Source: Vicinamibacterales bacterium
Lineage (GTDB): Bacteria; Acidobacteriota; Vicinamibacteria; Vicinamibacterales; UBA8438
Direction of reading: 5' to 3'
Length of the DNA stretch: 64,000 nucleotides
Assembly: GCA_965204175.1 (NCBI GenBank)
Contig: OZ241978.1
Span: forward strand, 775,741 to 839,740
Below the pieces are notes generated by a model. The model saw only the letters and a list, made by a program, of their open reading frames with translations, had not been told where the DNA came from and did no database searches. Positions 1 to 64,000 of this stretch are shown piece after piece. Position 1 is the first letter of the stretch. Each line of letters begins with the position of its first letter. A program made the translations under genes and the position numbers.

Positions 1-2838
1 GAGGCGGCGCTGGCGCTGGCCGCATCCGGCGGCGCGGCGGATTCCGATGTGCGCTTCGTCGAGGTGGGCCGGGCCGTCGGGGCGCGCCTCGTGGCGGGCG
101 GCGGTTACCAGCGCGTCGGCGACCGGATGCGTATCACGGCGCGGCTGATCGACGCGCGAAACGGGGCGACCGTAGGCGCGACGGTGGTGGACGGGGCCGT
201 CGACGAGCTGTTCGCGCTTCAGGATCGCGTAGCGGCGGAATTGCTCGCCTTTGCGGATGCGCACGACGGACCGGGTTCTGCGCGTGTTGCGCGGGGAACG
301 GGCCGGCCCGCGGGAGCGACGGCCTTCGGTGAAGGATCGTTCCAGACAGGCGCGCCGCTCGGGCGCAGACCCGCCGAACCCTTCAGCGCGCGAGCCGCGG
401 GCGAGGTCGTCACCCCGGCGGTGCGGGAACGAACCGGGGGCGATTCGGACGGGCCGGCCGGAATGGTCGCGTCGCGGCCCGCGGAAGCGTCGCGGCCCGC
501 GGCGGAAACGGTAGCGCCACGGCCGGCAGGCGCAGCGGCGTTTCCGTCCGCCGGCGTGGCCGGCTTCGAGACCGCGCGCGCCGCCCCCGGGTTCATAGAC
601 GGGCCGCCGCCGCCGCTCGCGCCGGACGTCATCCGCCGCGACGAGGCGCGGCGCGCCACGATCCGCGCCGTCGAGGTGGAAGCTCCGATCCGGCTCGACG
701 GACAGCTCGACGAGCGCGTCTACTACACGGTACCGGCCATCACCGGCTTCATCCAGCAGGCGCCCGACGAGGGCGCGCCCGCCACGGAGAAGACCGAGGC
801 CTGGATTCTGTTCGACGCGGACAACATCTACGTCGCGGGCCGCATCTGGGACTCGGCGCCGCCGAGCCAGTGGGTGGCCAACGAGATGCGGCGCGACACG
901 CGCCAACTCCGCCAGAACGACACCTTCGCCGTCATTCTGGATACCTTCTACGACCGCCGCAACGCGGTGGCGTTCTACACCAATCCCCTCGGCGCGATCG
1001 CCGATTTCCAGATCACCAACGAGGGCAATCCGAACAGCGACTGGAACCCGGTCTGGGACGTCCGCACCGGGCGCTTCGAGGGCGGCTGGACCGTGGAGAT
1101 GGAGATCCCGTTCAAGTCGCTGCGCTATCGGCCGGGACCGTCGCAGATCTGGGGCGTGCAGCTCCGGCGCAACGTGCGGCGCAAGAACGAGTGGAACTAC
1201 ATCACGCCGCTGCCGATCTCGGCCGGGTCCGGACCGGGAGGGATCTTCCGCGTCTCGGACGCGGCGACGCTGGTCGGTCTCGACGCCCCGAGCGGCAGCA
1301 AGAACCTCGAGGTCAAGCCGTACGGCATCGGCGGCATCAGCACCAACCTCGCCGCATCGCCGCAGATACGCAACGCCCGCGACGGGAACGGCGGCCTCGA
1401 CGTGAAGTACGGCGTCACGCAGAACCTGACCGCCGACTTCACCGTCAACACCGACTTCGCGCAGGTCGAGGTGGACGAACAGCAGGTCAACCTGACCCGC
1501 TTCAACCTGTTCTTCCCCGAGAAGCGCGAGTTCTTCCTCGAGGGCCGCGGCATCTTCGACTTCGCGCGCGGCGGTTTCTCCGGCGGCTTCGGCGGTGCGC
1601 TGCGCCGCACCGGCGGCGGCTTCTTCGGCGGCGGCAACGCCCCGACCATCTTCTACAGCCGCCGGATCGGCCTGCAGAACGGCACGGTGGTGCCCATCGT
1701 GGGCGGCGGCCGGCTTACCGGCAAGATCGGCGCGTTCGACGTCGGCGCGTTGAACATCCAGACCGACGACGAGGTCCTGGCGGACGCGGAGATGACGAAC
1801 TTCACCGTGGTGCGCCTCAAGCGCGACCTCCTGCGCCGCAGCAGCCTCGGCGCGATCTTCACGAACCGGTCGCTGTCGCTCGTGGGCGACGGCTCCAGCC
1901 AGTCCTACGGCGCGGATGCGACGTTCTCCTTCTACGAGAACGTCAGCCTGCTGGGATACGCGGCGCGGACCCAGGTGCCGGATCCCGCGCGGCGGGGGGA
2001 CGACCTGAGCTACCAGGGGCGCTTCGACTACGGGGGCGACCGCTACGGCTTTCAGGCCGAGCACCTGCTGGTCGAGAAGAACTTCATCCCGGAGGTCGGC
2101 TTCCTCCGGCGCGACAACTTCCGCCGCAGCTACGCGCGGGCGCGGTTCAGCCCGCGGCCGCAGTCGCTGGCCAGCATCCGTCAGTTCCGGTTGGAAGGGA
2201 GCTACGACTACATCGAGACCGCCGATCTGGGAATCGTGGAGACCCGGCAGTCCCAACTCGGGTTCTCGACCGAGCTCGAGAACAGCGACCGGTTCGGCGT
2301 GTCGGTGGCGGAGAATTACGAGTTCCTCCACCGCGAGTTCACCCCGGGGCCGGACGACGTGGTCTTCCCGGTCGGCGGCTACAACTTCTTCGACGTCGAG
2401 GCCACCTGGTCGCCCGGCACCCAGCGCCGTCTGAACGGGACCTTCGCGGTGCTGGCCGGCGACTACTTCGACGGCAGCATCCGCACCGTCGCCTTCCGCC
2501 GCGGGCGCATGGAGGTGACCCAGCGGCTCTCGCTGGAGCCGAGCGTCTCGGTCAACTGGATCGACTCCCCGCACGGGTCGTTCCGCACGGACCTCGTCGT
2601 CTCGCGCGTGAACTGGACGTTCACGCCGCGGATGTTCTTCAGCGGGCTGATTCAGTACAACTCGAGCACGAACACGGTCAGCAACAACCTGCGGCTGCGC
2701 TGGGAGTACGCGCCCGGCAGCGAGCTGTTCGTCGTCTACACCGAGGATCGCGAAACCGATCCCCTGCGCCCGGACCGGTTCTCGGAGCTGCGCAACCGCG
2801 GCTTCGTGGTCAAGATGAACCGGCTGTTCCGCTTCTGA
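1..2838 (+). CDS. DUF5916 / CBM9-like outer-membrane-associated protein, 5' end outside window (TolB-N-like segment + low-complexity linker + DUF5916 body)
   Basis: Frame 1 is open from base 1 (track ORF 49..2838). The body carries strings I associate with the DUF5916 family (IRLDGQLDERVYY, AWILFDADNIYVAGRIWD, GWTVEMEIPFKSLRY). The C-terminus is aromatic (..MNRLFRF). The first ~60 aa (RITARLIDARNG..) resemble a TolB-N-like fold. Confidence 0.75.
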   Translation, partial: EAALALAASGGAADSDVRFVEVGRAVGARLVAGGGYQRVGDRMRITARLIDARNGATVGATVVDGAVDELFALQDRVAAELLAFADAHDGPGSARVARGTGRPAGATAFGEGSFQTGAPLGRRPAEPFSARAAGEVVTPAVRERTGGDSDGPAGMVASRPAEASRPAAETVAPRPAGAAAFPSAGVAGFETARAAPGFIDGPPPPLAPDVIRRDEARRATIRAVEVEAPIRLDGQLDERVYYTVPAITGFIQQAPDEGAPATEKTEAWILFDADNIYVAGRIWDSAPPSQWVANEMRRDTRQLRQNDTFAVILDTFYDRRNAVAFYTNPLGAIADFQITNEGNPNSDWNPVWDVRTGRFEGGWTVEMEIPFKSLRYRPGPSQIWGVQLRRNVRRKNEWNYITPLPISAGSGPGGIFRVSDAATLVGLDAPSGSKNLEVKPYGIGGISTNLAASPQIRNARDGNGGLDVKYGVTQNLTADFTVNTDFAQVEVDEQQVNLTRFNLFFPEKREFFLEGRGIFDFARGGFSGGFGGALRRTGGGFFGGGNAPTIFYSRRIGLQNGTVVPIVGGGRLTGKIGAFDVGALNIQTDDEVLADAEMTNFTVVRLKRDLLRRSSLGAIFTNRSLSLVGDGSSQSYGADATFSFYENVSLLGYAARTQVPDPARRGDDLSYQGRFDYGGDRYGFQAEHLLVEKNFIPEVGFLRRDNFRRSYARARFSPRPQSLASIRQFRLEGSYDYIETADLGIVETRQSQLGFSTELENSDRFGVSVAENYEFLHREFTPGPDDVVFPVGGYNFFDVEATWSPGTQRRLNGTFAVLAGDYFDGSIRTVAFRRGRMEVTQRLSLEPSVSVNWIDSPHGSFRTDLVVSRVNWTFTPRMFFSGLIQYNSSTNTVSNNLRLRWEYAPGSELFVVYTEDRETDPLRPDRFSELRNRGFVVKMNRLFRF

Positions 2839-2863
2839 GGCCGGGAATACGGCGCCGCCGTGC

Positions 2864-2884
2864 GGGGTCTGATCAACAGACCCC
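2864..2884 (+). terminator. Terminator-like hairpin after the DUF5916 gene
   Basis: Perfect 8-bp stem GGGGTCTG/CAGACCCC with 5-nt loop ATCAA, 26 nt after the stop at 2836-2838. There is no U-tract. Confidence 0.35.
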
Positions 2885-2901
2885 AGCGCTGGAGGAGCGC
2901 C

Positions 2902-3084
2902 ATGACCGCCGAGAAGTTCACGACCTGTACCGCCGGGATTCCGGATACCATGCTTCGACGCGCCATCGCCGCGGCGCTGGCCAACGGGGTTCCGCGGACG
3001 CCGGAGGAGTTTTCTCGCTTCCATGACGCCGTCGTGGACGAGCTCCGGTTTGCGATCTACCACCCGAGCGGGCGGGCGGCGTGA
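2902..3084 (+). CDS. Small hypothetical protein (60 aa)
   Basis: ATG at 2902 sits 4 nt after GGAGGAG (2891-2897). Third codon positions are mostly G/C, like neighbouring genes. It is the internal Met of track ORF 2860..3084. No family recognised. Confidence 0.4.
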   Translation: MTAEKFTTCTAGIPDTMLRRAIAAALANGVPRTPEEFSRFHDAVVDELRFAIYHPSGRAA

Positions 3085-3145
3085 GCGGAATCGACGTACT
3101 GAACGTCCAAGCGATCACGAGCGGCCACAGCCAAGGAGCCTCCGG

Positions 3146-3874
3146 ATGTCCAGTAGCAGCATGAAGAGCATCTCGGCCGGATTGATTGGCGCCGTCGCGC
3201 TCGGCGTTTTCCCGCCGGGAACCGCGGGTCGGGCGGCGGAGTCGGGTGCCGGCCAGGGCAACGAACAGGCGATCGCCGGGTCCTGGATCGTCAATGAGGA
3301 CCTGAGCGACGAGTTGCGGCCGCAGCCCGGCGGGGGCGACCGGGACGGCGGGCGGCGCGGCCCCGGCGGCTTCGGCGATCCCGGTTGGGGGCCGGGCGGC
3401 GGCTTCGGCGGTCGCGGCGGTTTCGGCGGGAGGGGTGGTTTCGGCGGCAGGGGCGGCGGCTTCGGCGGGTTCGACGGCGACCCGCGGCAGATGGCCCGGA
3501 TGCGGCAGGACATGCAGGAGGCGATGCGGGACCTGATGACCGCGCCGCGCAGGATGACGATTGTCGCGGACGAAGACGAGATAGTGCTGACCTACGACGA
3601 CCGGCGCGTCGTCCGGTTGATCCCGGACGGCCGGGAACACGCGGGGCTTGCCGGCACGAGCGCACGGGTCACCCGCCGGACGCGGTGGCGCGGCGCGAGA
3701 CTGGAGGCCGAGATCGAGCTGCAGTCGCGGATGGAGCTGCGCGTACGCCAGGCCTACGAGGTTCGGACCACCGAGTTCGGCGATCGCCAATTGATCGTGA
3801 CGACGCGCATCGACGGCGGTCGCCGGGGCCGCGACCGCGAGCTGCGGCGGGTCTACGACGCCGAGTATCGCTAG
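3146..3874 (+). CDS. Secreted hypothetical protein with (G)GFGGRG repeat block
   Basis: ATG at 3146 is preceded by AAGGAG (3133-3138). N-terminal signal-like MSSSSMKSISAGLIGAVALGV. Central GGFGGRGGFGGRGGFGGRGGGFGGF repeat, then a normal-composition C-terminal domain. Confidence 0.65.
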   Translation: MSSSSMKSISAGLIGAVALGVFPPGTAGRAAESGAGQGNEQAIAGSWIVNEDLSDELRPQPGGGDRDGGRRGPGGFGDPGWGPGGGFGGRGGFGGRGGFGGRGGGFGGFDGDPRQMARMRQDMQEAMRDLMTAPRRMTIVADEDEIVLTYDDRRVVRLIPDGREHAGLAGTSARVTRRTRWRGARLEAEIELQSRMELRVRQAYEVRTTEFGDRQLIVTTRIDGGRRGRDRELRRVYDAEYR

Positions 3875-3944
3875 CAGTCTGCCCGGACGGCGTAAACGAA
3901 TGTGGCGTGCCGGGGCGTCTTCGACACCAGGATCCGACGAACAA

Positions 3945-5627
3945 ATGCCCAGATTCCTCGCCGCCTTCCTTCTCGTCGCCGTGGGCGCCGCCGGCGTTCT
4001 CGTCTACCAGCGCGTAATGCCCGCGGGCGAGGCGGGTCCGGGGCGGCCCGGCGGGGGACCGCCCGGCGGGTTCCGGCCGGGTGGCGGCCGCGGCGCGTTC
4101 GGCGCGCAGCCGATGCGCGTGAACGTTGCGGGGGTTACGCGGGCCGACATCGCCGAGCAACTCCAGATCGTCGGCAACCTGACCGGCGCGGCGAGCGTCG
4201 AGGTGGCGCCGAAGATCAACGGCCGCCTGCGGGAGGTCGATCTGCGGCTGGGCGATCCGGTGACGCGCGGGCAGGAGGTGGCGCGGGTCGAGGACGACGA
4301 GCTCCGCCAGCAGGTGAGCCAGGCCGAGGCGTCGTATGAGGTGGGGCGGGCGACCGTCCGCCAGCGCGAGGCCGACCTGGTGCTGGCGCAGACCACCCGC
4401 GATCGGTCGCAGAGCCTGTTCTCCCGCGCGCTGGTGTCGCGCCAGGAGCTCGACGACGCCGAGGCGCGCTACCAGGCGGCCAATGCGCAGCTCGATCTCG
4501 CCCGCGCGCAGTTCGACGAGGCCGGCGCCCGTCTCGAGGAGTTGCGCATCAACCTGGAGAACACGGTCATGGTGTCGCCGGTCGACGGCTTCATCGGCCG
4601 GCGCTATCTCGATCCGGGCGCGTATGTGACGTCGAACACCGCGGTGGTGTCCGTGGTCGACATCAGCCTCGTGCGCCTGGTGGCGAACTTGGTCGAACGA
4701 GACCTGCAACTGGTCGAGCAGGGCGTACGGGCACGCATCGAGGTCGATGCGTTTCCGTCCGAGTCGTTCGATGGCCGCGTGGCGCGCATCGCTCCGGTCC
4801 TGGATCCGGCGACCCGCACCGCGGAGATCGAGATCGAGGTTCCCAACCCGGACTTCCGGTTGAAACCCGGGATGTACGCGCGCGTCAGCCTCGTCGTCGG
4901 CAACAAGAGCCAGGCGCTGGTGGTGCCGCGCGAGGCCGTGGTGATCCGCACTTCCGCCCGCGGCGTGTTCCGGGTGGAGGCGGGTGGCGGCGCGCCGACG
5001 GCGCAGTTCGTCTCCCTGGTCACCGGGCTGGAGGACGAGCACTATGTCGAGGTGGTGGAAGGCCTGTCGGAAGGCGAACGGGTGGTGACCACGGGCGCAG
5101 CGGGTCTACAGCACGGCGATCCGATTCTGCTGGCGGACGCGGGCAGGCCCGGCGGGGGGCCAGCCGGACGGGGCGGCCCGGCCGGACTAGGCGGGCGTCC
5201 CGGACGAGGCGGACCGCCCGGAGCGATCTCTGACGGTGGTGTGCCGCCGGGCGCCTTCCCTGGCCGCGGTACGGGACGGCCGGGCGCATCGGGGCGGCGG
5301 GGTGAGCCGCCCGGCGCCGTTCCTGGTGCCGACGCGCCGTTCGCGGCTGTCGCCGATCCGGCCGCGCGGCCTGGCGGTGGTCCCGACGGTGCCGCGGTGT
5401 CCACCGGCGCTCCCGCGGGCGTTATCGCGGGAGGTGGCGCGCCCGGAGCCGCCGGCGCGGGGCAGTCGGCGCCGGCCGGGATTCCCGTGCCCGCCCCTCG
5501 GAACACCGTGCTCGAAGCGCTGGGCATCGCGCCCTCGCCGCCGCCCGATGCCGCGGTCGGCCGTCAACCGCCGCCTGACGCCTCCGGGAGACGGAACCCG
5601 GTACAACGCCCCGCGCCGGCGCGCTGA
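3945..5627 (+). CDS. RND efflux periplasmic adaptor (HlyD/MFP family) with long Gly/Pro-rich C-terminal tail
   Basis: MPRFLAAFLLVAVGAAGVLVY anchor. Coiled-coil hairpin region (QAEASYEVGRATVRQREADL..DDAEARYQAANAQLDLARAQFDEAGARLEEL), then a beta-barrel/MP-proximal region (IVSPVDGFIGRR.., FPSESFDGRVARIAP). Sits immediately upstream of the RND pump. Confidence 0.85.
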   Translation: MPRFLAAFLLVAVGAAGVLVYQRVMPAGEAGPGRPGGGPPGGFRPGGGRGAFGAQPMRVNVAGVTRADIAEQLQIVGNLTGAASVEVAPKINGRLREVDLRLGDPVTRGQEVARVEDDELRQQVSQAEASYEVGRATVRQREADLVLAQTTRDRSQSLFSRALVSRQELDDAEARYQAANAQLDLARAQFDEAGARLEELRINLENTVMVSPVDGFIGRRYLDPGAYVTSNTAVVSVVDISLVRLVANLVERDLQLVEQGVRARIEVDAFPSESFDGRVARIAPVLDPATRTAEIEIEVPNPDFRLKPGMYARVSLVVGNKSQALVVPREAVVIRTSARGVFRVEAGGGAPTAQFVSLVTGLEDEHYVEVVEGLSEGERVVTTGAAGLQHGDPILLADAGRPGGGPAGRGGPAGLGGRPGRGGPPGAISDGGVPPGAFPGRGTGRPGASGRRGEPPGAVPGADAPFAAVADPAARPGGGPDGAAVSTGAPAGVIAGGGAPGAAGAGQSAPAGIPVPAPRNTVLEALGIAPSPPPDAAVGRQPPPDASGRRNPVQRPAPAR

Positions 5628-5666
5628 TCGACTTCATCGACCGGTACCGCCCGAATTGGAGCCGTC

Positions 5667-8600
5667 ATGAGCCTGCCCAGACTTGCCGTCCGCCGCCCGG
5701 TCACGATGTCGATGATGAGCATCTCCATCGTGCTGATCGGCATCGTGGCGCTGTCCCGCCTGCCGGTCGACCTGATGCCCGACGTGACGTTTCCGAGCCT
5801 GACCGTCACGGTCAGCTATCCGGACGTCGGGCCGCTGGAGATGGAGGAGCTCGTCACCCGGCCCCTCGAGCAGACCGTGGCCGCCATCGCGGGGCTCGAG
5901 GAGGTGGTTTCCACCTCCCAGGAGGGGCAGAGCCAGCTTCGGCTGAACTTCGACTGGGGGACCGACCTGAACGAGGCGGCGGACGATCTCCGGTCGCGGA
6001 TCGATCGCATGCGGGGGCGGCTGCCCGAGGATGCCGAGCCGCCGGTCATCTTCAAGTTCGACGCGGCCAACGCTCCGATCATGTTCCTGGGTCTCGAGGG
6101 CGATCTGACGCCGGTGGCGCTGCGCGAGATGGCCGAGAACGATCTCTCGCCGCGCCTGGAGCGCGTGCCCGGGGTGGCCACGGTGACCGTGCGCGGCGGC
6201 CTGCGCCGCCAGATCCGGGTCGAGCTGGCCAAGGACCGGATCACCGCTCTCGACCTCGCCGTGAACGAGGTCATCGACCTGCTGCGGATCGAGAACCAGA
6301 ACGTGCCGATCGGCGAGCTCGACGACGGCGACATGACCTACCTGTTGCGCAGTCCCGGGCAGTTCGCGAACCTCGACGACATCCGCAACGTGGTGGTCAT
6401 GACCCGCGGCGGCGTGCCGGTGTACATGCGCGACATCGCGGTGGTGAGCGACGGCACGGAGGACCAGGAGGAGCTGATCCGCATCAACGGACGGACCGCC
6501 GTCCAGATGATGATCAGCAAGCAGTCGGGGCGCAACACCGTGGAGGTCGCGCGGGCCGTGCGCACCGAGATCGACCGCATCAACACCGAGATGCCGGCGG
6601 TCCGGCTCTCCACCCGGATGGACTCGGCGATCTTCGTCGAGCGCTCGATAAACGCCGTCCGCAACGTCGTGCTGTGGGGCGCCATGCTGGTCATCGTGGT
6701 GCTGTTCGCGTTCCTGCGCAACGTCAGGACGACCCTCATCATCTGCACCGCCATCCCGATCTCCATCATCGGCACGTTCGCGCTGGTCTACTTCGCCGGC
6801 TTCACGCTCAACACGCTGACGTTCGGGGGACTCGCGCTCGGCGTCGGCATGATCGTCGACGCCTCGATCGTCGTGCTGGAGAACACCTTCCGGCACATGG
6901 AGGGAGGCAAGGACAGGATCACCGCCAGCGTGGATGGGACCGAGGAGGTCAGCGGGGCCATCGTCGCCTCGACCCTCACGCAGGTGGCGGTGTTCCTGCC
7001 GCTGCTCTTCCTGACCGGGGTGTCGAGCATCGTCTTCGGCCAGTTGGCGGTCGTGGTGATGATCGCGCTGGCGATGTCGCTGTTCGTGGCGGTGACGCTC
7101 GTGCCGGTGATGACGTCGCGCCTGCTGCGGCTGCCGCCGCCCGCGGACCAGCGGACGGGGGCCTACGGCCGGTTCCTGACGCTGAGCGAACGAGCCCTCG
7201 AGCGGCTGGACGAGCTCTACCAGAGAGGAATCCATCACGCGCTGGCCCACCGGCCCACGGTGCTCGTGGTCGCGGGCGTCCTCGTCTGGCTGACGGTGAT
7301 GCTGGCGCCGACCATCCCGGTCGAGCTGACCCCGGAGGTGGACGAGGGCGAGGTGCGCATCTCCGCCGAGCTGCCGATCGGGACCCGCTTCGAGCGGACG
7401 CGCGACGTGATGCTGGAGCTGGAGAACCGCATCCGGGCCGAGGTGCCCGAGGCGGTCAACATCACGAATCAGGTCGGCGGCGGGCGCGGCCCGTTCGGCG
7501 GCGGGTCCAGCCACCGCGGCTCGATGACCGTCACCCTGCTGGACAAGACCGAGCGGGAGCGGTCGAGCAACGAGATCGCCATGGCGCTGCGGCGCTCGCT
7601 GAACACCGTTCCCGGCGCCATCGTCCGGGCGCGGGCCTCCGGGGGCAACCGGATGATGACGCGGCTGATGCGCAGCGGCTCCGGCGACGACGCGCGGCTG
7701 GCGCTGGAAATCCGCGGCCACGACCTCGACGACGCCCGCCGGGTCTCGGAGCGGGCCATGGCCGTCATGAACACCACCGAAGGGGTCGCGGACGCGGAGA
7801 TGGCGTCCGAGCAGGGCCGGCCGGAGCTGGCCATTCAGGTCGATCGCGCCAAGGCCGCGCTGCTCGGCCTGCGCGTGTCGCAGGTCGCCGACGCGCTGCG
7901 CACCGGCGTGGCCGGCACCGAGGCCGCCTTCTACCGCGAGCGGGGCGACGAGTATCCCATCGTCGTGCGCCTGCGCGAGGAGGACCGGCTGCGGACGATG
8001 GACATCAACGACGTCCCGCTGAGCACGCCCGGGGGCATGGTCATCCCGGCGCGCACCGTGATCGCGGTGCGCGCCGAGTCCGGTCCGGAGCAGATCGAGC
8101 GCAAGAACCAGGAGCGGATCGTCCGCGTGAACGCGGAGATCGAGACGACGCTGAGCGAGGCGGTCACCGCCGTCAACGCGCGGATCCCCGAGATGGAGGC
8201 GCCGACCGATTTCTCCGTGGGCTTCGGGGCCGAGGTCGAGGAGCAGGCGCGGTCCTTCGGGCAGATGCAGCTCGTCCTGATCCTGGCGATGTTCCTCGTC
8301 TATGCCGTGATGGCGGCGCAGTTCGAGTCGCTGCGCGACCCGTTCATCATCCTGCTCTCGATCCCGCTGGCCGGCATCGGCATCGTTGCGTCGCTGCTCG
8401 TCACCGGAACGCCGTTCAGCCTCCAGGCGTTCATGGGGGTCATCGTGCTCGGCGGGCTCGTCGTCAACAACGCCATCCTGCTCGTCGACTACACCAACAT
8501 CCTGCGCCGCCGCGACGGCATGTCGCTGCGCGCGGCGGTGGAGCGGGCGGGGCGCACACGGCTGCGCCCGATCCTGATGACCACGTCGACGACGCTGCTC

Positions 8601-8789
8601 GGCATGGTGCCGATGGCCCTCGGCATAGGCGAGGGCTCCGAGCTGCAGGCGCCGCTTGCGCGGGTCATCATCGGCGGGCTGCTGTCGTCGACCCTGGTGA
8701 CCCTGGTCGTGGTGCCGGTCGTCTATACGCTGTTCGAGGAGGGGTTGCAGGGCATCCTGCGCCGGCCGGGCGTGGCGCCTGCCTCGTGA
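5667..8789 (+). CDS. RND family efflux transporter permease (AcrB/CzcA-like, 1040 aa)
   Basis: GGAG sits 5 nt upstream of the ATG. Typical AcrB-like N-terminus (RLAVRRPVTMSMMSISIVLIGIVALSRLPVDLMPDVTFPSLTV). 12-TM pattern with two large periplasmic loops. Confidence 0.95.
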   Translation: MSLPRLAVRRPVTMSMMSISIVLIGIVALSRLPVDLMPDVTFPSLTVTVSYPDVGPLEMEELVTRPLEQTVAAIAGLEEVVSTSQEGQSQLRLNFDWGTDLNEAADDLRSRIDRMRGRLPEDAEPPVIFKFDAANAPIMFLGLEGDLTPVALREMAENDLSPRLERVPGVATVTVRGGLRRQIRVELAKDRITALDLAVNEVIDLLRIENQNVPIGELDDGDMTYLLRSPGQFANLDDIRNVVVMTRGGVPVYMRDIAVVSDGTEDQEELIRINGRTAVQMMISKQSGRNTVEVARAVRTEIDRINTEMPAVRLSTRMDSAIFVERSINAVRNVVLWGAMLVIVVLFAFLRNVRTTLIICTAIPISIIGTFALVYFAGFTLNTLTFGGLALGVGMIVDASIVVLENTFRHMEGGKDRITASVDGTEEVSGAIVASTLTQVAVFLPLLFLTGVSSIVFGQLAVVVMIALAMSLFVAVTLVPVMTSRLLRLPPPADQRTGAYGRFLTLSERALERLDELYQRGIHHALAHRPTVLVVAGVLVWLTVMLAPTIPVELTPEVDEGEVRISAELPIGTRFERTRDVMLELENRIRAEVPEAVNITNQVGGGRGPFGGGSSHRGSMTVTLLDKTERERSSNEIAMALRRSLNTVPGAIVRARASGGNRMMTRLMRSGSGDDARLALEIRGHDLDDARRVSERAMAVMNTTEGVADAEMASEQGRPELAIQVDRAKAALLGLRVSQVADALRTGVAGTEAAFYRERGDEYPIVVRLREEDRLRTMDINDVPLSTPGGMVIPARTVIAVRAESGPEQIERKNQERIVRVNAEIETTLSEAVTAVNARIPEMEAPTDFSVGFGAEVEEQARSFGQMQLVLILAMFLVYAVMAAQFESLRDPFIILLSIPLAGIGIVASLLVTGTPFSLQAFMGVIVLGGLVVNNAILLVDYTNILRRRDGMSLRAAVERAGRTRLRPILMTTSTTLLGMVPMALGIGEGSELQAPLARVIIGGLLSSTLVTLVVVPVVYTLFEEGLQGILRRPGVAPAS

Positions 8790-9106
8790 GGAGAGGCCGC
8801 CGCTGGCCCTCGTTCCCGCGCGATGATCTCAATGCGGTCCATGGCGTCCGGTTCATCGTCATGGCGGTACTCGGTGAGTTCGCCGATCGTCTTCACGCTC
8901 CCGACGCCGATGAGCACGCGCCGGCCAGTGTCTTCGACGAACGGAACCTGCTTTACATAGAAAAACACCAGCGACTGTTGGGGCTTCACATGGCGCCAGA
9001 AGCAGTCGAGCAACTTCGGGTCCTTGCAGACGGAGCCGTTCCAGCCGTTGTCATGCCACGGTACCCGAACGGAAACATGGCGGAGTGGATACGAGAGGTC
9101 GGACAT
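8723..9106 (-). pseudogene. N-terminal remnant (~100 aa) of a larger gene, running antisense into the RND 3' end
   Basis: Starts MSDLSYPLRHVSVRVPWHDNGWNGSVCKDPKLLDCFW..LVFFYVKQVPFVEDTGRRVLIGVGSV. Coding-like composition stops near 8800-8850, and the last ~22 codons are simply antisense of the RND gene end (8789). The region is lower in GC than its surroundings. Confidence 0.5.
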
Positions 9107-9109
9107 GGA

Positions 9110-9496
9110 TCAGTAGGGAGCCTCGAGTCCCTTGAACATCGGAAAGTGCTTCAGGTTGGTCGTCTTGAGCTCGGCATCGAGCTCCTGGGCCAGCGCGGCC
9201 ACGATGAGGTCAGCCGCCTCGATGTCCGGATGCGAACGCAGGTAGCGTCGTCCCAGCGCGCCGGCAGCTTCCGAGACCGACTCGTCGACCTCGACCCACG
9301 ATACCAGGCGCAGGAGATCGCGCGTCGCTCGCTCCTCGTCCGCGCGCATCCCCGTCAACAGCTCCGTCCGGACGATGCAGGAGCTCCACAGTTCGTCGCC
9401 GCGGGCGATGGCCTCGGGAATGAGCAGGGTCGCGGCCGGCGGCCTGTCCCGCAGATGATCGATGAGCACCGACGTGTCGAGCACGAGTCGTTTCAC
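9110..9496 (-). CDS. vapC: PIN-domain toxin VapC
   Basis: GTG start at 9496 overlaps the antitoxin stop (GTGA). Sequence VKRLVLDTSVLIDHL..CIVRTELLTG..EAADLIVAALAQELDAELKTTNLKHF carries the PIN acidic-residue pattern. Confidence 0.85.
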   Translation of the reverse strand: MKRLVLDTSVLIDHLRDRPPAATLLIPEAIARGDELWSSCIVRTELLTGMRADEERATRDLLRLVSWVEVDESVSEAAGALGRRYLRSHPDIEAADLIVAALAQELDAELKTTNLKHFPMFKGLEAPY

Positions 9497-9759
9497 TGCC
9501 GTTCCGCCATCTGCGACAGTCGTCTCGATCCGCGGATGCGTTCGACGTACTCCGCACCGGTCTCCGGAAAGTCCTTCCAGGCACCGGCCGTTCGCCGGGC
9601 CACGCGTACCCGATCCGCCGTGCTCGGCTCGCGGCGCGGAGCGTACAGTTCGTCGATGGCCGCACGGATGAGCTCCGACACGGTGCAGCCGGTCGCCTGG
9701 CTCCGGCCCTTCAGAAGTCGTCCCTGTTCCTCGGTGAGGTAAATCTGCGTGCGCTGCAT
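9493..9759 (-). CDS. vapB: Ribbon-helix-helix (CopG-like) antitoxin partnering VapC
   Basis: MQRTQIYLTEEQGRLLKGRSQATGCTVSELIRAAIDELY is a classic RHH N-terminus. It has a 4-nt overlap with vapC. Confidence 0.8.
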   Translation of the reverse strand: MQRTQIYLTEEQGRLLKGRSQATGCTVSELIRAAIDELYAPRREPSTADRVRVARRTAGAWKDFPETGAEYVERIRGSRRLSQMAERQ

Positions 9760-9782
9760 GGGATGTATGCATGATACATCCC
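9760..9782. promoter_or_regulatory. Perfect 9-bp inverted repeat abutting the vapB start codon (putative operator, or terminator of the upstream gene)
   Basis: GGGATGTAT-GCATG-ATACATCCC lies directly 5' of the vapB ATG (9759) and 12 nt 3' of the stop of the 9795..11339 gene. Confidence 0.4.
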
Positions 9783-9794
9783 ATGTACGACGGA

Positions 9795-11339
9795 TCAGGC
9801 GCGTTCGACGTCGAACGCCACCACGTTGCGGGTGTCCCGGCTGAACTCAACGGCGACGAGGTAGACGGTGACGCCCGCCGCGCGGTGCTTGTCCGCGTAG
9901 CGGCGCTCCTTCAACTGTGACATTGCCGCGCCTTCGGAAGCCAGCTCCACCACCTTGAACTCGAACAGGTAGACGTTGTCGCCGAAGCGCACCGCCATGT
10001 CCGCGCGCCCGTGACTGGTCGAGTCCTCGACCGTGACGTCCAGCCCCAGCGCCGCGAAGTAAGAATAGAACACGCTGGCGTAGTAGCCTTCGTAGCGGGC
10101 GATGGCGTTACGGGTGTACCACTCGTAGGGGATACTCGAGAAGAAGGCGTGGAACAGCGCTTCCATCCCGGTGAAGTCGTTCGCGGCCAGCAGGTCGTAC
10201 AGGCGGTCGCTGTTGGCCTGCTGCCGCGCATCCTGCACCAGATGGCGCAGCAGGCTCCGGTTGAGGCTCTGCCGCACCTCCCGGTTCGGGTAGCCGAGCC
10301 GGTACTGTGTCTCGCCGCCCCGGTCGCGCGTGTGCTTGATGGTCAGGTAGCCGGTCTGGAACAGCAGCGCCTCGATGGCGATGGCCTCGACGTCGAAGGA
10401 GGAGAGCAGATCGCCGGTGGTGACCAGGCCGTCCAGTGCCGGTGAGCTCAACCGGCGTCCGATCAGCGTATCGACCAGGAACGTCGGCGTCGCGGTCTCG
10501 AACCAGTGGGCGGCGAACTCGCGCGTGTCGAACAGCAGCAGGACGTCGAACGGGTTGTATACCGACTCCGTCCCCCGCCAGTTGTAGCCGTTGTACCAGT
10601 CGCGAATCCGCTCCCGGTTCAGACTGGCCAGCTCTGCGGCGAACACGGTGTCCAGATCCGACTCGGTGTAGCCGCAGATGGCGTAGTAGCGCGGGTCCAG
10701 GGTGACGTCCTTGAGGTTGTTGAGGCCGGAGAAGAGGTTGACCTTGGAGAACCTGCTCACCCCGGTGACGAAGGCGAAGCGAACGTGGGCATCGGTGGTC
10801 TTGATGACGGCGTACAGGCCGCGCAGGTAGTCGCGATGGGCGCGGGCGACACCGGGGTTCTCCAGCGTGTCGAGAATCGGCTTGTCGTACTCGTCGACCA
10901 GCACCACCACGCGGCGCTCCAACTTCCGGTGGAGCGCCTGGATGAGGTGGCGAAAGCGCGCCGGCCCGGTATCGTAGCGCGCGGTGACGCCGTGCTCCTC
11001 CGCCAGGCTGTCCAGGTGCGCCATCACTTCGTCGTGCAGGCTGTCGGATGACCGGAAGTCGCCGCTGCCGAAGTCCAGGCGCAGTACCGGATGGCGTACG
11101 GACCAGTCCCAACGGTTGTGGATGTGCAGCCCGGTGAACAACGCTTCGTTGCCCTCGAACAGCTCCTTCACGGTGTCCAGGAGCAGGCTCTTGCCGAAGC
11201 GCCGCGGACGCGACAGGAAGTAGTGCGTACCTTCGTCGATCAGGCGCCCGAGGCAGGCGGTCTTGTCCACGTAGTAGCAATCCGCCTCCCGCAGTTTGGA
11301 GAACGTCTGCAGCCCGATGGGTAATCTGCGCCTGCGCAT
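9795..11339 (-). CDS. AAA-ATPase-like (PF09820-type) + PD-(D/E)XK nuclease (PDDEXK_9-type) protein
   Basis: Internal ATG at 11339 gives MRRRRLPIGLQTFSKLREADCYYVDKTACLGRLIDEGTHYFLSRPRRFGKSLLLDTVKELF, which is the family hallmark. The C-terminus HGRADMAVRFGDNVYLFEFKVV is the nuclease core. Confidence 0.85.
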   Translation of the reverse strand: MRRRRLPIGLQTFSKLREADCYYVDKTACLGRLIDEGTHYFLSRPRRFGKSLLLDTVKELFEGNEALFTGLHIHNRWDWSVRHPVLRLDFGSGDFRSSDSLHDEVMAHLDSLAEEHGVTARYDTGPARFRHLIQALHRKLERRVVVLVDEYDKPILDTLENPGVARAHRDYLRGLYAVIKTTDAHVRFAFVTGVSRFSKVNLFSGLNNLKDVTLDPRYYAICGYTESDLDTVFAAELASLNRERIRDWYNGYNWRGTESVYNPFDVLLLFDTREFAAHWFETATPTFLVDTLIGRRLSSPALDGLVTTGDLLSSFDVEAIAIEALLFQTGYLTIKHTRDRGGETQYRLGYPNREVRQSLNRSLLRHLVQDARQQANSDRLYDLLAANDFTGMEALFHAFFSSIPYEWYTRNAIARYEGYYASVFYSYFAALGLDVTVEDSTSHGRADMAVRFGDNVYLFEFKVVELASEGAAMSQLKERRYADKHRAAGVTVYLVAVEFSRDTRNVVAFDVERA

Positions 11340-11444
11340 GCTCGATTTCACCGACGGCTGGAGCGCGTCGAGCCCGCCTCTCCGTTCCGGGGAGGGCGCG
11401 GCGCCGGCCGCGTGAGAGGCCGGCTGCCGTCGAACGTGTGGGTT

Positions 11445-11482
11445 CGACCGGCGGGCGCGGAAACCTCGCCGCCCGCCGGTCG
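11445..11482 (-). terminator. 13-bp GC hairpin directly after the selenoprotein-candidate stop
   Basis: CGACCGGCGGGCG (11445-11457) pairs with CGCCCGCCGGTCG (11470-11482), with a 12-nt loop. It begins 6 nt downstream of the stop at 11489-11491 on the minus strand. There is no U-tract. Confidence 0.4.
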
Positions 11483-11488
11483 GGCGTT

Positions 11489-12634
11489 CTAGTCCTGCTG
11501 CAGCGCGCGGGTGCGGTCGAGCGGCTGCACCGCCAACGTCCAGGTGAGCGGCACCGACTCGGGATTGAAGCAGACCTTGTCGTCGCACGCCTGGTAGTCG
11601 AGCCGGCCGGTCAGCGTCAGCGCGTCGATCTCGGCGAGCCGGGCGGTCGACTCGGGATCGCCCTCCACCACGATTTCCTGCACGAGCCGGAACGGCCGCT
11701 GGTACACCGGCACGCGCTCGTCGAGCGGCTCGAAGTGGTAGATCTCCGACGCCGGATACTCCGCCGGCAGCGCCCGCAGGTAGCTCGGCGTGTCCAGGCT
11801 GAGGCCGATCACCCGGTAGCCCATCTCGGCCGCGCCCGGCGCGTAGACGTGCATCTTCGCCTTGGGCGTGATGTCGAGCGCGAGATGGAAGCGGCTGCCG
11901 ACGGTGATGTCCGGGTTGCTCTGCGACGCGGCGATCTCCAGGTGCGCGGTCTCGCCCGAGGAGCCCGAGATGCCCGAGAGCGGCGTGCCGAGCTTCAGCA
12001 TGATGTTCGCCGCGGTGTTGCGCTCGCGGTAGAACTCCTCGAAGAACCGCGAGGTCACGCGCCCGTCGCGGTCGACGACGAAGGTGCCCGGGAACGGCGT
12101 GCCGACGATCATCGGGTTGGCGCCGAAGACCGAGACGTACTGCGCCACGTCGGCCTTGACGTCCGCGTCGTCCCGGTTGGGGCCGATGCCCTCTTCGGCG
12201 ACGTGGTTGTAGATGCCGAAGGCGCGGATCGCCGACGAGTCGTCGTCCGAGAGCAGCGGCACGTCCGCGACGCCCTTCCGTTCCGCGAAGGCGGCCAGCA
12301 CTTCCTGCGAGTCGTAGCTGATGGCGGCGACGCCGAGTCCCTGTGCCCGAAGTTCACCGAGACGTTCTTGCAGCTCCACGAGCTGCGCTTTGCAGTACGG
12401 TCACCAGTCCGCCGAGCGGTGGAAGACCAGCATCGCGCCCCGTTCGCCCATGATGGAGTCGAGGGTCCGGATGCGGCCGTACTGATCGGGGAGGGCGAAG
12501 TCCGGAATCTTCTCGCCCACCTGCGGGCCGAGCGACGAGACGTCGATCGCCTCCCGCTCCTGCGCCGACGCCGTTACGTGCGCCAGGAGCACGACGGCGG
12601 CGGCGATCGTCAACGCCTGAAGCATGTGTGTCAT
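11489..12634 (-). CDS. Secreted peroxiredoxin-like (AhpC/TSA, PRX_like2-type) thioredoxin-fold protein fused to a DsbD-N/DsbC-like domain; in-frame TGA (12401-12403) at the catalytic Cys position, so candidate selenoprotein
   Basis: Track ORFs 12401..12814 and 11489..12379 are in the same frame, separated only by one TGA plus 7 sense codons. Read through, the join is ..GAMLVFHRSADW-[TGA]-PYCKAQLVELQERLGELRAQGLGVAAISYD.., which is the F-x-R-x-x-W-C-P-x-C redox motif with TGA in place of the first Cys. Signal peptide MTHMLQALTIAAAVVLLAHVTASAQ. The C-terminal part (..GRLDYQACDDKVCFNPE..) is DsbD-alpha-like. Confidence 0.7.
12370..12386 (-). promoter_or_regulatory. SECIS-like hairpin downstream of the in-frame UGA
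   Basis: The mRNA reads UGA CCG UAC UGC AAA GC-GCAGCUC-GUG-GAGCUGC. This is a perfect 7-bp stem starting 15 nt after the UGA, and the apical GU lies at positions 25-26 counted from the U of UGA. In E. coli fdhF the corresponding loop G and U are at 23-24. Confidence 0.5.
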
Positions 12635-12927
12635 GCGACAAATGGTAGCACCGGCACGGAAGCGCGTAGTGAACCGGCTGCCCACCGAGCGCCTCGGCAG
12701 CCGCCGGTCGAATTCGTCTTCGGGGAGCAGCGAGACGGGAGCTGCACTCATGACGGCGGGTAGGATACCCGGGTTTGCACGGTTGCACCGCGGTTGCCGT
12801 CCCGGTGCGCGCACTACCGACCTTCCAGGCAGTCAACCGACCGTCCCCGGCCCGCGAGGGAGCATTCCCGTTGGCCGTGCGGCCGTCGCGGTGTCACTGT
12901 ACACTTGCCCGATACCTGGGGGTGAGC

Positions 12928-13707
12928 ATGTCCGGATCGCGGACGTTCGTCGCGCTTTTCGCCGTCGTCTTCGCCGCCGCGCAGGCGCCGGCTTCCGCCT
13001 TCGCCCAGACCGATCCGCTCGAGATCATCGATCGCGTCGACCGCATGCTGCGGGGCGACTCGAGCCACGGCACCATGACGATGGAGGTCGTGACCGAGAA
13101 CTGGGACCGCAGCATGACGATGGAGGTCTGGTCGCTCGGCACCGACTACAGCCTGGTGCGCGTGCAGGCGCCCCGGCGGGAGGCGGGCACGGCGACGCTG
13201 AAGGCCGAGGACGACATCTGGAACTACCTGCCCAAGGTCGACCGCTCGATCAAGATTCCGGCGTCGATGATGGGCGGCTCGTGGATGGGCTCGCACTTCA
13301 CGAACGACGACCTCGTGAAGGACAGCCGCCTCATCGAGGACTACGACGTCGAGATCGCCTTCGAGGGGGAAGCTGACGGCGTCGCGGTCTGGGACTTCCT
13401 CCTGACGCCGAAGCCGGAAGCCCCGGTGGTCTGGGGGAGCATCGAGTACCGCATCCGGCAGGGCGACTACATGCCGCTGTGGACGAGGTTCTACGACGAG
13501 GACGGCGAGCTCGCCCGCACCATGGAGCACAGCGCGTTCACCGAGATGGGCGGGCGCCTGCTGCCGGCGGTGATGGACATGTACCCGGCCGACAAGCCGG
13601 GCGAGCGGACCACGATGCGCTACGAGGATCTCGAGTTCGACATCGACGTCGAGCCGTCGTTCTTCTCCCTGCGCAACTTGCAGGGCGGGCGGGGCCGGCG
13701 CCGGTGA
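12928..13707 (+). CDS. Outer-membrane lipoprotein-sorting (LolA-like) protein
   Basis: ATG at 12928 with signal peptide MSGSRTFVALFAVVFAAAQAPASAFA. Family-typical strings: DRMLRGDSSHGTMTMEV, DDIWNYLPKVDRSIKIPASMMGGSWMGSHFTNDDLVK. Confidence 0.8.
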   Translation: MSGSRTFVALFAVVFAAAQAPASAFAQTDPLEIIDRVDRMLRGDSSHGTMTMEVVTENWDRSMTMEVWSLGTDYSLVRVQAPRREAGTATLKAEDDIWNYLPKVDRSIKIPASMMGGSWMGSHFTNDDLVKDSRLIEDYDVEIAFEGEADGVAVWDFLLTPKPEAPVVWGSIEYRIRQGDYMPLWTRFYDEDGELARTMEHSAFTEMGGRLLPAVMDMYPADKPGERTTMRYEDLEFDIDVEPSFFSLRNLQGGRGRRR

Positions 13708-14963
13708 AGGAATCGCCCTGGCCGCGCATCGGCTGGCGCAATCTGGGTCGCAACCGCAAGCGGACCGCCCTGACCGCGCTCGGGCTCGGGGTGGGCTACT
13801 TCGCCTGCGTGTTCGTCGTCGGGTGGTCCGAAGGGATCATGTCCGAGCTGGTCGAGAACGCGACCTCGCTCGTCACCGGGCAGATCGAGATCCACGACGC
13901 CGAGTACCGGCCGGACCGGAGCCTGTACGACACCATCGGCGGCCGCGAGGGCGCCGACGTGGAAGCGCTGCTGCGCGCCATCGACGCGGACGAGGCGGTC
14001 GTGGCGTCGGCGCCGCGCGTCTACGCGGGGGGGCTGGTCAGCTCCGGCGAAGCGACCTCGGCCGGGATGTTCCTGGGGGTCGACCCCGAGCGCGAGGTGG
14101 CGTTGACCCGCTTCCTCGACACGCTGGTCGCAGGCGCGCTGCCGGTGGCCGGCCGCTACGAGCTGGTCATCGGCGAAGAGATGGGCCGGCAGCTCTCGGT
14201 CGGCGTCGGCGACGAGCTCGTCCTGGTGGGATCCGGCGCGGACGGGTCGATGGCGAACGACCTGTACACCGTGGCCGGCATCTACCGGACCGGGCTGGTC
14301 GAGTTCGACGCCTCGACCGTGGTGATGCGCATCGGCGACCTGCAGGAGTTCGTGGTGCTCGATCCGGATCGGATCCACGAGATCGCGGTCGCGACGGCCG
14401 AGCCCGACCTGGCCTCCGCTGCCGCGCAGCGCCTGTCCGGCGTGCTCGACGTGCCGGCGCGGCCGATCGTCGTCGCGTCCTGGGCGGAGCTGAACCCGGT
14501 ACTGGAAGAGTACGTGGCCCTGGCGGAGTCCTTCTACTGGATCATCATCGTCATCGTCTTTGCAGTGGCCGCCTTCGGCATCGCCAACACGATGCTGATG
14601 GCCACCTTCGAGCGCCGGCGGGAGTTCGCGGTCATGCTCGCCCTCGGGTCGACGCCGCGGGCCGTCATGGGCATCGTGGTGTCGGAAGCGCTGGCCATCG
14701 GCGCCGTCAGCCTCGCCGGCAGTGCGGCGGTCACCTTTCCGCTGATGGTGTGGCTGTACAACGCGCCGCCCAGCCTGGAGTGGCTCTACGGCAACGTCAC
14801 CCTGCAGGGCGCGCTGCTCACGCCGAGTCTGCGCGTCGGCTACAACGTGCCGGCCTGGACCTGGGCGTCGGTCGGGCTCCTGGTAACGGCCCTGGTCTCG
14901 GCGCTGTATCCGGCGGCCCGCGCCGCCCGCATCCCGCCGGCCGACACGCTGTCCGGGCTCTAG
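13704..14963 (+). CDS. ABC transporter permease, FtsX/MacB-like (1 of 2)
   Basis: GTG at 13704 overlaps the upstream stop (GTGA). IGWRNLGRNRKRTALTALGLGVGYF N-terminal TM, a large periplasmic domain, and a C-terminal FtsX 3-TM bundle (FGIANTMLMATFERRREFAVMLALG). Confidence 0.85.
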   Translation: MKESPWPRIGWRNLGRNRKRTALTALGLGVGYFACVFVVGWSEGIMSELVENATSLVTGQIEIHDAEYRPDRSLYDTIGGREGADVEALLRAIDADEAVVASAPRVYAGGLVSSGEATSAGMFLGVDPEREVALTRFLDTLVAGALPVAGRYELVIGEEMGRQLSVGVGDELVLVGSGADGSMANDLYTVAGIYRTGLVEFDASTVVMRIGDLQEFVVLDPDRIHEIAVATAEPDLASAAAQRLSGVLDVPARPIVVASWAELNPVLEEYVALAESFYWIIIVIVFAVAAFGIANTMLMATFERRREFAVMLALGSTPRAVMGIVVSEALAIGAVSLAGSAAVTFPLMVWLYNAPPSLEWLYGNVTLQGALLTPSLRVGYNVPAWTWASVGLLVTALVSALYPAARAARIPPADTLSGL

Positions 14964-14967
14964 AGAC

Positions 14968-16245
14968 ATGCATGCAAGGGTTCTCGTCGTGCTCGCGATG
15001 CGCAACCTGCGCCGGCAACTGAGGCGGACGCTGCTGACCGCGTCGGCCATGATCATCGGCGGCGGCCTGCTGGTCTTCTCGCTCACGTTCGGCGACGGGA
15101 GCCACGAGCAGTGGATCGACTCGGGGGTGCGGCTGGGCACCGGGCACGTAACGGTCGAACGGCCCGAGTTCCGCGTGCGCCGCCGCATAGACGACCGCCT
15201 GTCCTCCGAGGTGCGGCGCACGGTCGAGGAGGCGTTCGCATCGCCCGAGCTCGCCCCGTACGTCGTCGCGACGTCGTCGAAGCTCAGCATCAACGGCCTG
15301 GCGAGCTCGGCCGCCGGAGCCCGTCCCGCGCAGATCATGGCGGTCGACCCGGTCGCGGAATCGAAGTTCGGGATGCTGGACGAGCGGGTGGTCGAGGGAC
15401 GGTACCTGGAGGCGGACGACCGGCTGGCCGCGTTCGTCGGCGCCGAGATGGTCGAGAGCCTCGAGCTGCGCCTCGGCTCGCGTTTCGTGGTGCAGGCGCA
15501 GGACGCCGAGGGCGAGATCGCGGGACAGTTGCTCCGCGTGATCGGCACCTTCAGCAGCGGCGTGCCGGAGGTCGACCGTGCGCTGATTCACATTCCGCTC
15601 ACCACCGCCGGCGAGTGGCTCGGATCGCGGCAGGACGTCACCAACGTCGGGGTCCTGCTGAACGGCAGCGCCGCCACCGGACGCGTCGCCGACCGGCTCG
15701 AGCGCGTGCTGGCCGACCCGGTCGCGCGCGGCGAGGCGCGGGTGATGCGCTGGCGGGAAGCGGATCCGGCGCTCGCCGCGGCGGTGGCCATCGACGACTT
15801 CGGCAACTATCTGGTCCAGGGGTTCCTGTTCACCATCATCGGGTTCGGCATCGTCAACACCGTGCTGATGTCCGTGATGCATCGCTACCGGGAGTTCGGC
15901 GTGCTGCAGGCGCTCGGGTTGACGCCGGGGCAGACGGGCACGGTCGTGCTCATCGAGGGGCTTTCGCTGACGGCGATCAGCGGGTTCCTCGGTGTCGGCC
16001 TCGGCCTGCTGGGCACGTGGTACTTCCTCGGCGACGGCTGGGATCTCACCGCGATGATGGAGAACCTGGACGAGATGACCTTCTCGGGCGTCGCCGTCGA
16101 CCCGGTCATCGTGCCGCTGTTCACCGTGCGGCGCATCGTGCAGGTTCTCGTGTTCATCCTCTTCGTCGGCGCCATGGCCTCGATCTACCCGGCGTTGCGC
16201 GCCTCGAGAATCGACGTCACCGAGGCGATGAAGTTCGACCGTTGA
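14968..16245 (+). CDS. ABC transporter permease, FtsX/MacB-like (2 of 2)
   Basis: LAMRNLRRQLRRTLLTASAMIIGGGLLVF ... FGIVNTVLMSVMHRYREFGVLQALG ... YPALRASRIDVTEAMKFDR. Confidence 0.85.
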   Translation: MHARVLVVLAMRNLRRQLRRTLLTASAMIIGGGLLVFSLTFGDGSHEQWIDSGVRLGTGHVTVERPEFRVRRRIDDRLSSEVRRTVEEAFASPELAPYVVATSSKLSINGLASSAAGARPAQIMAVDPVAESKFGMLDERVVEGRYLEADDRLAAFVGAEMVESLELRLGSRFVVQAQDAEGEIAGQLLRVIGTFSSGVPEVDRALIHIPLTTAGEWLGSRQDVTNVGVLLNGSAATGRVADRLERVLADPVARGEARVMRWREADPALAAAVAIDDFGNYLVQGFLFTIIGFGIVNTVLMSVMHRYREFGVLQALGLTPGQTGTVVLIEGLSLTAISGFLGVGLGLLGTWYFLGDGWDLTAMMENLDEMTFSGVAVDPVIVPLFTVRRIVQVLVFILFVGAMASIYPALRASRIDVTEAMKFDR

Positions 16246-16292
16246 GCCGGCCGGATCGCACCAATCCGGCCGGACCATCCCCGGACTGTTCA

Positions 16293-17003
16293 ATGAGCCC
16301 CATCACCGATACGAACCACGCCGCCGTCCGGACCGCCGGAGTCTGGAAGATCTTCCAGCAGGAGGCCGAGGAGGTCCGGGCGGTCCGGGACGTCAGCCTG
16401 ACCGTCGAGCGGGGCGAGTTCACCGCGCTCGCCGGACCGTCCGGATCGGGCAAGACCACGCTGCTCAACCTCATCGGCGGCCTGACGCGGCCCACGCGGG
16501 GGCAGGTCTGGGTGGCCGGGCGCGAGGTCGGCGGGATGTCGAACCGCGAGCTCGCGCGGCTCCGGCTCGAACAGGTCGGCTTCGTCTTCCAGGCCTACAA
16601 CCTGCTGCCGGTCCTGACCGCGCTGGAGAACGCGGAGTTCCCGATGCTGCTGCAGGGCGTGGACCCCGCCGAGCGCCGTTCCCGCGTGCGGGAGCTGTTC
16701 GCGCGGACCGGCATGGACGGTCTGGAGGACCGGCGGCCGGGCAAGCTCTCGGGCGGGCAGCAGCAGCGGGTGGCGGTGGTGCGCGCGGTGGCGAGCAAGC
16801 CGGCCCTGGTGCTGGCCGACGAGCCGACCGCCAACCTCGATTCGCATTCCAGCGAGGCGCTGCTCGATGTGATGGCCGAGCTGAACCGCGACCTCGGGGT
16901 GACCTTCGTCTTCGCGACCCACGACGCGCGGGTCATGGAGCGCTCGCGGCGCCTCGTGCGCATGGTGGACGGAAACATCGACTCCGACGAGACGCGCGGG
17001 TGA
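16293..17003 (+). CDS. ABC transporter ATP-binding protein (LolD/MacB-type)
   Basis: Walker A GPSGSGKTT, signature LSGGQQQRV, Walker B LVLADEPT, H-loop ATHD. Confidence 0.95.
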   Translation: MSPITDTNHAAVRTAGVWKIFQQEAEEVRAVRDVSLTVERGEFTALAGPSGSGKTTLLNLIGGLTRPTRGQVWVAGREVGGMSNRELARLRLEQVGFVFQAYNLLPVLTALENAEFPMLLQGVDPAERRSRVRELFARTGMDGLEDRRPGKLSGGQQQRVAVVRAVASKPALVLADEPTANLDSHSSEALLDVMAELNRDLGVTFVFATHDARVMERSRRLVRMVDGNIDSDETRG

Positions 17004-18280
17004 CGACCGTCCGAGACCGATGGGCCTGCGCGCGGCGGCGGCTCGGACCGCGGCGGCCGGCCCGTACGCGCCGGCTCGCACGAGGAGGCCGTCTGCCGGG
17101 CGCGCTGCTCGCCGCGTTGCTCGTCCTCGTACCGCACACGACGGCGGCCCAATCCGGTTGGCTCACCGGCTACGTGCTGACGGTGCCGCTGTTCAGCGGT
17201 TCGACGGCCCTGTCCGACAGCAACGCCAGCAACTTCAACCGCTTCCGGCTGTCCACCGAGCAGGGAGTCGGTCCGTTGTTTTTCGAGGCGGCGTACGAGC
17301 ACGCCGTCACCTTCCAGCAGAACGCTACGCCGCTGAACCTCGGCCTCGGCGGGTTGACCGCCATCCAGAGCGGCGGCGAGTGGCTCGACCTGCAGGGCAC
17401 GATCTCGCGCCGCGACCACGAGCACATGCTGTGGCGCCACCGCTTCGACCGGCTCAGCGTGGCCTGGGCGCCCACCGAGGCGATGGAGCTGAGCGTCGGA
17501 CGGCAGGCGGTCTCGTGGGGCACGACTCAGATCTTCACGCCGGCGGATCCGTTCCCCGCCTTCAGTCCCACCGACCCGTTCCAGGTGTTCCGGGCCGGCG
17601 TCGACGCGGCGCGCCTGCGCATCTACCCGAGCGCGCTGAGCGAGATCGACATCGTGTTCCGGCCGAGCCGCACGGCGGTGGGCGAAGAGGTCACCGCCCT
17701 CGCGCGGGGCTTCGCCACGTGGAAGAACTGGGGGCTGTCGGCGTGGGGCGGCACGCTCTACGGCGACCCGACCGGCGCGGTGGGCGCGTCGGGCGGCATT
17801 GGGCCCTGGGCGGTCAATTTCGAGGCGGTCGTCCGCGACTACCACGGGACGGTCGTGGGGCGGGGCGCGATCGGGACGTTCCGGCTGTTCCAGGTCGCCG
17901 ACCGGGATCTCACCATCGCGGTGGAGTACCAGCGTGACGGCCGGGGCGCGGACGGACCCGACGAGCTGCTCATCGTGCTCCAGTCCCGCGAGTTCCGCCG
18001 CGGCGAGTACCAGGTGTTCGGCCGGGACGAGGCGGCCGTCACCGCGGCGTACCAAATTCATCCCCTCTGGAGCGTCACCGGCACGGCGATCTGGAATCTC
18101 AACGATCGCAGCGCGCTCGTCTTCCCCGGCTTCTCCTGGTCGGTGAGCAACGAGGCGTCGCTGGCCGGCGGCGTGTTCACCGGCACCGGCGCCGGCGACT
18201 TCGTGCCGGGACAGCCCCTGCCGTCGATCTACGGCCTCGCGGGGGTCACCGGCTACCTCTCGCTGACCTGGTACTTCTGA
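17000..18280 (+). CDS. Hypothetical outer-membrane beta-barrel-like protein, last gene of the Lol-like operon
   Basis: GTG at 17000 overlaps the ATPase stop (GTGA). Signal-like LPGALLAALLVLVPHTTAAQ, alternating beta-strand-like composition, and a terminal ..YLSLTWYF aromatic residue typical of OMPs. The exact start is uncertain. Confidence 0.6.
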   Translation: MTTVRDRWACARRRLGPRRPARTRRLARGGRLPGALLAALLVLVPHTTAAQSGWLTGYVLTVPLFSGSTALSDSNASNFNRFRLSTEQGVGPLFFEAAYEHAVTFQQNATPLNLGLGGLTAIQSGGEWLDLQGTISRRDHEHMLWRHRFDRLSVAWAPTEAMELSVGRQAVSWGTTQIFTPADPFPAFSPTDPFQVFRAGVDAARLRIYPSALSEIDIVFRPSRTAVGEEVTALARGFATWKNWGLSAWGGTLYGDPTGAVGASGGIGPWAVNFEAVVRDYHGTVVGRGAIGTFRLFQVADRDLTIAVEYQRDGRGADGPDELLIVLQSREFRRGEYQVFGRDEAAVTAAYQIHPLWSVTGTAIWNLNDRSALVFPGFSWSVSNEASLAGGVFTGTGAGDFVPGQPLPSIYGLAGVTGYLSLTWYF

Positions 18281-18526
18281 GTCCATCCGGCACGCTGCGT
18301 CGTTGCGGACTCGGCCCTGACCGCACCTCCCGGTGTCTGCATGTTCGTCCCCGAGCGCGCTCGCGCACGGGTCTGCGGTGGTGCTTCCGGAATCGCCCGG
18401 CGACTCTCGGGTCGGTTCCTGCGCACGAGCCGGTTGCGCGCCGTCGGCGTGGCTCGTCGAGCCTGGGACGTGCTATATATCAATGAAACCTATCAGCGTG
18501 ACATTCGTGGAGCTCCGGAGTCGGCA

Positions 18527-18775
18527 ATGGCGACAACCGCAAAACTCTTCTGGTCCGGGCGGTCGCAGGCGGTTCGTCTTCCGAAGGCGTTCCGCATGCC
18601 GGGTGACGAGGTACGCATTCGCAGGCAGGGCCGGGCGGTGGTGCTTGAACCGATCGCGGACGACTGGGCGTGGCTCGACGACATCGCAGGCAAGATGTCC
18701 GAGGATTTCTTCGCCGATGGAAGGCAGCAGCCGGAGCAACAGCAACGACCCGAGCTCGACAAGCTGTTCGAATGA
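18527..18775 (+). CDS. vapB: AbrB/SpoVT-fold antitoxin (VapB family)
   Basis: GGAG sits 6 nt upstream of the ATG at 18527. MATTAKLFWSGRSQAVRLPKAFRMPGDEVRIRRQGRAVVLEPI is the swapped-hairpin AbrB-type motif. Confidence 0.8.
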   Translation: MATTAKLFWSGRSQAVRLPKAFRMPGDEVRIRRQGRAVVLEPIADDWAWLDDIAGKMSEDFFADGRQQPEQQQRPELDKLFE

Positions 18776-18942
18776 TGAGCTACCGCCTGGACGCCAATGC
18801 CTGCATCGGCCTGCTGAACCGCACGAGTCAGTCCCTGTGGGCTCGCACACGTCGCCACGCGGCGTCCGAGATTGGCTTGCCGGCGCTCGTTGCCCACGAG
18901 CAGAAGATCCTTGCGTTAGACCCGCCTGCCGAGCGATCATGA
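18772..18942 (+). pseudogene. Truncated PIN-domain toxin (vapC remnant, ~56 codons)
   Basis: ATGA overlap with vapB. MMSYRLDANACIGLLNRTS.. is a PIN N-terminus, but the ORF ends after ~56 aa and the next gene starts at 19005, so there is no room for a ~130-aa PIN domain. Confidence 0.55.
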
Positions 18943-19004
18943 CGCGTCTCGGTCGGCCGAGGCACGGTGTGTTCGTGCGTCGAGTCGTCCTGGAGGAGAG
19001 GTAG

Positions 19005-20000
19005 ATGCGCCACAGATTTCCTGGATCGGCAATCGTCGCGGCCGCGGCCGCGATCCTGGTAACGGCTGGCGTCGCCAGCGGCCAGTCCGGCGACGACAAG
19101 GCCTGGGAGCCGCCCCGCACGGCGGACGGCCAGCCCGACATCTCGGGCGTCTGGACCAACTTCGACCCGACGCCGTTCGAGGCGCCGGACGACGCAGACC
19201 TGGAGCGGCTGGCGCCGCTCGCGGCGTGGTTCCCCGGCAGCAACCGGCCGCAACGGGCGCCCGCGATGCCGGCTTCCGAGGCGGACAGGCGGCGTCCGCC
19301 GCAGGGGCCCTGGGGCGACGGGCCGGGCAGCGCGCCGCGCAACGCGCGCCGGCGGTCCATGGTGGTCGAGCCGTCCAACGGCCGGATTCCGGTGCGCGAT
19401 CACGCGCGCGCGACGCGAGACTACAACCTCATCCACCTGACCGATTCCTACATGAACCACACGCCGTGGGAGCGGTGCATCACCCGCGGGGTGCCCGGGG
19501 GGATCTTCCCGCCGGGCTACGGCGCCGGCTACCGCATCCTCCAGACGCCGGGCTACGTCGTCATCCTCTACGAGATGATCCACGAGGCGCGGATCATCCC
19601 GATCGACGGCCGCCCGCTGCCGTCGGGGAAGATCCGGAGTTGGAACGGGGCGTCGCGCGGCCGCTGGGAAGGGAACACCCTCGTGGTCGAGGTGGGCAAC
19701 TACAACTCCAAGGGCGCGATTGCGACGAACATCGCGACGCGGGGCGCCCGCGGGCTGCCGCGCACCGAGGATCTGCGGGTCGTGGAGCGGTTCACCATCG
19801 CCGGCCCCGACACCCTGGAGTACGAGGTGACGATCGAGGATCCCGCCATCTACACCGGCACCTGGAAGGTGGCGATGCCACTGAACCGCGACAGCACCTA
19901 CACCCTGTTCGAGTATGCCTGCCACGAGGGGAACTACGGCTTGGCGAACAGCCTGAGCGCGGGCCGGGCCGAGGATCGCGAGGCAGCGGAGGGACGGTAG
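19005..20000 (+). CDS. Conserved uncharacterised secreted protein (paralogue of 61237..62277)
   Basis: Signal peptide. The two copies in this window share ADG.PD..GVW, ..VVIL.EM.H.ARI.P.DGR, GRWEG.TLVVE and LFEYACHEGNYG. Confidence 0.75.
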   Translation: MRHRFPGSAIVAAAAAILVTAGVASGQSGDDKAWEPPRTADGQPDISGVWTNFDPTPFEAPDDADLERLAPLAAWFPGSNRPQRAPAMPASEADRRRPPQGPWGDGPGSAPRNARRRSMVVEPSNGRIPVRDHARATRDYNLIHLTDSYMNHTPWERCITRGVPGGIFPPGYGAGYRILQTPGYVVILYEMIHEARIIPIDGRPLPSGKIRSWNGASRGRWEGNTLVVEVGNYNSKGAIATNIATRGARGLPRTEDLRVVERFTIAGPDTLEYEVTIEDPAIYTGTWKVAMPLNRDSTYTLFEYACHEGNYGLANSLSAGRAEDREAAEGR

Positions 20001-20004
20001 GCAC

Positions 20005-22584
20005 ATGACGTTCCAAGCGCGGCGCGAACGGAATCACCGGCGTGCGGCGGAGCCGCGCAGAAGCGCGTGGTGGTCGGCCGCGGTGTGGATGGTTGCCGCC
20101 GCCGTGGCGGGCGGGGTCTTCGCGGTCGTCGAGGCGGCCGGCGGGCCGGCGCCGGGTGAACCGGCCGCGGGCACGCCGCAGGCCGCCGGAGGACCCTCCG
20201 CGCAGCAGGCCTCGGCCGACCCGACGGCGGAGCCGCGCAGGATGTTCCGGCGGTACTGCATCGGTTGCCACAACGACCGCCTGCGGACTGCGGACCTCTC
20301 CATCGCGGCTCTCGATGTGGACAACGTCCCGGCCGATGCGGAGACCTGGGAGAAGGTGGTGACCCGGCTGCGGGCCGGATCGATGCCGCCTCCCGGACGT
20401 CCGCGGCCGGACGAGGGGACCTACCGGCACGTGGCGGGGTGGCTGGAATCCGAGCTGGACGGCGCCTGGGCGGCCGCGCCCTACCCGGGGCGGATCAACG
20501 CCATCCACCGCATCAACCGCACCGAGTACCGCAACGCCATCCGCGACCTGTTCGCGCTCGACGTCGACGTCGAGTCGCTGCTGCCGGGCGACGAGACCGC
20601 GGACGGCAGCTTCGACAACTTCGCCGACGTGCTCGGGCTGTCGACCGCGCACATCGAGCGCTATCTGTCCGTCGCGCGGCAGGTGACCCGGCTGGCGACG
20701 GGACTGCCGCCGCCGAGTCCCGGCGCCGACACGTTCGAGATCTCGATCCACGTCGTGCAGGACACCCGGCAGGGAGACGATCTGCCGCTGGGGTCGCGCG
20801 GCGGGGTCGCCATCCCGTACCAGTTCCCGGTCGACGGGGTGTACCGCGTCAAGGTGCTGCTGCGCCGCCAGTACCAGGACTACCTGATGGGAATGGGCTG
20901 GCCGCAGTGGCTCGACGTCCGCGTGGACGGCCGGCTGGTGAAGCGCTTCACGGTAGGCGGCAACGTACCCGGGCGACCGGTGGCCGCCAGCTATGCCGGC
21001 GACGGCGAGCCCGGCTTCGCGGGCGCCGTCGAGTGGGAAGCGTTCATGCAGCGCACCGGCGACGCCGACCTCGAGGTGGACGTGCCGGTCGACGCCGGCC
21101 CGCACGTCGTCGGGGTTTCGTTCGTCCGCCAGTTGTGGGAGCCCGAGGGGCTGCCCCAGCCGCTGCAGCGGGGCCGCGTGCTGACGAACGACCAGATCTA
21201 CATGGGCTACGCGGCGGTCCGCTCGGTCGAGATCGGCGGGCCGTACCTGGTGGCCGACACGGTGACCGAGACGCCGAGCCGGCGGGCCATCTTCACCTGC
21301 GAGCCGAGCGATGTCGGCGAGGAGCGCGCCTGCGCCACCGACATCCTCTCGCCGATCGCCCGCCGCGCGTTCCGCCGGCCGGTGACGGACGGTGAAGTCG
21401 ACTCCCTGCTGCGCTTCTTCGACGAGGGGCGGGCGGCGGGCAGCTTCGAGGCGGGCATTCAGTTTGCGCTCGAGCGGATCCTGGTCGATCCCGACTTCCT
21501 GCTGCGCGTCTACCGCGATCCGATCGACCTGGACCGGACCACGTATGCGCTGAGCGACCTGGAACTGGCCTCCCGCCTGTCGTTCTTCCTCTGGAGCAGC
21601 ATTCCTGACGAGCAGCTTCTGCAGTTGGCCGAGGAGGGGCGCTTGAGCGACCCGGCGGTCCTGGAGCAGCAGGTGCGGCGCATGCTTCTCGATCCGCGCG
21701 CGACCGCGGCCATCGTCGAGGACTTCGCGTCGCAGTGGCTCAACCTGCGGCGCGTCGGCGAGGTCGTGGTCGACCCGGTGCAGTATCCGCACTACGACGA
21801 GAGCCTGCTGAAGGCGTTCGAGGAAGAGGTCATCCGCTTCGTAGCGAGCACGCTGACCGAGGACCGCAGCGTGCACGACCTGCTCGACGCCGACTACACG
21901 TTCGTCAACGAGCGGCTCGCGCGCCATTACGGTTTGCCGGGCATCTACGGCAACCGGTTCCGGCGGGTGACGTGGCCGAACACCGATCAGCGCGGCGGTC
22001 TGCTGGCGGCCGGGGCGCTGCTGGCCACGACGTCGTACCCGGATCGGACATCCCCGGTGCTGCGCGGGAAGTGGCTGGTTGACAACATCTTCGGGCTGCC
22101 GGTGCCGGCGCCGCCGGCCGGCGTCAACACGGACCTGGAGGAGACGCCGGGCGAGGTCCCGGCGACGATCCGCGAGCGTCTCGCGCGCCACCGGCAGAGC
22201 CCGACCTGCGCGAGCTGCCACGCGGTGATCGATCCGCTCGGCTTCGCGCTGGAGAACTTCGACGTGATCGGCGGCTGGCGCGAGGTCGACGAGCAGGGCC
22301 GGCCGATCGACAGTGCCGGCACGACCACCGGCGGGGTGCCGGTGAACGGGCTGCCGGGCCTGCGTGCGCTGCTGCTCGACGACCCGGAGCAGTTTCCGCG
22401 GACCCTGACCGAGAAGCTCCTGGCCTACGCCCTCGGGCGGCGGCTGGAGCACTACGATCGGCCCGCGGTGCGGCAGATCGTGCGCGACGCGGCGGCGTCG
22501 GAGTATCGTTGGTCGGCGATCGTCGCGGGCATCGTGCGGAGCCCGCAGTTCACGATGCGGGCCGGCCCCACGGCGGCGAACTAG
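20005..22584 (+). CDS. DUF1587/DUF1592/DUF1595/DUF1588/DUF1585 multi-domain protein with N-terminal haem-c-like CxxCH
   Basis: CIGCHN motif near the N-terminus. Family-typical strings: LASRLSFFLWSSIPDEQLL, DYTFVNERLARHYG, TSPVLRGKWLVDNIFG, ASCHAVIDPLGFALENFD. Confidence 0.9.
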   Translation: MTFQARRERNHRRAAEPRRSAWWSAAVWMVAAAVAGGVFAVVEAAGGPAPGEPAAGTPQAAGGPSAQQASADPTAEPRRMFRRYCIGCHNDRLRTADLSIAALDVDNVPADAETWEKVVTRLRAGSMPPPGRPRPDEGTYRHVAGWLESELDGAWAAAPYPGRINAIHRINRTEYRNAIRDLFALDVDVESLLPGDETADGSFDNFADVLGLSTAHIERYLSVARQVTRLATGLPPPSPGADTFEISIHVVQDTRQGDDLPLGSRGGVAIPYQFPVDGVYRVKVLLRRQYQDYLMGMGWPQWLDVRVDGRLVKRFTVGGNVPGRPVAASYAGDGEPGFAGAVEWEAFMQRTGDADLEVDVPVDAGPHVVGVSFVRQLWEPEGLPQPLQRGRVLTNDQIYMGYAAVRSVEIGGPYLVADTVTETPSRRAIFTCEPSDVGEERACATDILSPIARRAFRRPVTDGEVDSLLRFFDEGRAAGSFEAGIQFALERILVDPDFLLRVYRDPIDLDRTTYALSDLELASRLSFFLWSSIPDEQLLQLAEEGRLSDPAVLEQQVRRMLLDPRATAAIVEDFASQWLNLRRVGEVVVDPVQYPHYDESLLKAFEEEVIRFVASTLTEDRSVHDLLDADYTFVNERLARHYGLPGIYGNRFRRVTWPNTDQRGGLLAAGALLATTSYPDRTSPVLRGKWLVDNIFGLPVPAPPAGVNTDLEETPGEVPATIRERLARHRQSPTCASCHAVIDPLGFALENFDVIGGWREVDEQGRPIDSAGTTTGGVPVNGLPGLRALLLDDPEQFPRTLTEKLLAYALGRRLEHYDRPAVRQIVRDAAASEYRWSAIVAGIVRSPQFTMRAGPTAAN

Positions 22585-22658
22585 CGGCCGCCCGCTGGCT
22601 GCGGCGGGCTTGGCCGGAAGTCGAGACGGCGAGTGACGGCACAGAGGAGACGGCGGAC

Positions 22659-23993
22659 ATGACCTTGACCAACAAGTCGTTGCCACGGCGGACCGTTCTC
22701 AGAGGCATCGGGGCGACGCTCGCGCTGCCGTTCCTCGACGCGATGGCCCCGGCGATATCCGCCGCGCGGGCCGCGGCGAAGCCCGCGCCGCGTTTCCAGG
22801 CGTTCTACGTCCCCAACGGGATGGCGATGCCGTACTGGACGCCGAAGGGAGAGGGGACGGACTTCGAGATATCGCCCATCCTCGAGCCGCTCGCCCCGTT
22901 CCGCGACCAGATGATCGTGCTCTCCGGGCTCAACGCAAGCTGGAACTACATCCACGCCGGCGCTTCGGGCTCGTTCCTGACCGGCATGACGCAGGGCGGC
23001 CGCAACGAGACGGAGATCCTCGGCGAGGTGTCGATGGACCAGTTGCTCGCGCGGCACTTCGCCCGCGAGACCCAGGTGGCGTCGCTCGCGGTCGCCCTTG
23101 ACCGGCCCAACAACGCCGGCGCGTGCACCGGCAACCTGAGCTGCGTCTACACGCATACGATCTCGTGGCGCAGCAAGACCCAGCCGCTCCCGATGGAGTG
23201 GAATCCCCGGGCCGTCTTCGAGACGCTCTTCGGCGACAGCGGCAGCACCGACCGCGAGTCGCGGCAGGCCCGGATGCGCCAGCACAAGAGCCTGCTGGAC
23301 GCGGTGACCGGCAAGCTCGCCGACCTGAAGCGCGAGCTGGGCGTGCACGACCAGGTGAAGCTGGACGAGTACACCGAGTCGGTGCGCGACGTCGAGCGGC
23401 GGATCCAGCGGGCGGAAGAGCAGAGCGACCTGGAGCTGCCCGAGATGCGGCAGCCGCAGGGCGCGCCGCCGGCCTTCGAGGATCACCTGGAGTTGATGCT
23501 CGACCTGCAGCTCCTGGCGTTCCAGTCGGACCTGACCCGGGTCGTCACGTTCATGATCGGCAAGGAGCAGAGCGCGCGCCCCTACCCGCAGATCGGCGTG
23601 CCGGAGGCGCACCATCCGCTGTCGCACCACAACAACCTGCCGGAGCTGGTCGCGCACATGTCGAAGATCAACCGCTACCACGCGGAGCTCTTCTCGAAGT
23701 ACGTGGCGAAGCTGCGGGCGACCCCGGACGGCGACGGCAACCTGCTCGACCACACCACCATCATGTACGGGACGGGACTTTCGAACAGCACGCGCCACTC
23801 CGGCGACAACCTGCCCATCATGCTGATCGGCGGCGGCGCCGGCCGGCTGCCGAGCGGACGGCACATCAGGTACGGGAACGGGCCGTCGCTGGCCAACCTG
23901 CTGCTCACGTTGATGGACAAGATGGACGTCCCGGTCGAGCGTGTCGGGGGCAGCACCGGGCGTCTGCCGCTCGAGTCGCTCGCCGACCTGTAG
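22659..23993 (+). CDS. DUF1552 domain protein (Tat-signal), partner of the DUF1592 protein
   Basis: GAGGAG sits upstream of the ATG at 22659. LPRRTVLRGIGATLALPFLDAM twin-arginine-like leader, ..HHPLSHHNN.. and ..MLIGGGAG.. strings. Confidence 0.9.
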   Translation: MTLTNKSLPRRTVLRGIGATLALPFLDAMAPAISAARAAAKPAPRFQAFYVPNGMAMPYWTPKGEGTDFEISPILEPLAPFRDQMIVLSGLNASWNYIHAGASGSFLTGMTQGGRNETEILGEVSMDQLLARHFARETQVASLAVALDRPNNAGACTGNLSCVYTHTISWRSKTQPLPMEWNPRAVFETLFGDSGSTDRESRQARMRQHKSLLDAVTGKLADLKRELGVHDQVKLDEYTESVRDVERRIQRAEEQSDLELPEMRQPQGAPPAFEDHLELMLDLQLLAFQSDLTRVVTFMIGKEQSARPYPQIGVPEAHHPLSHHNNLPELVAHMSKINRYHAELFSKYVAKLRATPDGDGNLLDHTTIMYGTGLSNSTRHSGDNLPIMLIGGGAGRLPSGRHIRYGNGPSLANLLLTLMDKMDVPVERVGGSTGRLPLESLADL

Positions 23994-24048
23994 GCGGAAG
24001 CAGCATCCGGGAGTTGCGTCGAGAGCAGGCGCCAGGAGGAGCACAGCG

Positions 24049-25536
24049 ATGCGTACCAGCCTGTCCGTTGCCGCCGGTCCAACGCGGCGGGCGGTCGTCA
24101 AGCCGGGCGCCGGGCGTCGCGTGCGCGTCGGGTCGGCCGGTGCCGGCGTCGTCGTGCTCGCAGCGGTTCTCCTCTTCGCGGCGCTCGATGCGGCGGCGCA
24201 GGTCGTCGAGCCGGTGCCGGCCGATGTATCGGAATCCGATGCCGCGCCGGGCCTGATCGAGGCGGTCAAGGCGGGTGACGCCGCCCGGGTCCGGGCGCTG
24301 TTGGAGTCCGGTGTCGATGCCGATGCGGCCCAGTTGGACGGCTCGTCGGCGCTGCTCTGGGCGAGCCACCGCGACGATGTCGAGACCGTCCGGCTGTTGA
24401 TCGAAGCCGGCGCCGATGCGAGCGCCGGGAACGATCTGGGTGCTACCCCGCTCTGGGCGGCCAGCGAGAACGGCAGCACCGCCGTCCTGCGCATGCTGCT
24501 GGAGGCCGGCGCCGACCCGAACCGCGAGCTCCTGAGCGGCGAGACGCCGGTCATGGTGGCCGCCCGGGCCGGCAGCGCGGAGGTGGTTCGGCAACTGGCC
24601 GCGGCCGGTGCCGACCTCGACCGGCAAGGCTCGCGGGGGCAGACGGCCCTGATGTGGGCGGCGGCGCAGCGCCATCCGGACGTTGTCCAGGCACTGCTGG
24701 ACGACGGCGCCGACCTGAGCGTTCGCTCGGACGTCTGGACGCAGGTCATGGCGGTGCCCCCGCACAGCCGGCCGGAGTACAACCGCGAGATCCCCCACGG
24801 CGGCAACACCGCGTTGCTGTTCGCCGTCCGCGCCGGCGACCTGCCGTCGGCACGGGTGCTGGTGGCCGTAGGCGCCGACGTCGACGACGCGGACGCCTGG
24901 GGAGTCAGCGCGGTCGTGCTGGCGGCCCACGGCGGCCACCGCGGGCTGTTGGAGTTCCTCCTCGACAACGGCGCCGATCCGAACGCCGCCGATGCCGGCT
25001 TCGCGGCGCTCCACGACGCGGTGATGCGAAACGACAGCCGGATGGTCGCCGCCCTGCTCGCGCACGGGGCCGATCCCAACCAGCCGTTGCTGACGTGGAC
25101 GCCGACCCGCCGCGCGTCGCGCGATCACCACTACCCGCCGCCGTTCGTCGGCGCCACCCCCTTCTGGCTCGCCGCCCGGTTCGCGCGTGTCGACCTGATG
25201 CGAATGCTCGCCGATCACGGCGCCGACCCGCACTTCGTGCACGAGGTCGACTACATCGTCGACGGCCGCATGCAGTGGCAGACCGAGCGCACCACGGCCC
25301 TGATGGCGGCTTTCGGGATGGCCGGCCGCCGCGCCCGCCCGTGGGTGCCGTACAGCGGTGCTCCCACGGCCGAATTGCGAACCCTCGAAGCCGTCATGTT
25401 AGCCGTCGAGCTCGGCATCGACGTGAATGCGGTCGACGCCACCGGGCGCACCGTGCTCGACGAGGCCGAGGCGCTGCAGTACGAGAGCGTCGTCGAGTAT
25501 CTGGTCGCGGTGGGCGCCGAGCCCGGGGCAAACTAG
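24049..25536 (+). CDS. Ankyrin-repeat protein (membrane-anchored/secreted)
   Basis: AGGAGGA lies upstream of the ATG at 24049. Repeated G.T(P/A)L..A...G....V..LL..GAD.N units occur throughout. Confidence 0.85.
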   Translation: MRTSLSVAAGPTRRAVVKPGAGRRVRVGSAGAGVVVLAAVLLFAALDAAAQVVEPVPADVSESDAAPGLIEAVKAGDAARVRALLESGVDADAAQLDGSSALLWASHRDDVETVRLLIEAGADASAGNDLGATPLWAASENGSTAVLRMLLEAGADPNRELLSGETPVMVAARAGSAEVVRQLAAAGADLDRQGSRGQTALMWAAAQRHPDVVQALLDDGADLSVRSDVWTQVMAVPPHSRPEYNREIPHGGNTALLFAVRAGDLPSARVLVAVGADVDDADAWGVSAVVLAAHGGHRGLLEFLLDNGADPNAADAGFAALHDAVMRNDSRMVAALLAHGADPNQPLLTWTPTRRASRDHHYPPPFVGATPFWLAARFARVDLMRMLADHGADPHFVHEVDYIVDGRMQWQTERTTALMAAFGMAGRRARPWVPYSGAPTAELRTLEAVMLAVELGIDVNAVDATGRTVLDEAEALQYESVVEYLVAVGAEPGAN

Positions 25537-25574
25537 GAACTGCGCCGCAGAGCGGCAGCCGCGAAGTCGCGCTG

Positions 25575-26696
25575 TTATCGCGGGTGGCGCTGCACGTATG
25601 CGGCAAGGGACGGGATGCCCGCCCGCCAGTCGTCCCCGCTCTGGGTCAGGAAGCCGTTGCCGACGATGATTCCCCGCGCCACGGCGGCGTCGTCGGCTGG
25701 GATGCCGGCCTGATCCAGAGCCCGGTTCAAGTCGGCGGTGCTGAGGGCGGCGCCGGGCGCGTCGATCTGGGCCGCAATGGTCTGCACGGCGGCCAGCATG
25801 GCGTCGCGGGGGATGCCGTCGCGCCGCGCCGCGTGCTCGAATTCATCGTAACGGTGGCTGTAGAAGTCGGCGCGCACGGCGTCCACGCGCAACCGGGCTG
25901 CCGCCAGGGATTCTCGATCGACCGTTTGCCGACCGCATCCGGCGTCCCACAGGGCCTGACCCCACAGCTGCAGGAACCACGGATAGCCGAGGCTGTCGGC
26001 GGCGGCGGCGTCCAGAACCGCGTCGTCCCGCCGCCAGCCCCGCCAGTTCGGCGCTTCCAGGGCCTCGCGCGAGGCGGCCGGCGAAAGCAGCCCCGGCACG
26101 ATGAGCGGGGCGCGTTCGACGAACGAGGCGTTCACGGCGTCGGAGAGCAGAAACGGCCTGAGTCCGGGCGTGCCGGCCAGCAACAGGGTGACCGGCGCGT
26201 TGCCGCCGGCGCCGCACGCCTGCGCGGCGTTCAGCAGCACGTGCGCGACGTCGGCCGGAAGGGTATGCGCCTCGTCGATGACCAGCAGCCGGGGCTCTCG
26301 ACGATTCCGTAACCGGGCGTTGATTCTCTGCTTCCACCAGGACAGGTCCGGGGCGCGCCGTTCCACGCGCAGGGCGCCGATGGTGGCCTTGGAGATGTCC
26401 AGCATGAGCCGGTCGACGGGGTTCGCCAGCGCGCGGGCAAGACACGGCAGATCGGACAGATCGGCGCCGGTCATCCAATGGACCGTTGCGGGGCCCGTCT
26501 GCTGCAGATCACGCAGCAACACCGTCTTGCCCATCCCGCGCGGCGCCTGCAGCAGATGGATGGGACCCGCGCACCGGGCGTGGAGATCCTCCAGGATGCC
26601 CCGCAGCATGCGGCGCTCCACTTCGCGGCCGGCGAGCACCGGCGGCCGGGTTCCCGGTCCGGGGGCGAACGGATTGCGCGGTGCGGCGGACGCCAT
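25575..26696 (-). CDS. P-loop ATPase (AAA_16/ORC-Cdc6-like)
   Basis: NPFAPGPGTRPPVLAGREVERRMLRGILEDL.. followed by Walker A APRGMGKT and Walker B RLLVIDEAH. ATG at 26696, with an alternative TTG at 26714. Confidence 0.75.
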   Translation of the reverse strand: MASAAPRNPFAPGPGTRPPVLAGREVERRMLRGILEDLHARCAGPIHLLQAPRGMGKTVLLRDLQQTGPATVHWMTGADLSDLPCLARALANPVDRLMLDISKATIGALRVERRAPDLSWWKQRINARLRNRREPRLLVIDEAHTLPADVAHVLLNAAQACGAGGNAPVTLLLAGTPGLRPFLLSDAVNASFVERAPLIVPGLLSPAASREALEAPNWRGWRRDDAVLDAAAADSLGYPWFLQLWGQALWDAGCGRQTVDRESLAAARLRVDAVRADFYSHRYDEFEHAARRDGIPRDAMLAAVQTIAAQIDAPGAALSTADLNRALDQAGIPADDAAVARGIIVGNGFLTQSGDDWRAGIPSLAAYVQRHPR

Positions 26697-27023
26697 CGGG
26701 GCAACCTTGTTCAACGTCGATGGTATGAATCCGCCGTGTCGACGTCAACGCGGTCGGCGCCGCCGGCCGATCCGACCGGTTCGATCATCGTGACAAGAAC
26801 CGTAGTTGATCCGGGGGCGGGAACTTCAGAACCGGCCCGGAATGACCTCCCGCACGTTGCCCGGCGAGGCCCCGTATTTGCTTGGCGCAGAAACGCTGGG
26901 AGCCGATACCTTGTCCACGTACCGGGGCGGCCGCCGGTGTTGGGATATGCTCTGCACGACACGGGACGGGGGCCTGCGTGCAGACCGGACACGAGACGTG
27001 GGTGTTTCGAAGGCGGGGAATTG

Positions 27024-27299
27024 GTGACTGATCTGGAACAGGCCTTCGACGACGTCGAGAGCGCCGCCGCCTCGACGCTCGAGTCGGCGGCCGGTCTCGT
27101 CAAGCAGGCCCGGAGCCTGCAGAAGGCGGCCCGCGAAGGAAACATCGTTCGCTTGAAGCGGGCCCGGGCGGATCTCGACTCGTCCCTGAGCGGGCTCCGG
27201 CAGGCAGTTGCGAATGCCGTCGCATCGTGGGTTTTCCGGACGAAGAGCAGGAGGCGCGATACCTTGAGGAGCGGTACTCGGACGAGCTCCGGTCCGTAG
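27024..27299 (+). CDS. Cassette gene A, N-terminal coiled-coil part (frame 0), probably continuous with 27227..27829 across a frame break
   Basis: VTDLEQAFDDVESAAASTLESAAGLVKQARSLQKAAREGNIVRLKRARADLDSSLSGLRQAVANAVASW is coding-like. The following 23 codons (VFRTKSRRRDTLRSGTRTSSGP) are not. Start is GTG 27024 or TTG 27021. Confidence 0.45.
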   Translation: MTDLEQAFDDVESAAASTLESAAGLVKQARSLQKAAREGNIVRLKRARADLDSSLSGLRQAVANAVASWVFRTKSRRRDTLRSGTRTSSGP

Positions 27300-27829
27300 C
27301 CGCCGGGAAGGGCCTGGAAATACACGAGCGGGACGGCAGGCTGATTTCCCATCCTTCCATCGTGCGCCTGCTGCCGCGCGATCGGGCGGTCAGGATAGAC
27401 GGCAGGAAGGTATCCACCATCCGGCCGTCCTATCTGGCCGATCTGCTGCTGAAGAATCAGAACAAGAGCAGCCGCCACAAGTCCGACGCCTTCCTGGAAT
27501 CGCTGTACGCGGTCTACGCCGACATCGTGCACGGCGAATCCTCGGGCCGCCTCATGGCCGACGACTGGCAGCGAGTCGTGCCCCTGGCCAGAATCTACAA
27601 GCTGCTGACCGCGCTGCCCGGTGCGGGCCGCGACTACGACAGAACGGACTTCGCCAGCGACCTGTACCGCCTGCAGGATGGTGGCCCCACGCGCACGAGG
27701 AAGGGGGCGACCGTCTCCTTTCCGGCTTCTTCCGGCACGCGGCAGGCCAAACGCGATCTGTTCACTTTCGTCGGACCCGACGGCCAGGACGTCGTGTACT
27801 ACGGCATCCGGTTCACGAAGGGCGGCTGA
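27227..27829 (+). CDS. Cassette gene A, C-terminal part (frame -1 relative to 27024 ORF); uncharacterised
   Basis: Coding-like translation starts exactly where the upstream frame degenerates: GFPDEEQEARYLEERYSDELRSVAAGKGLEIHERDGRLISHPSIVRLLP... It ends with TGATG coupling to gene B. Confidence 0.6.
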   Translation: MGFPDEEQEARYLEERYSDELRSVAAGKGLEIHERDGRLISHPSIVRLLPRDRAVRIDGRKVSTIRPSYLADLLLKNQNKSSRHKSDAFLESLYAVYADIVHGESSGRLMADDWQRVVPLARIYKLLTALPGAGRDYDRTDFASDLYRLQDGGPTRTRKGATVSFPASSGTRQAKRDLFTFVGPDGQDVVYYGIRFTKGG

Positions 27830-28803
27830 TGCCGAGCGGGTCGAGCACCATCCCGATCGACGACTGGCTGCGCCACGTCGATGGCGAGTACCTGTCCACG
27901 TTCATCAAGGATGGCGGATCCTCCGTCAAGTTCGCCGTGGTCCCGGACGACGCGCTGCCCGGGTTGTGCGAGGCCGTGGCGGGTCGCTGCGCAGCGCGCG
28001 ATTACGTCTTCGTCTCGCTGGACGCGGCCAGGCTCCGCGTCCACATGCCGCAGGACATCTTCTTCGAGCTGGCTCGGCAGGTGCAATGGCGCCATTTGGC
28101 GCGCCGCGTGATTCTGCGCCTGGCCGCCGAACGGCACTACACGGTGGAAGGCATCGATCCGGGCGGCGGCGGCAACGTCTTCGACGCGATTGCCGGCGCC
28201 AACGACCTCGAGTCGCAGTTTCTGCTCAGCGAAATCAGGCCCGCGATACAGGAGCGCGTCTTCAGGAATCCGAACCTGGCCAGGGATTTTCGCGTGGCCA
28301 TGACCCAACTCTGCCTGCAGGAGGGGAACCGCTTCGACGGCGAGTACGGCGGCCGGCCGTTGCTGGACTGGCTGACCGGCGCCAACACGCGCGTGAGCCC
28401 GGTCCGCCAGTTCTCCATCTATACGGGCATCAACCGCACCACGGGCAGGCACTGCATCGAATCGGCGCTCCACTGGATCCGCCAGGCGGGGCATGCCGGA
28501 ACGGTGATGCTGCTGAACAACCGCCGCGTGACCGTGGCCCGCAATCCCAGGGACGGCCTGCGGTACTACACGCGCGCCATGGCCGTCGATCACTACGAAT
28601 TGCTGCGCGAGTTCGTCGACGACGTCGACCGTCTGGCCGGGACGCTGATGCTGGTGGCGACCGGTCCGGGCTTCGTCGACGATGAGCCGGGCGCGCGTTC
28701 CAGGGGCTTCGGCATCTACGAGGCGCTGAAGACGCGGGTGATGGACGACGTGCGCGACAGGCACCGGGTCAATCCGGTCGCGGCGCTGGTTCGGCTGGCG
28801 TGA
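27829..28803 (+). CDS. Cassette gene B: BrxD/DUF2791-like protein lacking Walker A/B (putative inactive paralogue)
   Basis: Start ATG overlaps the gene A stop by 1 nt. It is co-linear by eye with gene C, but has DGGSSVKFAVVPDD where C has GDFGAGKSHLL, and TVMLLNNRRV where C has WVVLLDELE. Confidence 0.65.
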   Translation: MPSGSSTIPIDDWLRHVDGEYLSTFIKDGGSSVKFAVVPDDALPGLCEAVAGRCAARDYVFVSLDAARLRVHMPQDIFFELARQVQWRHLARRVILRLAAERHYTVEGIDPGGGGNVFDAIAGANDLESQFLLSEIRPAIQERVFRNPNLARDFRVAMTQLCLQEGNRFDGEYGGRPLLDWLTGANTRVSPVRQFSIYTGINRTTGRHCIESALHWIRQAGHAGTVMLLNNRRVTVARNPRDGLRYYTRAMAVDHYELLREFVDDVDRLAGTLMLVATGPGFVDDEPGARSRGFGIYEALKTRVMDDVRDRHRVNPVAALVRLA

Positions 28804-28820
28804 GGAGGTCGGCGGGAGAC

Positions 28821-30146
28821 ATGGCGGTTCACCGGGACGAGAGGCTGGCACGGCGGCGCGCCGTCGAGGCCCTGCGCAGCGGCGTGCCCAACCGGGATGC
28901 GGTGGCGATGCTGGGCTGCAAGCAGCCGCGGGCGGAAGAGGCATTCTCCGCGCTGCTGGCCGGGGCCGGGAATGCCGGCGGCCCGGCGGGCGACGCGCTG
29001 GGGATGCTGGTCTCCGGGGACTTCGGCGCGGGCAAGTCGCACCTGCTGGCGCATCTCGAGCGCCAGGCGCTCGCGCGGAGTTTCGTCTGCAGCAGGGTCG
29101 CGGTCAGCAAGGAGACGCCGCTCTACGACCTCGGGAAGGTGTTCAGGTCCGCGATCGAGAACGGGCGGATGCCGGATCGACAGGGGCGGTTGATCGAGGA
29201 GCTGGGTCTGGTGACGGACTGGCGTTCCCGGGCTGCCGCGGATTTCCTGCAGTGGGCCGATGCCGCCGCCTCCAGCGGCATGCTCAGCCGGATGTTTCCG
29301 GCGAGCCTGCTCCTCTACGGTCGATTGGGCGACATCGAGTTGAACGGCAGGATCGAGTCGTTCTGGGCGGGAGACCGGTTGAAGGTCTCGGAGGTCAAGA
29401 GCGGGTTGGCGTCGATAGGGCAGAAGCAATCCGGTTCCTTCCGGGCGCCCAGAGCCGCGGAGTTGCCGCCGCAGCGCCTGCGCTTCGCCATCGAGCTGAT
29501 CAGGTGCGCCGGCTACAAGGGCTGGGTCGTGCTCCTGGACGAGCTGGAGCTGGTCGGGTCGTATTCCATCCTGCAGCGCGGCCGGTCGTATGCCGAGCTG
29601 GCGCGCTGGATGGGAAAGTCCGTCGAATCGTACCCGGGCCTGGTCGCCGTCGGCACGGTGACCGACGACTTCGCATCGGCCGTCATCAGTCCCGACGGCG
29701 GCAAGAAGGACCGCGACCACGTGGGGCCGCGGCTGGCGAAGAGCCGGTACGCGGGCATCGCCGCCCTGGCCGAGGCGGGCATGCGCCTGCTGGAGCAGTC
29801 GTGCCTGCCGCTGAACGCGCCGGCGGAAGAGGACGTGAACGACACGCTCGACAAGCTGCGGAAGATCTACAGCGAAGCCTACGACTGGGAGGCTCCGCGG
29901 CTGGAGGGCAGGACCGGCGGCGCCGGGGTTCAGGCCCGCATGCGCTACAAGGTCAGGGCCGCGATCAACGAATGGGATCTGCTGCGGATGTACCCCGGTT
30001 CCGCGCCGGATACCGTGGTGGACGAGTTTCGTGCGACGTACGAGGAAGACGCCGACCTGGAGCGGAAGTCCGGGGACGTTGCAGACGCGCCGGGCAGGGG
30101 ACCATTGCGCCTGTTGCAAGAGCTGCGGTCCCGTGCCCGCGGGTGA
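28821..30146 (+). CDS. Cassette gene C: BrxD/DUF2791-like P-loop ATPase (PF10923-type)
   Basis: RRRAVEALRSGVPNRDAVAMLG.. N-terminal helix, Walker A GDFGAGKSHLLAHL, then ..SKETPLYDLGKVFRSAIE.., Walker B WVVLLDELELVG. The alternative GTG start at 28800 overlaps the gene B stop (GTGA). Confidence 0.75.
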   Translation: MAVHRDERLARRRAVEALRSGVPNRDAVAMLGCKQPRAEEAFSALLAGAGNAGGPAGDALGMLVSGDFGAGKSHLLAHLERQALARSFVCSRVAVSKETPLYDLGKVFRSAIENGRMPDRQGRLIEELGLVTDWRSRAAADFLQWADAAASSGMLSRMFPASLLLYGRLGDIELNGRIESFWAGDRLKVSEVKSGLASIGQKQSGSFRAPRAAELPPQRLRFAIELIRCAGYKGWVVLLDELELVGSYSILQRGRSYAELARWMGKSVESYPGLVAVGTVTDDFASAVISPDGGKKDRDHVGPRLAKSRYAGIAALAEAGMRLLEQSCLPLNAPAEEDVNDTLDKLRKIYSEAYDWEAPRLEGRTGGAGVQARMRYKVRAAINEWDLLRMYPGSAPDTVVDEFRATYEEDADLERKSGDVADAPGRGPLRLLQELRSRARG

Positions 30147-30152
30147 GTCGTA

Positions 30153-30869
30153 CTACGGCGTCGCGCGGATCCGCCGCGCGCGCGCTTCCAGCGGTCCGGC
30201 CTCGACGCCCCGGTTGGTGGCCCGCAACAATCCGGCGTATTCCTCCAGGACCTCGGCCAGCCGGACGTTGTCCGGTTCCAGCGCGAGTTCCAGAATTGCC
30301 AGCGAGCGTTCGTAGAGCGGTTCGGCCTCCGCGTGCAGCCCCTGCCGGTAGTAGACGGACGCCAGAGCGGCGAGGTGGACGGCAACGTCGGGATGCGCCC
30401 AGCCGAGCGCCGGCTCCATGATCGCGACGGCCTGCTCGTAGCGCGGCTCCGCCTCGGTGTAGATCCCCTGCTCGGCGTAGAACGCCGCGACCATGGCGAG
30501 ATGGGCCGCCAGGTCGAGGTGGTCGGGGCCGAGCGCCGCTTCGATGACCTCGGTTGCCTGCCGGTAGAGCACCTCGGCCTCCGCGTGGCGGTCTTCCGCG
30601 ACGCAGATCTCCGCCAGGTCGTTCAACGTCATCGCCCGCCGCAGGTCATCGGCGGGAAAGGCCGCAGCGTAGTCGGCCGCCACCAGCAGCAGCTCTTCGG
30701 CTTCGCCGTAGCGGCCGTCCTGGCGGGCGTGGTAGGCGGCCTCCATGTAGTCCTCCCATTGCAGTCCGCCACAGCCGATCACGCCGGAGAGAAGAACGAA
30801 CAGCGCAACGATGGCCGGAGCGCACCGCACCGGGCGCCGTGTGCGCGGGTCGGTGGCCGAATCCCGCAT
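30153..30869 (-). CDS. TPR-repeat lipoprotein (TPR_10/12-like)
   Basis: ATG at 30869 gives MRDSATDPRTRRPVRCAPAIVALFVLLSGVIGC, a lipobox-like signal. Four or more A.LYRQA..I.E.ALGPDHP.VA..L..LA type repeats follow. It converges on gene C with a 6-bp gap. Confidence 0.75.
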   Translation of the reverse strand: MRDSATDPRTRRPVRCAPAIVALFVLLSGVIGCGGLQWEDYMEAAYHARQDGRYGEAEELLLVAADYAAAFPADDLRRAMTLNDLAEICVAEDRHAEAEVLYRQATEVIEAALGPDHLDLAAHLAMVAAFYAEQGIYTEAEPRYEQAVAIMEPALGWAHPDVAVHLAALASVYYRQGLHAEAEPLYERSLAILELALEPDNVRLAEVLEEYAGLLRATNRGVEAGPLEARARRIRATP

Positions 30870-31040
30870 GGCGACGCCGATTATGACATCCGTCACACCA
30901 TGCAAGTGACGCCTTGCACTACCGGGCCGCCCGGCCCTGTCCGTACGATCTTTCGATGCGGCACATGTTATCCGCGAGTCGCCGGACTCGTATCACCGGC
31001 GGCATGATCGCGTGCAATCACGACAGGAGGATCGACAGCG

Positions 31041-31946
31041 ATGTCCGATGAGCCACTCGCCGCGCTTGCAGGGGTGACTCACCGCTACGGCGACGTTGTC
31101 GCCCTCGACGCGCTCGATCTGGAGATCCGGCCGGGTGAAGTGCTGGCCGTGCTCGGGCCCAACGGTGCGGGCAAGACGACCGCGATAGGCCTCCTGCTGG
31201 GCAGTCTGCCGGTGCAGCAGGGCGCCGTGCGCGTGTTCGGGCGGGATCCCGGGGCGCGGCCGGTCCGGATGCGCCGCGGCGCGATGCTGCAGGTATCCGG
31301 TCTTCCCGACACGCTCACCGTCGCCGAAAACCTGGAGCTGTTCTCCAGCTACTATCCGGCGCCGCTGCCGGTGGGGAGGCTGCTCGCCATGGCCGGTCTC
31401 GAGGAGCTCGCCGCGCGCCGTTACGGCCGGTTGTCCGGCGGTCAGAAGCAGCGGGTGATGTTCGCACTGGCGCTGGCCGGCGACCCGGAGCTGGTCTTTC
31501 TCGACGAGCCGACCACCGGGCTCGACGTGGAGGCGCGCCGCAGCCTGTGGAACGAGATCCAGGGGCTGAAGAAGGCGGGTCGCACCGCCGTGCTCACCAC
31601 GCACTACCTGGAGGAGGCGGATGCGCTCGCGGACCGGATCGCGGTCATCCACCGGGGGCGGGTCGTCGCCGAGGGAACGCCGTCGGAGATCAAGTCCCGC
31701 ACCGCGGATCGCCGCATCCGCTGCATCACCGGCGTCGGTCGCGACGACGTGGCGGCCCTGCCGGGCGTGGTCCGGGCGGAGGTCAGCGGCCAGCACCTGG
31801 AGATTTTGACCGCGCGGCCGGAGGACGTGCTGCGGACGCTGCTCGCCGCGGATCCCGACCTGCGCGACCTGCACGTGACGGGGGCCGGACTCGAGGACGC
31901 CTTTCTCACCCTGGTGCGCGACGGTGACCCGCAGGGGGTGTCCTGA
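31041..31946 (+). CDS. ABC transporter ATP-binding protein (ABC-2/CcmA-type)
   Basis: AGGAGGA RBS. Walker A GPNGAGKTT, signature LSGGQKQRV, Walker B LVFLDEPT. Confidence 0.95.
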   Translation: MSDEPLAALAGVTHRYGDVVALDALDLEIRPGEVLAVLGPNGAGKTTAIGLLLGSLPVQQGAVRVFGRDPGARPVRMRRGAMLQVSGLPDTLTVAENLELFSSYYPAPLPVGRLLAMAGLEELAARRYGRLSGGQKQRVMFALALAGDPELVFLDEPTTGLDVEARRSLWNEIQGLKKAGRTAVLTTHYLEEADALADRIAVIHRGRVVAEGTPSEIKSRTADRRIRCITGVGRDDVAALPGVVRAEVSGQHLEILTARPEDVLRTLLAADPDLRDLHVTGAGLEDAFLTLVRDGDPQGVS

Positions 31947-32725
31947 TGACGACGGCCAGCGACGGCGCGCCGCGCCTGGGGCTCGCCCGCCACGCCTGCA
32001 TCTACGTGCTGGAGGCGCGGGCCCAGTTCCTGAGCCTGGCGCGGACGCCGGGGTTCACCATTCCGACGCTGGTGTTCCCAATCATGTTCTACGTCTTCTT
32101 CGGCGTGGTCATGAGCTTCTCGCCGCTGGCGCCGACGTTCCTGCTCGCCACCTATGGGGTCTTCGGGCTGATCGGTCCTTCTCTTTTCGGATTCGGGGTC
32201 GGGTTCGCGACCGAGCGCGACAGCGGCGCCCTGCTCCTGAAGCAGACCACGCCGATGCCTGTCGCGGCGTACCTCCTGGCCCGGGTGGCGGCGGCGTTGC
32301 TCTTCGGCATGGCCATCGTGCTTGGCCTGTTCCTGCTCGGGGCGTTCGCGGCGGAGGTGACGCTGTACCGCTGGCAGTGGTTCGCGCTGGCCGGCGTCGT
32401 GCTGTCGAGCGTGGTTCCGTTCTGCGCGCTCGGCCTGGCGATCGGTGCGTGGGTGAAGGCGCAGTCCGCCGTCGCCATCGTGAACCTGGTCTACCTGCCG
32501 ATGGCTTTCCTGTCCGGCCTGTGGATGCCGATCGCGCTGCTGCCGGCGTTCGTGCAGGATGTGGCCGTCGTCTTTCCCGCCTACCACCAGTCACAGCTTG
32601 CGCTGAAGGTGCTCGGCATGGACCAGGGCGGGTCCATCGGGATCCACGTGCTGGCGATGGGCGTCTTCACGGTGGTCTTTCTCGTCGTCGCCGCCGTCGG
32701 CTTCCGGCGGGTCAGCCGGAGCTAG
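31946..32725 (+). CDS. ABC-2 type transporter permease
   Basis: TGATG coupling to the ATPase. Six hydrophobic spans. Confidence 0.8.
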   Translation: MTTASDGAPRLGLARHACIYVLEARAQFLSLARTPGFTIPTLVFPIMFYVFFGVVMSFSPLAPTFLLATYGVFGLIGPSLFGFGVGFATERDSGALLLKQTTPMPVAAYLLARVAAALLFGMAIVLGLFLLGAFAAEVTLYRWQWFALAGVVLSSVVPFCALGLAIGAWVKAQSAVAIVNLVYLPMAFLSGLWMPIALLPAFVQDVAVVFPAYHQSQLALKVLGMDQGGSIGIHVLAMGVFTVVFLVVAAVGFRRVSRS

Positions 32726-32736
32726 GAGCGGAGCAG

Positions 32737-34614
32737 ATGCCGGCGCGTAGAACGCCGAGCGAGGAGGTGGCGATGACCGGACCGGAGAGAACGGTGGCTC
32801 GCAGCGCAACGTACGCGGGTTTCGCGATTCTCGTTTTCATGGGCGTGCTCACCGCGCTGCCCGAGCCGGCGACCCCTGAAGCTGCAGGGGACGCGCTGCC
32901 CGAGACCAGCTTCGCAATCGTCCGCGTCAAGGTCTTCGACGGGGAGGCCTTCCGACCGGAACAGGACGTGTGGGTGGAGGATGGCCGCATCCGGGGCGTC
33001 GGCCGGTGGCTGGGACTGCCGCCGGATCTTCCCCGGATCGACGGCCGGGGCAGGACGCTGGCGCCCGGGCTCATCGACGGTCACGTGCATACGTTCGGCA
33101 GCACGCTGAACGACGCCCTGCGCTTCGGGGTCACCACCGTACTCGACCAGTTCAGCGATCCGCAACTCGTCGCCTCGAAACGGGCGGCGCGCGACACGCT
33201 GGCCCGCGGCGACGAGGCCGACCTCTTCTCCGCCGGGATGCTGGCTACCGCGGCCGGCGGACACGGCACGCAGTATGGCGTGCCGGTGGAGGCCGTGGGC
33301 GGCCCGGACGAGGCGTCCGCCTGGGTCAGGGCTCGCAAGGAGGAGGGTTCCGACTGGATCAAGATCGTCCACGAGGACGGCAGCACCTTCGGCATGGATA
33401 TCGCCACGCTCGACCGCGACACCATCGGAGCGTTGGTCGCGGCCGCCCATGCGGAGGGCCTGCGCGCCGTCGTGCACGTGAGCACGCTGGAGCATGCCCT
33501 GGAGGCGGTCGCGCTCGGCGCCGACGGGCTGGTGCACGTCTGGCGCGACGCGCTCATCGACGAAGCGCAGGCGGCGCGCATCGCCGATGCGGGCGTGTTC
33601 GTCGTCCCGACGCTGTCGGTCGCCGCCTCCATCGGCGGCGACGCGCTGGACGGGGAGTTGGTGGCGGCCGCCGGCGATACGCCGTTGTCACCGATGCAGC
33701 GCCAGACCCTGGCCAGTCGTTTCTCCGGCGGGGACGCGGAGAGGATTTCGAATGCGAGGGGTGTGGCGATCGAGAACGTGCGGCGCTTGCACGCTGCCGG
33801 CGTTAGACTGCTCGCGGGTACCGATTCCCCCAACCCGGGAACCGCCTCCGGCCTCTCGATGCACGGCGAACTGCGACTTCTGGGCCGCGCCGGGCTGACC
33901 GGCGCCGAGACCCTCGCGGCGGCCACCTCCGTGCCGGCCGGGATCTTCGGGCTCGATGACCGGGGGCGCATCGACGAGGGTCGGATCGCCGACCTCGTGC
34001 TGATCGACGGCGACCTCGAGAACGACCTGTCGCTCAGCCCCCGCATCGTCGCCGTCTGGAAGGACGGCTACCTGGTCGACCGCCGCCGTATCGACCGGCA
34101 GCGGCAGGAGACCACGGCAGTGTCCGCCGCGCCCGAGACGACGCTGATCGCCGACTTCGAGGACGGCGTCGGCGCCGCCTTCGGCTTCGGCTGGCAGGTA
34201 ACGTCGGACGGGATGCAGGGCGGATCGTCCACCGCCCGTCTGTCTGTCGAAAGCGGGGCGCTGCGGGTCGAGGGCGAGGTAGCACCCGGTTTCCCGTTCC
34301 CTTGGGCCGGAACCATCTATTTCCCCGGCGCGCAGCCGATGCAGCCGGTCGACTTTGCGGGTCGGGAGGTCCTACGTTTCCGCACGCGCGGCGACGGTCG
34401 GACCTATATGGTCATGCTGTTCGGCGCCGGTGGGAGCGCTTCCGTGCCTCCCGCCGTGCCGTTCACGACGTCCGCCGAGTGGACCGGGATCGAGATTCCG
34501 CTGGCGCGCTTCCCGACGGCGACGCCGGGCATCATCGGCGGTCTGGCGTTCGTGGCGCAGGCCCCACAACTCGGGGCCTTCGTCTTCGAGATCGACGACG
34601 TGGAGATCAGGTGA
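32737..34614 (+). CDS. Amidohydrolase-family protein with C-terminal CIA30/CBM11-like domain
   Basis: Metal-binding GLIDGHVH motif, later ..AVVHVST.. and ..LLAGTDSPNPG... The C-terminal ~170 aa (ADFEDGVGAAFGFGWQVTSDGMQGGSS..VFEIDDVEIR) resemble CIA30-type beta-sandwiches. Confidence 0.8.
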   Translation: MPARRTPSEEVAMTGPERTVARSATYAGFAILVFMGVLTALPEPATPEAAGDALPETSFAIVRVKVFDGEAFRPEQDVWVEDGRIRGVGRWLGLPPDLPRIDGRGRTLAPGLIDGHVHTFGSTLNDALRFGVTTVLDQFSDPQLVASKRAARDTLARGDEADLFSAGMLATAAGGHGTQYGVPVEAVGGPDEASAWVRARKEEGSDWIKIVHEDGSTFGMDIATLDRDTIGALVAAAHAEGLRAVVHVSTLEHALEAVALGADGLVHVWRDALIDEAQAARIADAGVFVVPTLSVAASIGGDALDGELVAAAGDTPLSPMQRQTLASRFSGGDAERISNARGVAIENVRRLHAAGVRLLAGTDSPNPGTASGLSMHGELRLLGRAGLTGAETLAAATSVPAGIFGLDDRGRIDEGRIADLVLIDGDLENDLSLSPRIVAVWKDGYLVDRRRIDRQRQETTAVSAAPETTLIADFEDGVGAAFGFGWQVTSDGMQGGSSTARLSVESGALRVEGEVAPGFPFPWAGTIYFPGAQPMQPVDFAGREVLRFRTRGDGRTYMVMLFGAGGSASVPPAVPFTTSAEWTGIEIPLARFPTATPGIIGGLAFVAQAPQLGAFVFEIDDVEIR

Positions 34615-35783
34615 TGGCGCTGGCGAGCAACTTCGGCCGCGCGGTCGGCAGGGCGTTTCTCGCGCTGCACCGGCGCCTGCTGCCTTCCGATCCGCGCATC
34701 GGCTGGATACCGTACCTGTGGCTGTTCTGGCTCATCGGGTTCTTCGCCAAGTGGTGGTTCGTGCCGCTGGAGCCGGTGGAGCTCACACTGGCCCTGCTCA
34801 CCCTGCCGGCGTTCCTGGCCCTGTACTTCAACGGTTTCTGGCACGCCGGCCGACGTGTCTTTCTCAATATCGCCGGCATCCTCCTCATCGCACTGGTGTG
34901 GACGCCGTTCAACCCGAACGCGATGGGTTTCTTCATCTACGGCAGCGGGCTGGTCGGCCGGGCGGACCGACCGCCGCGCGCCTACGCCTGGCTGGTGGGT
35001 GTCGTGCTGCTGATCGCCATCGAGTGGCTGGCGTTCGACCTCCCGAACTTCGTCCTGCTCTTCGGCGGAGCGCTCTCCCTGCTGATCGGCGCGGTGGCCG
35101 TCCATACCGACGAGCTCGACCGCCAGGAGGCCGCGTTGAAGCTCTCGCAGGCCGAGGTGCGCCGGCTTGCGGCCGTCGCCGAGCGGGAACGGATCGGGCG
35201 CGACCTGCATGACCTGCTCGGGCACACGCTCTCGCTCATCACCATCAAGGCGGAGCTGGCGGGGAAGCTCGCCTCGCGGGGCGACCACCGCGCCGGCCAC
35301 GAGATCCGCGAGGTGGAGCGTATCTCGCGCGGTGCGCTGCGCGAGATACGCGAGGCGGTGAGCGGGCTGCGGCGGGCGGATCTCGACGCGGAGCTGGCCA
35401 ACGCCCGGCTGGCCTGCGAGGCGGGCAATGTCAGGTTGACGATCGACAGGCGGCCGTTCGACCTGTCGCCGGATCGTCAGGCGGTGTTGGCGCTGTGCCT
35501 GCGAGAGGCGATCACCAACGTCGTCCGCCACGCTGCGGCTGCCCAATGCCGGGCCAGTCTCGCTCGCGAGGACGGGTGGATACGCCTCACGGTGGAGGAC
35601 GACGGTCGCGGCGGCGCGGTCCGCGAGGGCGCCGGCCTGGCCGGCATGCGCCAGCGGGTCGAGCAGGCCGGGGGCGCGATGACGGTCGAAACCGCGCGCG
35701 GCGTCAGCCTGACCGTGCGCATTCCGGCCGAGCCCCGGCGTCCGACATCCGGACTGCCCGCGTCACGGGAGGCCGTGGCTTGA
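34614..35783 (+). CDS. Sensor histidine kinase, HisKA_3 (DesK/NarX-like)
   Basis: TGATG coupling to the upstream gene. Several TM helices, H-box ERERIGRDLHDLLGHTLS, and an HATPase_c region with NVVRHA and DDGRG. Confidence 0.9.
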   Translation: MALASNFGRAVGRAFLALHRRLLPSDPRIGWIPYLWLFWLIGFFAKWWFVPLEPVELTLALLTLPAFLALYFNGFWHAGRRVFLNIAGILLIALVWTPFNPNAMGFFIYGSGLVGRADRPPRAYAWLVGVVLLIAIEWLAFDLPNFVLLFGGALSLLIGAVAVHTDELDRQEAALKLSQAEVRRLAAVAERERIGRDLHDLLGHTLSLITIKAELAGKLASRGDHRAGHEIREVERISRGALREIREAVSGLRRADLDAELANARLACEAGNVRLTIDRRPFDLSPDRQAVLALCLREAITNVVRHAAAAQCRASLAREDGWIRLTVEDDGRGGAVREGAGLAGMRQRVEQAGGAMTVETARGVSLTVRIPAEPRRPTSGLPASREAVA

Positions 35784-36376
35784 TCCGCGTGCTGGTCGCA
35801 GAGGATCAGGCGATGGTGCTGGGCGCACTGTCGGCACTGCTCGATCTCGAGCCCGACATCGAAGTGGTCGCACGGGCGCGCGACGGCGCCGAGGCATTGC
35901 AACTGGCCGAACGCCTGAAGCCGGACGTCGTGCTCACCGACATCGAGATGCCGCGGGTGACCGGGCTGGAGCTCGCCGCCCGGCTGGTCGAGCGCGGCAT
36001 GCGCGTGATCATCCTCACCACGTTCGCCCGTCCCGGCTACCTGCGGCGTGCGCTGGACGCCGGGGTTCGCGGCTACCTGCTCAAGGACGCGCCCGCCGAG
36101 GAGCTCGCGCGGGCGGTGCGCAAGGTGCAGGGCGGAGGCCGGGCGATTTCGCCGGAGCTGGCCGCCGAGGCCTGGTACGAGGCCGATCCGCTGACCGATC
36201 GCGAGCGCCAGGTCCTGCGGCTGGCCGGCGACGGGGCGTCGGGCGCGGCCATCGCGGCGGAGCTCGATCTGTCGGAGGGGACGGTGCGGAACTACCTGTC
36301 CGAGGCGATCAGCAAGCTCGGCGCGTCGAACCGGGTGGAGGCGGCGCGCATTGCGCGGCAAAGGGGATGGTTGTGA
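35780..36376 (+). CDS. Response regulator, NarL/LuxR family
   Basis: TTG at 35780 overlaps the kinase stop (alternative GTG at 35789). IRVLVAEDQ.., phospho-acceptor region VVLTDIEMP, and a LuxR HTH LTDRERQVLRLAGDGASGAAIAAELDLSEGTVRNYLSEAISKLG. Confidence 0.9.
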   Translation: MIRVLVAEDQAMVLGALSALLDLEPDIEVVARARDGAEALQLAERLKPDVVLTDIEMPRVTGLELAARLVERGMRVIILTTFARPGYLRRALDAGVRGYLLKDAPAEELARAVRKVQGGGRAISPELAAEAWYEADPLTDRERQVLRLAGDGASGAAIAAELDLSEGTVRNYLSEAISKLGASNRVEAARIARQRGWL

Positions 36377-36464
36377 GTCTCGCCATGCGCCCGAGTGCCG
36401 GGCCTCCGAAGTAGTTCGTGCCGACCACATTGCACGAGCAGTGCCCGAGTGGTAGCGTCGAAAC

Positions 36465-36809
36465 ATGTCGACGGCTGACCGCATCACGATAATCGTCGCG
36501 GCCGGTGCCATCAGCGCCACCCTCGGCGTCGGGACCTGCTCGACGAACGCGCGCATCGGTGATGTGAACGCACGCATCGACGACACGAACGCACGTATCG
36601 AGAGTGCGAGTTCGCAGCATCACGCACGCATCGACGACACGAACGCGCAGCTCAACGCGCGCATCGATGGCGTGAACACGCAGCTCAACACGCGTATCGA
36701 CGACATGAACGCGCGCTTCGAGGCCCGCTTCGACGATGTACAGGAAGACATCCGGGAGTTGCGGGCTCTGATCGTCGATTTCATCAAGCGCGCAGAGTCC
36801 GCCGACTGA
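36465..36809 (+). CDS. Membrane-anchored repeat protein (NARIDD(T/V)N heptad-like repeats)
   Basis: N-terminal TM ITIIVAAGAISATLGVG, then NARIGDV NARIDDT NARIES.. ARIDDT NAQL NARIDGV NTQL NTRIDDM NARFEARFDDV. The matching DNA repeat GCACGCATCGACGACACGAACGC occurs twice. Confidence 0.6.
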   Translation: MSTADRITIIVAAGAISATLGVGTCSTNARIGDVNARIDDTNARIESASSQHHARIDDTNAQLNARIDGVNTQLNTRIDDMNARFEARFDDVQEDIRELRALIVDFIKRAESAD

Positions 36810-36823
36810 TTCCCGACGACTGC

Positions 36824-37570
36824 TCACACCCCGGACGCGTCGTACAGCAGCTTGACGCCGATCAAGAACAACGAGGCGTGAACGACGCGGAAGAAGAGCT
36901 CGTCGTCCACCCGGTCGTGCAGGTAGCGGCCGAGGAACACCCCGACCGGAGCCAGCGGCAGCAGGACCAGCGACGTCAGCAGGTTGTCGGTGGTCCACTG
37001 GCCGAGCCAGTAGTACGGACCGACCTTGGACCAGTTGACCACGAAGAAGAACAGGACGCTGGTGGCCTGGAACGTCGTCCGGTGCATCCGCTGCGGCAGC
37101 AGGAACGCCTGCAGCGGCGGTCCGCCGGCGTGGATCGAGAAGCTCGTGAACCCGGCCGTGGCGCCCCAGAACACGCCGGGGCCGGCGCGCGGCGGACGGT
37201 TCCGGTCGTTCGGCCGGCGCCGGAAGTACTGCACCGCGTAGACCAGCGCGACGACGGCGACCAGCACGCGCAGGCCGTCGGCGGAGATGGCGCGGGCGGT
37301 CACGAAGCCGAGCAGTGTGCCGAGCATCGCCGCAGGCAGCAGGATCCGGAGGTTGCGCCGGTCCCACCGGCCCCAGTAGGCGCGCATCGCCAGAACGTCC
37401 ATCACCATCAGGATCGGCAGCATGACCGCCGCCGCCTGGAAGGGGCTGACGACCATGGCCATCAACGGCACCCCGACCACGGCGATGCCCCCGCCGAAGC
37501 CGCCCTTGGCCATGCCGACGATGAGCACCGCGACGGTGGCGGCGAGATAGAAGTACGGATCGACGATCAT
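36824..37570 (-). CDS. TauE/SafE family sulfite/anion exporter
   Basis: The internal ATG at 37570 gives MIVDPYFYLAATVAVLIVGMAKGGFGGGIAVVGVPLM, typical of TauE. The protein is polytopic. Confidence 0.8.
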   Translation of the reverse strand: MIVDPYFYLAATVAVLIVGMAKGGFGGGIAVVGVPLMAMVVSPFQAAAVMLPILMVMDVLAMRAYWGRWDRRNLRILLPAAMLGTLLGFVTARAISADGLRVLVAVVALVYAVQYFRRRPNDRNRPPRAGPGVFWGATAGFTSFSIHAGGPPLQAFLLPQRMHRTTFQATSVLFFFVVNWSKVGPYYWLGQWTTDNLLTSLVLLPLAPVGVFLGRYLHDRVDDELFFRVVHASLFLIGVKLLYDASGV

Positions 37571-37739
37571 CGCCGGAAGGGTACCGGATGCGGTCTGCCG
37601 CCGGGAAGGGTGGTCCGGCGCTTGAGACGCCCCGCGCGGCATAGGGTGGGCCGATGGCGAGCTGGTCGTGGTCGACGGCAACTTCGCGCTGGCCCGCGGC
37701 CCCCCGGTCGCCCGTCGTCGACCGTGAATGAACGAGCTG

Positions 37740-38504
37740 TCAGAGGACTGCCGGGGCAGGTCTGGCGGCCTGCGCTACCGTGCGCAGGCGCTCGACGAAT
37801 ACCGCGTGCTCGTCAGTCTCGATGCCGCGCCGCAGTTCGGCGAGAACCATCGCGACGTCACCGGCCAACAGCGCCTCGACGGCGAGCCGCAGGCCGGGGA
37901 AGACGGTGCTGTGGAGAACCCCGTCCGTGTCGGACTCCAGCCGCCGGTACTCGTCGACCGCCAGCACGAACCAGTCAACCTGCCGGTCGTGGACCCGCCA
38001 GACGACGTACTCCCGGACCCCGTTGCGGCGGTAGACACGCAGCTTGTCGTGCAGGTCGTGGCTGGCGTTGCTGGCTGCTATCTCGACGACCAGCTCCGGC
38101 GCACCCTCCAGGTAGTCGTCGTGGCTCACACGCGACTGGCCGCCCGCCCGCGGCTCGACGCGCAGCAGGACATCCGGTTGCGGCTCGTTGTCCAGGTCGA
38201 GGCGTACCGTGGCATTGTCCGCCGTGCGCACTCCGGGTGTCGACGCACAGTAGTTGACGAGCCAGGCGATGGCCAGGGAGTGCGGCTCTCCGTGGCTGGT
38301 GAGACGAACGGCGGCCGACAGGTAGACGACTCCTTCGATCAGCTCCGCCTTCTTGATGTCGGGCCTTGTCGCGTACCGCCGCTCGAACTCCCGGCGGGAG
38401 AGCCGGTCGCCGTTCTCCAGTGAAAGTCGGCGCACCGGTGCCGGTACATCCCTCTCGCTCTTGGAGAGGGGCGGAGATGCCGCCGAAACTACCTGGGCAG
38501 CCAT
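37740..38504 (-). CDS. Uma2 (DUF820) family PD-(D/E)XK endonuclease
   Basis: ..AELIEGVVYLSAAVRLTSHGEPHS.., ..EPQPDVLL.., APELVVEIAASNASHDLHDKLRVYRRNGVREYVVW matches the Uma2 core pattern. Confidence 0.8.
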   Translation of the reverse strand: MAAQVVSAASPPLSKSERDVPAPVRRLSLENGDRLSRREFERRYATRPDIKKAELIEGVVYLSAAVRLTSHGEPHSLAIAWLVNYCASTPGVRTADNATVRLDLDNEPQPDVLLRVEPRAGGQSRVSHDDYLEGAPELVVEIAASNASHDLHDKLRVYRRNGVREYVVWRVHDRQVDWFVLAVDEYRRLESDTDGVLHSTVFPGLRLAVEALLAGDVAMVLAELRRGIETDEHAVFVERLRTVAQAARPAPAVL

Positions 38505-38609
38505 GGGTAGTAGCCTATGCAACTCTCGCCCGCCGATCGTCGCCTGACGGCTCCGTTTGCCGCCCAACCAACCCTTCGGGAGTCCGCGCCGTTTCTGCGG
38601 CGCAGACTC

Positions 38610-39926
38610 CTACGCGCCGGCGTCCGCTTCCTCCCGGTCCTTCAGGAAGTCCTCGCGCGGCTTGTGGATGCGGTCGTAGCTGCCGGCCGCGACGACGTAG
38701 TACCAGCGGGCGAAGCGCGCGGCGAGGCGCTCGGCCTTCTCTCTGCCCTCGGAGACCCGGCGTTCCCACGACGCGTGGGCGTCGGTGTCCGCCGCGTCCG
38801 GCTCGGGCAGGGCCGCCTCGTCGAACTCGGCGGTGATGAAGACGTAGCGGTTCTCGCCCGGTCCGGCCTCTTCGTCGTCGCTCTCGTCGCTGCCGAGCAG
38901 GATGGCGTCGCCCCGGCCGTAGACGATCTCGCCGAAGCGCAGCGTGTACAGCACGCCCTCGGTGGTGCGGACCAGCAGCTCACCCTCGTTGGAGAGGAGG
39001 CCGCCCTCCGCGGTGGGGTAGAAGCCCTTGTTGATCAGGTCGATGATGTCCGCCTGGCCGATGCGGCCGGCCATGGCGGCGTCGCGCAGGTTGCCGGTCA
39101 TCCCCGCCGGCTTGGGACGCACGCCGGCGATGCGCAGGCCGATGACGGCGCCGACCAGGCGGTTGACCTCGACGAAGTCGACTTCCTGCTCCTCCGGGAC
39201 GCCGGAGCCGTTCCACGTCGTGTCGTCCACCTTGTCGAGGATGAACTCGCTGGGCGCCGAAGCCCGGCGGGTGACCTCGTCGACGGTGTACTCGTTGAGC
39301 ACGATGTGGTTCACCTGGTCGCGCTCGACCTCCAGCAGGTTGCGCTCGATCCAGTCCTCGAAGCGGGTGGAGATGTCTGCCTCGAAGCGGGCGGTGTAGA
39401 CGCGCTTCTGCTCGGGCATGCGCACGAAGCGGAGCCCGGGCCGGTTGGGAACGCGGTTGCCGACGATGAGGTCGGCGAGGATCTCGGTGTTCTGGTCGCG
39501 GACCGTCACGCGGGTGCCGCGGCCGACCAGGCTGGAGGTGGTCAGATCGGACGGGTCGATCACCCCGAGCGCTTCGTGGTCGGCGACGTTGTCCGAGCGG
39601 AAGTCGTCCTTGACGAGGCTGATGACGTCGGCGGCGATGTTGGCCAGCCGCTCGGTGCCGTCGGCCTGGTAGTCGTGGTGCGACGGAATCGTCCACAGCC
39701 CGCCCTGGTTGGTCACCTGGAACGGGGTGGCGGAGGCGGTCTCCTCGTCGAACTCCATCACCTCGAGGGTGGCTGCCGCTTCCGGGTCGGTGAACTCGGG
39801 GAAGAAGGGCTCCCCGACGTCGAAGAACAGGTCGGGCGCCGCCCGGCGCGGGGCGCTGGCGAACGCCACGACGCCGAGGACGAGGGCGATGCCGACGAAG
39901 GTGGCCGTCTTGTTGATTTCGTTCAT
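38610..39926 (-). CDS. DUF4340 domain protein (membrane-anchored)
   Basis: ATG at 39926 gives MNEINKTATFVGIALVLGVVAFA. The body resembles DUF4340 proteins. Confidence 0.65.
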   Translation of the reverse strand: MNEINKTATFVGIALVLGVVAFASAPRRAAPDLFFDVGEPFFPEFTDPEAAATLEVMEFDEETASATPFQVTNQGGLWTIPSHHDYQADGTERLANIAADVISLVKDDFRSDNVADHEALGVIDPSDLTTSSLVGRGTRVTVRDQNTEILADLIVGNRVPNRPGLRFVRMPEQKRVYTARFEADISTRFEDWIERNLLEVERDQVNHIVLNEYTVDEVTRRASAPSEFILDKVDDTTWNGSGVPEEQEVDFVEVNRLVGAVIGLRIAGVRPKPAGMTGNLRDAAMAGRIGQADIIDLINKGFYPTAEGGLLSNEGELLVRTTEGVLYTLRFGEIVYGRGDAILLGSDESDDEEAGPGENRYVFITAEFDEAALPEPDAADTDAHASWERRVSEGREKAERLAARFARWYYVVAAGSYDRIHKPREDFLKDREEADAGA

Positions 39927-40047
39927 GGTCGTGCCCCGGATCATATCGCCGGACGGCGGGAGAGTCCGCACCCCCGTGCGTCGCCGTCGGGTCCGCGCCC
40001 GAACGGGCGGGTGCAGCGTCGAGAGGTACCATGCGGCATGACTCTGT

Positions 40048-40086
40048 GTCAAGATTCTTGATTGCAAGCGACATTCGGGGCATATT
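40048..40086 (+). promoter_or_regulatory. Palindromic operator-like site overlapping a sigma70-like promoter upstream of moxR
   Basis: GTCAAGATTCTTGAT (40048-40062, with a perfect 6-1-6 palindrome at 40049-40061). TTGATT (40058-40063), a 17-nt spacer, then CATATT (40081-40086). It is nearly identical to the site at 50641-50655. Confidence 0.4.
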
Positions 40087-40182
40087 TCACGTGGGAGCCA
40101 CACGGCCGGGCGGGTTCGCATCGCCGGTCGCGTGCCGGGAGATCTGCGCGGCGGGCGGCTCCAGTACGATCGGACGCGCAAC

Positions 40183-41172
40183 ATGCACCACGACATCGAA
40201 GCGATACAGGAAACCATCCACAAGGAGAGCGCCTTCGTCGAGCGGCTGCTGGGCGAGGTCGGGCGGATCATCGTCGGGCAGCGGGCCATGGTCGAGCGGC
40301 TCGTCATCGGGTTGCTGGCCGACGGCCACGTGCTGATGGAAGGGGTGCCGGGGCTGGCCAAGACGCTGACCGTCAGGACGCTGGCGCGGGCCATCGACAC
40401 CGCCTTCCGGCGGATCCAGTTCACGCCCGACCTGCTGCCGGCCGACCTGATCGGCACGCTCGTCTACGACCCGCGGCACTCCGAGTTCCGGACGAAGAAG
40501 GGACCGATCTTCTCGAATCTCATCCTGGCCGACGAGATCAACCGCTCGCCCGCCAAGGTGCAGTCGGCCCTGCTGGAGGCGATGGCCGAACGGACGGTGA
40601 CGATCGGCGATACGACGTACCCGCTCGATCAGCCGTTCCTGGTGCTCGCCACGCAGAACCCGATCGAGCAGGAGGGGACCTACCCGCTGCCCGAGGCGCA
40701 GGTGGACCGGTTCATGTTCAAGGTGGTGGTCGGCTATCCGGAGAAGGACGAGGAGATCGAGGTGATGCGGCGGATGGCCACCGGCGAGGAGGCCGTCATC
40801 GAACCGGTCGTCCATCCGGACGACATCCGCCGGGCGCGGTCCGCGGTGGAAATGATCTACATGGACCCGCAGGTGGAGCGCTACATCGTCGATCTGGTGT
40901 TCGCCACGCGCGAGCCGGCGAGTTGCGGCCTGAAGGACCTGAGCCAGCTCATCGCGTTCGGGGCCTCGCCGCGGGCCACGATCAACCTCGCCCGCGCGGC
41001 CCGCGCCCACGCGTTTCTCCGCCGCCGCGGCTACGTGACCCCCGAGGACGTCCGCTCCATCGGGCTCGACGTGCTCCGCCACCGGGTGCTGCTCACTTAC
41101 GAGGCGGAGGCCGAGGAGGTGTCGGCGGACGAGGTCGTCAACCGCGTGCTGGGCAAGGTCGAGGTGCCGTAG
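40183..41172 (+). CDS. moxR: MoxR-family AAA+ ATPase
   Basis: Walker A GVPGLAKT, Walker B NLILADEINR, and ..VLATQNPIEQEGTYPLPEAQVDRF... Confidence 0.95.
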   Translation: MHHDIEAIQETIHKESAFVERLLGEVGRIIVGQRAMVERLVIGLLADGHVLMEGVPGLAKTLTVRTLARAIDTAFRRIQFTPDLLPADLIGTLVYDPRHSEFRTKKGPIFSNLILADEINRSPAKVQSALLEAMAERTVTIGDTTYPLDQPFLVLATQNPIEQEGTYPLPEAQVDRFMFKVVVGYPEKDEEIEVMRRMATGEEAVIEPVVHPDDIRRARSAVEMIYMDPQVERYIVDLVFATREPASCGLKDLSQLIAFGASPRATINLARAARAHAFLRRRGYVTPEDVRSIGLDVLRHRVLLTYEAEAEEVSADEVVNRVLGKVEVP

Positions 41173-41179
41173 ACGGATC

Positions 41180-42058
41180 ATGATTCCGCGCGAGGTCCTC
41201 AAGCAGGTGCGGCGGGTGGAGATCGCCACGCGCGGTCTGGTGAACGACGTGTTCTCGGGCGAGTACCACTCCGTATTCAAGGGCCTGGGCATGAGCTTCG
41301 CCGAGGTCCGCGAGTACCAGTACGGCGACGACATCCGCAACATCGACTGGAACGTCACCGCCCGCGCCGGCGCGCCGTTCGTCAAGGTGTTCGAGGAGGA
41401 GCGCGAGCTGACCGTCGTGCTGCTGGTCGACGTCAGCGGCTCGGGGGACTTCGGCACGGGCGGGCGCATGAAGGAGGAGGCGGCGGCCGAGATCTGCGCC
41501 ATCCTCGCGTTCAGCGCCATCAAGAACAACGACAAGGTGGGGTTGATCCTGTTCAGCGACCGCGTCGAACAGTTCGTTCCGCCACGGAAGGGCCGGCGCC
41601 ACGTGCTGCGGGTGCTGCGCGAGCTGATCTACACGCGCGCCGAGGGGCGGGGGACCGACGTCGGCGCCGCGCTGGAGTATCTGGCCAGGGTGGTCTCGCG
41701 GCGCGCCGTGGTCTTCGTCGTCTCCGACTTTCTGGCCGCGGGGCACGAGCAGGCGCTGGCCGTCGCGGCCCGGCGGCACGACCTGGTCGCCATCCGCATC
41801 GGGGACCGGCGGGAGCTGGAGCTGCCCGACATCGGCTTCGTCGACTTCGAGGACGCCGAGTCGGGCGAGCGCGTGACCGTCAACCTGTCCGACGGGGTGT
41901 TCCGGGACACGTTCGCGGCGGACGCGCGGGCAGCCGAGGAGGCCCGCACGCAGCTCTTCCGGCGGACCGGGGTGGACGTCATCGAGGTGTCCGCGGACCG
42001 TCCCTACATGGAAAGGCTGATGCGGTTCTTCCGGGAACGGGCGAGGCGGTTCCGATGA
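41180..42058 (+). CDS. DUF58 domain protein (MoxR partner)
   Basis: ..GEYHSVFKGLGMSFAEVREYQYGDDIRNIDWNVTAR.. is the DUF58 hallmark. Confidence 0.9.
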   Translation: MIPREVLKQVRRVEIATRGLVNDVFSGEYHSVFKGLGMSFAEVREYQYGDDIRNIDWNVTARAGAPFVKVFEEERELTVVLLVDVSGSGDFGTGGRMKEEAAAEICAILAFSAIKNNDKVGLILFSDRVEQFVPPRKGRRHVLRVLRELIYTRAEGRGTDVGAALEYLARVVSRRAVVFVVSDFLAAGHEQALAVAARRHDLVAIRIGDRRELELPDIGFVDFEDAESGERVTVNLSDGVFRDTFAADARAAEEARTQLFRRTGVDVIEVSADRPYMERLMRFFRERARRFR

Positions 42059-43143
42059 GGGCGATGCGCTCCATCATTCCACGGCGCGGACAGCAGAGTG
42101 CGTCCGCTTGGGTCCTGCGCGTTTCGGCGGCAGCGGTCCCCGCAGCCTGTGCGTCTACCCGCGTCTCGTGTGTTCCTGCGGGAGCCGCCGCCCTGCTGCT
42201 GGCCCTCGCGCTCGGTGCGCCGGCCCCGGCGCAGCCCCGGGCGCCCGCCGTCAGCTCCAACCTGGAGCCTGCGCACATCGCGGTCGGGGACCGCACGCGG
42301 CTGACCATCCGGGTGGAGCACGCCGCCGCCGCATCGGTGGCTTGGCCCGACCCGGAGAGCCTGGGGCCTTTCGAGGTGCTGGAGCGGCGCATCGACGAGC
42401 CGCGCGTCGAGGGCGGCCGAACGGTGTCGAGCGCCGAGCTCGTCCTCACCGCGTTCGAGCTGGGCGACCTGGAGGTGCCGGCGGTCGAAGTAGACGTGCT
42501 CGACGCGGACGGAAACACGGTGACCCTCGGGACCGACCCGTGGCCGGTCACCGTTGCCAGCGTCGGTCTGGACGAGGGCGGCGACATCCGCGCCATCAAG
42601 GGGCCGCTCGACATTCCGCTGAATGTGCTGACCCTCCTGCCGTGGCTGGCCGGGATACTGCTGTTGGCGGGGATTGGCTATTGGCTGTGGAGGCGGCGCC
42701 GCGGGCGCACGCCGGACAGCATTTCGGCGCCGGTCGAGCCGCCGCGGCCCGCGCACGAGATTGCATACGAAGCTTTTCGTACCCTGGAGGCCGAACGGCT
42801 GCCCGAGCGGGGCGAGATCAAGGCGTTCCACATCCGCGCATCCGATATCGTCCGCGCGTACGTCGAGGGACGCTTCGGGGTGGACGCGCTGGAGATGACC
42901 ACGCGGGAGGTGCTCGACGGCCTCCGCGCGCACGATGTCGAAGCGGCGGTTGTCGGCGATTTCCGGCATTTGCTGGAGCGTTGCGACCTGGTGAAGTTCG
43001 CCAAGGATCGGCCCGTACTGGAGCGCTGCCGCGAGGTGATCCCGTTGGGGCGAAGCCTGGTGGACCGCACGCGGGCGGTGGTTGCGGCGCCGGAGCCCGC
43101 GACGGATTCGGAACCTGCTGCGGCGGAGGCGGGCACGGCATGA
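42055..43143 (+). CDS. Membrane protein, BatD-like N-domain + DUF4381-like C-domain
   Basis: ATGA coupling. A central TM LLPWLAGILLLAGIGYWLWRRRR is followed by ..EAFRTLEAE..AFHIRASDIVRAYVEGRFGVDALEMTTREV..LERCDLVKFA.., as in DUF4381 proteins of Bat operons. Confidence 0.7.
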   Translation: MRAMRSIIPRRGQQSASAWVLRVSAAAVPAACASTRVSCVPAGAAALLLALALGAPAPAQPRAPAVSSNLEPAHIAVGDRTRLTIRVEHAAAASVAWPDPESLGPFEVLERRIDEPRVEGGRTVSSAELVLTAFELGDLEVPAVEVDVLDADGNTVTLGTDPWPVTVASVGLDEGGDIRAIKGPLDIPLNVLTLLPWLAGILLLAGIGYWLWRRRRGRTPDSISAPVEPPRPAHEIAYEAFRTLEAERLPERGEIKAFHIRASDIVRAYVEGRFGVDALEMTTREVLDGLRAHDVEAAVVGDFRHLLERCDLVKFAKDRPVLERCREVIPLGRSLVDRTRAVVAAPEPATDSEPAAAEAGTA

Positions 43144-44132
43144 TCGATCGGTTCGTGGACCCGTACTACCTGCTGTTGCTGCTACTGCTGCCGGCTCTGG
43201 TCTGGTGGCACGTGACACGCGGCGAGCGCACGCTCGGCGCGGTGCGGTACTCGGCCGTGGACCGGCTGGTGCGGGCGGACCGGCGCCGCACCGGACGCTG
43301 GCGGCACCTGCCGTTCGGGTTGCGATTGCTGGCGCTGGCGCTGCTGCTGGTCGCCTTCGCCCGCCCCCAGACCGGGGTGACGGCGGAGAACGTCGCCACC
43401 GACGGAATCGACATCGTGCTGGTGCTGGACCTGTCGAGCTCGATGCTCGCCGAGGACCTGGAGCCCAATCGCATCGGGGCGGCCCGGCAGGTGGCCGCCG
43501 ACTTCGTGCGCGGGCGGCTGAACGACAGGATAGGGCTCGTCGTCTTTGCCGGAGAGGCGTTCACGCAGGCGCCGCTCACCCTCGACCACCGCGTGGTGAC
43601 CACGCTGATCGAGGAGCTGGAGGTAGGCGTCATCGAGGACGGTACGGCCATCGGCATGGGGTTGGCCACCGCGGTCAAGCGGCTCGGCGACTCGAGTGCG
43701 GAGTCGAAGGTAATCGTGTTGTTGACCGACGGCCGGAACAACCGCGGATCGATCGATCCGGCGACCGCGGCCCAACTGGCGCAGGCGCTCGGCGTGCGGA
43801 TCTACGCGGTCGGCGCCGGAACGCGCGGCTCGGCGCAGGTGCCGGTGGACGATCCCCTGTTCGGGCGGCGCTACCTGTCGATGCAGGTCGACATCGACGA
43901 CGAAGCGCTCGAGGAGTTGGCGTCGCTGACCGGGGGGCGTTATTTCCGGGCGACCGACCGGGAGAGCCTGGAGCGCGTCTATGAAGAGATAGACGCGCTG
44001 GAGACGACCGAGATCGAGATGACGTCGTTCACGCGCTACGGCGAGCTGTTCCACCTGCCGCTCGCCGCCGGGCTCGGGCTGCTGCTGCTGGAGGTCGCGC
44101 TCGGCAGGACGGTGCTGCGGAGACTGCCGTGA
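43140..44132 (+). CDS. batA: VWA-domain aerotolerance protein BatA
   Basis: ATGA coupling. N-terminal TM pair and MIDAS motif VLVLDLSSSM. Confidence 0.9.
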   Translation: MIDRFVDPYYLLLLLLLPALVWWHVTRGERTLGAVRYSAVDRLVRADRRRTGRWRHLPFGLRLLALALLLVAFARPQTGVTAENVATDGIDIVLVLDLSSSMLAEDLEPNRIGAARQVAADFVRGRLNDRIGLVVFAGEAFTQAPLTLDHRVVTTLIEELEVGVIEDGTAIGMGLATAVKRLGDSSAESKVIVLLTDGRNNRGSIDPATAAQLAQALGVRIYAVGAGTRGSAQVPVDDPLFGRRYLSMQVDIDDEALEELASLTGGRYFRATDRESLERVYEEIDALETTEIEMTSFTRYGELFHLPLAAGLGLLLLEVALGRTVLRRLP

Positions 44133-44141
44133 CGGTCCCGG

Positions 44142-44175
44142 AGTCTGTGCCGGCAGGAAGCGATGCCGGCAGACT
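44142..44175 (+). other. Hairpin in the only sizeable intergenic gap of the Bat operon
   Basis: AGTCTG(tg)CCGGCA-ggaagcga-TGCCGGCAGACT forms 12 bp with a 2-nt bulge. It lies within the 126-bp batA-batB spacer. Confidence 0.3.
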
Positions 44176-44258
44176 ACGCGACCCTGGGGCGGTCGAGGCC
44201 GCATCCGCGGAAGCAGCGATCTTGAACCGGGCGTGGCGGAAGGTAAAGTGACCGGCTG

Positions 44259-45293
44259 ATGTTCCGTTTCGGGGTCGAGACCCTGCTCTACGCCTATCTC
44301 CTGCTGCCGGCGCTGCTGGCGCTGGAGTGGTGGGCCGCCGCCCGGCGGCGGCGCGCCCTGGACCGCTTCGGCGAGCGCGGGCGGATCGACCGGCTCACCG
44401 AGGTGGTCAGCCGGCGCGGGCGGTTGACGCGCTCCGTCCTGGTGCTCGTGGCCGTCGTGCTGCTGGTCACCGCGCTGGCCCGCCCGCAGTTCGGGGATCG
44501 CGTCGAAACGGTGCGGCGCGAGGGGCAGGACCTGGTGGTGGCGCTCGATCTGTCGGCGTCGATGGAGGCCGAGGACATCGCGCCCAATCGCCTTGCCGCG
44601 GCCAGGCTCGCCGTGGGCCGGTTGATCGAGCGACTGGACGGCGATCGCATCGGGCTGGTGGCGTTCGCCGGCGAGGCTTTCGTGCAGAGCCCGCTGACTC
44701 TCGACTACGCGGCGGCCACGATGTTCCTCAACGCCATGGAGCCGGACCTGGTCCCCGTGCCGGGGACCGATCTCGGCCAGGCGATAGCGGTGGCCCTGGA
44801 CGGTTTCGGCGAGGCGGGAGAACGGAGCCGCCGGCTCGTCGTCATCACGGACGGAGAGGATCACGAAGGGGCGCTGGACGCCGCCGTCGAGCGTGCGGTG
44901 GACGAGGGGGTCCAGGTCTACACGGTTGGCATGGGCTCGACCGAGGGGGTTCCGATTCCGAGCTTCGACGAGACCGGCGCCCCGAACGGTTTCCTGCGGG
45001 ACGAAGAGGGGAGCGTCGTCACGACGCGTCTGGACGACGTCACGCTGCAGCGGGTGGCGGAGCGGACCGGCGGCGCGTACTACCACGCGGCCGCCGGGTC
45101 CGGGGCGGCGTTCGAGCGGCTCGTGGAGGAGCTGACCGGCGGGGACGGAGAAGCGATCGAGTCGCGCGAGGTGACCCTCTACGAGGAGCAGTACCAGATC
45201 TTCCTTGGCTTTGCGCTGGCGCTGCTGCTGGCCGAGTCGCTCGTTCCCCAGCGTCGCCGGGCCGCGGACGCCTGGGTCGGGAGGTTGCGCTGA
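44259..45293 (+). CDS. batB: VWA-domain aerotolerance protein BatB
   Basis: MIDAS motif VVALDLSASM. Same architecture as BatA. Confidence 0.9.
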   Translation: MFRFGVETLLYAYLLLPALLALEWWAAARRRRALDRFGERGRIDRLTEVVSRRGRLTRSVLVLVAVVLLVTALARPQFGDRVETVRREGQDLVVALDLSASMEAEDIAPNRLAAARLAVGRLIERLDGDRIGLVAFAGEAFVQSPLTLDYAAATMFLNAMEPDLVPVPGTDLGQAIAVALDGFGEAGERSRRLVVITDGEDHEGALDAAVERAVDEGVQVYTVGMGSTEGVPIPSFDETGAPNGFLRDEEGSVVTTRLDDVTLQRVAERTGGAYYHAAAGSGAAFERLVEELTGGDGEAIESREVTLYEEQYQIFLGFALALLLAESLVPQRRRAADAWVGRLR

Positions 45294-46081
45294 TGCGGAT
45301 AGCGGTCGCTGTCGGGGTGGCCGCCGTCATGGCCGGGTTGCCGCATTCGTCGGCGGCCCAGGCGGGGCGGGCCGACGTGCAGGAAGGGAACCGTCTGTAC
45401 CGGGAGGGACGCTACGACGAGGCCCACGAGAGGTACCTGGAGGCGTTGCGCGCGGCTCCCGACTCGCCGGTGATCCGCTTCAACGACGCGAACGCGCTGT
45501 ACCGGTCCGACGAGTTCGCGCGCGCCGTGGACGCCTATCGCGGGGCTATCGAGGCCGCCGATCCCGCCCTGGAGGCGCAGGCCTGGTACAACCTCGGCAA
45601 CGCCCTCTACCGGCAGCAGCAGGTGGAGGGCGCGCTCGAGGCCTACAAGGAGGCGTTGCGCCGCAATCCCGGCGATACGGACGCGAAGCACAACCTGGAG
45701 GTGGCGCTGGAGCAGTTGCAGCAGCAGGAACAGCAGCAGCAACAGCAACAGTCCGACGACTCGGAGGATCAGGACGAGGACGGTCAGGACCAGGAGCAAT
45801 CGGGACAGGAAGGGCAGGAGCAGTCCGAGTCCGGCCAACCCCGGGAACAGCCACAGGAGGAGAACCCGGAGGAAGAGCCCGGGCAGGACGAGCAGGAGGG
45901 GCAACAGCCTGACGGCGATTCCGAACCGGAGACCGGCGAGACGGACGCGCAGCCGCAACCCGGGCGGATGAGTCGCGAGGAGGCGGAGCGGCTGTTGCAG
46001 GCGATTACCGAGGACCCGGGCGAGATCAGGCGGCAGCGGCGGTCCGCCGATCCCGGCCGGCGCACGCGGCGACCGTGGTGA
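45293..46081 (+). CDS. batC: TPR protein BatC with Gln/Glu/Asp-rich tail
   Basis: TGATG coupling. TPR units (GNRLYREGRYDEAHERYLEAL, AWYNLGNALYRQQQVEGALEAYKEAL), then a QQQEQQQQQQQSDDSEDQDEDGQDQEQ.. tail. Confidence 0.85.
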   Translation: MRIAVAVGVAAVMAGLPHSSAAQAGRADVQEGNRLYREGRYDEAHERYLEALRAAPDSPVIRFNDANALYRSDEFARAVDAYRGAIEAADPALEAQAWYNLGNALYRQQQVEGALEAYKEALRRNPGDTDAKHNLEVALEQLQQQEQQQQQQQSDDSEDQDEDGQDQEQSGQEGQEQSESGQPREQPQEENPEEEPGQDEQEGQQPDGDSEPETGETDAQPQPGRMSREEAERLLQAITEDPGEIRRQRRSADPGRRTRRPW

Positions 46082-46083
46082 CG

Positions 46084-47943
46084 ATGAACGTAGTGGCGAA
46101 GAAGCTGGGTGGAGTTGTGCCCGGGAGTGTCGTGTTCCTGCTGCTGTCGGCCCTGCCCGTTGCAGCAGCGGCGCAGGCGATCGAGGTCCGTGCGTACCTC
46201 GATCGCAACGAGGTGGCGGTGGACCGGCAGTTCACCCTGAACGTCGAGGTGTCGGGGACCGGCGGGGCCGACGAGGACCCGCGCCTGCCCGACCTGTCGG
46301 GCTTCGCCGCCTACCTCGGCGTCGGCACCCAGACGTCGATGCAGTTCGTCAACGGCCGCAGTTCGACCTCGTTCACCTACCAGTACCGTTTCCGGGCGGT
46401 CGCCGAGGGGATGCACACGATCGGGCCGGTCCGGGTGCGGGCCGGCGGGCGGGATCACGCGACCGACCCGCTGACGATCGGGGTGCGGCCGGCGGGATCG
46501 GCCCCGGCCCGGCGCGCGCCGGACCGGTCGCGGGGCGGGGTGGACATCGGGTCCGAGGACCTGTTCGTCGAGGCGTCGGTGAGCACGCGCGAGCCGTGGG
46601 CCAACGAGCCCGTGCTGGTCGAGTACCGGCTGTTCACGCGCGTGGACGTCGAGTCGTACGGCATTACGCGCGCCCCCGGCGCCAACGGCTTCTGGGTCGA
46701 GGAGATCGCCCTCCCGCGGGCGCCGCGGGTGGAGCAGGTAATGCGGGGCGGGGTGCGGTATGCGACCACCGTCGTCCGCCGGGCGGCGCTGTTCCCCACC
46801 GGGGCCGGACCGCGCACCATCGAGCCGCTCGCGCTCGAGGCCCAGGTGCGGGTCCGCTCCAGACGGTCGTTCAGCGATCCTTTCGGCTTCGGCGATCCCT
46901 TCGGCGGCGGGCTGTTCGGACGCAACGTCGCGGTACCGGTCGAATCCGAGGCGATCGACATCGAGGCGCGCCCGCTGCCCGCCGCGGGGCGGCCGGACTC
47001 CTTCACCGGCCTCGTCGGCAGCCTGGAGGTGATCGCGTCGCTCGACACGGCCGCGGCGGCGACCAACGAGGCGCTCACGTTCCGCCTGGACGTGCGGGGC
47101 GCCGGCAATCTGCGCATGCTGCCCGATCCCGAGGTGGCGTTTCCACCGGACTTCGACGTCTATCCCCCGGAGATGACCGACGACGTCGACGCCGGCGCAC
47201 GCGGCGTGAGCGGCGCCAGGAGCTACGAGTACGTCCTCGTTCCGCGCGCCCCCGGATCGCACGTCGTTCCCCCCGTCGAGCTGGCCTACTTCGACGCGGC
47301 GGGGGGGCGGTACGCGGTCGCCGCCTCGGACCCGCTCACCGTGGAGGTGACGGGCGACGTCACAGCCGGCGGTCCGGTTCTCCTCGGGGGCGGTGGCGCC
47401 CGGCTGGAGGCGGCCCGGCAGGACATTCGCTTCATACGCATCGCGACCTCGGCGTTCACCCCGATCGACCGGCAGTTGTTCCGTAGCGGCGTCTTCTGGA
47501 CCGTGGTGCTGGTTCCTCTCTTCGGGTTGGCCGGGGCTCTTGCGCTGCGCCGCCACCGCGAGCGTCTGGAGGGGAACGTCGCCTACGCCCGCCGCCGCCG
47601 GGCGTCGCGCCTGGCCCGCTCGCGTCTGGCCCACGCCCGGGGACTGCGCGCGCCGGAGCAGCACCAGGCGTTTGTGGCCGGGGTCAGCCAGGCGCTGCTC
47701 GGCTTCCTGGGGGATTCCCTGAACGTGGCCGAGGCGGGGCTTGTTCGCGACGACATCCGGCGTGCGCTGGGCGCGCGCGGCGTGGCCGCCGACGTGGTCG
47801 AACGCTACCTGGCGTGCCTCGACAAGTGCGACCAGCAGCGGTTCGCGCCGCCGGCGTCCGGCGGCGACGACGGTGAGGAAGCAGCGCTCCTGGAGGAGGC
47901 CGAGCAGGCGATGACCGCCCTGGGGGAGGCGTTGCGTTCATGA
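46084..47943 (+). CDS. batD: BatD (oxygen-tolerance) family protein
   Basis: Signal peptide, repeated beta-sandwich-like segments, and a C-proximal TM pair (FWTVVLVPLFGLAGALALRRH). Its position is between batC and batE. The alternative GTG at 46075 overlaps the batC stop. Confidence 0.85.
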   Translation: MNVVAKKLGGVVPGSVVFLLLSALPVAAAAQAIEVRAYLDRNEVAVDRQFTLNVEVSGTGGADEDPRLPDLSGFAAYLGVGTQTSMQFVNGRSSTSFTYQYRFRAVAEGMHTIGPVRVRAGGRDHATDPLTIGVRPAGSAPARRAPDRSRGGVDIGSEDLFVEASVSTREPWANEPVLVEYRLFTRVDVESYGITRAPGANGFWVEEIALPRAPRVEQVMRGGVRYATTVVRRAALFPTGAGPRTIEPLALEAQVRVRSRRSFSDPFGFGDPFGGGLFGRNVAVPVESEAIDIEARPLPAAGRPDSFTGLVGSLEVIASLDTAAAATNEALTFRLDVRGAGNLRMLPDPEVAFPPDFDVYPPEMTDDVDAGARGVSGARSYEYVLVPRAPGSHVVPPVELAYFDAAGGRYAVAASDPLTVEVTGDVTAGGPVLLGGGGARLEAARQDIRFIRIATSAFTPIDRQLFRSGVFWTVVLVPLFGLAGALALRRHRERLEGNVAYARRRRASRLARSRLAHARGLRAPEQHQAFVAGVSQALLGFLGDSLNVAEAGLVRDDIRRALGARGVAADVVERYLACLDKCDQQRFAPPASGGDDGEEAALLEEAEQAMTALGEALRS

Positions 47944-48713
47944 GGCGCTCGGGGGTGCGCAGAGTCTGCACGGCGGTCCTTCTGATCATCGCCTGGGGCG
48001 CGGCTCCCGCTGCGGCGCAGGAGGCGTTCTTCGACGAGGGCAACCGGCTCTATCTGGAGGGCGACTACGCCGGCGCGGTGGAGCTCTACGAGCGGATCCT
48101 GGAGAGCGGCCTCGAGAGCGGCGAGCTGCACTATAACCTGGGCAACGCGTGGTTTCGACTGGGCGAGCTCGGTCCGGCCGTTCTCCACTACGAGCGGGCG
48201 CGGCGCAGCATGCCGCGCGACGACGATCTGGCAGCGAATCTCGAGCTGGCCCGCTCGCTGACCGTGGATCGGGTGACGCCGCTGCCGGGCTTCTGGCTCT
48301 TCCGGGTCGCACGCTGGTGGATCGATCTGTTGTCCCGTCCCGCGCTCCTCGGCGTGGTCACGCTGGCCTGGCTGGTGGCGATGGCCGCCCTGATTGTCGC
48401 CGTCCTCGGGCGAGGAGACACCCTCCTGGCCTGGTCGCGCCGCGCGGCGGGAGTGGCCGGGGTCGCGACGCTGGTCTTCGGCCTCAGCCTCATGGCGCGG
48501 GAGCTGGAAATGGGCAGGCCCGACGAGGCGGTTATCATGGCCGAGGAGGCGGCCGTGCACAGCGCACCGTCGGACGACGACGCGCTGCTGATCTTCACCG
48601 TGCACGAAGGCACGAAGGTGCGGGTCGAGCGGCGCAGCGACGCATGGGTGGAGGTCGTGCTGGAGGACGGCAAGGTCGGGTGGGTGCGCAGCGACCGATT
48701 GACCCTCATCTGA
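47940..48713 (+). CDS. batE: BatE-like TPR + SH3 domain protein
   Basis: ATGA coupling. TPR (GNRLYLEGDYAGAVELYERIL, LHYNLGNAWFRLGELGPAVLHYERA), TM helices, and a C-terminal SH3-like KVRVERRSDAWVEVVLEDGKVGWV. Confidence 0.85.
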   Translation: MRRSGVRRVCTAVLLIIAWGAAPAAAQEAFFDEGNRLYLEGDYAGAVELYERILESGLESGELHYNLGNAWFRLGELGPAVLHYERARRSMPRDDDLAANLELARSLTVDRVTPLPGFWLFRVARWWIDLLSRPALLGVVTLAWLVAMAALIVAVLGRGDTLLAWSRRAAGVAGVATLVFGLSLMARELEMGRPDEAVIMAEEAAVHSAPSDDDALLIFTVHEGTKVRVERRSDAWVEVVLEDGKVGWVRSDRLTLI

Positions 48714-48739
48714 GTGCGGCCAGGAGAAGCGAGACCCGA

Positions 48740-50029
48740 ATGACGAGAGAAGCACGACACTCCTGCCGCACGAGCGCCGCCGAACCCGTCGCAAGGCTCC
48801 GTGTTCGGCCCCAGCCCCCACCGCCCCGGGAGCTTGCGCCGCGGAACCCGTTCCGTTGCATTTCTGCGCCGCAAGCTCCCGGCCGGGCCGGCTGGCGCGG
48901 CGCCGCGGCGGCGATGGCGGTGGCGGCCGTCGCGGTGACCGCCTGCGCGCCCGAAGGGCGGCCGCTGGCGCCGGCACAGCGCGTCAGCGCGCCGCTGCTC
49001 CCGGCGGCGCAGCCGCGTCGGCCGCTGCCGCCGATCCCGGACTATCTTCGTCCGGACGAGCGTGCGACGGTCGAGCTGTTCGAGCGGACCAGCCCCTCTG
49101 TCGTCTACATCACCACGCTCGCGAGGCGCACCGACTGGTTCGGGCGTCCCATGGGCGGCGAGGTGCCGCAGGGTACCGGCACCGGCTTCCTCTGGGACGG
49201 CGACGGGCATGTGATCACCAATGCCCACGTCGTGGGAGGCGCCGACTCCGTCGAGGTCGTGATGGCCGACCAGACGACGTACGAGGCGGAGCTGGTCGGG
49301 CTTTCGTTCTCTCACGATCTGGCCGTGCTCCGCATCGACGCGCCCGCCGCGGCGCTGCGGCCAATCGCCGTCGGGGACAGCGACCGGCTGCGGGTGGGAC
49401 AGAACGTCTACGCGATCGGCAACCCCTTCGGGCTGAGCGCGACGCTGACGACCGGGATCGTCTCCGCGCTCGAGCGGCGCATCGAAGGGCTCGACGGCAC
49501 GCCGATCGAGGACGTAATCCAGACCGACGCGGCGATCAACACCGGCAATTCCGGCGGGCCGCTGCTCGACAGCTCCGGCCGTGTGATCGGGGTCAACACC
49601 CAGATTGCCAGTCCCTCCGGGGCGTCGGCCGGCGTCGGCTTCGCCGTGCCCGTCAACACGGTGAGCCGCGTCGTGCCGGAGATCATCGAGACCGGCGCGT
49701 ACGTTCCGCCGCGGCTCGGCATCCGGTTGGACGGGCGCGGCTACCTGAGCCGGTTCGTGCTCGGCCGCCTGCGGACCGCCGGCGTTCTGGTGGCCGGGGT
49801 GGAGCGCGGCAGCGGGGCCGCGGAGGCGGGGCTGCGCGGCACGGAACTGTCGCGCAACGGGCGGCAGGTCACGCAGGTGGGCGACGTCATTCAGGCCATC
49901 GACGGCGAACCGGTTACGTCGCAAGGGGAGCTGCGCGCGGTTCTCGACCGGTACCAGCCGGGCGACGACGTCACCGTCACCATCCTGCGCGACGGCGACA
50001 TCCTGGAGGTCGTCGTGACCCTGTCCTGA
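48740..50029 (+). CDS. Trypsin-like serine protease, HtrA/DegP family with one PDZ domain
   Basis: Catalytic triad contexts TNAHVV, HDLAVL, TGNSGGPLL. C-terminal PDZ-like VLVAGVERGSGAAEAGL..GDVIQAIDGEPV. The start is uncertain (48740 or 48914). Confidence 0.85.
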   Translation: MTREARHSCRTSAAEPVARLRVRPQPPPPRELAPRNPFRCISAPQAPGRAGWRGAAAAMAVAAVAVTACAPEGRPLAPAQRVSAPLLPAAQPRRPLPPIPDYLRPDERATVELFERTSPSVVYITTLARRTDWFGRPMGGEVPQGTGTGFLWDGDGHVITNAHVVGGADSVEVVMADQTTYEAELVGLSFSHDLAVLRIDAPAAALRPIAVGDSDRLRVGQNVYAIGNPFGLSATLTTGIVSALERRIEGLDGTPIEDVIQTDAAINTGNSGGPLLDSSGRVIGVNTQIASPSGASAGVGFAVPVNTVSRVVPEIIETGAYVPPRLGIRLDGRGYLSRFVLGRLRTAGVLVAGVERGSGAAEAGLRGTELSRNGRQVTQVGDVIQAIDGEPVTSQGELRAVLDRYQPGDDVTVTILRDGDILEVVVTLS

Positions 50030-50065
50030 CGCGAAGAGTCGTTCAGGAGAGGCGCGGGGGCCCGA

Positions 50066-50611
50066 TCAGGTCGCCGACGGTTCGGCCGCCGGAGGTGAGA
50101 CCGGCTTCCGCTTGGCGTTGCGCTCGGACAGCGAATCGAGGAGCTTGCGCAGCAGGGGCGCCAGTCTCGTGCGCTCCCGGTCGGTGAGCGCCTCCCGGAG
50201 CAGCTCCCGCTGGTTGCTCAGGTAGGCCGCGGTCACGCGATCCACCAGCTCGCGTCCGCTCGGCGTCAGCTCCAGGAAGACGCCCCGCCGGTCGTCCGGG
50301 TTGGGCGCCCGCACGATCCACCCCGCTGCTTCGAGCCGATCGATCCGGTTGGTCAAGCCGCCCGACGTCACCATCAGCGGCTGCAGCAGGGTGCGCGGCG
50401 CGGCGCGACAGTCGGGAGCCGTGCGGATGGCGGCGAGCAACTGGAACTCGACGTTGCTCAGGTTGAAGTCCCGCAGTGCCGCCGCGGCGTCCTCGTCGAT
50501 GGCCCGCGCGAGGCGCGTGACCCGTGCGATGATCTGCAGCGACGACGCATCCAGATCGGGGCGCTCCCGCGCCCAGCGCTCGATCATCACGTCCACGGGG
50601 CCGCGTTCCAT
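50066..50611 (-). CDS. MarR-family transcriptional regulator
   Basis: Winged-helix region ..APRTLLQPLMVTSGGLTNRIDRLEAAGWIVRAPNPDDRRGVFLELTPSGRELV... Confidence 0.85.
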   Translation of the reverse strand: MERGPVDVMIERWARERPDLDASSLQIIARVTRLARAIDEDAAAALRDFNLSNVEFQLLAAIRTAPDCRAAPRTLLQPLMVTSGGLTNRIDRLEAAGWIVRAPNPDDRRGVFLELTPSGRELVDRVTAAYLSNQRELLREALTDRERTRLAPLLRKLLDSLSERNAKRKPVSPPAAEPSAT

Positions 50612-50626
50612 GAAGGGAGTGTAACG

Positions 50627-50669
50627 CCATCTGTCTTGGGGTCAAGACTCTTGACACGGACACAGATGG
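50627..50669. promoter_or_regulatory. Nested palindrome (putative MarR operator) in the marR / 50720 divergent promoter region
   Basis: Inner perfect 7-1-7 palindrome GTCAAGA-C-TCTTGAC (50641-50655). Outer 8-bp arms CCATCTGT (50627-50634) and ACAGATGG (50662-50669). TTGACA (50651-50656) and, on the opposite strand, TTGACC provide -35-like hexamers inside the palindrome. Confidence 0.5.
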
Positions 50670-50719
50670 CCGGAAATACTTCGCGTCGGATGGACCACTC
50701 TTCTCCCGGGGGTAATGCC

Positions 50720-51352
50720 ATGTCTGCATCCGCGGCTCTCGTGAATCGGCTCGTCGTTCTCAGCCTGCTGCTGGCAGTCGCGATCGCCGCGCCGGCGGCG
50801 GCGCAATCAGACGAACTGGAAACCTTCCGGGGCACCACCACCGGCGCCGTGAGCTCGGAAGGGGTGGAGTTGCGGATCAACGTCCTGCGCTGGACGGCCG
50901 AGGAGGATCGCGGCGCGGTCCTGTCGCTGATCACGCCGGCTCCCGGACAGACGGCCGGCGAGGGCGAGGACCTCGAGAGCGCGCTGCAGGACCTGCAGAC
51001 GGTAGGGTTCATCTGGACCGGCGGCAGCCTGGGCTACGCGCTGAAGTACGCCCACCGCACCGAGGACGAGGACGGCGGCGAGCGCATCGTCCTGGTGACC
51101 GACCGCCCGCTCGGGCGGTGGGACCGCAACGGCCCGTGGACCGGGAGCGACGGCTCGGGGCCCGCCGCCGCCGCCTTCACCGTGGTCGAGCTGCACCTCG
51201 ACGCGGAGGACCGGGGCGAAGGGAAGATGTCGGTGGATGCGCCGATCGAGTTCAACGCGCCGGCTGGGACCGTGGGGTTGGCCGACTACGCGTCGGCGGC
51301 GGTGCATCTGACCAACGTGTACCGCGAGCCGCCGCCGTACTCGACGCGGTGA
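50720..51352 (+). CDS. Secreted hypothetical protein
   Basis: ATG at 50720 gives the signal peptide MSASAALVNRLVVLSLLLAVAIAAPAAAQ. No family recognised. Confidence 0.6.
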   Translation: MSASAALVNRLVVLSLLLAVAIAAPAAAQSDELETFRGTTTGAVSSEGVELRINVLRWTAEEDRGAVLSLITPAPGQTAGEGEDLESALQDLQTVGFIWTGGSLGYALKYAHRTEDEDGGERIVLVTDRPLGRWDRNGPWTGSDGSGPAAAAFTVVELHLDAEDRGEGKMSVDAPIEFNAPAGTVGLADYASAAVHLTNVYREPPPYSTR

Positions 51353-51476
51353 TCGGAACCGTCCGTCACCACCGCCGGCCGCGCCGTGGCGGTCGAACGT
51401 CTCCTCGTTGGTGAGGAGCACCGGGCCGGTTGCGGGGGCGACGGTCCAACAGTTTGCGAAGAGCGGCGGGCCAGCC

Positions 51477-52256
51477 TCAACCGGGGCGAGCCGCGTACGG
51501 CGGTGCTTCTTCACGAACGCGTACGCTGTTTTGTTGGCGGCGGCGCACGATACGGGCGACGGCCTCGGTTCGCTCCTCGAGCGTCACACCGAGGCGTACA
51601 CCGTCCACGGCCTCGCGGACGTCCCCCGGCGTGAGGCTGCCGATCACTTCGGAGGCGGCGATCTCGCGCGGCTCCGTTCCCGGATGCAGGGCGAGGAACT
51701 CCACGCGCAGCTCGCGCGTTCCCTTCCGGCCGTGCAGCCGCCACAACTCGCGCACGCCGATCTTCGCGTACCGTCCGATCTTGCCCTCGTCGCGGTTCGT
51801 GATCTCGGCCTCGACCACCAGGTCGAGCGGGGTCCGTTCGAAGAAGGCGTCCGCGGCTGCCTCACCCTCGGCTTGCGCGGCGCGATAGGCCCTGGCGCGC
51901 GCGCCCACGTAGAACGCGCAGTCCGGCTCCATGCCCGTTCCGGGCGGATCGCCGGGTCCGCGCAGACGGGTATGGCGGAGGCCCTTCGCCGCGCCGGCGA
52001 GAACGCTCGCCGCGGCGTCCACGATGAGGTTCAGGATGTCGGTCAGGTCCTCGTGAAGCCGCGAGGGTGTCATCAGAGTGATGAGTCCGCGCACCGGATC
52101 GAGGCACACGCGCGAGAACGACCGGTTCCAGTCGATGGCGGCGAGCTCGGCGATGGTCCCGGCGTCGGCGCGCAGCACGTGAAACGTAGAGCCCAGCGGC
52201 CCGGTGTGTGTCGTGGCCTCCCGCCCGCTCGCCACCCGTTCGTCACGCTTCGACAT
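51477..52256 (-). CDS. Uma2-like PD-(D/E)XK endonuclease-fold protein (paralogue 1)
   Basis: The internal ATG at 52256 gives MSKRDERV... Core strings: ..LDPVRGLITLMTPSRLHEDL.., ..GMEPDCAFY.., PLDLVVEAEITNRDEGKIGRYAKIGVRELW. The upstream 314 codons of track ORF 51477..53198 are antisense to the DUF4143 gene. Confidence 0.7.
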   Translation of the reverse strand: MSKRDERVASGREATTHTGPLGSTFHVLRADAGTIAELAAIDWNRSFSRVCLDPVRGLITLMTPSRLHEDLTDILNLIVDAAASVLAGAAKGLRHTRLRGPGDPPGTGMEPDCAFYVGARARAYRAAQAEGEAAADAFFERTPLDLVVEAEITNRDEGKIGRYAKIGVRELWRLHGRKGTRELRVEFLALHPGTEPREIAASEVIGSLTPGDVREAVDGVRLGVTLEERTEAVARIVRRRQQNSVRVREEAPPYAARPG

Positions 52257-52466
52257 GTGTTCACGATAGCACGTCGCGCGGATGCAGAAGCCACCGTTGC
52301 GGCGGCTGGTCCCCGTCGGAGTCGGGACACCGCGGGATGGCAGTCTGCGGCGAAGACCCCGCCGCCATTCGAGGGGCGATGCATCCTGTGTGGACGGACC
52401 GACAGGGTTGACTCCAGATGCCTGGGCATACAAGATGGAATCATAAATTCCTGTTTTTGACTCAAA

Positions 52467-53624
52467 ATGGAATTCATAGGTCGATTCTTCCGAGTGCCGG
52501 ATCGGAGCTGCTTCGTCTTCGGTCCCCGCGGAACGGGGAAATCCACGTGGCTGCGCGAGCGAATCCCTGACGCCCTGTTCGTCGACCTGCTCGATCCGTC
52601 GACGCACCGCAGCCTGAGTGCCCGTCCCGAGCGCCTGCGAGAGTTGCTCGCTGGCGCCCCCGAAAAAGAGACCGTGGTCATCGACGAGATCCAACGCGTC
52701 CCGGAGCTGCTCACGGTAGTCCATGCGGTCATGGAAACACCCTCTCCGCCGCGCTTCATCCTGACGGGATCGAGCGCCCGCAAGCTGCGGCGCGGCGGCG
52801 TGGACCTGCTCGGCGGCCGGGCCGTGCAACGTACGCTGCATCCGTTCATGGCGGCGGAGTTGCCTGCGTTCGATCTGTCGCAGGCGCTGCGATTCGGCCT
52901 GGTGCCCCTGGTGGTGGGCGCCTCCGATCCGGGAGAGGTCGTCGCCGGTTACGCGAGCCTGTACCTCGACCAGGAGGTGCGTGCGGAGGGAATGACTCGC
53001 AACGTCGGGAGCTTCACCCGCTTCCTGGAGGCCATCAGTTTCTCGCACGGCGCGCAACTCAACGTCTCGGCGGTCGCTCGCGAGTGCGAGGTTGAGCGGA
53101 AGGTCGTCGCCGGATACGTCGGCATCCTGGAGGACCTGCTGCTGGCGTTCCGGCTTCCCGTCTTCCGCAAACGGGCGAAGCGGGCAACCGTGACGCACGA
53201 CAAGCTCTACCTGTTCGACGCCGGCGTGTTCCGGTCGTTACGTCCCAAGGGGCCGCTCGACCGTCGCGAGGAGATCGACGGGCAGGCGCTCGAAGGACTG
53301 GTGGCCCAGCATCTCCGTGCCTGGGCTGCGTACTCCGGCCGTGACGTGGGTCTCTTCTTCTGGCGGACGCGGGCCGGCGCCGAGGTCGACTTCGTCGTCT
53401 ATGGGGAAACGGGCGTGCAGGCGTTCGAGGTCAAGAACGCCGCCAGGGTACATTCCACGGATCTGCGGTCGCTGCGGGCGTTCCGCGACGACTACCCGGA
53501 GGCGGAGACCGCCGTGCTCCATCGCGGTCGGGAGCGTCTGCGGATCGACGGGGTCTGGTGCCTGCCGGTCGCGGAATTCCTGCGCCGGATGGTACCCGAG
53601 CAGCGACTGCTGGAAACGCCGTAG
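52467..53624 (+). CDS. AAA_14 + DUF4143 ATPase
   Basis: Walker A GPRGTGKST, Walker B VVIDEIQR. The C-terminal ..FFWRTRAGAEVDFVVY..AFEVKN.. is the DUF4143 nuclease-like core. Confidence 0.9.
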   Translation: MEFIGRFFRVPDRSCFVFGPRGTGKSTWLRERIPDALFVDLLDPSTHRSLSARPERLRELLAGAPEKETVVIDEIQRVPELLTVVHAVMETPSPPRFILTGSSARKLRRGGVDLLGGRAVQRTLHPFMAAELPAFDLSQALRFGLVPLVVGASDPGEVVAGYASLYLDQEVRAEGMTRNVGSFTRFLEAISFSHGAQLNVSAVARECEVERKVVAGYVGILEDLLLAFRLPVFRKRAKRATVTHDKLYLFDAGVFRSLRPKGPLDRREEIDGQALEGLVAQHLRAWAAYSGRDVGLFFWRTRAGAEVDFVVYGETGVQAFEVKNAARVHSTDLRSLRAFRDDYPEAETAVLHRGRERLRIDGVWCLPVAEFLRRMVPEQRLLETP

Positions 53625-53679
53625 TAGTTCTCGTACACAGTTGCCAGCAGAATGGTACGCGTAGCGGCGGCTCAGGCCA

Positions 53680-54789
53680 TCAGGTCTCAGTGAGGGAGAC
53701 ACAGCTCAGACCGTGCGCGGCGGCCACCGCGTCGTGCGTCACGTGTCCGCCGACCACGTTGACCCCCTTCGCGAGTGCGGGGTCGCGCGCGGCGGCCACG
53801 CGCCAGCCGCGGTCGGCGATCTCCAGCGCGTAGGCCATCGTGGCGTTGGTCAGGGCGTAGGTCGACGTGTGCGGGACCGCGCCGGGCATGTTCGAGACGC
53901 AGTAGTGGACCACGCCCTCCTCGACGTAGCGCGGGTCGTGGTGGGTGGTCGGACGGCTCGTCTCGGCGCAGCCGCCCTGATCGACGGCGACATCGACAAG
54001 GGCCGAGCCAGGTTCCATCTGCGCCAGGTGCGCGCGGGTGACGAGGCGCGGCGTGCGGGCGCCGGGGATGAGCACCGAGCAGAGGACCAGGTCGGCGGAC
54101 CCCAGCGCGCCCTCGATGTTCGCGGCGTTCGACATCAGCGTCGTGACGTGGCCCTGGACGACGTCGCGGACGTAGGCGAGCCGCAGCGGGTTGATGTCGA
54201 TGATGGTGACGTCGGCGCCGAACCCGACGCCGACCACGCAGGCGTTGAGGCCGACGACGCCGGCGCCGATGATCGTTACCCGGCCCCGCCGGACGCCGGA
54301 GACCCCGGGCAGCAGGAGGCCCTTGCCGCCGGAGCGCATCTCCAGGGAGGTCGCACCCGCCTGGATCGACAGGCGGCCCGCGACTTCCGACATCGGCACC
54401 AGCAGCGGCAGGGTCCCGTCGGCGAGCTGCACCGTCTCGTAGCCGATCCCGACGACGCGGCGTTCGAGCAGCCGGGTGGTCAGGTCGCGCGACGCGGCCA
54501 GGTGCAGGTAGGTGAAGAGGACCTGGCCCGGCCGCATCCGGTCGAATTCGGGTTCGAGCGGCTCCTTGACCTTGAGGACGAGGTCGGCGCGTTCCCAGAC
54601 CGCGTTCGGGCCGTCGACGACCACGGCGCCGGCCGCCCGGTAAGCCTCGTCCTGGATCGCGCTGCCGACTCCGGCCCCTGCCTCGATGACGACCTCGTGC
54701 CCGCGGGCGCCGAACGCCGCTACCCCCGAGGGGGTGATGGCGACCCGGTGCTCGTCCGCCTTGATCTCCGTGGGGATGCCGATGCGCAT
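53680..54789 (-). CDS. ald: Alanine dehydrogenase
   Basis: MRIGIPTEIKADEHRVAITPSGV.., NAD-binding IIGAGVVGLNA. The length (369 aa) is typical. Confidence 0.95.
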   Translation of the reverse strand: MRIGIPTEIKADEHRVAITPSGVAAFGARGHEVVIEAGAGVGSAIQDEAYRAAGAVVVDGPNAVWERADLVLKVKEPLEPEFDRMRPGQVLFTYLHLAASRDLTTRLLERRVVGIGYETVQLADGTLPLLVPMSEVAGRLSIQAGATSLEMRSGGKGLLLPGVSGVRRGRVTIIGAGVVGLNACVVGVGFGADVTIIDINPLRLAYVRDVVQGHVTTLMSNAANIEGALGSADLVLCSVLIPGARTPRLVTRAHLAQMEPGSALVDVAVDQGGCAETSRPTTHHDPRYVEEGVVHYCVSNMPGAVPHTSTYALTNATMAYALEIADRGWRVAAARDPALAKGVNVVGGHVTHDAVAAAHGLSCVSLTET

Positions 54790-54831
54790 GCTACGACCGT
54801 ACCACGTCGCGAACCGTGCCCGCGTCGACGG

Positions 54832-55626
54832 TCAAACGGAGTCCTGCGGCGCAGACTCCCGACCGGGCGGGGCAGCGTCGGGCGTCTCCGCCTCACGGAC
54901 GCGTTCGCTGGCGCGCCGACGACGGCGGACGATGCGGGCGACGGCTTCTGTCCGTTCGTCCCGTGTCAAACAAAACCGTACGCTGTCCGCCGCCTCGCAG
55001 ACGTCGCCCGGTGTAAGGCCGGCGAGAACCGCGGAGGCGGCGAGCCGCCGCGGCGGCCGCGCGGGTTGCAGGGCGAAGAAGTCCGCCCTCAGGAATCTTG
55101 TCCCCTTGCGGCCGTGCAACTGCCAGAGCTCGCGCACCCCAATGTCGCCGTAGCGCTCGATCTTGCCCTTGTCGGCGTGCGTGATCTCCACCTCGACCAC
55201 GAGGTCGGGCGGGGTGCGTTCGAAGAATGCCTCCGCCGCAGCTTCGCCCTCGACCAGCGCCGCCCGATACGCCCAGGCCCGCTCGTCCAGGTAGAAGGCA
55301 CAGTCCGGCTCCATGCCCGTGCCCGGCGGTTCGTTCCGTCCGCGGAGACGCGTCGTGCGGAGTTTCCTGGCGGCGCTCACCGCGGCATCCACGATGTCGT
55401 CGAGAATCGTGGCGAGGTCGTCGTGCAGGCGCGACGGAGTCATCAGCACGACGAGCCCGCGCACCGGATCGAGGCATACTCGACCGAACCACCGGTTCCA
55501 GTCGACGGCGGCCAGCGCGGTCACGGTCCCGGCATCGGCGTGCAGGACGTGGACCTGGGAGCCCAGCGGCCCGGTATGCATCGTGGCCGGGCTGCCGATG
55601 GTCACGCGATCGGTGTGAACGTCCAC
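54832..55626 (-). CDS. Uma2-like PD-(D/E)XK endonuclease-fold protein (paralogue 2)
   Basis: Alignable along its whole length with 51477..52256 (PPGTGMEPDCAFY, FFERTP.DLVVE.EIT, GVRELW.LHGRKGTR, ERTEAVARIVRRR). The start is uncertain (GTG 55626 chosen by analogy, ATG 55581 possible). Confidence 0.65.
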   Translation of the reverse strand: MDVHTDRVTIGSPATMHTGPLGSQVHVLHADAGTVTALAAVDWNRWFGRVCLDPVRGLVVLMTPSRLHDDLATILDDIVDAAVSAARKLRTTRLRGRNEPPGTGMEPDCAFYLDERAWAYRAALVEGEAAAEAFFERTPPDLVVEVEITHADKGKIERYGDIGVRELWQLHGRKGTRFLRADFFALQPARPPRRLAASAVLAGLTPGDVCEAADSVRFCLTRDERTEAVARIVRRRRRASERVREAETPDAAPPGRESAPQDSV

Positions 55627-55792
55627 GAACTCAATATAGCATCGGCCTTGCCGCGCCGGACCTTCCGGTGACGGAGGAGTACCGGGTCGGCTGGTCCGCC
55701 CGCACAGCGGAGAAGCGGGCCGCCGCATCCCGGTGCGGCGACCCGTTTGCGACACGCGCGGCGTACCACCGGGCCGACTGCGCCGGTTCCGC

Positions 55793-57529
55793 TCAGGCCG
55801 TGAAGAACGCCAGCACCGTCCAGCAGACCGCGGCCAGCCCGGCGGCTATCGACGCCTGCGGGATCTGCGTCTTGACGTGATCCATCAGGTCGCAGCCGGT
55901 GCAGACCGAGCTGAGCACCGTCGTGTCCGAGATCGGGGAGCACTGGTCGCCGTAGACGCTGCCGTCCATGACCGAGGCGAAGCAGAGGGTCATGAACAGC
56001 TCGGGATGCGACAGGCCCTGCGCCCCGGCCACCGCCCAGGCCAGCGGCATCGCCAGCGGGAACGCCACCGCGTAGGTGCCCCAGCTCGTGCCGGTGGAGA
56101 AGGCGATGACCATCGTCATGAGCTGCAGCATCACCGGGAGCAGGAAGTACGGCAGGGCGTCGCCGAGCTGCTCCACCAGGAAGACGCCCCCGCCGGTCTC
56201 CGTGCTGACGTTGCCGATGGTGATCGCCAGCAGCAGGATGACCGAGCCGAGCACCACGCCCTTGATGCCGTCGTGGAAGCCGGAGATGAGGTCCTTCAGC
56301 GACATCCCCTTGCCGAGCGCCATGCCCGCGGCCAGCAGCAGTGCCGTTCCGAACGCCCACTGCACGTTGGGGGAGCCGTACGCGACGAACGTGCCGATGG
56401 CGATGGCGATGAGCACGCCCAGCGGCAGGAAGAACTCCAGCACGTGGGGCGTGTAGCCGGCCGGCACCTTGCTGGCCTGCAGCTCCTTCGTGCTCAGCGG
56501 ATCCGCTCCCTCTGCGTCGAGCTGGCCCGTCGTGCGGGCGCGCTGCATGGCGGCTCCCAGGCGCTTGCCCAGGAAGATGGGCTTCTCGATGCTCAGCAGG
56601 AACGTGCCCAGGACCGCGAAGATTGCGTAGAAGCAGAACGGCACGCTCTGGAAGAAGAAGGCGATGCGGTCCGCCTCGGTGGCCAGGAAGCCGACGCCGG
56701 AGACGAAGATGAACGCCTGGACGTAGCCCGGCCAGGCGTTGAAGGCGAGCTGCGACGCGATCGGCGACGCGGTCGAGTCGACGATGTAGGCCAGCTCCTC
56801 GTGGCTGACGCGTTCCTTGTCGGCGATCGGCTTGACGGTGGTGCCTACGACCACTGTGCTCACCGTGCCGCCCTGGAAGAAGACGATGCCGAGCGCCCAG
56901 GCGACCAGCTTGGCGGTCTTCGGGCCGCGGACGAACTTCGCGGTCATGAACTCGGCGAACGCCTGCGCGGCGCCGGTGCGCGACCAGACGCCCATCAGGC
57001 CGCCGAGCAGCCAGAGATAGAGCAGCAGCACCCCGGCCGAGTTCGTCGATGCCAGCGACGGGATCATCACCTCGCCGGTGATGTCGTACTTGCCGAGCAG
57101 CAGCGCGCCGGAGACGATGCCGGCGGCGAGCGAGGTGACCGGCTCGCGCGTCAGCCAGCAGAGCATCACCGCCACGGCGGCGGGGAGCAGCGACCACCAT
57201 CCCCAGTGCGGGCGCGCGACGAGCTGGTAGTAGGCCGTCTCGGTGCGTCCGTCACGCGTCTCGACCGCCGCGACGAACTCCTCGGTGACGGCCGGCGCTT
57301 CCCCGGAGGCGCGCAGGGCAGCCGCATCCAGTTGTGCTTCCTCGATGGGCACTGCCTCGAAGTACGCGGGACTGCCTTCCGACAGGTAGTACAGCCGGCC
57401 GTCGTCGTCCGTCAGCACGTCCAGCGTCACCCGGTTGACGGTCCACGTCGGGGCGACGCTGGCGCCGGCGATCCACGAGATGAGGATCGCGACGGCGAAA
57501 ACGGTGAACTTCCGGATGCCGGTGGTCAT
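55793..57529 (-). CDS. NhaC-family Na+/H+ antiporter with N-terminal extension
   Basis: ATG at 57529 (MTTGIRKFTVFAVAILISW). A polytopic body with NhaC-like segments (..VVGTTVKPIADKERVSHEELAYIVDSTASP.., ..CSPISDTTVLSS..). Confidence 0.8.
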   Translation of the reverse strand: MTTGIRKFTVFAVAILISWIAGASVAPTWTVNRVTLDVLTDDDGRLYYLSEGSPAYFEAVPIEEAQLDAAALRASGEAPAVTEEFVAAVETRDGRTETAYYQLVARPHWGWWSLLPAAVAVMLCWLTREPVTSLAAGIVSGALLLGKYDITGEVMIPSLASTNSAGVLLLYLWLLGGLMGVWSRTGAAQAFAEFMTAKFVRGPKTAKLVAWALGIVFFQGGTVSTVVVGTTVKPIADKERVSHEELAYIVDSTASPIASQLAFNAWPGYVQAFIFVSGVGFLATEADRIAFFFQSVPFCFYAIFAVLGTFLLSIEKPIFLGKRLGAAMQRARTTGQLDAEGADPLSTKELQASKVPAGYTPHVLEFFLPLGVLIAIAIGTFVAYGSPNVQWAFGTALLLAAGMALGKGMSLKDLISGFHDGIKGVVLGSVILLLAITIGNVSTETGGGVFLVEQLGDALPYFLLPVMLQLMTMVIAFSTGTSWGTYAVAFPLAMPLAWAVAGAQGLSHPELFMTLCFASVMDGSVYGDQCSPISDTTVLSSVCTGCDLMDHVKTQIPQASIAAGLAAVCWTVLAFFTA

Positions 57530-57557
57530 GGCTTGCCTCGTTCCGGTACAGCCGGCG

Positions 57558-58574
57558 CTACGGCGCGGCGAAACGGCCGATGCGCGTGCCGCCGCCGATT
57601 CCGCCGACCCAGATCTCGTCGCCGACCTGGATGCCCACCGTGCCGAGGAGGATCCGATCGTTCGAGGGATAGCGGACGATCTCCTCCTGGGCGAGGCTGT
57701 CGGGGATGATCTTCGCGACCCGCGACGTGATCCCGTCGCATGCGCCCTGACCGACACAGGCGAAGATCGAGTCGGGCCCGCTTCCCGCGTGGCCGGCCGC
57801 CAGCAGCGTGCCGTCGGGCGCCCAGTGGACGTTGTCGACGTGGAAGCCGACGGCGACCGAGTCGACCACGACCGGGGATTGTCCCCGCGACAGGCGGATC
57901 AGCGACTGCGTGCCCCAGCCGCCGATGTAGAGCCAGTCGCCGTCCGGCGAGGCCGCGATGCCGTTCGGGCCCGCCGTCGCGCTGCCCGGCACCTCGATCC
58001 AGCCCGCGCCCGGCCGCCACTCCCACAGCTCGCCGGTGGCGGGCTGGAAGTTGGTGGCGACGAAGCCGCCGTCCGGGAGCGCCGAGACCGAGTTCAAGCC
58101 GATGCCGTCAGGCGCCACCGCGCAGCCGACCCAGGTGGCGGCCGGCGCCTCGCCGCGGGCGTCGATCTCGAAGACCTCCACCGACTCGCGGGCGCCGTGG
58201 CGCACCACGTACAGGGTGTGCACACCGTCGTCGCCGTTGCGCAGGCCGAGCCCGTGCGGCCGGAAGCCGCTGGTGTCCGGGCCGGGGCAGCCGCCGTACA
58301 GGGCCGTGTCGTGCCGCGGCGCCGAGCTCTCGATGGGGAAGATGGCGCGCGAGGTGTGGTCGCGGGTGTCGGTGGCGTACAGGCGGCCGTCGTCCACCAT
58401 GCTCGACACGATGACCCACGGAGAATTCGGCACCGCGATCAGATCTTCCGGGTTCTCCGGGCCGCAGACGAACTCCACGTCGCCGTCCGCGGCGCACTGC
58501 GCCGCTCCCTCGGTCGCCAGCGCGAGAACGCCGGCGACCGCCAGCGACGAAACCAGTAACGTGCGTATCCTCAT
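57558..58574 (-). CDS. Secreted beta-propeller protein (SMP-30/gluconolactonase/paraoxonase-like)
   Basis: ATG at 58574 with signal peptide MRIRTLLVSSLAVAGVLALA. Repeated ..PNGIA..PDG..LY.. blade-like motifs. Confidence 0.6.
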   Translation of the reverse strand: MRIRTLLVSSLAVAGVLALATEGAAQCAADGDVEFVCGPENPEDLIAVPNSPWVIVSSMVDDGRLYATDTRDHTSRAIFPIESSAPRHDTALYGGCPGPDTSGFRPHGLGLRNGDDGVHTLYVVRHGARESVEVFEIDARGEAPAATWVGCAVAPDGIGLNSVSALPDGGFVATNFQPATGELWEWRPGAGWIEVPGSATAGPNGIAASPDGDWLYIGGWGTQSLIRLSRGQSPVVVDSVAVGFHVDNVHWAPDGTLLAAGHAGSGPDSIFACVGQGACDGITSRVAKIIPDSLAQEEIVRYPSNDRILLGTVGIQVGDEIWVGGIGGGTRIGRFAAP

Positions 58575-58708
58575 GCCTCCCCCTCTCATGGCGCCCTGCA
58601 GCCGGCCCGCGGCGATTATGTCACTTGCGCGCCGCACGGCGACGATTTCCGCGCTAGTATCGGCCGGTAACCGCTCTCCCCGGTGCGGAGACAACGCAGG
58701 AGGAAGTG

Positions 58709-61051
58709 ATGCGACAACCGCTTGGAATCCTCGCTTGCGTGACGGCCGTCGCGCTGCTGGCTTCCGCCGCCGGCTGCGGCACCGACCAGGCCGGGACGCC
58801 GCAGTCTCTCGACGAGCTTGCCCGCGGCGCGCTCGCGACCATCGACGGGGAGCTGCCCGTGCCGGGCCTGCAGGAGCCGGTCGAGGTGATCCGCGACGAG
58901 TGGGGCGTGCCGCACATCTACGCGCAGAACGACGAAGACCTGTTCTTCGCGCAGGGTTACGTCATGGCGCAGGACCGCCTGTGGCAGATGGAGATGTGGC
59001 GCCGCTGGCGCGAGGGGCGGCTGGCCGAGGTCTTCGGGCCGGAGGCGCTCGACTACGACCGCCGCACGCGGCTGATGATGTTCCGCGGGCCGTGGGACGA
59101 GACCGAGTGGACCAGCTATCACCCCGACGCGCACCGGCTGTTCGCCGCGCACGCCAACGGGGTGAACGCCTTCGTCGAGCAGAACCGCGGCAACCTGCCG
59201 GTGGAGTTCCAGCTCACCGGCGTGGAGCCGTTGCCGTGGACGGCGGAGACGGCGGTGCTGCGCTGGGCGGCGCTCGGCGTGCCGAGCGTGCGGGGCCACG
59301 CCATCCACGAGATGCAGCTCGCCCTCGACGTCGCCCGCTACGGGGTGGAGGAGGCGAACCGGCGCTTCGCGCCGGACCCGTGGGACGACCTGGTGGTGCC
59401 GGAGGGGCTCGACGTCAGCATCATCACCGAGGAGATCCTCGACGCGATGCGCGCCGGCGACGGCGATCCGTTCGTGACGGGGCGTCTTCCGGCCCTGGAG
59501 ATCGTCGAGCCGTACCGTGCGCTCGTCGCCGTGCCGGGATTGCAGACGCGACAGGTTTCGCCGCGGCCTATCGCCACCGAGGGGAGCAACAACTGGGTGA
59601 TGACGGGCGCGCGCTCGCCGAGCGGCGTGCCGATCCTCGCCAACGATCCGCACCGCCGCATCGAGATGCCGGCGCTGCGCTACTTCGTGCATCTGGTAGC
59701 ACCCGGCTGGAACGTCATCGGCGGCGGCGAGCCGCCCTTCGCCGGCGTCGACGCCGGCAGCAACGAGCGCATGGCGTGGGGCTTCACCTTCGCCGGCACC
59801 GACATGGTCGACGTCTACGTCGAGGAGCTGCACCCCGAGGATCCGAACCTGGTGCGCTGGCAGGACGGCTGGGAGCCGCTGCGGGTCATCGAGGAGGAGA
59901 TTGCGGTCAAGGGGCGGGAGCCCGAGCCAGTGGTGCTGAAGTTCAGCCGCCACGGCCCCGTCTTCTACGAGGACCTGGAGAATCGCGTCGCCTACGCCGT
60001 GCGCTCGGTCGTTCAGGAGCCGGGTACCGCCGCCTACAAGGGCAGCTTCCAGCTCGCCCAGGCGGAGAGTTGCGCCGACTTCTTCGAGCGGGCGATGCAC
60101 TGGCTGGTGCCGACCCACAGCCTCGTCTGCGGCGACGCGGACGGCAACATCGCCCTGCAGGTGACCGGGCTGACGCCGGACCGCGACGGGTGGAACGGGC
60201 GGCTGCCGGTGCCCGGCAACGGCGACTACGAGTGGCGCGGGTTCCGGGAGGACCTGCCGCGGGAGTTCAATCCCGAGCGGGGGTACGTCGCTACCGCCAA
60301 CAACAACGTCCACCCGCCGGACTACGAGGGCCGGCCGGTCTTCTACCACACCTCGCGCGGGGTCGAGACGTCGCGGATCGCGCGGCTGCACCAAATCCTC
60401 GGCGCCGGCGAGATGCTCTCCGTGGACGACCACAAGCGGATCCAGCACGACTCTCGCCTGCTCGCGGCCGAGCGGGACATCCCGGCCTTCCAGGGCTGGA
60501 CGTCGGACGACCCGGACGTCGAGTGGGCGCGGCGGCTGATCGCCGAATGGGATGCCACGGTGTCGCGGGAGAGCACGGCCGGCGCCCTGTACGTGCGCTG
60601 GAACGCCGAGGTCGACGACGCCGTCCGGGACTCGGAGACCCCGGATGCGGAGCGCCGGGAGCTGATCGAAGCGGGCCTGACGACGGCGATCGAGCGGCTC
60701 ACGACCGAGCTTGGCCTCGACCGGGCCGAGTGGCGCCACGGCCGGGTGCATGCCAGCGAGTTGCCGCACATGCTGGCCCCGGCGTTCGACCTGCCGGCGG
60801 TGGAGCGTCCCGGCGGCTTCGGCTCGCTCAACGCCACCGGCGCCAACTTCCGGCGCATCATCGACCTGGCGGATCCGGACCGCTCCGTCGCGAGCAACGC
60901 CCCCGGGCAGTCTGCCCAGCCGGGCAGTCCGTACTACGGCAACCTGGCCGAAAACCTGGGCAACGGCGAGTACTTCCCCCTGCTCTATACGCGCGGGGCG
61001 GTCGAGGAGCGGGCGGCGAATCGGCTGACGTTGCGGCCGGCGGCGCAATAG
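58709..61051 (+). CDS. Penicillin/AHL acylase family Ntn-hydrolase lipoprotein
   Basis: AGGAGGA RBS. Lipobox LLASAAGC. RDEWGVPHIYA.., FFAQGYVMAQDRLWQME, and the beta-subunit nucleophile context EGSNNWV. Confidence 0.9.
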   Translation: MRQPLGILACVTAVALLASAAGCGTDQAGTPQSLDELARGALATIDGELPVPGLQEPVEVIRDEWGVPHIYAQNDEDLFFAQGYVMAQDRLWQMEMWRRWREGRLAEVFGPEALDYDRRTRLMMFRGPWDETEWTSYHPDAHRLFAAHANGVNAFVEQNRGNLPVEFQLTGVEPLPWTAETAVLRWAALGVPSVRGHAIHEMQLALDVARYGVEEANRRFAPDPWDDLVVPEGLDVSIITEEILDAMRAGDGDPFVTGRLPALEIVEPYRALVAVPGLQTRQVSPRPIATEGSNNWVMTGARSPSGVPILANDPHRRIEMPALRYFVHLVAPGWNVIGGGEPPFAGVDAGSNERMAWGFTFAGTDMVDVYVEELHPEDPNLVRWQDGWEPLRVIEEEIAVKGREPEPVVLKFSRHGPVFYEDLENRVAYAVRSVVQEPGTAAYKGSFQLAQAESCADFFERAMHWLVPTHSLVCGDADGNIALQVTGLTPDRDGWNGRLPVPGNGDYEWRGFREDLPREFNPERGYVATANNNVHPPDYEGRPVFYHTSRGVETSRIARLHQILGAGEMLSVDDHKRIQHDSRLLAAERDIPAFQGWTSDDPDVEWARRLIAEWDATVSRESTAGALYVRWNAEVDDAVRDSETPDAERRELIEAGLTTAIERLTTELGLDRAEWRHGRVHASELPHMLAPAFDLPAVERPGGFGSLNATGANFRRIIDLADPDRSVASNAPGQSAQPGSPYYGNLAENLGNGEYFPLLYTRGAVEERAANRLTLRPAAQ

Positions 61052-61073
61052 CAGCTCAATAGAGGAGGAATTC

Positions 61074-61103
61074 GGCGCCCGGTGACCCGCGGGTCGCCGG
61101 GCG
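61074..61103 (+). terminator. GC-rich hairpin after the acylase gene
   Basis: GCGCCCGGTGACC-CGCG-GGTCGCCGGGCGC (one T-G wobble) followed by TT, 22 nt after the stop. Confidence 0.45.
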
Positions 61104-61236
61104 CTTGGCCATGCCGGGGCCGACGTGTCGCAGATCTCTGCGGAACTCCCCTCCGATGCCCCCGGACCTCCTATAATTCGGGAACGCGAATCAATCCGCG
61201 CGAAACGAACGTGTCCCATACACCCAGGAGCTTGCG

Positions 61237-62277
61237 ATGAGTAACCGAGGATATGCAGTGGCTCTGGTTCTGCTGGTGTTCACGTCGGGGGCGACGGCGC
61301 CGGCAGCGGCCCAGTCCGAGTTCGAGCCGCCGCGCCTTGCCGACGGCAAGCCGGACCTGCAGGGGGTCTGGGACTTTCGCACGCTGACCCCGCTGCAGCG
61401 GCCCGAGGACCGTGCCGACCAGGCGCTGCTGACGCCGGAAGAGGCCGCGGAGATCGAGGCGGCGGCGGTACAGCGCGCCATCGAGGCGGACCGGCCGAGC
61501 GAGATTCGAACCGAGCCTCTGCCGGTGGGCGGCAACGTGGGCGGGTACAACAACTTCTGGTTCGACCGCGGGGCCGGCGTGGTGGACGACCGCCGCACGT
61601 CGCTCATCGTCGATCCGCCGAACGGGCGGCTTCCGGAGGCGCAGCCGGACGCGAAGCGTCAGGAGACGACGAACGACGACACGTCGACGCCGGACCGGCC
61701 GGTGCGCTTCCGGGTGGGCGGCATCGGGACGCACGGCCCCGAGGACCGCGGGCTCGCCGAGCGCTGTCTCCTCGGGTTCAATACCGGCCCGCCGATTGTG
61801 CCGGGCGGATACAACCAGAACATGCAGCTCTTCCAGACCCCGGATCACGTGGTCATCCTCAACGAAATGGTGCACGACGCGCGCATCGTGCCGCTTGACG
61901 GACGCGACCCGCTCCCCGCGGACATGCGGCAGTGGATGGGCAGCTCGCGGGGGCGCTGGGAGGGTGACACGCTGGTCGTCGAGACCACCAACTTTACCGG
62001 CCTGACCGCCAGCTTCGGTCCGTCGGTCCGCTCGGCCATCGGGACGGGCGCAACGATGCACCTGACGGAGCGGTTCAGTCGGGTCGGCGAGGACACGCTC
62101 CTGTACGAGTTCACCGTCGACGACCCCACCAGCTTCACGCGGCCGTTCACGGCGGCGATTCCGATGAAGCGGGGAGCCGCGCCGCTGTTCGAGTACGCCT
62201 GCCACGAGGGGAACTACGGGATGCTCAACCTGCTCTCCGGCGCCCGCGCGCAGGAGCGGGAGGCGTCCGAGCAGTAG
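61237..62277 (+). CDS. Conserved uncharacterised secreted protein (paralogue of 19005..20000)
   Basis: AGGAG RBS and a signal peptide. Shares motifs with 19005..20000 (see that entry). Confidence 0.75.
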   Translation: MSNRGYAVALVLLVFTSGATAPAAAQSEFEPPRLADGKPDLQGVWDFRTLTPLQRPEDRADQALLTPEEAAEIEAAAVQRAIEADRPSEIRTEPLPVGGNVGGYNNFWFDRGAGVVDDRRTSLIVDPPNGRLPEAQPDAKRQETTNDDTSTPDRPVRFRVGGIGTHGPEDRGLAERCLLGFNTGPPIVPGGYNQNMQLFQTPDHVVILNEMVHDARIVPLDGRDPLPADMRQWMGSSRGRWEGDTLVVETTNFTGLTASFGPSVRSAIGTGATMHLTERFSRVGEDTLLYEFTVDDPTSFTRPFTAAIPMKRGAAPLFEYACHEGNYGMLNLLSGARAQEREASEQ

Positions 62278-62450
62278 GGGGCGCCGGTTGTTGGAGCCGT
62301 CTGTCGCCGAATCGGTCGGCGGGCGGCTGCTCGCTGTGCTTTGCCTGCGCCCGCGTCGATCGCGCACACGGGGGTGGACGAGCGGCTTGGTCCGCGCGGG
62401 CCATGCAGCCTGCGCGTGGTTCGTCGGGATACGGCCTGGGAGTACACATC

Positions 62451-64000
62451 ATGACGCGGTTGCTCTGCGCGTTGTCTCTGGCGGTGACCTGGGTTGCGTT
62501 CGCGGATGTGCCGGGCGTCATGGTCGCGGCTCCTCGACCGGCCGGGACGTGGGCCGCGGGAGTCGTCGCTCAGGGTGACGCCTGTGGCGCGATCATGGGA
62601 GCGGACCTCGGCCTGCCGCACACCGCAATCACCGTCGCCGAGGAGGTGACGCCGCCCTTCACCCCGCCCGAGACGTTCAGCTCCCGCGGCTTCATCGTCG
62701 AGGACGTTTCGTTCTGCCGCGTGGCCGGCGTGTCGAGCCCGGAGTCGGGTTCCCGGATCCGGTTCGAGGTCTGGCTGCCGTTCGCCGGCGACTGGAACGG
62801 CCGCTTCCAGGGCATCGGATCGGGCGGCTCGGCCGGCGCCATCCGCTACCGGCAGCTCGCCGCCGCGGTGGCCGGCGGCTACGCGGCGGTGGCCACCGAC
62901 AACGGACACACCAGCACGAGCGGCTTCGACGGAAGCTGGTCGCTCGGGCATCCGGTGCGGCTGATCGACTTCGGCTACCGCGCGCAGCACGAGGCGACCG
63001 TCGCGGGCAAGGCGATCACCCGCGCCTACTACGGCCGCGACGCCGACTTCGCCTACTTCGTCGGGTGCTCGCAGGGCGGCCATCACGCCCTGATGGAGGC
63101 GCAACGCTACCCCGACGACTACGACGGCATCGTGGCCGGCGCCCCGGCCAACTACTGGATCGGCCTGATGACCGCCGAGCTCTGGGCCGGGCTCGCCACC
63201 ACCCGGGATCCCGGGCAGGACCTGCCGCGCGCCAAGCTGCCCGTGCTCGGCGCCGCCGTCATGGCGGCGTGCGACGGGCTCGACGGGCTGGAGGACGGCC
63301 TGATCGACGATCCGCGAGCCTGCGATTTCGATCCCGGCGTGCTGCTGTGCGACGGGGAGGACGCCCCGGATTGCCTGACGGTGGGGCAGGTGGCCGCGGC
63401 CCGGGCGATCTATGCGGGGCCGGTCCGTCCGAGCACCGGGGAGTCGCTGTTTCCCGGCTATGCACTCGGCAGCGAGCACTTCGAGGCGCCGGACGGCCTC
63501 GGCGGCTGGGCCCGCTACTGGTCGGGCATCACCGAGCCGGGCGGCAGCACGGGCCAGTTCATGAAGTACAGCGTGTTCGAGGATCCGGACTACGACCTCA
63601 ACGACTTCGACTTCGACGCGGACTGGGATCGCGCCAACAACCGTTCCCTCGGCAACGACGAGACGCTCGCCTCGGCGCTGAATGCCGTCGACCCCGACCT
63701 GTCGGCGTTCAAGGCGCGCGGCGGCAGGCTGATCAGCTATCACGGCTGGGCCGATGCGCTGATCACCGGGCATTACGCGGTGCAGTACTACGAGAGCGTG
63801 CTGGACGCGATGGGCGGCCTGGAGGAGACCACCGACTTCTACCGGCTGTTCATGGCGCCCGGGGTGGCGCACTGCCGCGGGGGTCCCGGTCCCGACCGTT
63901 TCGACGCGGTAGCGGCCCTCGAGCGCTGGGTCGAGCAGGGGGTGGCTCCGGACCGGCTCATCGCCTCGAAGGTGGTGGACGGCGAGGTGCGGCGCTCGCG
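62451..64000 (+). CDS. Tannase / feruloyl esterase family alpha/beta hydrolase, 3' end outside window
   Basis: Not in the ORF track because there is no stop before the window end. My own translation from the ATG at 62451 gives ..RFEVWLPFAGDWNGRFQGIGSGG..ATDNGH..YFVGCSQGGHHALMEAQRYPDDYDGIVAGAPA..ACDGLDGLEDGLIDDPRAC..YHGWAD..MAPGVAHC.., typical of PF07519. Confidence 0.8.
   Translation, partial: MTRLLCALSLAVTWVAFADVPGVMVAAPRPAGTWAAGVVAQGDACGAIMGADLGLPHTAITVAEEVTPPFTPPETFSSRGFIVEDVSFCRVAGVSSPESGSRIRFEVWLPFAGDWNGRFQGIGSGGSAGAIRYRQLAAAVAGGYAAVATDNGHTSTSGFDGSWSLGHPVRLIDFGYRAQHEATVAGKAITRAYYGRDADFAYFVGCSQGGHHALMEAQRYPDDYDGIVAGAPANYWIGLMTAELWAGLATTRDPGQDLPRAKLPVLGAAVMAACDGLDGLEDGLIDDPRACDFDPGVLLCDGEDAPDCLTVGQVAAARAIYAGPVRPSTGESLFPGYALGSEHFEAPDGLGGWARYWSGITEPGGSTGQFMKYSVFEDPDYDLNDFDFDADWDRANNRSLGNDETLASALNAVDPDLSAFKARGGRLISYHGWADALITGHYAVQYYESVLDAMGGLEETTDFYRLFMAPGVAHCRGGPGPDRFDAVAALERWVEQGVAPDRLIASKVVDGEVRRS

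What the first reader, a model, noticed from the sequence alone, without database searches (positions are those of the whole stretch)
25575..30905. Orphan BrxD/DUF2791-like three-gene cassette with flanking ATPase and TPR lipoprotein: candidate undescribed NTPase-based (defence-like) module
Seen in sequence:
- Three same-strand genes, A (27021/27024-27829), B (27829-28803) and C (28800/28821-30146), are translationally coupled. The junctions are TGATG at 27827-27831 and GTGA at 28800-28803.
- C has Walker A GDFGAGKSHLL, Walker B WVVLLDELE and the N-terminal RRRAVEALRSGVPNRD helix. I recognise this as the BrxD/DUF2791 (PF10923-type) layout.
- B is co-linear with C but lacks both nucleotide-binding motifs.
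- A is a coiled coil plus a domain I cannot place.
- A second, unrelated P-loop ATPase (25575-26696; PRGMGKT / LLVIDEAH) is transcribed divergently from a shared ~300-bp intergenic region.
- A TPR lipoprotein converges 6 bp after C.
- The cassette uses visibly more A/T-ending codons (for example AAG AAT CAG AAC AAG AGC at ~27450) than the flanking housekeeping genes.

Established knowledge: BrxD-type ATPases are known as accessory components of BREX loci.

Inference: no PglZ, PglX methyltransferase, BrxA/B/C/L, helicase or nuclease gene occurs in this window, so this is not a BREX locus. It looks like a stand-alone, horizontally acquired ATPase/pseudo-ATPase module of unknown function, plausibly anti-phage or stress-sensing.
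Basis: partly seen in the sequence, partly recalled or inferred. Interest (0 to 1): 0.8.

Follow-up and report, generated by a model that had tools for sequence, protein, structure and literature searches.

The report
Helicase-less remnant of unnamed BrxD-like operon
The three genes are a damaged, helicase-less copy of a conserved but unnamed four-gene operon (new protein A, a dead and a live BrxD-like ATPase, and a SNF2 helicase) that has spread across bacterial phyla and is most likely an uncharacterised anti-phage/anti-plasmid system.

Summary
The genes and motifs are real, but gene A is not one ORF here. It is split by a 1-nt deletion near 27236 that the five closest homologues lack.

No BREX gene is in the window.

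A-B-C adjacency holds in about 76 of 80 genome loci from Acidobacteria, Chloroflexota, Alpha/Gammaproteobacteria, Binatia and Latescibacterota. At least two of these MAGs are from sponge symbionts.

The decisive addition is a fourth gene. In 59 of 80 loci a ~700-aa SNF2 helicase (D) follows C directly. A syntenic relative (L083) reads A-B-C-D-TPR, so the window's lineage deleted D. The TPR gene is only a chromosomal neighbour. The divergent ATPase is a neighbour seen only next to the closest copy (L091), with a remnant in L084.

A belongs to an unannotated family of 814 clusters with no Pfam domain and no structural match. Distant A-B-C-D loci lie in clear defence islands, while others sit among housekeeping genes.

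Verdict: a decaying, helicase-less derivative of an apparently undescribed ATPase-pair plus SNF2 candidate defence operon. It parallels BrxD-BrxHI and Shango in layout but is a member of neither. The family is interesting; this copy is a poor exemplar.

The parts
27024..27230 (+). Gene A, 5' fragment (69 codons; long-helix/coiled-coil N-terminus), in frame 0
   Evidence: It is 81-90% identical to the N-termini of the intact 268-aa A proteins of L001-L004 and P0121 is 96% identical to the repaired full-length A. In the AF2 model this part forms long helices 4-38 and 41-67.
27233..27238 (+). Frameshift site in A: one base is missing relative to all five closest homologues
   Evidence: The window reads TGGGT-TTTCCGG where L091 reads TGGGTCTTTCCGG. 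A is the only one of 12 genes shared with L084 that is split into two frames. There is no X XXY YYZ slippery heptamer in the 0 frame.
27227..27829 (+). Gene A, 3' fragment (homologous from about 27237; the 200-codon ORF starts at GTG 27227), in the -1 frame relative to the 5' fragment
   Evidence: The AF2 model of this part has pLDDT 84 and is mixed alpha/beta. It has no Foldseek match at E<1e-3.
27829..28803 (+). Gene B: 324-aa paralogue of C without Walker A (pseudo-ATPase)
   Evidence: It matches PF10923 at 29.1 bits and PADLOC BrxD at 1.9e-6. No P-loop is present in any of the 76 aligned B sequences (75 loci plus the window). The Walker B region aligns with that of C.
28821..30146 (+). Gene C: BrxD-like (PF10923, ORC/Cdc6-type AAA+) ATPase with intact Walker A and B; alternative start GTG 28800
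   Evidence: It matches PF10923 at 66.1 bits. It scores 56 bits against NCBIfam BREX_BrxD, whose cutoff is 350.
30075..30146 (+). Lineage-specific C-terminal extension of C and deletion scar where gene D (SNF2 helicase) used to follow (boundaries approximate)
   Evidence: In the alignment, L083's C stops at a TAG where the D-less genomes read CAG after a 1-nt gap. The window sequence then aligns to L083's C-D spacer and runs straight into the TPR gene's stop. The last ~20 residues of C are not covered by homologues from D-containing loci.

Best explanation
The window carries a truncated and damaged copy of a conserved four-gene operon, A-B-C-D, for which no name was found in the resources searched.

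Components:
- A is a ~268-aa stand-alone protein: three long N-terminal helices plus a mixed alpha/beta body with no recognisable fold.
- B is a degenerate BrxD-like AAA+ protein without a P-loop.
- C is the catalytically competent BrxD-like (PF10923) AAA+ ATPase.
- D is a ~700-aa SNF2-family helicase/translocase with an unknown ~250-aa N-terminal domain.

Shown:
- An ancestor of this Vicinamibacterales-like lineage had A-B-C-D next to the same TPR gene.
- D was then deleted and C gained a short new C-terminus.
- In this genome A also carries a 1-nt frameshift.

Inferred mechanism of the intact system:
- B and C form a hetero-oligomeric AAA+ module with one live and one dead nucleotide site.
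- Together with A as adaptor or sensor, this module recognises foreign or aberrant DNA and loads or activates the SNF2 motor.
- The motor then translocates on that DNA and blocks its replication or strips proteins from it.
- This would make the operon an anti-phage/anti-plasmid defence system, built like the BrxD-BrxHI pair of type 2 BREX and like Shango.

Inferred state here: with D gone and A broken, this copy is probably inactive or reduced to a residual B-C function.
For: Operon and its loss (shown):
- A-B-C is adjacent and co-oriented in about 76 of 80 loci from at least 6 phyla.
- A full-length SNF2 gene follows C directly in 59 of 80 loci at 52-81% identity.
- L083 (C 82% identical) has A-B-C-D and then the orthologous TPR gene (84.5%), with the same downstream CIA30/HisKA_3/response-regulator/TauE genes as the window.
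- The deletion scar is visible.
- The frameshift is shown.

Decay in the same D-less lineage:
- L004 has a frameshift in B.
- L075 keeps only the 3' third of C.

ATPase assignment:
- PMC12839542 classifies BrxD as an ORC/Cdc6-type AAA+ that forms a tight dyad with the BrxHI helicase, and proposes helicase loading.

Defence reading (inferred):
- Distant A-family loci L089 and L090 carry A-B-C-helicase. They lie among a WYL regulator, SbcCD-like/AAA_15 ATPases, a NACHT NTPase, three tandem integrases and a Dnd-associated gene.
- L083 lies beside a gene set of a large Helicase_C protein, a DUF1998/MZB protein and a UvrD_C protein.
- In L087 the operon is inserted between ribD and ribE of a riboflavin operon.
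- Identity of 55-70% across phyla implies horizontal transfer.
- C's best PADLOC hits are BrxD and SngB, and D's are ZorD, DpdE and DrmD.
Against: - There is no experimental evidence for any member.
- No nuclease or other toxic effector domain is recognised in A-D.
- Many loci sit among housekeeping genes (polA, hrpA/pst, rib) without other defence genes.
- The proteins are rather well conserved (dN/dS 0.05-0.36), unlike fast-evolving sensors.
- 21 of 80 loci lack an adjacent D, in several phyla. A-B-C in the D-less genomes still shows dN/dS of 0.15-0.30, so A-B-C may not need D and the window copy may not be 'dead'.
- The frameshift could be a single assembly error.
- The locus sample was seeded with peptides from the window's own C and is biased towards close relatives.
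Confidence: 0.6

Rival explanations
1. A-B-C is a self-sufficient three-gene NTPase module. The helicase is an optional accessory, and the cassette in this lineage is still functional, for example as a sensor/ATPase acting with another motor in trans.
For: - 21 of 80 loci lack an adjacent D. These fall in two Vicinamibacterales groups, Chloroflexota (L074), Dehalococcoidia (L080) and Alphaproteobacteria (L053, L055, L063), mostly with intact A, B and C.
- dN/dS among D-less genomes is 0.15-0.30, overlapping the 0.05-0.36 of D-containing pairs.
- All divergence among the window group postdates the shared deletion scar.
Against: - The window's own A is frameshifted.
- L004 (B frameshift) and L075 (only a C fragment left) show decay in the same lineage.
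- The ancestral and majority state includes D.
- No D-like gene from the D-less chromosomes appears in the nearest D protein clusters, but a divergent helicase acting in trans cannot be excluded.
Confidence: 0.25
2. The operon is a housekeeping-type DNA-transaction machine rather than an immune system. It could act in replication restart, repair, or RapA-like removal of stalled complexes: an AAA+ loader plus a SNF2 translocase working on the cell's own DNA.
For: - It is adjacent to polA (L085), hrpA (L081) and uvrD (L082) in some genomes.
- The proteins are under purifying selection.
- No effector domain is recognised.
- No match was found in phage or plasmid collections or in viral contigs.
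Against: - The distribution is patchy, with cross-phylum identity of 55-70%.
- It is inserted inside a riboflavin operon.
- Distant members lie in integrase-bearing defence islands.
- The helicase, or parts of A-B-C, were lost more than once. This is not expected of a core function.
Confidence: 0.15
3. The genes belong to a mobile element, and the AAA+ pair is a TniB/MuB/IstB-like regulator of its transposition or maintenance.
For: - ORC/Cdc6-like and IstB/TniB AAA+ proteins are related. This rests on established knowledge.
- The operon is inserted between ribD and ribE.
- The neighbouring window ATPase gives a weak PHROG 'DNA transposition protein' hit, but that gene is not part of the module.
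Against: - No transposase or integrase is among the conserved genes.
- No terminal inverted or direct repeats flank the cassette in L087 or the window beyond chance-size matches.
- There are no hits on plasmids, phages or viral contigs.
Confidence: 0.04
4. It is a fragment of a BREX (type 2/Pgl) locus, with C as the bona fide BrxD.
For: C and B pass the Pfam PF10923 'BrxC_BrxD' threshold, and BrxD is their best PADLOC and NCBIfam hit.
Against: - C scores 56 bits against the NCBIfam BREX_BrxD equivalog, whose cutoff is 350.
- No PglZ, PglX, BrxC or PglW appears in the window or in the Pfam annotations of eleven gene-called homologous loci.
- The partner helicase is SNF2. BrxHI is described as Ski2/Lhr-like (PMC12839542).
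Confidence: 0.02

Closest known systems
BrxD-BrxHI dyad of type 2 BREX (Pgl)
   Same: - C, and weakly B, fall in the same Pfam family (PF10923) as BrxD, a stand-alone ORC/Cdc6-type AAA+ ATPase.
- In the intact operon the ATPase is immediately followed by an SF2 helicase. This matches the tight BrxD-BrxHI linkage, for which helicase loading has been proposed (PMC12839542).
   Different: - There is no PglZ, PglX, BrxC or PglW.
- C is far below the BrxD equivalog cutoff (56 against 350 bits).
- The helicase is SNF2, not the Ski2/Lhr-like BrxHI.
- The ATPase is duplicated into a live and a dead copy.
- There is an extra protein A of unknown fold.
Shango (SngA TerB-like protein, SngB ATPase, SngC helicase)
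   Same: - The logic is the same: a small non-enzymatic protein, then a P-loop ATPase, then an SF2 helicase, in one operon with no recognisable nuclease.
- C gives a weak PADLOC SngB hit (E 2.5e-5, Walker A region only).
- Shango is an experimentally shown anti-phage system (bioRxiv 10.1101/2022.11.11.516204).
   Different: - A has no TerB domain and no Pfam hit at all.
- Similarity to SngB is marginal and local.
- D's best hits are ZorD, DpdE and DrmD-type SNF2 models, and SngC is not among the top 25.
- Shango as described in that preprint has a single ATPase gene and no second, P-loop-less copy.
SNF2 helicases of Zorya (ZorD), Dpd (DpdE) and DISARM (DrmD)
   Same: Gene D of the intact operon matches these models over its helicase core (E 1e-42 to 1e-75).
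   Different: - The matches cover only the generic SNF2 core.
- D's ~250-aa N-terminal domain matches nothing.
- None of the partner genes of Zorya, Dpd or DISARM is conserved next to A-B-C-D.
- D is absent from the window.
AAA+ loader/helicase pairs (ORC/Cdc6-MCM, DnaC-DnaB) and AAA+ assemblies with degenerate subunits
   Same: The arrangement is an ORC/Cdc6-class ATPase next to a helicase, with a catalytically dead paralogue alongside an active one. The class assignment comes from PMC12839542 and the comparison is by analogy.
   Different: - SNF2 enzymes are double-strand translocases and are not known to need ring loading.
- No interaction data exist.
- This is a working analogy, not homology-based membership.

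Membership tests
BREX (any type) | PglZ phosphatase, a PglX/BrxX methyltransferase (or PAPS reductase) and BrxC/PglY in the locus | tested here: not met
   A PADLOC scan of 51 window ORFs shows no PglZ, PglX or BrxA/B/C/L family among the 25 listed of 28 families hit at E<=1e-5. Pfam annotations of eleven gene-called homologous loci show none either.
BrxD proper (NCBIfam NF033438 equivalog) | Score at or above the curated cutoff of 350 bits | tested here: not met
   C scores 56.2 bits and B scores 25.8 bits.
Pfam PF10923 BrxC_BrxD (formerly DUF2791) | Score at or above the gathering threshold of 22.2 bits | tested here: met
   C scores 66.1 bits and B scores 29.1 bits. The same holds for the homologues in L081.
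Active P-loop/AAA+ ATPase | Walker A GxxxxGK[ST] and Walker B hhhhDE, conserved across the family | tested here: met
   This applies to C only. GDFGAGKSH and LLDELE are conserved in at least 90-98% of 76 sequences. B has no Walker A in any member, and its Walker B equivalent is LLNN here against a family consensus of LLDN.
Shango | TerB-domain SngA | tested here: not met
   A, and its full-length homologue in L081, has no Pfam, PADLOC or NCBIfam hit.
Shango | SngB ATPase and SngC helicase orthologues | tested here: inconclusive
   C matches SngB at E 2.5e-5 over residues 66-109 only. D's 25 best PADLOC families do not include SngC. There is no helicase in the window.
The A-B-C-D operon defined here | Intact A-family gene directly upstream of B | tested here: not met
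   A is present and P0121 is 96% identical to the repaired full-length A, but it is split by a 1-nt deletion.
The A-B-C-D operon defined here | B and C paralogue pair adjacent, in that order, on the same strand | tested here: met
The A-B-C-D operon defined here | SNF2 helicase D directly downstream of C | tested here: not met
   tblastn of D against the window finds no hit at E<=1e-5. The TPR gene's stop lies 6 nt after C. The deletion scar is shown.
Anti-phage defence system (generic) | Preferential location in defence islands or variable hotspots | tested here: inconclusive
   Islands are clear in L083, L089 and L090. Flanks are housekeeping genes in L081, L082, L085, L086 and L087. No statistical test was possible.
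Anti-phage defence system (generic) | Protection against phage or plasmid when expressed | not testable with these tools
   This needs an experiment.

The most novel reading that the evidence does not exclude
A-B-C-D is a new, widespread anti-mobile-element immune system that has so far been missed by defence-system catalogues. It comprises a protein of novel fold (A), an ATPase/pseudo-ATPase pair related to BrxD, and a SNF2 motor with a novel N-terminal domain. It is exchanged horizontally among phylogenetically distant bacteria sharing a habitat, notably sponge symbionts. Its B-C pair works as an ATP-gated loader or switch for the SNF2 translocase, so the system restricts DNA without a nuclease.
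Probability: 0.45. Interest if true: 0.7.

Novelty: new variant of a known kind. Interest (0 to 1): 0.5.

Why it matters
If the intact operon is an immune system, it adds a nuclease-free ATPase-plus-SNF2 design. It would also offer a natural experiment, a live/dead ATPase pair, for asking what BrxD-type ATPases do. That question is still open for type 2 BREX and Shango.

Part of the PF10923 signal earlier read as 'Pgl/BREX enrichment' in sponge microbiomes (PMC5099237) might belong to this operon instead. This is an inference.

For this genome the practical message is narrower. The cassette is a helicase-less, frameshifted remnant and should not be annotated as BREX or as an intact system.

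Tried and rejected
- **Programmed -1 frameshift in A.** Rejected. There is no X XXY YYZ heptamer in the 0 frame. All 120 listed A homologues are single proteins, almost all covering 99-100% of the repaired A, and the nearest relative has one more base at the site.
- **Fold assignment for A.** AF2 models have pLDDT 86 (full length) and 84 (C-terminal 195 aa). Foldseek against PDB and BFVD gave nothing at E<1e-3. Weak kleisin, TFIIE and ORC winged-helix-like hits at E 0.3-5 are not usable.
- **PDB sequence searches.** B, C and the flanking ATPase gave no hits or only noise.
- **PHROGs.** Nothing for A, B or C.
- **Plasmids, phages and viral contigs.** tblastn of C against both PLSDB plasmids and GenBank phages, tblastn of A against PLSDB plasmids, and a scan of IMG/VR viral contigs with the A alignment gave no match.
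- **Transposon-like ends.** Around the cassette in L087 and the window there were only chance-size repeats.
- **D elsewhere in D-less genomes.** I looked for contig lengths among D homologues. The table's 'longest_contig' proved to describe the representative only. The cluster-member look-up showed no member from the 7.2-8.5 Mb D-less chromosomes. This is weak negative evidence only.
- **Replacement helicase in the second D-less Vicinamibacterales group.** The upstream large ORFs are a radical-SAM gene and the flanks are ordinary syntenic genes.
- **First ORF clustering of flanks.** It was confounded by overlapping spurious ORFs in 70% GC DNA. I replaced it with targeted tblastn and gene-called loci.
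- **Literature searches.** Searches for DUF2791, PF10923, BrxD, SNF2 and Shango found no description of this operon.

Full report
**1. What is in the window**

The window is about 70% GC. ORF listing and translation confirm B (27829-28803) and C (ending 30146) on the + strand. They also confirm a divergent P-loop gene at 25575-26714(-) and a convergent TPR gene at 30153-30905(-).

The quoted junctions are real.
- TGA/ATG overlap at 27827-31.
- GTG/TGA overlap at 28800-03.
- The TPR stop lies 6 nt after C's stop.

The quoted motifs are at the stated places.

Two corrections are needed.
- Gene A is not one ORF. The coiled-coil N-terminus (27024-27230) and the rest (27227-27829) are in different frames.
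- C probably starts at ATG 28821, 12 nt after a GGAGG, as in the 441-aa gene calls of its closest homologues.

**2. The frameshift in A**

DNA alignment with the four closest genome loci shows one base missing at about 27236. Alignment with the nearest metagenomic relative L091 shows the same: A there encodes P0121, 96% identical to the repaired protein, and reads TGGGTCTTTCC where the window reads TGGGT-TTTCC.

The site has no slippery heptamer in the 0 frame, so a programmed shift is unlikely.

Of 12 genes shared with the syntenic locus L084, only A is split. The assembly is therefore not generally error-ridden. A single miscall still cannot be excluded without reads.

**3. Family assignments**

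- **C:** Pfam PF10923 BrxC_BrxD at 66.1 bits (gathering score 22.2). PADLOC BrxD at 5e-15 and SngB at 2.5e-5. NCBIfam BREX_BrxD at only 56 bits against a cutoff of 350.
- **B:** PF10923 at 29.1 bits and BrxD at 1.9e-6.
- **Walker motifs:** across the 76 aligned sequences (75 loci plus the window), C's Walker A and B are nearly invariant, while B never has a P-loop. B's VMLLNNRRV (family consensus LLDN) aligns with C's VVLLDELE.
- **A:** no hit in Pfam, NCBIfam, PADLOC or PHROGs.
- **No BREX:** a PADLOC scan of 51 window ORFs finds no PglZ, PglX or BrxA/B/C/L among the families listed.

**4. Conservation elsewhere, and the missing fourth gene**

A scan of species-representative genomes with peptides from C returned 80 loci. 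They come from Vicinamibacterales/Acidobacteria, Dehalococcoidia/Chloroflexota, Alpha- and Gammaproteobacteria, Binatia, Latescibacterota, Acidimicrobiia and others, with C 51-91% identical.

tblastn shows A, B and C adjacent and co-oriented in about 76 of them. The flanking ATPase is absent apart from two weak 26% hits. The TPR gene is present only in the closest relatives.

Gene-called loci then revealed a ~700-aa SNF2-family helicase (SNF2-rel_dom, ResIII, Helicase_C) immediately after C. Full-length homologues of it follow C in 59 of 80 loci, and none is in the window. Its helicase core matches the ZorD, DpdE and DrmD models. Its ~250-aa N-terminal domain matches nothing.

**5. The window's lineage deleted the helicase**

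L083 is an 8.5-Mb Vicinamibacterales-like chromosome with C 82% identical. It reads A-B-C-D and then, on the opposite strand, the orthologue of the window's TPR gene (84.5%). The same CIA30/HisKA_3/response-regulator/TauE genes follow, as downstream in the window and in L084.

In the alignment of the junctions, the D-less genomes (window, L001, L084) read through the position of L083's stop codon and continue into sequence homologous to the C-D spacer. In the window this runs directly into the end of the TPR gene. D was therefore lost by deletion, and the TPR gene is simply the next chromosomal gene.

The slot upstream of A is also variable.
- L083, L001, L004 and L006 share a 553-aa gene of unknown function there. 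In L083 it follows a gene set of a large Helicase_C protein, a DUF1998/MZB protein and a UvrD_C_2 protein.
- The window and L091 carry the AAA_22/AAA_16 ATPase.
- L084 keeps only a remnant of that ATPase.

**6. Is the remnant still under selection?**

Pairwise dN/dS among D-less genomes is 0.15-0.30 for A, B and C. D-containing pairs give 0.05-0.36, so constraint is not obviously relaxed.

The same lineage nevertheless shows lesions: the window's A frameshift, a B frameshift in L004, and L075 with only the last third of C left. Lesions also occur in some D-containing loci (L041, L066, L073).

The nearest D protein clusters contain no member from the D-less chromosomes. This is weak evidence that D is really gone.

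Another 15 or so loci in other clades also lack an adjacent D. A D-independent role for A-B-C therefore remains a live rival.

**7. Composition**

GC3 is 0.83-0.84 for A and 0.89 for B and C, against 0.86-0.96 for eleven flanking genes. Only A is marginally low.

There is no local signal of recent acquisition, and the cassette is syntenic in relatives. At family level, 55-70% identity between phyla implies horizontal transfer. In L087 the operon, together with a PIN gene and a 216-aa gene, sits between ribD and ribE.

**8. Protein A**

A profile search of 1.84 billion representatives finds 814 clusters at E<=1e-3. Of these, 249 are at E<=1e-30, and almost all of the 150 listed are stand-alone proteins of about 255-290 aa.

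AF2 gives confident models: pLDDT 86 for the full length and 84 for the C-terminal 195 residues. The model has three long N-terminal helices, a small beta unit, a helical core and a C-terminal beta hairpin region. Foldseek finds nothing at E<1e-3 in PDB or BFVD.

**9. Context and function**

Two distant A-family members were looked up.
- L089 lies among a WYL regulator, a Metallophos protein with SMC/AAA_15 ATPases, and an RNase_H/AAA_11-12 helicase.
- L090 lies among three tandem integrases, SSB, a NACHT NTPase, a Dnd-associated gene and AAA_15/23 ATPases.

Both carry A-B-C followed by a 700-aa helicase. These are typical defence islands.

Other loci are flanked by housekeeping genes. No match exists on plasmids, phages or viral contigs, and no element ends were found.

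The literature held here describes BrxD as an ORC/Cdc6-type AAA+ tightly paired with the BrxHI helicase and suggests helicase loading (PMC12839542). It describes Shango as a TerB-like protein plus an ATPase plus a helicase with shown anti-phage activity. No paper describing the present operon was found.

At least two of the MAG series carrying the operon are sponge symbionts: APA_bin from Aplysina aerophoba and SB06xx_bin from Ircinia ramosa. A sponge metagenome study counted PF10923 as a Pgl gene that was present in sponges and absent from seawater.

**10. Verdict**

*Shown:*
- This is a helicase-deleted, A-frameshifted derivative of a conserved A-B-C-D operon.
- It is not BREX.
- The TPR gene is not part of it, and the flanking ATPase adjoins it only in the nearest relatives.

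*Inferred (about 0.5-0.6):*
- The intact operon is an unnamed anti-mobile-element system.
- In it, a live/dead BrxD-like ATPase pair, with A, controls a SNF2 translocase.

*Novelty:* a new variant of the known 'AAA+ ATPase plus SF2 helicase' kind of defence module.

*Interest:* moderate. The family merits experimental follow-up, but an intact locus should be used rather than this one.

Noticed in passing
L083:1-7880; homologues of its 553-aa gene at L001:3949-5607, L004:837-2408, L006:3793-5373: Directly upstream of A in L083 lies a co-oriented four-gene set. It comprises a >=1078-aa Helicase_C protein, a 613-aa MZB/DUF1998 protein, a 388-aa UvrD_C_2 protein and a 553-aa protein with no Pfam hit. 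It looks like a DISARM/DrmAB-like or related defence module. Homologues of the 553-aa gene lie upstream of A in L001, L004 and L006. The window has the AAA_22 ATPase in this slot instead.
   Followed up: partly
window 25575-26714 (-); L091:3-194; L084:7479-7652: The divergent AAA_22/AAA_16 ATPase is shared with the nearest relative L091 and survives only as a 65-residue remnant (45% identical) in L084. Its only other relatives found are 25-30% identical 'ATP-binding proteins' on actinobacterial and Polaromonas plasmids. Its function is unknown and it appears to be cargo of a variable slot.
   Followed up: partly
L087:13485-14594 and L086:13440-14564: A PIN-domain gene (149-154 aa) and a 216-aa gene without a Pfam domain converge on the end of D in two genomes (68-74% identical between them). 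In L087 the whole block A-B-C-D plus this pair is inserted between ribD and ribE of the riboflavin operon.
   Followed up: partly
L089:15175-17069 and L090:15274-17543: In the two distant A-B-C-helicase loci, the helicase is followed by a 59-68-aa gene and a 572-688-aa AAA_15/AAA_23 (SMC_N-like) ATPase. These could be further components of that branch or a neighbouring system.
   Followed up: no
L084:11391-12380 (-): In one D-less relative a 329-aa HATPase_c_4 plus HTH (AsnC-type) gene sits between C and the TPR gene, where the window has nothing and L083 has D. This is another sign that the spot is a variable slot.
   Followed up: no
L075:8001-8483; L004:7031-8001; L073:5651-8678; L070:7538-9215: Other lesions occur in the family. 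L075 keeps only the last third of C. L004 has a frameshift in B. C of L073 is interrupted by about 1.7 kb. L070 has lost B and half of A.
   Followed up: partly
window, gene(s) not located (whole-window scan of 51 ORFs): The PADLOC scan of all window ORFs gave strong hits to candidate-system models: PDC-S01 at 2e-56, PDC-M72A at 2.2e-48, mad3 at 6.6e-32 (2 ORFs), mad8 at 9e-13 (2 ORFs) and RT-Protease_XI at 1.7e-18. I did not determine which ORFs matched. These may be generic ATPase or two-component-regulator domains.
   Followed up: no
window 51480-52235 (-) and 54835-55605 (-); also 19005-19997 and 61276-62274: There are two pairs of paralogous genes within the window. One pair of ~250-aa proteins is 68% identical. 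One pair of ~330-aa proteins is 40% identical.
   Followed up: no
window 24049-25536 (+) and 30153-30905 (-): An ankyrin-repeat protein (homologous to the L084 gene with Pfam Ank_2/Ank_4/Ank_5 hits) and a TPR_12/NPHP3-type TPR lipoprotein flank the cassette. The TPR gene shows a 126-nt internal periodicity (30312-30587). From general knowledge, such eukaryote-like repeat proteins are typical of sponge symbionts. That fits the habitat suggested by related MAG names.
   Followed up: partly
literature: PMC5099237: A sponge-metagenome study counted PF10923 as a Pgl/BREX gene that was present in sponges and absent from seawater. Some of that signal might come from this non-BREX operon. This is an inference and was not tested.
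   Followed up: no
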